A stretch of 24,530 nt of DNA from a virus (IMGVR_UViG_3300020045_006068:1-24530), one strand, 5' to 3'; positions 1 through 24,530 are shown, numbered from the stretch's first letter. Translations and numbers: made by a program. Notes: generated by a model not told the origin, from the letters alone.

Positions 1-9
1 CATCCATAA

Positions 10-381
10 TTTCTCTTTCACGATACACTACCCCCCTCATTCCTTGAACCGGCTTTTGGTGATAAAGCTAAGGATATTTCACCTGACTACAAAAAAGCGG
101 CGGAAATACTAGATAACCATTATGAAGTTTACCAGATTGCAATCAAGAAATATGGTGAAAAAACAAATGAGTTACAAAAAATGATAAAAACAGCAAATGC
201 AAATATACGCGATTCTGCTGAAAAATTGTCTCAAGGGTTGAGCAAGTGCGAAAAATCTGCAAATTTTAATAATCTTGAGAGATATGTTCTTTTGCTCGAA
301 AGGGCGGCTAGCGCTGTGAAAATACTAGGTGAATTAGAAAGCACTGGAAAGCTTGAAAAAATATCTAATGCGTTAAAGTAA
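10..381 (+). CDS. hypothetical protein, start uncertain (first ATG at 181; frame open from 10)
   Basis: Frame 1 is open 10..381 with protein-like sequence (LEPAFGDKAKDISPDYKKAAEIL...); in-frame TAA at 7-9; C6 run at 31-36 may mark a frameshift. Confidence 0.5.
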   Translation, partial: FLFHDTLPPSFLEPAFGDKAKDISPDYKKAAEILDNHYEVYQIAIKKYGEKTNELQKMIKTANANIRDSAEKLSQGLSKCEKSANFNNLERYVLLLERAASAVKILGELESTGKLEKISNALK

Positions 382-439
382 CAACCACTTGATTTAAAAC
401 ACATCAAAATCAACTTTCCGAATTACGGTTAAATAAAAT

Positions 440-1012
440 ATGAACAAAAACTACCACGGGCAACACCCGACAAAGACAAACACAAAACTGATTTCCCTTG
501 CTTTTGCATTGGCGTTTCTGTCCTGCCTGCCATCGCACGAGACAAAAGCGGCTACCTTTAATCTGGGCAATTTCCCTGGATCTTCAAGCTTTGGCGATGC
601 GGATGCAAATAGCGCACCGATTCAGGGCTATAACCTACTGCCAAGCAATGGCAACTTTAAAGACGACTGGAATTTTACCGTTAGCCAAAACAACGGCGGC
701 AGCTCAAACGTTGCAATCACCGGAATAGGCCAAGTCAACATTGACAACCTAGCCGCAAGCATAGGCGGGCTGGGCTTTTCCCCGCTGTATAAAGACAGCA
801 CAAATGAGCTGATTGGGCTTAATTTTGGCATACTGCCAGTGGGAAATTACACGCTGACGGTGACAGGATCGCTTAGCGCAAGCAATGCGACGCACAGCTA
901 CAGTGGAAACTTGATAATTGACACTCCCAAGGTTGCGGCTACCCCTTTACCGGCTGCTTTTTGGATGTTTGGGGTTGGTGTTGTTGCACTGACAAGGGCA
1001 TGTAAAAAGTAA
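440..1012 (+). CDS. PEP-CTERM/VPLPA-CTERM-like sorted surface protein (FxDxF-type)
   Basis: N-terminal signal peptide (LISLAFALAFLSCLPSHETKA); FKDDWNF motif; G-N-Y-T-L-T-V-T-G...Y-S-G strands; C-terminal TPLPAAFWMFGVGVVAL hydrophobic segment plus basic tail RACKK. Confidence 0.85.
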   Translation: MNKNYHGQHPTKTNTKLISLAFALAFLSCLPSHETKAATFNLGNFPGSSSFGDADANSAPIQGYNLLPSNGNFKDDWNFTVSQNNGGSSNVAITGIGQVNIDNLAASIGGLGFSPLYKDSTNELIGLNFGILPVGNYTLTVTGSLSASNATHSYSGNLIIDTPKVAATPLPAAFWMFGVGVVALTRACKK

Positions 1013-1022
1013 ATCAACCGCG

Positions 1023-1162
1023 CACGGCGGTGGACTAGCTCCGCAACCGTGACCCTGCCGACTGGATAGTGTGGGGATTCTGAAAAACTTCCAGATGCCG
1101 CTGGGCTTTAGATGTTTGTGTCCTTCCTTCAACATGGTTAAAGGGGCGCAAGACGGTTGCGG
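1023..1162 (+). ncRNA. candidate structured RNA (multi-stem, unknown family)
   Basis: Perfect 10-bp helix 1041-1050/1153-1162 enclosing hairpins at 1053-1076, 1079-1095 and 1116-1151 (G-U pairs on the + strand); GC-rich relative to the downstream AT-rich DNA. Confidence 0.4.
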
Positions 1163-1167
1163 CGGCG

Positions 1168-1212
1168 AATTAGATTTAAAAAATTAGATTAATAACATAT
1201 AATTGAATTAGA
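1168..1212 (+). promoter_or_regulatory. putative promoter of the 1252-6773 operon with AATTAGA x3
   Basis: TATAAT at 1198-1203; AATTAGA at 1168, 1182 and 1206; very AT-rich. Confidence 0.4.
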
Positions 1213-1251
1213 ATATTCCATAAAAATAATATTTAATAAAGGGCTAACGGC

Positions 1252-1449
1252 ATGTTTATCAACTCAGATCGTGATTGGCTGCAAGTAAATATGCCGGATT
1301 TCACGCCGGATGATTATGTATTCTTTACTAACAAAATGGACATGATTGATGGTGACTACACCACGGCAACAAAACTGGAATGGTCACGCAAGCAAGCGTT
1401 AACAGACCTGAAAGAGTTTAAAAAACGCAACCTTGGCAGGAATTTTTGA
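1252..1449 (+). CDS. hypothetical protein (65 aa)
   Basis: ATG after AAGGG; first of a coupled series (TGATG overlap with the next ORF). Confidence 0.65.
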   Translation: MFINSDRDWLQVNMPDFTPDDYVFFTNKMDMIDGDYTTATKLEWSRKQALTDLKEFKKRNLGRNF

Positions 1450-1574
1450 TGAATCCAATAACTAATTTTTGGACAGAGGCGCGGCTTTACGAAATGGCGC
1501 AGTGGTGCATTAACCATGACCAGATCAACGCCGCGATTGAGTATTACAAGTTGGCCTTTAGGTGGTATGGATGA
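1449..1574 (+). CDS. small hypothetical protein (41 aa, MNPITNFWTEARLYEMAQW...)
   Basis: Not in the ORF track; TGATG overlap upstream and ATGA overlap downstream; fills the gap exactly. Confidence 0.55.
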   Translation: MNPITNFWTEARLYEMAQWCINHDQINAAIEYYKLAFRWYG

Positions 1575-1990
1575 TAAAAAAAATATTGCTGGCGTTGTTA
1601 TTGTCGGCTTCTGCACAGGCCAACGCAGAAATAAAGCTGCTGCCATATTATGCCGTTGGCTATGATTTTGGCGGCGGCGTAAATGTGTATCTGCCGGATG
1701 TGCTGGTTGACAATTACGCGCATATCGGCGCGACGGTTGCATTTAATTACGACGGAACTTATACGATCCTGCCGACAAGCGGACAACCAAACATAACGCA
1801 CAAAGGTCTTGCCAGCCAGTTTGTGAGCAGCCTTAACACTTTGTGGATTCCATTCATGGCCTTCAATGGCCATTTTTACAGCGCACGGGTTTGGGTTCTT
1901 CCGCACCAACGCTACGACGCTGCATTGACTGAGATAAATTGCAATGCTGCGCCTAAGCCTTATGTTTGCTCTATTTCGGGGGTTCTATGA
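1571..1990 (+). CDS. secreted beta-rich protein with two internal repeats
   Basis: Signal peptide MIKKILLALLLSASAQANA; ATG 1571 preferred over GTG 1562 (ATGA coupling); segments VNVYLPDVLVDN and NTLWIPFMAFNG look like repeats. Confidence 0.75.
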   Translation: MIKKILLALLLSASAQANAEIKLLPYYAVGYDFGGGVNVYLPDVLVDNYAHIGATVAFNYDGTYTILPTSGQPNITHKGLASQFVSSLNTLWIPFMAFNGHFYSARVWVLPHQRYDAALTEINCNAAPKPYVCSISGVL

Positions 1991-2175
1991 AAGGTTACAC
2001 ATTAATACTCGGCGCATTGCCAGAAACGCTTGAAAAAAGGGTGAATGAATTGTTGTCGCAAGGTAAGGCGCTGCACGGCGGCACGTTTATGGACGCTGAC
2101 GGGTGCTATTGCCAAGCATTGATTGATGATGACCGCAGCAAGTGCGCCGGGAGGTGCGTTGACGATGGGAAATGA
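1987..2175 (+). CDS. DUF1737-like small protein
   Basis: Pattern Y-x-L-I...LEKRVNELLSQG-x-x-L-x-GG...YCQAL resembles DUF1737; ATGA coupling at 1987. Confidence 0.7.
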   Translation: MKGYTLILGALPETLEKRVNELLSQGKALHGGTFMDADGCYCQALIDDDRSKCAGRCVDDGK

Positions 2176-2252
2176 CTATGGGCGTTGAGGCAATTGTTAG
2201 CGGCGTGGTGGCGTGGTTTTTGTTGGTTTGGATTCGTGAGTGGAGGGGTTAG
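2172..2252 (+). CDS. tiny single-TM peptide (26 aa)
   Basis: MTMGVEAIVSGVVAWFLLVWIREWRG; ATGA coupling; fills the gap. Confidence 0.4.
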   Translation: MTMGVEAIVSGVVAWFLLVWIREWRG

Positions 2253-2518
2253 TGATATTTTTTATATTCTTGGCGTGTGCGATGGTTGGGCAGGTTGCGC
2301 ACTGGATCAGCGGGGCAGCAAGCCGTGATATTTTAGTGAGTTATTTTGACTATATGCGTTCGCACCCTTACAACACATTTAGCGCTTTGGTAGCCCTAAA
2401 TGTGGCCGTTGTCGGCATGATTGCGGGTGGGCTTGTTGAGCTGACGACGCAAAACGCTGCGATGGCAATCATGGCTGGGTATACGTGCGATTCACTTTTT
2501 AATAGGTTTCCAAAATGA
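2240..2518 (+). CDS. multi-TM membrane protein, holin candidate
   Basis: Two to three hydrophobic segments; C-terminal AGYTCDSLFN; start may be GTG 2252 after GGAGG at 2242-2246. Confidence 0.6.
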   Translation: MEGLVIFFIFLACAMVGQVAHWISGAASRDILVSYFDYMRSHPYNTFSALVALNVAVVGMIAGGLVELTTQNAAMAIMAGYTCDSLFNRFPK

Positions 2519-2685
2519 TCGAGCTATTGGCCTTGGGCGGTTGGGTGTGTGCGCTGGTAGGCTGGCTTGAGGCCATGCGCAACAAGCAGATGTACAAAGA
2601 TTCAGAAAGTAGGGCAATGGATTATTTCCAGAAAAATGCCCTTTTGTTGTTAAAGATAAACAAAATTACGAGCCTTTTAAAATGA
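2515..2685 (+). CDS. small N-terminal-TM protein (56 aa)
   Basis: MIELLALGGWVCALVGWLEAMRNK...; ATGA overlaps at both ends. Confidence 0.55.
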   Translation: MIELLALGGWVCALVGWLEAMRNKQMYKDSESRAMDYFQKNALLLLKINKITSLLK

Positions 2686-2996
2686 AAAAATTATTGATTA
2701 CAGCGCTATTGCTGGCAAGCTTTAGCGCAAGTGCAGAAAAAGTGTTTACCAATGTTTTTGGGCAAAACGTGTATCTGGATGTACCCACCGTATTTTCAAC
2801 GTTGCCGACAGTCAAGTTAAGCAATGGCGTGTCTGTGCTGACCGTGCCGGTGCTGGATTTTTTCGGGGTGCGCAGCAATGGCGAGGTGTTGCTTTATCCT
2901 GATGGGCATTACACCTACTCAATCAAGCAGTGGGACTGCGCCAAGCTTGGATTGATTGACAATGCTGACTTAAAGACGGCGTGTGAATTTAAATGA
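2682..2996 (+). CDS. secreted protein, possible paralogue of 1571..1990
   Basis: Signal peptide MKKLLITALLLASFSASA; VSVLTVPVLDFFG...YPDGHYTY resembles VNVYLPDVLVDN...NYDGTYTI. Confidence 0.75.
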   Translation: MKKLLITALLLASFSASAEKVFTNVFGQNVYLDVPTVFSTLPTVKLSNGVSVLTVPVLDFFGVRSNGEVLLYPDGHYTYSIKQWDCAKLGLIDNADLKTACEFK

Positions 2997-3652
2997 AATT
3001 CATCAAGGCGTTTTTTATAACTTGGTGGACGATTGTAGTTTCATTCGCGCTGTGGATTCCTGAGCGCATTTTGTGGTTGCTTGGGTTGCCTTTGGTGGCC
3101 ATTGCCTTGCCTTTTGCCCATGTTCATCCAACTAAATTGACTCGTGACGGCAAGCTGCTTTGGGTGTTGCCGTTTTGGGCGGATTGGTTGTTTGGAAATC
3201 AGGATGATGGGACTGGCGACATTAATAGCGCCGTCAATGATCGTGGCTGGTCATGCTGGGAATCGTATATACAGGAAGATTTCTGGGGACAGTGGCACTG
3301 GCTTGCTGTGAAGAACCCATTGCACAACATGAACCACAATATTTGGCTATACAACTGCAATTTTAACCGCGCAAAAAAAGTTGATTGGGCTGGCTCAGAA
3401 AACGTTGACAACCGATTGGATGCCAACGGAAAGCTAATGTCTGGATTTCAGTGTGTGTGGGCAAGTGGATCATGGCTCTATTTCAGGAGCGGTATTTACT
3501 GGATATTGCCGCTATGGTCTGGGCGTTGCTTGCGTTTACGCCTCGGTGCAAAAATCCAGCCCAGGCATATGATTGAATCAATCCGTGAAAAAGAGCCAGT
3601 TGTTCTTTGGACGCTAAGCTTTTCACCATATAAACGAGTTATTACCCAATAA
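2993..3652 (+). CDS. Trp-rich phage membrane protein of unknown function
   Basis: N-terminal TM segments; LPFWADWLFGNQDDGTGD...GW...WxWLAVKNP pattern recalled from uncharacterised phage proteins. Confidence 0.7.
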   Translation: MKFIKAFFITWWTIVVSFALWIPERILWLLGLPLVAIALPFAHVHPTKLTRDGKLLWVLPFWADWLFGNQDDGTGDINSAVNDRGWSCWESYIQEDFWGQWHWLAVKNPLHNMNHNIWLYNCNFNRAKKVDWAGSENVDNRLDANGKLMSGFQCVWASGSWLYFRSGIYWILPLWSGRCLRLRLGAKIQPRHMIESIREKEPVVLWTLSFSPYKRVITQ

Positions 3653-3667
3653 TTTCAGGATAACACC

Positions 3668-4018
3668 ATGTTCGGACTATCAATAGCAGGCATAGCCTAC
3701 GGAAGCATAGCGGCGTTAATTGTTGGCCTTTACGCCTATGCAAAATACAAGTCATACAAATATGAAAAAGCCAGCGATGAGCGTTTCGCGGAAAAGATTA
3801 GGGCAATGCAGGCTGAGCACAGGCTGGCAAAACGCACAGAACTAGATGCAGAACTTGACGCACAACACGAATCAGCACGGCTTACAAGAAGAGCGCAATA
3901 TGAAAAATATCAAAAAAACACTTCTGCCCGTGATGATCTTGACAATAGCGGCCTGTTCGACGGAACGGCAAATCAGGTATGTATCGACACCCCTCCCGAT
4001 TCCGGCGTGTCCGGTTGA
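3668..4018 (+). CDS. putative inner-membrane spanin (Rz-like)
   Basis: N-terminal TM followed by a charged helical region; overlapped by a lipoprotein gene in another frame. Confidence 0.65.
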   Translation: MFGLSIAGIAYGSIAALIVGLYAYAKYKSYKYEKASDERFAEKIRAMQAEHRLAKRTELDAELDAQHESARLTRRAQYEKYQKNTSARDDLDNSGLFDGTANQVCIDTPPDSGVSG

Positions 4019-4157
4019 TTTGCCGGTGGTCAGGGGCGCTGAATTGGGGTGCTTGAGTGATGACGCATACTGGCGGATCAAACAGCGGGACATGTTGCTG
4101 AAGCAGTGCATCAGTGAGCAGCGGGTTATTATTAAGTCCACGCACGAGGGTAAATAA
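3900..4157 (+). CDS. putative outer-membrane spanin lipoprotein (Rz1-like)
   Basis: ATG 3900; MKNIKKTLLPVMILTIAAC lipobox (Cys19); Pro-rich PLPIPACPVDLP; overlaps the 3' end of the i-spanin candidate. Confidence 0.7.
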   Translation: MKNIKKTLLPVMILTIAACSTERQIRYVSTPLPIPACPVDLPVVRGAELGCLSDDAYWRIKQRDMLLKQCISEQRVIIKSTHEGK

Positions 4158-4159
4158 AT

Positions 4160-4324
4160 ATGAACAAGTATACTTTTTTAGTGATTATCACTGACGAAAA
4201 AATAATTAACACGACAGAACTACCGGATAAAGAGTTTTTACTGAACAAAATATCATACGCGATTCATTGCGCAGATATTGAAGCAAAAATAGACTGCATA
4301 AAGCAGGAAATCGGGATTATTTGA
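4160..4324 (+). CDS. hypothetical protein (54 aa)
   Basis: ATG after GAGGG; MNKYTFLVIITDEKII...; TGATG coupling to the next ORF. Confidence 0.55.
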   Translation: MNKYTFLVIITDEKIINTTELPDKEFLLNKISYAIHCADIEAKIDCIKQEIGII

Positions 4325-4485
4325 TGCCGCACGAATGGAGCCACGAATCTCTGTATCACTACTCATGCGCATCATGTAGCAAGTGGTGGTCGGTGTCTGA
4401 AATGCGCCCATGTGCTGATATCAACGTAACCTGCCCGCATTGTGGGCATAGCGACATAGCAACGGAGAAAGCCAGTGACCTTTGA
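4324..4485 (+). CDS. small zinc-ribbon protein (53 aa)
   Basis: YHYSCASCSKWWS...TCPHCGH, two CxxC pairs; not in the ORF track. Confidence 0.7.
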   Translation: MPHEWSHESLYHYSCASCSKWWSVSEMRPCADINVTCPHCGHSDIATEKASDL

Positions 4486-4573
4486 AAACTTTTTAGTTTT
4501 ATGCGCGATATTCGCGGGTGCTGTGTGCCTGCTTGAAGCGGTGATTGAAGACTTTACAAAAGGTGACAGATGA
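4475..4573 (+). CDS. tiny single-TM peptide (32 aa)
   Basis: GTG after GGAG; FLVLCAIFAGAVCLL; ATGA overlap with the next ORF. Confidence 0.4.
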   Translation: MTFENFLVLCAIFAGAVCLLEAVIEDFTKGDR

Positions 4574-4785
4574 CAATAGAGCAGGCGTTTTTGGCGGCAA
4601 TATCAGCAATGGCCGCAGCCATTGTTGCATTGTGGCGCAAGGGTGAGGCTTCGGAACGCAGGTGCCATGAGGATCGAGACAGGTTATGGGCGGCATTGCT
4701 TGAGCAAAATAAGGCCAGTTGCTCGATAAGCGAATGCCTGGTGAGAAGAAAGCTGCCGCTCAATGATGTAATAGGGAAAGATTGA
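4570..4785 (+). CDS. small N-terminal-TM protein, holin-like candidate
   Basis: AFLAAISAMAAAIVALW then a charged tail; in the lysis region. Confidence 0.6.
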   Translation: MTIEQAFLAAISAMAAAIVALWRKGEASERRCHEDRDRLWAALLEQNKASCSISECLVRRKLPLNDVIGKD

Positions 4786-5033
4786 TGCCGACACACGACG
4801 AATGCAACCAATTGGCACGAGAAAATTCGGCGCGTGAACGGGAATCAGCCCTACAGGCCATGAGAATAACTAATCTTGAGTCAAATTATGCGGAAATCAG
4901 GCAAAAGCTAGAAGAATTGCATGATGACATGATTAAGCGCAACACGATTATCGGCGCTACGATGTTCATCACAACCGGCATGGTTTCGGCTGGCTGGGCA
5001 GTGTTTAACTATTTTATCAAGGGAAGCCAATGA
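4785..5033 (+). CDS. coiled-coil plus C-terminal TM protein (XhlA-like architecture)
   Basis: Heptad-like RITNLESNYAEIRQKLEELHDDM followed by a hydrophobic C-terminus; TGATG coupling. Confidence 0.65.
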   Translation: MPTHDECNQLARENSARERESALQAMRITNLESNYAEIRQKLEELHDDMIKRNTIIGATMFITTGMVSAGWAVFNYFIKGSQ

Positions 5034-5194
5034 CAAAAAATTTACGTATTGCAGACTTCGGATTGATGGCGGTGCTGTTTGTGGTGCTGGCGCCTGTTGT
5101 GGTTTTTAAGGCTTACTCAAAAGAGATTGCGGCTATTGCTGCGTTCTCGCTGTTCTGTTTAGTGGTTTTGTATCACAGGGGCAGCGGATGCTAA
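5030..5194 (+). CDS. two-TM small protein (54 aa), holin candidate
   Basis: MTKNLRIADFGLMAVLFVVLAPVVVFKAYSKEIAAIAAFSLFCLVVLYHRGSGC; directly overlaps the endolysin start. Confidence 0.55.
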   Translation: MTKNLRIADFGLMAVLFVVLAPVVVFKAYSKEIAAIAAFSLFCLVVLYHRGSGC

Positions 5195-5769
5195 AGATAG
5201 ACCGCAAGCGATTTTTTACCGAATACCGGAATAACTGGGGCGTAATGAGCCAGTCAATGGTTAACGGGCTTGAATCATTGCTGCTCAATATCGAGTCGGA
5301 CGACACGATTAAAGACAAGCGCTGGGCTAGTTATATTCTGGCCACCGTTAAACATGAATGCTCCGACACTTGGCAACCAATCATTGAGCGCGGCGGGCGT
5401 GATTACTTTGACAGGTACGAAAAAGGCACAGTTATCGGTAGGCGGCTGGGAAATACAGAAAAAGGCGATGGGTATAAATACAGGGGGCGCGGCTATTGTC
5501 AAATCACGGGACGGGCAAATTACCACAACATGGCCTTGATACTTGGGATTGACATGATTAACCGCCCAGAAACTGCGCTAGATCCAGACGTTGCCTACAA
5601 AATAATGTCCTACGGAATGCGCAACGGGACATTTACGGGCAAAAAGTTGGGCGACTATATCAACAAAAAGACGTGTGATTATGTTGGGGCCCGTAAAATC
5701 ATCAACGGCACTGACTGTGATCGAAAAATAGCAAATTACGCTGAGCGGTTTGAGGAAATCCTGAAATGA
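5188..5769 (+). CDS. endolysin, glycoside hydrolase family 19
   Basis: YILATVKHE, LGN...GDGYKYRGRGYCQITGRANY and ARKIING motifs. Confidence 0.93.
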   Translation: MLKIDRKRFFTEYRNNWGVMSQSMVNGLESLLLNIESDDTIKDKRWASYILATVKHECSDTWQPIIERGGRDYFDRYEKGTVIGRRLGNTEKGDGYKYRGRGYCQITGRANYHNMALILGIDMINRPETALDPDVAYKIMSYGMRNGTFTGKKLGDYINKKTCDYVGARKIINGTDCDRKIANYAERFEEILK

Positions 5770-6773
5770 AATACGATATTGACGCACTGACAAGAGATGT
5801 TGAAGAAATAACCAAGGCGGTTGAAAAAATGGCGAACTCGGTTGCGGTTGACAAGCTTGGTGATGCAATACAGCGCCTGAAAGCTGTTGTTTTTGGTGGC
5901 GGTGTTGGTGGCGGTGGCAGCGGAGCTGCTGCATTGCCGCAAGCCGTGCGGTCAATATTTAATGTGGACGTGTCGGCATTGCCCGTGCATCCGTATAGCG
6001 CCGGATGGATTGCAAGCATGGGACGAGGCCCACTAAAAGCAGATTTCGGGAGCGGCCTATGGGAAGGCGCGAAGATAGGCATCCCGATAACCAAAGGCAC
6101 ACTGGCGGCGCGCGAAAAGTTTACGTTTAACTATGCGGATGAAAGCGACAACGTGCCTTATCCGGTGGGGGAAATTGAAGGAAACAGCACAGGCACTGGC
6201 GACAGGCACAGCGTCTACTTGGACACGCTCGAAAACAAGCTGTATGAGATGCACAACGTGGACATTGCGACAAAAACAGCCGGAAGCGGTGCGGTTTTTG
6301 ACCTGAACACGCTGGCAATGCGTGCTTGGGGCTGGACGAGCGCCGACGCGGCAGGCTTGCCGATCATGCCGCTATTGGTCACCAAAGAAGAGGTTGACGC
6401 AGGCGAGATAAAGCACCCGATCCGCATAACAGCAAGCAAGATACACGGCTCAATGCTACCCGCTTCGCACATGGTCAAGCCAGAGCTGGGTATGGTTTAC
6501 CCTGACTGGGTGGCGATGGGCGCATGGGCAAGGCTCAAGGCTGATTTTGACATCACGCCTTATCCTTTCGATATTCAGGTTATTTTGAAAGCCATGAAAA
6601 AGCACGGTGTGATTGTGGCGGATGTGGGAAGTGACTGGTATTTTAGCGGCGTGCCAGATGAGTCTTGGGTAAATGACAATCTTGGCTTGCTTAAAAAAGT
6701 GGTTGGGAGTGATTTTGATTTCTTGGACACATCGTCGTTGGGCATGACTTCTAAAAATTATTTGTTGCCTTGA
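5766..6773 (+). CDS. uncharacterised protein: helical leader, Gly linker, 'WTSADAAGLP' domain
   Basis: Motifs YADESD, GDRH, LYE, GSGAVFDL, GWTSADAAGLP, MGxxxRLK, ADxGSDWY; no signal peptide; ATGA-coupled to the endolysin. Confidence 0.8.
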   Translation: MKYDIDALTRDVEEITKAVEKMANSVAVDKLGDAIQRLKAVVFGGGVGGGGSGAAALPQAVRSIFNVDVSALPVHPYSAGWIASMGRGPLKADFGSGLWEGAKIGIPITKGTLAAREKFTFNYADESDNVPYPVGEIEGNSTGTGDRHSVYLDTLENKLYEMHNVDIATKTAGSGAVFDLNTLAMRAWGWTSADAAGLPIMPLLVTKEEVDAGEIKHPIRITASKIHGSMLPASHMVKPELGMVYPDWVAMGAWARLKADFDITPYPFDIQVILKAMKKHGVIVADVGSDWYFSGVPDESWVNDNLGLLKKVVGSDFDFLDTSSLGMTSKNYLLP

Positions 6774-6774
6774 C

Positions 6775-6818
6775 AAAAATATAGGGGAATTTATCCCCTA
6801 TATTCCCATATATTTTTT
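6775..6818. terminator. probable bidirectional intrinsic terminator
   Basis: 11-bp stem AATATAGGGGA/TCCCCTATATT (6778-6804) between convergent genes, with an A run before and a T run after. Confidence 0.7.
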
Positions 6819-6830
6819 GAATTTATGTTA

Positions 6831-7562
6831 TCAGATGAAAAAGCTTAACTGCAAAGGTTGACCCAAGAACGAAGATGCTGCACGAGCCTCAAAGTCTATT
6901 CTTGATTGGCAAGCGCGGGCAAGGCCGGTAACTGCATCTATTTGTTTTGTCAATGCTGCTCTCCCGCCTTCTTGCGTAAACCATTGATGACGCCTTACTT
7001 CATCACCACTTGGAACAAGGTCACGCAATTCTGGCGGCAAAACAATATCGTATACCCATTTTCGGGTTATTTGGCCACAATAGGGCGGCGTGTGGTTGTT
7101 TCCTGTAAAAACTTGGCCATACAACCTCATTATGGCCTGATAAAATTCTGGGGGATAAAGCCGAACCCATTCTGACGGCGCATCAAGCAGCATGAATTTT
7201 TTGTATTCTTCGATGATTTCATAGCGGCTATAAACTTTTTTCAGCTCTTCACGCATCCTAAAAAATTCATCGGTAATGCGGTCTTTGAAATCCATAGTTT
7301 CTTCAGTGTTAGAAACATACTGGATAAGCGTTAAGAATTGCCGCTCATTTAGTAATATGCTTTTTTCTGGTCGCCCACCTTTGCCGCCGTTTTTTAGTTT
7401 AGCGATTTCAAATCGCAAAACCCCATAACGCTCAAATCGGTCTTTACGCTGCTCAATAATGTCTTTTATATTTTTATGAGAAGCGTAACCAAATTGTTTC
7501 CAAACATCTGCCGTTTTTACTACTGGGGCTCCGTCTATCATGGTAACTATAATTTCATTCAT
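6831..7562 (-). CDS. Rha-family N-terminal domain fused to P63C domain (antirepressor-like regulator)
   Basis: N-terminal F...HKNI...I...GGRP...LLNERQF; C-terminal WVRLYPPEFYQAIMRLYG...PPYCGQIT..WVYD...RRHQWFT, as in P63C. Confidence 0.85.
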   Translation of the reverse strand: MNEIIVTMIDGAPVVKTADVWKQFGYASHKNIKDIIEQRKDRFERYGVLRFEIAKLKNGGKGGRPEKSILLNERQFLTLIQYVSNTEETMDFKDRITDEFFRMREELKKVYSRYEIIEEYKKFMLLDAPSEWVRLYPPEFYQAIMRLYGQVFTGNNHTPPYCGQITRKWVYDIVLPPELRDLVPSGDEVRRHQWFTQEGGRAALTKQIDAVTGLARACQSRIDFEARAASSFLGQPLQLSFFI

Positions 7563-7594
7563 TGTTTCTTCCTGTTTTGTTTTAATGAAAAATA

Positions 7595-7603
7595 ATTATA
7601 ACA
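7595..7603 (-). promoter_or_regulatory. extended -10 promoter of the rha-P63C gene
   Basis: Minus strand TG-T-TATAAT; AGGAAG RBS at 7568-7573. Confidence 0.55.
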
Positions 7604-7767
7604 TGTTTTATATTAAATTAGAAAAAACATTTTTTGTTTTGTACGACAGCGCCACTTTTACGGATATTCGCGCCATCTGGAAGGTACTCGAATCGAGCTT
7701 TACGCTATCATAAATCGGTATAGTATGATATTCTCTTTATAATCAATGCTTAAAAGCTTTTTTTACC

Positions 7768-8127
7768 ATGACAAATTTCACAGCCATTTTATTTGCAACA
7801 ATCGTGCGGGTGGTTGACGGTGACACGCTAATCGTTAACCTGCCCTGCGACATTGACATTTTATGCAGTGACGTGTCAGTGCGGATTGAGCATATCGACA
7901 CGCCGGAAATTCGCGGCAAATGCCCGGAAGAGAAAGCGCTGGCACTGCAAGCAAAAGAAGCCGTAAAGAAGATTTTGCCAGTTGGGACAACGATAACGAT
8001 TGCCTCCCCTAAGCGTGACAAATATTTTAGGATTCTGGCGGATGTGCCTAAGGTTTCATCGGCTTTAATCGGCTTAAATCTGGCTAGGCCGTACGAAGGA
8101 GATAAAAAATCCAATTGGTGCGGCTGA
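7768..8127 (+). CDS. thermonuclease (SNase) family protein
   Basis: VVDGDT, VRIEHIDTPE and DKYFRILADV motifs. Confidence 0.9.
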   Translation: MTNFTAILFATIVRVVDGDTLIVNLPCDIDILCSDVSVRIEHIDTPEIRGKCPEEKALALQAKEAVKKILPVGTTITIASPKRDKYFRILADVPKVSSALIGLNLARPYEGDKKSNWCG

Positions 8128-8137
8128 GGAATTTGAA

Positions 8138-8224
8138 TTGAAACGAAAAATCGAATGGCCAGAATTCAAGATGCCGCCAATTAATTTATGGTCGATGCCG
8201 AGACTTTACAGGGATTACAGATAA
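8138..8224 (+). CDS. small peptide (28 aa, MKRKIEWPEFKMPPINLWSMPRLYRDYR)
   Basis: TTG after GAGGA; TAATG coupling to the MTase ATG at 8224. Confidence 0.45.
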   Translation: MKRKIEWPEFKMPPINLWSMPRLYRDYR

Positions 8225-9438
8225 TGGAAATTGTATTAAAAAAAACGGATGAGCTTATCCCGTATGCAAATAATCCAAGAAAGAACGATCATGCAGTTGA
8301 TAAGATAGCCGCAGCAATTAGGCAGTTTGGGTTTAAGGTGCCAATTATCGCAAAATCAGATGGGACTGTCGTTGATGGTCATTTGAGATTAAAGGCTGCT
8401 AAAAAACTAAAATTAGAAACTGTGCCAGTATTATTAGCGGATGATTTAACGGATTTGCAAATAAAGGCCTTTAGGCTATCAATAAACAGAATGGCAGAGC
8501 TTGCCGACTGGGACAATGAACTACTTAAAATTGAGATTGATGAGCTTAAGGAGCTGGATTTTGATATTGGGTTGGCTGGGTTTGATGATGAATATATCGG
8601 CCTATTATTTCCAGATCCAGTTATATCCGGACTAACTGACCCTGATGATGTGCCAGATCCCCCTGTTGAGCCAGTTACAAATATGGGTGATGTATGGGTG
8701 ATGGGAAATCATCGGTTAATGTGTGGCGACAGTACAAGCAATGACGACATAGGCAAGTTGATGGGCGGCATAAATGCAGACATGTGGCTCACAGATCCGC
8801 CATACAATGTCGCGTATGAAGGAAAAACCAAGGATGCGCTAAAAATACAAAACGACTCAATGAGCGATGATGCATTTCGTGAATTTTTGCGGGATTGTTA
8901 TGTTGCAGCAGATTCAGTTATGAAGCCGGGAGCTGTGTTTTATATTTGGCACGCTGACTCAGAGGGTTATAATTTTAGAGGGGCGGCTAATGATGCAGGG
9001 TGGAAAGTGAGGCAGTGCCTTATCTGGAAAAAATCCGTTCTCGTTATGGGCAGGCAAGATTATCATTGGAAACACGAGCCGTGCCTTTATGGATGGAAAG
9101 ACGGATCGTCTCATTTGTGGGCATCCGACAGGAAACAAACAACAATTCTTGAGTTTGATAAGCCTGCAAGAAATGGCGAGCATCCAACAATGAAACCAGT
9201 TGAGTTGTTTGAATATCAAATGCTTAACAACACAAAAGGAAAAGACGTTGTGCTTGATAGCTTTGGAGGAAGCGGAACGACTATGATTGCATGCGAAAAA
9301 AATGGCAGGTTTGGACGGCTAATGGAAATTGACCCAAAATATTGTGACGTTATCATAAAAAGATGGCAAAACTTTACAGGTAAAGATGCAATTTTAGACT
9401 CAAATGGAAAGACTTTTGAAGAATTAAGCATTTCTTAA
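8224..9438 (+). CDS. ParB-N-domain DNA N6/N4 methyltransferase (beta class)
   Basis: ParB/Srx motifs PYANNPR, FGFKVP, VVDGHLRL; catalytic TDPPY precedes HPTMKP and DSFGGSGT; ATG 8224 preferred over 8188. Confidence 0.93.
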   Translation: MEIVLKKTDELIPYANNPRKNDHAVDKIAAAIRQFGFKVPIIAKSDGTVVDGHLRLKAAKKLKLETVPVLLADDLTDLQIKAFRLSINRMAELADWDNELLKIEIDELKELDFDIGLAGFDDEYIGLLFPDPVISGLTDPDDVPDPPVEPVTNMGDVWVMGNHRLMCGDSTSNDDIGKLMGGINADMWLTDPPYNVAYEGKTKDALKIQNDSMSDDAFREFLRDCYVAADSVMKPGAVFYIWHADSEGYNFRGAANDAGWKVRQCLIWKKSVLVMGRQDYHWKHEPCLYGWKDGSSHLWASDRKQTTILEFDKPARNGEHPTMKPVELFEYQMLNNTKGKDVVLDSFGGSGTTMIACEKNGRFGRLMEIDPKYCDVIIKRWQNFTGKDAILDSNGKTFEELSIS

Positions 9439-9511
9439 ATATGTAACATAAAACAAAAATAGAAATTAACCACCACAAACGCGCAAAAATCCGCACTAAC
9501 CTAACGATTTT

Positions 9512-9542
9512 AGTTGCAACTCTGATTTATAGAGTTGCAACT
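9512..9542. repeat. 12-bp inverted repeat made of two AGTTGCAACT palindromes (terminator or binding site)
   Basis: AGTTGCAACTCT-gatttat-AGAGTTGCAACT, just past the cassette's last stop codon; no good U-tract. Confidence 0.7.
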
Positions 9543-9545
9543 GAA

Positions 9546-9728
9546 TCATCCCAAATCGCCGATCTGTCTATCCAAAATAGCCAGATTCACAAACTCGCTT
9601 TTGTTCCTAACCCCCTTTAGCTTTTCGTGCGCCTCGGGGGAAATTCTGAAAGATACTGTGATTTTTTTGCCTAGCTCGGAATCAGGCTTTCGGCCTGCTC
9701 CACGTTCGTTGTGGGTTTTTGTTTCCAT
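9546..9728 (-). CDS. small DNA-binding protein, ribbon-helix-helix-like
   Basis: RGAGRKP arm, alternating strand ITVSFRIS, helix PEAHEKL, NKSEFVNLAI; ATG 9728 abuts the upstream stop. Confidence 0.7.
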   Translation of the reverse strand: METKTHNERGAGRKPDSELGKKITVSFRISPEAHEKLKGVRNKSEFVNLAILDRQIGDLG

Positions 9729-9729
9729 A

Positions 9730-10089
9730 TTATTTTTCACCGGCATTTTGTGCATTGACTATTTTGTCTATGTCGTGCTTTGCTGACTCTATCGACAAAA
9801 CCATATCTTTTGTGATGTAGACGGGTAGAAAGGTATTCAGGTCTCCCAGGTTGTTTTTGACTTTATCTGTCCAGGCTATGAATGTCTTACAATACCTTTT
9901 TTTAGTTAACTCCCTTTCTTTTTCATCCCAATCATTTAGGTGCGTTGGCGTTGGCGCTATGCAAAAGTTATATCCTTCGCAATTTTTCCCGCTTATGTCA
10001 CGGTGGTATATCTTCCATCCACGATACTTTTCTATCACAGCGGGGCGCGATGGTCTTGTGTGAATTGCTGGGTCATATATGGTGGTCAT
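9730..10089 (-). CDS. hypothetical protein (119 aa)
   Basis: ATG 10089 preceded by the GAGGATAAAGCC leader repeat. Confidence 0.7.
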   Translation of the reverse strand: MTTIYDPAIHTRPSRPAVIEKYRGWKIYHRDISGKNCEGYNFCIAPTPTHLNDWDEKERELTKKRYCKTFIAWTDKVKNNLGDLNTFLPVYITKDMVLSIESAKHDIDKIVNAQNAGEK

Positions 10090-10146
10090 GGCTTTATCCT
10101 CGGTTAGTTTAAATTTTAGGTTTGTCACCGCGTATGCGGATAGGGG
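10087..10146 (-). repeat. cassette leader repeat, copy 1
   Basis: Aligns with 10705-10761 with few mismatches; contains a CCGC-ATAC-GCGG hairpin and RBS. Confidence 0.85.
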
Positions 10147-10147
10147 T

Positions 10148-10345
10148 TTAAATTCTTTTTACGCTTTCAAGCTTGACCGTTTCAAACTTGCCAATGTTTT
10201 CATCGATTATTTCCTTTGCAACTTCTTTTGCTTCTTTTAGCGATTTGGCTTTAATTACGCAGCTTAATTCGCTTGAACAACGTGTTTCAGTTGCAGAATA
10301 AATGTTTATTTGAAATGCTTTCATTTCCTGATCCTCGATGGTCAC
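10148..10345 (-). CDS. hypothetical protein (65 aa)
   Basis: GTGA coupling to the upstream gene; IKAKSLKEAKEVA motif common in small phage proteins. Confidence 0.65.
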   Translation of the reverse strand: MTIEDQEMKAFQINIYSATETRCSSELSCVIKAKSLKEAKEVAKEIIDENIGKFETVKLESVKRI

Positions 10346-10707
10346 GCTTCCAATCCTGCTTTTTCTTCAATTGCATCAATAACATTGTTAATTTGATTGT
10401 AAAAATCATCCAAATCATTGTATACGCTGGCATCTTCAATTATTTCATTTGCCGCATTGTCACCACTAGCTATTCTAATCTCATAAAGCCGGTTTCCTGC
10501 TTTTTGCGCGGATGTAGTTAATTTTTCCCACCACTCGTAAGTGTATTTATCGCATACGTAGGCATCTAAATCATCATTCCATTCAAATTGCCCGTCGCTT
10601 GTTGCGCCAGTATTGCCAACAAAGTCAGAAATCCAGTCTAAGCCTGTTTTTGGGTCTATGATAGATAGCATTTTGGTTTCGTTTGTTTCTTTGATTATTA
10701 TTTTCAT
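10342..10707 (-). CDS. acidic hypothetical protein (121 aa), anti-defence candidate
   Basis: 25 D/E versus 10 K/R by manual count; strong RBS inside leader repeat copy 2. Confidence 0.75.
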   Translation of the reverse strand: MKIIIKETNETKMLSIIDPKTGLDWISDFVGNTGATSDGQFEWNDDLDAYVCDKYTYEWWEKLTTSAQKAGNRLYEIRIASGDNAANEIIEDASVYNDLDDFYNQINNVIDAIEEKAGLEA

Positions 10708-10761
10708 GGCTTTATCCTCTGTTATTTAATTTTAGGCTTGAAACCGCGTGTGCGGAGGGGG
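10705..10761 (-). repeat. cassette leader repeat, copy 2
   Basis: Near-duplicate of 10087-10146; CCGC-ACAC-GCGG hairpin plus GAGGATAAAGCCATG. Confidence 0.85.
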
Positions 10762-10765
10762 TGTT

Positions 10766-11044
10766 TCAATATCCGCGACACTCGTCATACTCATCTTCAA
10801 TAATTTTTTCTTTGATTGGCTCAATCCTAATGAAATTATCTTTTTCTGACATAGTTAACTTAAATTCTTTTTTGCCACCCTCCAATCTGCTTTCACCCAC
10901 AACCTCAAAGATTTTGCGGGCGGCTTGTCTGGCGGTCACTTTTTTTGATCCAAAAAGTGATTTGTAATTGTACAAAAAACAGCTCATCACTATCGCTCCA
11001 AAAGCGTTTTTTGCGACTATTTGGGTATCTCTTTTTACTTTCAT
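10766..11044 (-). CDS. hypothetical protein (92 aa), first gene of the cassette
   Basis: ATG 11044 after AACCGAGGATAA, a 12-mer shared with leader repeat copy 1. Confidence 0.7.
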   Translation of the reverse strand: MKVKRDTQIVAKNAFGAIVMSCFLYNYKSLFGSKKVTARQAARKIFEVVGESRLEGGKKEFKLTMSEKDNFIRIEPIKEKIIEDEYDECRGY

Positions 11045-11092
11045 TTTCTTATCCTCGGTTGGTTGGTTATGTTTCCTGCTTTGTTGGGATAA

Positions 11093-11120
11093 ATTATACA
11101 CGATTATTTAATTATGTCAA
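11093..11120 (-). promoter_or_regulatory. consensus sigma70 promoter of the inverted cassette
   Basis: TTGACA (11120-11115), 16-bp spacer, TATAAT (11098-11093). Confidence 0.85.
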
Positions 11121-11150
11121 TACGCAATTAATAAAATATTTACACAATTA
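11097..11150. promoter_or_regulatory. operator-like TACRCRATTA box array
   Basis: TACACGATTA 11097, inverted TAATTATGTC 11109, TACGCAATTA 11121, TACACAATTA 11141. Confidence 0.6.
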
Positions 11151-11296
11151 AGCAAAGCAAACATAAACCTTTGTTTTAAGTATAAAATCATTTTAGGCAT
11201 GGCAAAATATCCAAAAATCACCGCAATTACTGCAAAATTCAACCCCAGACACAACAAAACCCCGCATTTATAACGGTTTGGTTGTTTGTTTTTGCT

Positions 11297-11343
11297 TTGT
11301 TTATTATCAAAAACTTATGTACAATTAAACATTGTTTAATTGT
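11297..11343 (+). promoter_or_regulatory. putative terS promoter overlapped by a 23-bp palindrome
   Basis: TTGTTT-N17-TACAAT (11297-11325); ACAATTAAACA-T-TGTTTAATTGT (11321-11343). Confidence 0.5.
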
Positions 11344-11355
11344 CGTAACATAAAA

Positions 11356-11700
11356 ATGAAAAAACAAGGTCGTCCACCGCACAAACCCACCGAAGCCAAC
11401 AAAAAACTGGTGGAGCAACTATCAGGGCGTGGCTTGCCACACAAAATGATTGCAGTGCTAGTGGGGCTATCTGACGACAAGACACTAAGAAATCACTACA
11501 AAGAGCAACTAGAAACAGGAGAGGCCAAGGCATGTGCGCAGGTTGCGGGAAAGCTTTTCGAAAAATGTATGGCAGGCGATACGGCATCTATACTTTTTTG
11601 GCATAAGACGCGGATGGGTTTTAGGGAAAATAGCGAGCAGGTTGTAGACCAGAGCAATCATGAGCATACCCATGTCCACTTCACGCGCTCGAAAGATTGA
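11356..11700 (+). CDS. terS: terminase small subunit
   Basis: GRPPHKPT, HTH-like IAVLVGLSDDKTLRNHY, GDTASILFWHKTRMG; coupled to terL. Confidence 0.8.
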   Translation: MKKQGRPPHKPTEANKKLVEQLSGRGLPHKMIAVLVGLSDDKTLRNHYKEQLETGEAKACAQVAGKLFEKCMAGDTASILFWHKTRMGFRENSEQVVDQSNHEHTHVHFTRSKD

Positions 11701-12935
11701 TGGATTATGAATTGCTTGCGGCACAATATGATTTTGTGTTCAGCGAAGCAACCTATCCGGCGCTTGTTGGCGGGTTGGGGTCTGGTAAGTCAAGGGCTGG
11801 GACTCTAAGGCTTGCAACATTGTTGCTTGACGACAAAGGCGCAAATGGGGCGTATTACATGCCAACTTATGACCTAATCAACCTTCGGGCTATACCGGGC
11901 GTTGAAGAGGATTTAACGTTGATGAACATGCCATTTAAGACCAACAAAAGCAGCTATACGATCAACATTGAAAAGTACGGGAGCATTATTTTTAGGTCGT
12001 ATGACAACCCTAACCGGATCATTGCCTACGAAGTTGCGCACTCTATTTGTGATGAGTTAGACACGCTACACAAAGACAAGGCATCTTTAGTTTGGCGCAA
12101 GATAAGCGAGCGAAACCGGCAGAGGCGCAGCAAGCCGAACACGATCGGTATGGTTACAACTCCTGACCAAGGCGTTAATGGGTTTGTGTATGACAAGTGG
12201 GTAAAAAAACAACAATCTGGCTATGAGCTAATCAAGGCAAGCACGTACAAAAATAAGCACTTGCCGGATGGATATGTCCAGCAGATACTTGACAATTATG
12301 ACCCTATATTGGCTGACCTGTATCTTAATGGCGAGTTTGTAAGCCTTAACCAATCCAAAATTTACCATTTTTTTGACCGGAAAAAACACCATTCAAGCCG
12401 CTCAATAACGCCAAGCGACCATTTGCATATTGGGATAGACTTTAACGTTGGCGGATGCTGTGCGGTGGTTTTTGTGGTTGATAACAATTTGCCGATTGCG
12501 GTGGATGAGTTTGTGAGCCATGACACGCGCGATTTTTGCAACAACCTAACGCGCTACAAAGGACATGCGGTTTATGTTTACCCAGATGCAAGCGGTAGCG
12601 CAAATCGGACTAATGCAAGCGCAACTGATATACAAATAATCAGGCAGGCAGGGTGTCAAGTAAAAGTAAACTCGACAAACCCATTCGTGCGCGACCGAAT
12701 AAATGCTGTAAATGGGTTGTTATCCCATGAACGGTTTATGGTCAATACCGACAAATGCCCAAACCTTGTGAATGCACTTGAGACGCAGGGTTATGATGCA
12801 AAGGGAGACCCTGAAAAATGGAGCGCACACCCGGCAATTGACGATTGGTGTGATGCTGGAGGGTACTGTTTGGCCTATCTATATCCAGTGCAAAAACCAT
12901 CACTTGGCCTAACAAACTTAAACATGATGAGATAA
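11700..12935 (+). CDS. terL: terminase large subunit
   Basis: Walker A GGLGSGKS, Walker B ICDE, TTP coupling motif, nuclease motifs GIDFN, YPDASG and DAGGY. Confidence 0.95.
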   Translation: MDYELLAAQYDFVFSEATYPALVGGLGSGKSRAGTLRLATLLLDDKGANGAYYMPTYDLINLRAIPGVEEDLTLMNMPFKTNKSSYTINIEKYGSIIFRSYDNPNRIIAYEVAHSICDELDTLHKDKASLVWRKISERNRQRRSKPNTIGMVTTPDQGVNGFVYDKWVKKQQSGYELIKASTYKNKHLPDGYVQQILDNYDPILADLYLNGEFVSLNQSKIYHFFDRKKHHSSRSITPSDHLHIGIDFNVGGCCAVVFVVDNNLPIAVDEFVSHDTRDFCNNLTRYKGHAVYVYPDASGSANRTNASATDIQIIRQAGCQVKVNSTNPFVRDRINAVNGLLSHERFMVNTDKCPNLVNALETQGYDAKGDPEKWSAHPAIDDWCDAGGYCLAYLYPVQKPSLGLTNLNMMR

Positions 12936-12936
12936 C

Positions 12937-14355
12937 ATGACAATCGACACGCAACATGAAGAGTACAAAGGATATGCTAGCACATGGGAAAAGTGTGAGT
13001 CCATTTGCGAAGGTGATGGCTTTGAAAAATATATTGAAGAGATAAACCCGCACGACACGACGCGCGAAAACAAGGCTAGGAACAAGACATTCAAAAGCCG
13101 GGCTGTTTTTATGGCCATTGCAGGGCAGACGGCGCGCGGCATGAAGGCCGTTGCATTCAAGCGAGCTCCAGCAATTGAGCTTACGCCTTCAATCGAGTAC
13201 GCAAAAACCAACATAAGCGGCGAAGGTATTGGCTTGGCGCAGCACTCACAAGAGGCAGTGAGCAAGGTTGTCATAACAGGACGCGCCGGAATATTGACGG
13301 ATTACCCGCAATCTGATGGTATAGGTTTTTCGCAGGCAGACATAAACGCAGGCATCGCCCGCGCAACAGTGCGGCTTTTTTGTGCGGATGATATTATCAA
13401 TTGGGATTACAAAAAGGTTGGCGCAGATAGCAGATTATCTTTGGTGGTATTAAAAGACAGCATAAAAGCGCCAAGTGACAACCCATACTCTTCAGAGAAA
13501 AAAGACGCTTATCTTGAACTTTATCTCGATGAGTACAATTTTTATGCGGTGCGCATTTGGGCAAAATTAGGCGAATATGACAAAGATTACTCCATAATTT
13601 CAGAATGGCAACCGACCGACGGGGCGGGCAAAAAATGGGAATTTATCCCTTTTGATTTTATAGGCGCCGAATCCAACAGCAATGATATTGACATGCCTCC
13701 CATGCTTGACATTGTGCGCGTCAATATCGGCCACCTGAACAACTCAGCAATTTATGAGGACAGCGTTTACCAATGCGGACAACCTCAACCGTGGGCTAGC
13801 GGAATTGATTTTGAGGCGATAGAAACCGCGCAGGCGGCTGGGTTTTACTGGGGTTCTGGTCGGCTGTTTGCAGTGCCAAGTGGGGAATCAATAGGGATTG
13901 TGCAGGCGCAGCCAAACACAATGGCACGTCAGGCCATGATTGACAAGGTTGACATGGCAATGCAGCTTGGGGCGAGGATGATCCAGCCGGGCAGCGCAGT
14001 AAAGACGGCAACCCAAATCGACAGCGAGCGCGAAATATCCCACAGCGTGTTAAGCTTGATATGCGCAAACGTGAGCGAGGCGTACACCCGAGCATTGCGC
14101 AACATGGACAGGTATAACAGCATAGCGCCAAGCGACCCTGAAGCAATCAAGTTCGAGATAAACCAAGACTTCATGGCCTCAACGGTAACGGCGCAAGACC
14201 GGCAAGTAATGGCGGCAAACTTTTTGCAGGGGCTTATACCTTGGTCAGATTGGGTTCGGTTTGGCAAAGCGGCTGGGGATATTGACCCGGCCAAGACGGC
14301 GGATGAAGTGCTGGCGGAAATTGAGGCAGGGAAACAAATGGCTGGCGCGTTGTAA
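12937..14355 (+). CDS. portal protein (DUF4055-like)
   Basis: Follows terL; 472 aa; GRAGILTDYP, IINW, IPF, NIGH, LGARMI...KTATQ. Confidence 0.9.
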   Translation: MTIDTQHEEYKGYASTWEKCESICEGDGFEKYIEEINPHDTTRENKARNKTFKSRAVFMAIAGQTARGMKAVAFKRAPAIELTPSIEYAKTNISGEGIGLAQHSQEAVSKVVITGRAGILTDYPQSDGIGFSQADINAGIARATVRLFCADDIINWDYKKVGADSRLSLVVLKDSIKAPSDNPYSSEKKDAYLELYLDEYNFYAVRIWAKLGEYDKDYSIISEWQPTDGAGKKWEFIPFDFIGAESNSNDIDMPPMLDIVRVNIGHLNNSAIYEDSVYQCGQPQPWASGIDFEAIETAQAAGFYWGSGRLFAVPSGESIGIVQAQPNTMARQAMIDKVDMAMQLGARMIQPGSAVKTATQIDSEREISHSVLSLICANVSEAYTRALRNMDRYNSIAPSDPEAIKFEINQDFMASTVTAQDRQVMAANFLQGLIPWSDWVRFGKAAGDIDPAKTADEVLAEIEAGKQMAGAL

Positions 14356-15440
14356 TGCCACAAAAACAACTCAGCGAGATAGCATCGCGTCATGCAGGCC
14401 ACCTTGAAATGCTCAAGCAGGGCTATGTAGATGAGTATGACAAGTTTTTTGTCGAAATGGCAAAGGACATTAAGCTTAAATTATCAGATGTAAATCTTAC
14501 AGAGTTTACCATTAAGCGCCTAAATGCCTTGCTTGCCGACGTAACCACAAACATGGGCGAAAATACGCGCGCAATGTTTGAACAGTATCAGGGGCAATTG
14601 CAAGAGCTAGGCGAGTATGAGGCGCAATTCGAGGCAAGGAGCCTTGACAGCGTTGCAAAGGTTGGTTTTGTGATACCGGCATCGGTGCAGGTAAGGGCGG
14701 CGATTTTTAACACGCCATTGGTGGACATTGTAGGCGCAAACGGTGGGAAATTGCTTGAGTCATTTTTTACCGACTGGCAGGCGGGCGCAGTTGAAAATGT
14801 GCAAAATGCGATACGCAAGGGATTTTATGCTGGCGAAACAAGCAGCGAAATAATAGCTAACATATTGGGCAAGCGCGATAAAGGAATGGATCGTGGCGTG
14901 TTTTCGATCATGCGGCGCGAGATGGAAGCAGTAGTTAGAACTGGCCTACAACACGCAGCAAGCCAAGCAAGGGGCGCAACGTGGGAGGCAAACAAGAAGT
15001 ACTTGCACGGTTACAAAATTGTGGTGACTTTTGACAGGCGGACAAGCGACATTTGCAGGGCAATCGACACAAACAAGGTGCGCGAAATAGGGCATGATAT
15101 AATGCCGCCGTTTCATGTTCGTTGCCGTTCAGGAACATTGGCGGCAATCAACCCAAAATTCGCAGACTTAGAAAAAGGCGCAACCCGCGCAGCCAAAAAC
15201 ATGGAAACCGGCAAGACGGAATTTGTGGATGCAAAAGAAACTTATTACGAGATGCTTAAACGCCAATCGCCAGCCATGCAGGACAGCATAGTGGGGGCGA
15301 CTCGCGGAAAGCTTTTGCGTGATGGCGGGATTACCCCGCAAAGGTTCGCAGAATTGCAACTGGACAAAAACTTTAGGCCGATCACTTTAGAAGAGATGCG
15401 AAACCTTGAGCCTCTGGCTTTTGAGCGAGCAGGAATTTAA
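14355..15440 (+). CDS. minor head / head morphogenesis protein (SPP1 gp7, Mu F-like)
   Basis: VRT...TFDRRTSDICRAID...PPFHVRCRS. Confidence 0.9.
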   Translation: MPQKQLSEIASRHAGHLEMLKQGYVDEYDKFFVEMAKDIKLKLSDVNLTEFTIKRLNALLADVTTNMGENTRAMFEQYQGQLQELGEYEAQFEARSLDSVAKVGFVIPASVQVRAAIFNTPLVDIVGANGGKLLESFFTDWQAGAVENVQNAIRKGFYAGETSSEIIANILGKRDKGMDRGVFSIMRREMEAVVRTGLQHAASQARGATWEANKKYLHGYKIVVTFDRRTSDICRAIDTNKVREIGHDIMPPFHVRCRSGTLAAINPKFADLEKGATRAAKNMETGKTEFVDAKETYYEMLKRQSPAMQDSIVGATRGKLLRDGGITPQRFAELQLDKNFRPITLEEMRNLEPLAFERAGI

Positions 15441-15464
15441 CAACAACCGACAGGAGATTAAAAT

Positions 15465-16151
15465 ATGGCAGCAACGACAGAACCAGTTGATATTGGAGCA
15501 CCAGAAGTACCGGAATCGCCAACAATTGACCCAAAGGAATTTGAGGCGATAAAAGGCAATTACGAAAAGGCCACGCAGGAGCTTGAGCGGTTCAAGGCAA
15601 AACATGCAGAGGCTGAAAAACACCGGAAGGAGCAGGAGCAGGCAACGCGCAAGGCGATGGAAGAGGCCGCAAAAAAATCAGGTGACGTTGAAGCCCTCGA
15701 AAAAAGTTGGAAAGAAAAGCTGGAAAGCGTTACTGGTGAATACTCGCAAAAGCAACAAGCATACGAACGCATGGTCGAAAGCCTAACAATAGGCGCGACA
15801 AGCACAAGCATAGCGGCTGACATTGCAATGGATGGCTGCGTTGAGGGCTTAATTCCTCATATCCGCACGAGGATTCGCACGGTCATTGAAAACGACCAGG
15901 CAACTGTTAAGGTGATTGACAAAAACGGCAACCTTAGCGCAATGACCATTGATGACCTTAAAAAAGAGCTTAAGGCAACCAGCTACCTTGCCCCGCTCAT
16001 CAAAGGATCAAACGCGAGCGGCACAGGCCACAATGGTGCAGGCGCGAAAGGCGCGGCGGGCGCAAAAGAAGCAACCCGCGCTGATTTTGACGCAATGAAT
16101 CCTGTGCAGCGGTTTGAATTTGTCAAAAAAGGTGGAAAGGTTGTTGATTGA
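15465..16151 (+). CDS. capsid scaffolding protein
   Basis: Charged coiled coil, ALEKSWKEK, G-rich C-terminal linker; directly before the coat gene. Confidence 0.8.
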   Translation: MAATTEPVDIGAPEVPESPTIDPKEFEAIKGNYEKATQELERFKAKHAEAEKHRKEQEQATRKAMEEAAKKSGDVEALEKSWKEKLESVTGEYSQKQQAYERMVESLTIGATSTSIAADIAMDGCVEGLIPHIRTRIRTVIENDQATVKVIDKNGNLSAMTIDDLKKELKATSYLAPLIKGSNASGTGHNGAGAKGAAGAKEATRADFDAMNPVQRFEFVKKGGKVVD

Positions 16152-16180
16152 TCCATAAAAACATGTTTTAATGACTAAAA

Positions 16181-16305
16181 ATGCTGTAAGGCCGTGCCAT
16201 TAGCATAAATTAACATATCAAATGCGGCAGTGCCGCACATCAAGTCAGTGGCTTGATAATGACAAAAAAAATCATTATCGGGCGCTGGCTTTTTTTATGC
16301 CCCGA
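16181..16305 (+). promoter_or_regulatory. structured leader of the coat gene (three C-NGU-G triloop hairpins plus others)
   Basis: GGC-CGT-GCC (16190-16198, extended by ATGCT/AGCAT), TGCGGC-AGT-GCCGCA (16223-16237), ATCAAGTC-AGT-GGCTTGAT (16239-16257), GATAATGA/TCATTATC (16255-16279). Confidence 0.6.
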
Positions 16306-16332
16306 ATTTCAACAAAATTTAGGACATAAAAA

Positions 16333-17487
16333 ATGGCCAACACAATCACTTCGCTTTTTCCAGACCTGTATAACGCATTGGATGTTGTATCTAATGAATT
16401 GGTTGGATTTATTCCGGCCGTATCATCTGACATGACTTTCGAGCGGGCAGCTGTAGGTCAGACAGTGCGCTCTCCAGTTGCGCCAACCGCCACAGCAACC
16501 GACATCACCCCGGGCGTTACCCCCCCGGACGACGGCGATCAAACAATCGGCAACGTGCCAATGAGCATCACCAAGTCGCGCCGCGTTCCGGTGCGTTGGA
16601 ATGGTGAACAGCGATTGGCGTTAGACAACAACGGCGCTCAATTTAACGTAATCTTGCGAGACCAGTTTGCACAGGCAATGCGGGCATTGGCAAACGAAAT
16701 CGAGGAAGACCTTGCAGCATTGCACTCATACGCATCACGCGCATACGGCACAGCGGGAACGACCCCTTTTGCATCAACCCTTTCAGACCCCGCACAAGTG
16801 CGCAAAATCTTGGTTGATAACGGTGCGCCCACTTCCGACTTGCAATTGGTCATTGACACTACGGCGGGTGCAAACATGCGAGCATTGGCGCAATTGACAA
16901 AAGCCAACGAAGCAAACGACACAAATTTGTTGCGCAAAGGCACATTGCTTGACTTGCACGGCTTCCAAATTCGTGAATCAGGCCAAGTAAAAACATCAAC
17001 CGCAGGCACGGGCGCAAGCGCGACCACCAACACCGCCGGTTATGCCATTGGCGCCACCGTTATCACGTTGGCATCCGCAGGCACAGGCACAATTGTTGCC
17101 GGTGACGTGATCACCTTTGCAGGCGACACAAACAAATATGTGGTTGCATCAGGCGATTCCGACACATCGAACGGCGGGACAATCACGCTCGCAGCACCTG
17201 GACTTAAAAAAGCCTTGGCGGCTTCTGCCATTGCAATCACCGTCATTGCGGCAGCGGTGCGCAATATCGCATTTGACCGCAACGCGATTGCCCTTGCGAC
17301 GCGCGCCCCAGCATTGCCACCACAGGGCGACATTGCAACAGACCGTACAATTATCACGCACCCAATTAGCGGATTGTCGTTTGAGGTTGCGCAATATCCG
17401 CAATACCGCCAAAACCAATATGAGATATCCATTGCTTGGGGAGTTGCTGCGGTTAAACCTGCGCACATTGCGCTGTTGTTGGGTTAA
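16333..17487 (+). CDS. major capsid protein, P22 coat-like family
   Basis: MANT...ALDVVSNELVGFIPAV, QAMRALANEIE, Thr/Ala/Gly-rich insertion domain, AWGVAAVKP...LLG; AGGA RBS. Confidence 0.92.
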   Translation: MANTITSLFPDLYNALDVVSNELVGFIPAVSSDMTFERAAVGQTVRSPVAPTATATDITPGVTPPDDGDQTIGNVPMSITKSRRVPVRWNGEQRLALDNNGAQFNVILRDQFAQAMRALANEIEEDLAALHSYASRAYGTAGTTPFASTLSDPAQVRKILVDNGAPTSDLQLVIDTTAGANMRALAQLTKANEANDTNLLRKGTLLDLHGFQIRESGQVKTSTAGTGASATTNTAGYAIGATVITLASAGTGTIVAGDVITFAGDTNKYVVASGDSDTSNGGTITLAAPGLKKALAASAIAITVIAAAVRNIAFDRNAIALATRAPALPPQGDIATDRTIITHPISGLSFEVAQYPQYRQNQYEISIAWGVAAVKPAHIALLLG

Positions 17488-17493
17488 TCAGCT

Positions 17494-17670
17494 ATGGAAA
17501 CCATAAAAGTTAATCCTTGGTCAGCAGATCAAGGAGATTTTGTTGTCATCAATGCGGCTGATTTTGACCCGCTGTTGCATACGGCATTTGATGCGCAGCC
17601 AAAAAAACAAGCAGCTACGCCGAAAAACGCACTAAAAGACTTGGGCGGGAACAGTGGCATTGGTGGTTGA
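17494..17670 (+). CDS. small post-capsid protein (58 aa)
   Basis: METIKVNPWSADQGDFVVINAADFDPLLH...; fills the gap; not in the ORF track. Confidence 0.7.
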   Translation: METIKVNPWSADQGDFVVINAADFDPLLHTAFDAQPKKQAATPKNALKDLGGNSGIGG

Positions 17671-18166
17671 AAATGGGGCTATAGTCGCAGGCGCTAATTC
17701 TTTGGTTAGCGTCAGTGATTACGTTTCATATTGCGCCTCGCTTGGCGTGACGATAACAGACACGGCAGCGGCTGAAGTTGATCTTTTAAAGGCAATGCAG
17801 GTGCTAGCCACTAAAGAGCCACTTTTGATGGGATTTCGCGTCGTGCGCGACCAGCCTTTATGCTTTCCGCGCACGGGGCTGTGCATTGACGGATGGGCTT
17901 GGCAACATGACGAGATACCATTCCATGCAAAAAACGCACAGATGGCGCTGGCGCTTGACTATAAAAACGGCATCGACCCTTTAAACCCCGAACCGGCAAA
18001 ACAGGCTGTGACCAATGAAACCGTAGTTGGGGCAGTAAGCGTAAGTTATGCAAATCAACCTACCGGCGGCTTTATCACCGTGCAGTCACTGGCCACGAAA
18101 TGGCTAAACATGTTGCTTAAGGCTGGCGGAAACAGCCGCTATTCAGTGCCGTTGCTGCGGTCATGA
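17654..18166 (+). CDS. head-tail adaptor (DnaT-like annotated family)
   Basis: MALVVENG...GANSLVSV, QPLCFPR, IP...KNAQ, ETVVGAVSVSY. Confidence 0.85.
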   Translation: MALVVENGAIVAGANSLVSVSDYVSYCASLGVTITDTAAAEVDLLKAMQVLATKEPLLMGFRVVRDQPLCFPRTGLCIDGWAWQHDEIPFHAKNAQMALALDYKNGIDPLNPEPAKQAVTNETVVGAVSVSYANQPTGGFITVQSLATKWLNMLLKAGGNSRYSVPLLRS

Positions 18167-18516
18167 GCGCTTTTTACGACAACATGGCGGCAATGGCGGT
18201 CAGGTTGCTTGATAAGTTTGGCTATGCGGTGCAAGTAAAGCGCGTTGGCTCAAAATCGGTAAACCCCATAACCGGTGGCGTAACCGGCACGGCAACAACC
18301 TACACCGTACAGGGCATATTGCAGCCTTACCCAGATGCACTAATCAACGGCACCAGCATCCTGTCCAGTGACAGGATTTTGATCATTGACGCGCAACACG
18401 AGCCATTGATAACCGATAAATTTGTGATTCAAGGGCAGGATTGGGCGGCAATAAGCATAAAGGCCAGCAATCCAGCCGGTATGGCGTTGGTTTATTTTGT
18501 GCAGGTGCGGCGGTGA
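18163..18516 (+). CDS. head closure / head-tail joining protein
   Basis: Synteny; FY..MA..A.RLL.KFG, INGTSILSSD, P.G....Y.VQVRR. Confidence 0.75.
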   Translation: MSAFYDNMAAMAVRLLDKFGYAVQVKRVGSKSVNPITGGVTGTATTYTVQGILQPYPDALINGTSILSSDRILIIDAQHEPLITDKFVIQGQDWAAISIKASNPAGMALVYFVQVRR

Positions 18517-18890
18517 GGCTTGATCTTGAGGGCTACGCGCAGGCGCTACAGGCAGAACTTGCAGAGGTGTGTGTCAATGTCAAGCTTAGCCTGTTCAACG
18601 GCATCATACGTGACACCCGCGTTGACACAGGCAGGCTTCGCGGAAACTGGCAAACCAGCACTGGGCAGCCGATTTTGAGCGATATAGAAAGGCTTGACAA
18701 TACGGCGCAAGGGACAGACGGAGGCGTATCACAAGCACAAGCAGAGGGCGTAATAACGGCATTTGCGGATGATTACATATCCAACAACCTGCCATACGCT
18801 GAAAAGTGGGACAACGTTGATGGGCGCATTGATGCAAACTTTGCGCGGATTGACCGCAACATTCAAGAGGCCATAGCCGGTGGCCGTTGA
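18513..18890 (+). CDS. neck / tail completion protein (HK97 gp10-like)
   Basis: VDTGRLRGNWQ and ISNNLPYA; GTG 18513 coupled to the upstream stop. Confidence 0.8.
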   Translation: MRLDLEGYAQALQAELAEVCVNVKLSLFNGIIRDTRVDTGRLRGNWQTSTGQPILSDIERLDNTAQGTDGGVSQAQAEGVITAFADDYISNNLPYAEKWDNVDGRIDANFARIDRNIQEAIAGGR

Positions 18891-19278
18891 GCTGACACAA
18901 GCATTCGTCCAGTCATTTATTGAGGGTGATTTTGGGTTTGAAATCGCTTACGAGAACACTGACTTTACGCCAACTGCCGGAACGCCTTACGCAGAGCTTA
19001 GGATGTTTGGCAATGACATAACGCCATTCAGCTTATCAGATAGCGACCAAACCGATGGGGTGTTTAAGGTCACCCTTAATTTTGTGCGCGGCGATGGCGA
19101 CATAAACCCAAAGATATTGGCACAGCAGGTCATTGACTGCTTTTATATCGGGCGTGAAATCAGTTATGAAGGAGTCACGGCTACGGTGACAAAAAAACGT
19201 ATAACGGACACAAGCACGGGTGACGGATGGTACAAACTGACCGTTACCATTTTTTACAAAGCATTTTTAATTAGATAG
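18880..19278 (+). CDS. tail terminator protein
   Basis: IAYEN..FTP..GTPY, GVFKVTL, GWYKLTVTIFYKA; precedes the tail tube gene. Confidence 0.8.
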   Translation: MAVELTQAFVQSFIEGDFGFEIAYENTDFTPTAGTPYAELRMFGNDITPFSLSDSDQTDGVFKVTLNFVRGDGDINPKILAQQVIDCFYIGREISYEGVTATVTKKRITDTSTGDGWYKLTVTIFYKAFLIR

Positions 19279-19288
19279 AGGATTTAAC

Positions 19289-19747
19289 ATGGCATTAACA
19301 CCAAAACTTTCTGTCGAAGCGACTCTCAGCGTATCGGTTGGAGTTCCGGCAACTTTTGACGCAGCAGGGTACGGCGCATTGACCTACACAGAAGTTGGGC
19401 AGGTTGATTCAATTGGCAACTTCGGCGCAACTTTCCAATCAAGTGATTTTACGCCACTCAAAACCGGACTTGTCCAGATTTTGCTGGGCAGCAAGAAAAA
19501 CGGGACAGTCACAGTATCGATGGCGGACATCCCAGACGATGCCGGACAAATCTTGTTTCAAGCAGCAACAACCGGCGGCACTCAACGCGATTTACACGCC
19601 ATAAAAATCGTGGATTCGCACGGTTACACGGAATATTTCCAGGCGTACATTGGCAAATTTGAAAAACAGATGGGCGATGCCAACAAAGTCAAGATGCGTT
19701 CGGCTGAGCTTATGATCAACACAGAGATAGTCACCGACGCCCCATAA
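19289..19747 (+). CDS. major tail tube protein
   Basis: PATFDAAGYGALTYTEVG, GS...G, DDAGQ; GAGGA RBS; synteny. Confidence 0.85.
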   Translation: MALTPKLSVEATLSVSVGVPATFDAAGYGALTYTEVGQVDSIGNFGATFQSSDFTPLKTGLVQILLGSKKNGTVTVSMADIPDDAGQILFQAATTGGTQRDLHAIKIVDSHGYTEYFQAYIGKFEKQMGDANKVKMRSAELMINTEIVTDAP

Positions 19748-19753
19748 AACCAG

Positions 19754-19847
19754 TTTGCCGTAAGGCAAAACGCAGCCCTTACTTTTCCTGTCGTGGGTTC
19801 GGGCTGCACCTAATTTTAAAACACGGCAGGACAAACAACAGACAGGA
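19754..19847 (+). promoter_or_regulatory. GNRA hairpin plus H-type pseudoknot in the tail-chaperone leader
   Basis: TTTGCC-GTAA-GGCAAA; stem 19772-19778/19801-19807; loop 19786-19795 pairs with 19822-19831 or with the RBS region 19841-19847. Confidence 0.6.
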
Positions 19848-19853
19848 TTTAAC

Positions 19854-20258
19854 ATGGATTTATCAACACTCGCAATCAAAAAAGACCACACCGAATTTTT
19901 GCAACTTGAACACCCAGTCATTGGGCAATTGTGGCAGGACGAGGAAAAGACCGTGCCGGTCACGATTGAGCTTTACAGCCCTTCAAGCGACAAGATTGTG
20001 CGCTATGAAAAACGGATGTTAAGCAAGGCGCTGACGCGCCACAAAAAAAATGAAGATTTAGACGCAAATTTAGCAGAAGAAAACCGCATAACGCGCCTGA
20101 TCGAGTTTACATCCGGTGTTAATGGCCTTGAGATTGAAGGCGTAACAGTCACTACAGAGGCGCAAGTCAGAAAAATTTACGCAAACAAGGAATTGGGCTG
20201 GATTCATGAACAGGTTGAAGCCAAACTCAAAAACTGGAAAACTTTTTTGTCGGAATAG
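19854..20258 (+). CDS. tail assembly chaperone (gpG-like)
   Basis: Between tail tube and tape measure genes; ends ...NWKTFLSE with slippery T TTT TTG. Confidence 0.85.
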   Translation: MDLSTLAIKKDHTEFLQLEHPVIGQLWQDEEKTVPVTIELYSPSSDKIVRYEKRMLSKALTRHKKNEDLDANLAEENRITRLIEFTSGVNGLEIEGVTVTTEAQVRKIYANKELGWIHEQVEAKLKNWKTFLSE

Positions 20259-20662
20259 CTGCAGGGGCTTGTGATTTTGCAGGCCACAGGGGCTGGCTAT
20301 CGGCCAGCCCTGACCGTGGCAAGAAGATAGAAAGCCAGACGTATGCAAAGATACACGAGAACAACGAGATAGTGCAGGACATAACCGTTGAAGATGATGC
20401 GGCTATGCTCTTCGGAATCGCAGAAAGTTGCGGACTTTACCAACCGAGCGGCATGGGCATCAACCACACGTCATGGGCAGAAATTAAGGCGTGGCAAGAA
20501 TCAACTGGATATTGTGGGTTATGGCTTTCTGAATCGGTAATGGCAATATCGAAGGCGTTTGTAAGCGCATATAACGAATATAACGACAAGCCGGTTAGTA
20601 TGTCACCGTTAGACCCTCGAACGCTTGACCTTTTAGAAATACAACGGAGCAAAAATGCCTGA
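20243..20662 (+). CDS. tail assembly chaperone -1 frameshift extension (gpGT-like; fusion 19854..20662)
   Basis: The -1 frame is open from the heptamer 20243-20249 (FVGIAAGACDFAGHRGWLS...) through ORF 20372..20662 (SWAEIKAWQESTG). Confidence 0.8.
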   Translation, partial: FFVGIAAGACDFAGHRGWLSASPDRGKKIESQTYAKIHENNEIVQDITVEDDAAMLFGIAESCGLYQPSGMGINHTSWAEIKAWQESTGYCGLWLSESVMAISKAFVSAYNEYNDKPVSMSPLDPRTLDLLEIQRSKNA

Positions 20663-23600
20663 TATTCGCAGCTTAGTGATACGTGCAGATACCCGCGATG
20701 TTGCCAATGCTTCTGTCAATTTGGATCGTTTGGCGCAGTCTACGCGCACCCTGAACACAAGCCTAAACCAGAGCAGGGACGGGCTTGGAAGTTATCAAGC
20801 GGCATTGGCCAGAATATCACAATCAACCACATCCGCCGAAAGGGCTTTAATTAGCGCAAACGGCGCATTTTCATCATACGCAAATTCATTGCGTTCTATT
20901 GTGCCACAAATAAACGCCGTAAACTCAGCAATGGGTACGATTGGCGCAAGCGCAGCGGCAGCAGGGGGACACACATCAACCGCATCTGCCAGAATGGTTG
21001 CAGGCATGACAGGTGCGGCAACGGCAGCACAGAACGCAGCACGGGCAACAGCAGCAGCAACTGGATCAATCAGCGCTGGCATGGCTGGCGCATCAACGGC
21101 CACACAAAACGCAGCAAATACGGCAACGGCAGCACTATCAGGCATGGCCAATAATTCACGCGCCAGCATGGCAGCAATGACCGAGGCAATGGTTGCCAAC
21201 CTTAACCAAATCAATGCGACGCTTTTGCGCATGAGCGCCAACGCCTCAAACACAGGCGGAGGAATTGGAAACCTTGGGGCAGGCGCAGGGCAAGCGGCTG
21301 GAAACGTAGGAAACCTTGGTGGGGCAATCGGTGTAGCCAATAACTTTCTGGCGGCCTTTGGGGTTACGCTAGGCGCTGTTGGATTGGCGCAATTTGCGCG
21401 TGAAATTTTTAACGTAAGCAAGCAGTTTGAAAACATGCAAATCCAGGCGCGCGCGGTATTCGGCACGATGCAAGAGGGAATGCTTGCAATCAAGCTGGCT
21501 CAAAAGCTGGACTTGGCATCGCCTTTCAATCTGCAAGGGATCGAAGCGGCAATGATCAAGCTCAAAACAATGGGGCTTGAGCCAACTGAAAAAGTCATGA
21601 AGTCTTTGCTCGACACGGCGGCATTTATAGGACAAGGTGACGAAGGATTGAGCGGATTTATTTTGCAGCTTGGGCAAGCGTGGGGCAAAGGCAGACTGCA
21701 ATTGGTTGATGCCAAGCTGATGATGGAGCGCGGGATTCCAGTCATCAAAGCATTTACGCAGGTTACCGGATTGCAGGAGGATGCGTTTTATAAAATGTCG
21801 GAAGCCGGAACAATTGGCCGCGACACCATGCTAAAAATGATCGAGGCAATGGGGCAGATTACCGGAGGCAGCGCATGGCTGGCAATGGAAAGCATGGATG
21901 GCAAAATATCAAATTTAAGCAGCGCATGGGGTAAGCTGGCATCCTCTTTCAAAGACACGTCAGCGTGGGCGGCGATGAAGATTGTCATTGAAGATTGGGC
22001 GCTAACGCTTGACGCGGTCAGGGAAAAAATAGAAGGTGTAACAAAAGTATCACCAGTCTCTTCCCTTGATTCTCAAGTGTCTGCGCAATACAGCAAGGTC
22101 ACAGCAATGCAAACGCGCAGCAATCCGTCTAAAGAATGGCTGTCACAACTGACCGAAGAATCTGCCAAGCTTGCCGGGCTTATTGAAACCAGAAAAATTG
22201 CGCTAGGCTTGGCAAAAGATGAAGATAAAGCAGAGCAAGGACTAAAAGACGCGCAACAAAAACGGCTTGATGAGTCAGTATTAAAGCAAACCGAGATAAA
22301 CGGCATCACTGAAGATGCCATAAACCTGCGCAAAGACGGCATGACCAGAGAAATTGCAATGGTGACACAGGCATCCAGCCAAGAAGTTGCAATAATCAAA
22401 AACAAGGTTGCCGAAATCGAGTTGCTTTATACATCCGGCGCCGTGTCAATGTCGGATTACTTTGCGCAAAAAGCAGGCCTGATTAATCAACAGTTTGACG
22501 CACAGGCGCAGGGCATCAAAGATCAGCTTGGAATTGTAAACAATGCAATGGCTGAATTGCCTTCAAGCGCCACCACAATCAAATTTAAGCTTGACACAAA
22601 AAACCTTGATGGCCAGATGGCGGGATTTGTTGATAAGTTTGGTGCGCAAATATCAAAAATATCCGGACAGCTTAAGATACCTTTCGAGCTTATTGCCTCA
22701 CAATTGGCGCTTGAAACGGGCTATGGAAGATCAATCATAAAAAATGCCGATGGCTCAAGCACTAACAACCTTGGAAACATAAAAGATTTTAGCGGGAATG
22801 GCGTTCGGGCGTACGACAAGATAGAAAAAAGCAATGACGGCTACAAGGCATACGCATCAGCAGATGATTTTGTGGCTGATTATGTCGCAAAAATAAAGCG
22901 CCAGTGGAGCGGCGCAATGGGCGCTAAAACCGCACAAGAGCTTGCGGCTGGCTTAAAGACCGGAAAACAAGGCGGCTATGCAACAGACCAGAATTATGCT
23001 CAAAAAATTGAATCGATATCATCCAAATTCAAGGGCGTTACGACCACTGCAGATGAGGCTGGCAGCGTACAGCTAAACAAGCAGCGCACCGAGCTTATGC
23101 TACAGCAATCAAAGCTTAGTGGTGATATTTCGGAAAATGAGCGCGCGCGCGGCTTGGCATTAAAAGGCAATGTTGCAGACCAGCTTAAAATCGTAGACGC
23201 TTACATGCAGCAGGGCGAAACGGCGGCGGAAACTTATAACCGTGAAGTGGCATTATTGCAACAAAAAAAGGAATTTGCGCTAAACTCACCAGGCGCAGAC
23301 GTTGGCGCAGTTAACAATGCTTACTTGCAGCAGCTTGACAAGCTTGGCGAAACGCTTTTAAAAAATACGCCGCTGGTGCAAGAATTTGACAGTGCCCAAA
23401 AAGCATATAAAGGCACTGTTGGGAATCTTGAGGAAAGCATTGCTAAACTTAACAAAGCATTTGATATTGGCGCAATCAGCCTGCCTGAATATTATAATCA
23501 GCTTGACAGGCTGTTTGAGTCATTCAACAAAAATGACAAGGGAGCTGAGCAATTCAAGTCAGTTATGGAGGCGCTGGATAAGGAGATTTTGACGGCATCC

Positions 23601-24530
23601 GGCAACATTTATGCAATATTCAACGAGCAAATCAAAGAAGTAACCGACCCGTTAAAGCGTGAACAATTACAAGTGAAATTCCAGCTAAAAATTGACGCGC
23701 AGGCATTTAAGGCGCAGATGGATTCTTTAAAAAGCGGGCTGGAATCTGCATTAGGCTCAATGTTGGACGGCACAAAATCATTTGGCGAGGCGTTTAAAGG
23801 CCTGTTTGATTCGATGGTTAAGCAAATACTTAACACATCAATTAAAAACTTGGTGGACGGGCTTCAAAATGCCCTGAATGGTGGGAGTTGGTCACAGTTT
23901 TTCAGTGGCGTTGTAGGGGTTGCGGCCAGTGCCTTGACCAGCTGGCTATCAGACAGCGGCAAGGCCGATGCGCCCAGCCTAGCCCAAACCAGCACCAATA
24001 AAAACATTTTAGGCCTCGACAGCATGGCCATCGCTGACAAAGGTGGCCGCGCCACTTTTGAAGCGTCGATGGTGCCGACGATCCAGAATTACAATAACTC
24101 GCTTAACTTGGCATCAACGCTAATTCGCCAAAACGCCGACACGATTGTCAATTTCGGCGCAAAACTGTTGGGCAGCTTGTCGCAATCGGTGCTGGGCGGT
24201 GCGGTCACGGGCGCTATTTCTAAATTTGTGGACGGCCTCAAAAGTGCCTATTCTTCTGTCACCTCGTTTGGCAGCGAATTGGTGGGTGGCGTTGGCAAGA
24301 TTATCGGCGCGGCCACTGATGCGTTGGGCATCACCAGCGCGGCAGCAACCAATGGGATTTCAAATGTCGGCACGGGCGCTGGCGCAAATGTCGGCGAAGC
24401 GGCAGGATCAGGATCAAGCGCAGCCGGTGCGGCAGGCACGGTGATTGCGTTGGTGGGCTTGGCTTATAACTTGTTTAGCATTGCAGGCCAAAAGTTTACA
24501 TCAACGTTAAACAAAGTGTCACAAGGCTTT
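20655..24530 (+). CDS. tape measure protein (partial, >1290 aa) with internal GH73/FlgJ-like peptidoglycan hydrolase domain
   Basis: ATG 20655 (ATGCCTGA overlap); absent from the ORF track, consistent with no stop before the window end; SPF...QLGQAWGKGRLQ...ERGIPV tape-measure motif; QLALETGYG...NNLGNIK...GYATDQNY at about 22626-23010. Confidence 0.93.
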   Translation, partial: MPDIRSLVIRADTRDVANASVNLDRLAQSTRTLNTSLNQSRDGLGSYQAALARISQSTTSAERALISANGAFSSYANSLRSIVPQINAVNSAMGTIGASAAAAGGHTSTASARMVAGMTGAATAAQNAARATAAATGSISAGMAGASTATQNAANTATAALSGMANNSRASMAAMTEAMVANLNQINATLLRMSANASNTGGGIGNLGAGAGQAAGNVGNLGGAIGVANNFLAAFGVTLGAVGLAQFAREIFNVSKQFENMQIQARAVFGTMQEGMLAIKLAQKLDLASPFNLQGIEAAMIKLKTMGLEPTEKVMKSLLDTAAFIGQGDEGLSGFILQLGQAWGKGRLQLVDAKLMMERGIPVIKAFTQVTGLQEDAFYKMSEAGTIGRDTMLKMIEAMGQITGGSAWLAMESMDGKISNLSSAWGKLASSFKDTSAWAAMKIVIEDWALTLDAVREKIEGVTKVSPVSSLDSQVSAQYSKVTAMQTRSNPSKEWLSQLTEESAKLAGLIETRKIALGLAKDEDKAEQGLKDAQQKRLDESVLKQTEINGITEDAINLRKDGMTREIAMVTQASSQEVAIIKNKVAEIELLYTSGAVSMSDYFAQKAGLINQQFDAQAQGIKDQLGIVNNAMAELPSSATTIKFKLDTKNLDGQMAGFVDKFGAQISKISGQLKIPFELIASQLALETGYGRSIIKNADGSSTNNLGNIKDFSGNGVRAYDKIEKSNDGYKAYASADDFVADYVAKIKRQWSGAMGAKTAQELAAGLKTGKQGGYATDQNYAQKIESISSKFKGVTTTADEAGSVQLNKQRTELMLQQSKLSGDISENERARGLALKGNVADQLKIVDAYMQQGETAAETYNREVALLQQKKEFALNSPGADVGAVNNAYLQQLDKLGETLLKNTPLVQEFDSAQKAYKGTVGNLEESIAKLNKAFDIGAISLPEYYNQLDRLFESFNKNDKGAEQFKSVMEALDKEILTASGNIYAIFNEQIKEVTDPLKREQLQVKFQLKIDAQAFKAQMDSLKSGLESALGSMLDGTKSFGEAFKGLFDSMVKQILNTSIKNLVDGLQNALNGGSWSQFFSGVVGVAASALTSWLSDSGKADAPSLAQTSTNKNILGLDSMAIADKGGRATFEASMVPTIQNYNNSLNLASTLIRQNADTIVNFGAKLLGSLSQSVLGGAVTGAISKFVDGLKSAYSSVTSFGSELVGGVGKIIGAATDALGITSAAATNGISNVGTGAGANVGEAAGSGSSAAGAAGTVIALVGLAYNLFSIAGQKFTSTLNKVSQGF

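Follow-up and report, generated by a model that had tools for sequence, protein, structure and literature searches.

Introduction

Aca1 to Aca12 are listed as HTH proteins in the available text of a recent study (Feussner et al. 2026, PMC13551039), in which Aca14 is described as a ribbon-helix-helix (RHH) protein that represses anti-defence operons via a repeat in their promoter. RHH-regulated anti-defence operons of the Aca14 type have thereby already been published, and since the architecture of the cassette described here is of this published kind and not new, its value lies in its new parts. In addition, the leading regions of plasmids are, according to the available part of another report (10.1101/2023.02.15.528439), enriched in anti-defence genes.

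The present work concerns five small, inverted genes in the window, i.e., the whole stretch of 24,530 nt that was analysed. The comparative data presented make it probable that this cassette is an early anti-defence operon of the acr-aca kind that is repressed by its own RHH protein. An anti-defence role is considered likely because in other mobile elements relatives of one of its genes, ORF B, adjoin anti-CRISPR genes that are already known.

Results

Gene content and setting of the cassette

The window is a single tailed-phage contig, in which a plus-strand lysis and packaging region hosts five minus-strand ORFs (A to E); the ORF calls bear out an earlier note on this DNA that had described five small minus-strand ORFs within a plus-strand region. 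The gene order is lysis genes, Rha-like regulator, nuclease, ParB-methylase, terS, terL, portal, capsid, and tape measure, the portal and capsid labels being drawn partly from position in this order. The capsid protein has its nearest match in an Acinetobacter phage (74%), followed by other proteobacterial phages, and the host is probably a proteobacterium. The cassette and its flanks comprise the following features.

8188..9438, plus strand: left flank, ParB-like N-terminus fused to an N6/N4 DNA methylase
9481..9550, minus strand: long hairpin from two AGTTGCAACT palindromes (9512, 9533), then a weak terminator-like hairpin; probable 3' boundary
9546..9728, minus strand: ORF E, 60 aa, RGAGRKP basic arm and predicted ribbon-helix-helix, candidate autorepressor
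9730..10089, minus strand: ORF D, 119 aa, orphan
10087..10150, minus strand: leader repeat copy 2, ahead of ORF D
10148..10324, minus strand: ORF C, 58 aa, without detected homologue
10342..10707, minus strand: ORF B, 121 aa, acidic (pI 4.1), candidate anti-defence protein
10705..10768, minus strand: leader repeat copy 1, ahead of ORF B, with a small hairpin, an A-rich stretch, and a GAGGA ribosome-binding site
10766..11044, minus strand: ORF A, 92 aa, basic (pI 9.3), orphan
11093..11120, minus strand: sigma70-type promoter, perfect TTGACA (11120), 16-nt spacing, TATAAT (11093)
11108..11151, minus strand: inverted repeat enclosing the -35, 15-bp arms with 2 mismatches and a 14-nt spacer; candidate operator
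11321..11343, no strand assigned: perfect 11-bp inverted repeat just 5' of terS; candidate second operator
11353..11700, plus strand: right flank, terminase small subunit (terS; phrog_309, E=2.8e-11), with an upstream TTG at 11332 also open

ORF E starts 1 base past the stop codon of ORF D, and an alternative start at 9755 is also open and would yield a protein of 69 aa. The GC content is approximately 0.39 in the cassette versus approximately 0.50 in the head and tail genes, and that of the adjoining methylase region is likewise low.

Several other genes of the window were recorded in passing. A phage-borne PEP-CTERM-type protein (440-1012, plus strand) matches the FxDxF family just below the cut-off (E=1.2e-11); such proteins are normally bacterial and surface-sorted, and the copy in the window may point to the host group. 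A 335-aa gene (5766-6773, plus strand) directly 3' of the GH19-like endolysin has no Pfam or NCBIfam match, and a second, lone minus-strand gene (6831-7562; Rha/Bro-N and P63C) lies in low-GC DNA that separates the lysis region from the nuclease. The tape measure protein (20655-24530, plus strand) contains an internal FlgJ-like peptidoglycan hydrolase domain.

Promoter, leaders, and repeats

The perfect TTGACA and TATAAT hexamers reported previously were recovered and constitute the sole 12/12 match to the promoter consensus in the window, where 0.04 would be expected by a rough composition estimate. As in acr-aca operons, the operon is headed by a strong promoter of the host-polymerase type, and an inverted repeat, here with imperfect 15-bp arms around the -35, overlaps that promoter. 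The motif AAT(T/C)G(T/C)GTA, which was picked after the fact, occurs three times around the promoter (11149, 11129, and 11105) and in 2 further copies elsewhere in the window.

The arm length of the pre-terS repeat (11 bp) was matched in 3 of 300 shuffles, and the repeat has a TTAATTG core in common with the promoter repeats. Four of the seven TTAATTG heptamers in the window, including both pre-terS arms, fall within a 250-nt intergenic stretch. This clustering favours the explanation that ORF E mainly times packaging, by binding the pre-terS and promoter repeats and coupling cassette shut-off to terS/terL control, as do the interruption of a methylase-terS run that is continuous in relatives and the control of neighbouring operons by Aca14 (available text of PMC13551039). 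The intergenic stretch is AT-rich, however, and the promoter calls include no plus-strand consensus match ahead of terS, and timing as the main role of ORF E is considered very improbable; it can go together with the preferred reading of an autorepressed anti-defence operon.

GAGGA leaders precede four genes, A to D (11056, 10719, 10336, and 10101), instead of the three counted earlier, and ORF E has none. A leader of approximately 64 nt is duplicated ahead of ORFs B and D, with 55 of 66 aligned columns identical and the small hairpin conserved between the two copies. The earlier note does not mention this duplicated leader, either of the two inverted repeats, or the hairpin 3' of ORF E. The leader pattern gave 0 exact matches among viral contigs; an RNA-based anti-CRISPR was dropped as an identity for these leader repeats, as no Rfam match came near threshold.

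The hairpin 3' of ORF E has a folding energy of -27.7 kcal/mol (z = -3.2; 1 of 200 shuffles), and since it carries no U-tract, it is regarded as a putative terminator only. Its AGTTGCAACT palindromes, 21 nt apart (9512-9542), are the sole copies in the window; the pair was found in no other fetched locus and could be a protein-binding site instead of a terminator.

Insertion in a recurring slot

Nine related loci contain terL together with a methylase homologue of full length. The methylase-to-terL gap measures 336-545 nt and holds terS alone in 7 of these nine, versus 2265 nt here; the remaining 2 comprise a locus with an additional plus-strand gene and a locus lying on the opposite strand. 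As only terS separates the methylase and terL in those 7 loci, the five-gene cassette is, judged by gene order, an insertion between the methylase and terminase genes.

A terL scan, in which 80 of 143 related loci were kept, revealed similar operons in the same slot. At least 2.5 kb of upstream sequence was present in 49 loci (26 lineages at 85% clustering). Of these, 5 loci, or 3 lineages (L032; L082, L084, and L087; L092), carry inverted operons of small genes that close with a GRK/GRP plus RHH-like gene and precede either terS or the ParB-methylase-terS block. Pfam RHH_1 scored above the cut-off for L087 alone and weakly for L082 and L084, while L032 and L092 were assigned by eye. L082, L084, and L087 have a near-identical promoter region, a similar RHH gene, and differing cargo, and the L082 cassette also carries repeated leaders. 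An inverted cassette with repeated leaders in L066 has no RHH gene within range, and in L075 and L076 the RHH gene stands first. None of the same-slot cargo in the related terL loci was homologous to ORFs A to D, no named Acr family was found in the scanned cargo of relatives with PHROGs and Pfam, and a blastn search with the cassette DNA gave nothing among phages. Separately, the swapped small cargo before the packaging block within one phage lineage (L082:4449-5431, L084:1164-2292, and L087:2504-3406, minus strand) represents a set of unannotated anti-defence candidates.

ORF E, the candidate regulator

The last gene had previously been described as encoding a 60-aa RGAGRKP plus RHH-like protein. 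The arm is present in this basic protein (pI 9.6), whereas the RHH call stays below the curated cut-off (Pfam RHH_7, E=0.035), as does that of its homologue P0072 (RHH_7, E=1.7e-4). A full HMMER scan, from which one 1638-aa match was dropped, yielded seven homologues of 57-64 aa that share with ORF E the basic arm, an alternating hydrophobic stretch, and two helices. Alignment of the ORF E profile with the RHH_1 protein of L087 covered 49 columns at a probability of 35%. Structure prediction gave a single-sequence model with a pTM of 0.30 and no informative fold match, and a homodimer score of 0.41 (mark 0.42). ORF E found nothing in the word-indexed search or among plasmids, and two weak Vibrio phage matches were rejected as not cassette-terminal.

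Membership of known Aca families was evaluated on homology and operator sequence. ORF E had no HTH match in Pfam and a probability of 0.04% against an Aca3 homologue; with no HTH domain detected, it was rejected as an HTH-type Aca (Aca1-Aca12). Against the Aca14-like protein of L017, which served as a proxy while the published Aca14 was compared by eye, hhalign returned a probability of 1% over 16 columns. The Aca14 repeat was not found at up to 3 mismatches in the cassette promoter, a 3-mismatch match occurring inside ORF B alone, and this proxy homology and operator search ruled out ORF E as an Aca14 family member.

A scan for RGAGRKP-type arms identified 33 viral loci, mostly of low-GC phages, in which the arm-motif genes are solitary, head a divergent unit, or lie among replication genes. 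In 0 of these 33 loci does the gene close a small-gene cassette, and the arm motif therefore does not by itself mark an Aca.

The coupling of ORFs D and E would also be expected of a toxin-antitoxin pair, toxin first and RHH antitoxin second, that stabilises the cassette, and homologues of ORF E have faint BrnA, HicB, and MobC scores (E 0.06-0.23). Against this, ORF D matches no toxin family in the profile, PDB, and PADLOC searches, and the gene preceding the terminal RHH gene varies freely in relatives, which leaves this explanation an extremely small probability.

Cargo ORFs A, C, and D

Profile searches of ORFs A to D in Pfam, PHROGs, and NCBIfam gave no match to a named Acr, in agreement with the earlier note, which had recognised none among the cargo; these libraries are incomplete, as Pfam and NCBIfam also missed an AcrVA3-like neighbour of ORF B. 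No match to solved structures (PDB sequences) was obtained for B, C, and D, and PADLOC defence models matched none of the five ORFs. Neither the Atlas nor phage tblastn provided homologues of ORF A, for which one viral-scan match of 28 residues was rejected as no ORF exists there. For ORF C none was found by phage tblastn or in PDB, and for ORF D homologue searches including PDB gave nothing usable. By eye, ORF C looked like AcrIF9 and some neighbours like AcrIE7, but PDB searches did not support these likenesses. Because no homologues of A, C, and D were detected, the anti-defence case is carried by ORF B.

ORF B and its relatives

ORF B has 25 homologues at 35-55% identity, and the 10 clusters looked up are all annotated merely as hypothetical. 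Loci were collected from viral (15), genome (8, of which one was spurious and dropped), metagenome (30), plasmid (2 of 5 records), and phage (1) sources. The whole ORF is present in 54 of 55 loci, representing 31 lineages at 75%, and the median pI of the family is 4.05. It is an undescribed family, spread over phages, inoviruses, and plasmids. A literature search found no paper on five of its accessions, and motifs of ORF B had no match in the searched supplement files of PMC12248084, PMC13551039, PMC7391736, and PMC7648647, in which wrapped lines may hide motifs.

Named Acr or Aca homologues occupy the same operon as the B homologue in 5 of the 31 lineages. In Neisseria-type phages it lies two genes upstream of Aca3 (E=5.9e-15 to PDB 9vt3), and in L116 it directly follows a part that resembles the N-terminus of AcrVA4 (E=4.5e-6) and is fused to an HTH. 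In Moraxella (L025) it lies two genes before an AcrVA3 homologue, identified by eye against a table in the accessible portion of PMC7391736, and in Neisseria shayeganii it immediately precedes a gene with weak similarity to AcrIIC5 (E=0.0094). In an Aggregatibacter plasmid and an inovirus (L017 and L018) the B homologue is the first gene, approximately 90 nt downstream of an Aca14-type repeat with 2 mismatches, for which a match also arose in 13 and 11 of 200 shuffles; the operon ends in an RHH gene that resembles Aca14 by eye, and L018 also has an AcrVA3-like gene, 38% identical to that of L025. The earlier note would have given up its anti-defence reading if homologues never lay near anti-defence genes, and these five lineages leave the reading standing on that point. 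Across unrelated hosts, the ORF B family keeps company with two Aca families and with Acrs that act on type II-C and V-A systems, a breadth of neighbours and hosts that would fit a broad or non-CRISPR target. A specific role as an anti-CRISPR is a serious possibility that is held with some doubt.

The fused gene of L116 (222-842), an AcrVA4 N-terminal-like region joined to an Aca3-like HTH, is by itself a possible self-regulating Acr-Aca fusion. Related unannotated proteins of 87-88 aa (E=1e-5) stand beside B homologues in Moraxella and Neisseria-type loci (L025:2816-3079 and L122:2421-2687), and DUF3560 and Phage_Gp111 genes are recurrent in B operons (L014:5746-6552; L016:4403-4900; L114:1931-2332). 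In L015 a B homologue shares its operon with a gene of 103 aa and with an RHH-like gene (1953-2183), to which L006 has a related gene, and at the head of the operon a perfect 18-bp inverted repeat is centred on the -35 (1130-1170). The RHH-like gene is a candidate for another RHH Aca family, and by analogy the repeat fits the operator reading proposed for the cassette repeats.

On the tree of the B family (29 lineages plus the window, with L004 and L117 left out), which is weakly supported, the five lineages with Acr or Aca neighbours are scattered. The five neighbour proteins had 0 matches in 113 other phage loci (865 kb), a control that is partly circular because the queries were chosen from B loci. 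A promoter matching at least 11 of 12 consensus positions lies within 200 nt of the start in 7 of 23 loci for B homologues versus 7 of 212 for control ORFs (Fisher p=7e-5, with loci counted before de-duplication). Small HTH or RHH neighbours were not enriched near B (7 of 31 lineages versus 4 of 22 random phage anchors, p=0.75), and the generic argument from such neighbours was abandoned upon this control. The closest relatives of ORF B (46-50% identity; L110, L111, L005, L002, and L020) have an unnamed HTH gene at most.

These controls bear on the explanation that the cassette is an autoregulated early moron operon, with cargo for host takeover or metabolic tuning instead of anti-defence, and that B and Acr genes keep company through shared early-expression slots. 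It would account for the 26 of 31 lineages in which no named Acr or Aca neighbour was found, many of them on short contigs, for the unenriched HTH and RHH neighbours, for the orphan status of A, C, and D, and for the absence of named Acr families from the same-slot cargo. It accords less well with the five scattered lineages that share operons with named Acr or Aca homologues, and with the Aggregatibacter conjugative plasmid, where the B homologue is located just beyond the relaxase genes, possibly in the leading region, such regions being rich in anti-defence genes according to the source text available. A moron operon of this type is therefore considered unlikely.

Morons typically show a constitutive-type promoter, opposite orientation, and their own 3' hairpin. 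The cassette resembles them in all three, and several B homologues adjoin integrases, as would suit a lysogen-expressed cassette for phage exclusion or competition that acts from a prophage against other phages. Such a role is improbable, given that no PADLOC match was obtained for any of the five ORFs, that the named neighbours of B are anti-defence and not defence genes, and that the 24.5-kb contig has no demonstrated temperate lifestyle.

The predicted model of ORF B (pLDDT 73) had no Foldseek match in PDB or BFVD, the best VIA Z of 5.6 being confined to the helical part, and one unnamed cluster in the Atlas matched at TM 0.67. These results do not establish a new fold.

Discussion

The earlier note had proposed an anti-defence module. 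That proposal is strengthened by the insertion, the repeats overlapping the promoter, and the Acr and Aca neighbours of B, and weakened by the lack of any named Acr, of detected homologues of A, C, and D, and by the occurrence of the arm motif in 33 non-cassette loci. The regulatory logic proposed here for an RHH-autorepressed anti-defence operon follows the Aca model as described in the available text of PMC13551039. Upon DNA entry the cassette would be transcribed by host sigma70 RNA polymerase in an early burst, and the cargo of ORFs A to D would blunt host defences, with ORF B as the best candidate and a CRISPR-Cas system as its most likely target. ORF E, made last and having no strong ribosome-binding site of its own, would build up with a delay, dimerise as a ribbon-helix-helix protein, bind the -35 repeats, and shut the promoter. 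This shut-off would limit head-on transcription into the lysis, methylase, and packaging genes, and the repeated leaders likely permit swap or duplication of cargo genes.

With its 31 lineages, ORF B appears from sequence comparison to be a concrete candidate anti-defence family, and a new bait for finding anti-defence genes is suggested by inverted pre-terS operons that close with a GRK/GRP-RHH gene and carry cargo nearly all of which lacks annotation. A far-reaching version of the proposal combines three parts: that ORF B founds a cross-phylum anti-CRISPR or anti-defence family without a recognised fold (tailed phages, inoviruses, and plasmids of Pseudomonadota, Bacillota, and Desulfobacterota), that ORF E is the founding member of a second family of RHH Acas, with a GRKP arm and apart from Aca14, and that the inverted slot next to terS is a cassette array driven by leader repeats, with an E protein that additionally sets the timing of the packaging genes. 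Taken as a whole, this combination is speculative and rather doubtful.

Comparison with known systems

Because the cassette contains no named Acr and ORF E groups with neither Aca14 nor the HTH-type Acas, it is not classed as an acr-aca or Aca14 operon. Phage morons and plasmid leading-region anti-defence islands, as far as the source texts available describe the latter, are likewise self-contained units of lower GC content with their own promoter and 3' hairpin, missing from most relatives; unlike them, the cassette has five genes, a putative dedicated terminal regulator, and repeated gene leaders. With the acr-aca1 to aca12 operons, e.g., the Neisseria aca3 loci, it shares a strong promoter, small orphan genes, a gene for a small, in the cassette putatively DNA-binding, protein in last position, a site among lysis and packaging genes, and B homologues, which there lie two genes upstream of Aca3; it differs in that its candidate regulator is RHH-like and not HTH, in its inversion, and in its repeated leaders.

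The Aca14 operons, in the published description as available, differ from the cassette in having their repeat over the -10, whereas the cassette repeat encloses the -35, and in a long helix where the basic GRKP arm of ORF E is predicted to be coil; moreover, ORF E has no detectable relation to the Aca14-like protein of L017, the cassette promoter has no Aca14 repeat, and the cassette has no named Acr. They agree with it in a small RHH gene, in the cassette a predicted one, among small genes, an inverted repeat over the promoter, and a second repeat near a neighbouring operon, and B homologues head operons with an Aca14-type repeat in L017 and L018. By analogy, the cassette may work like an acr-aca operon, with the RHH-regulated Aca14 operons as its nearest counterpart.
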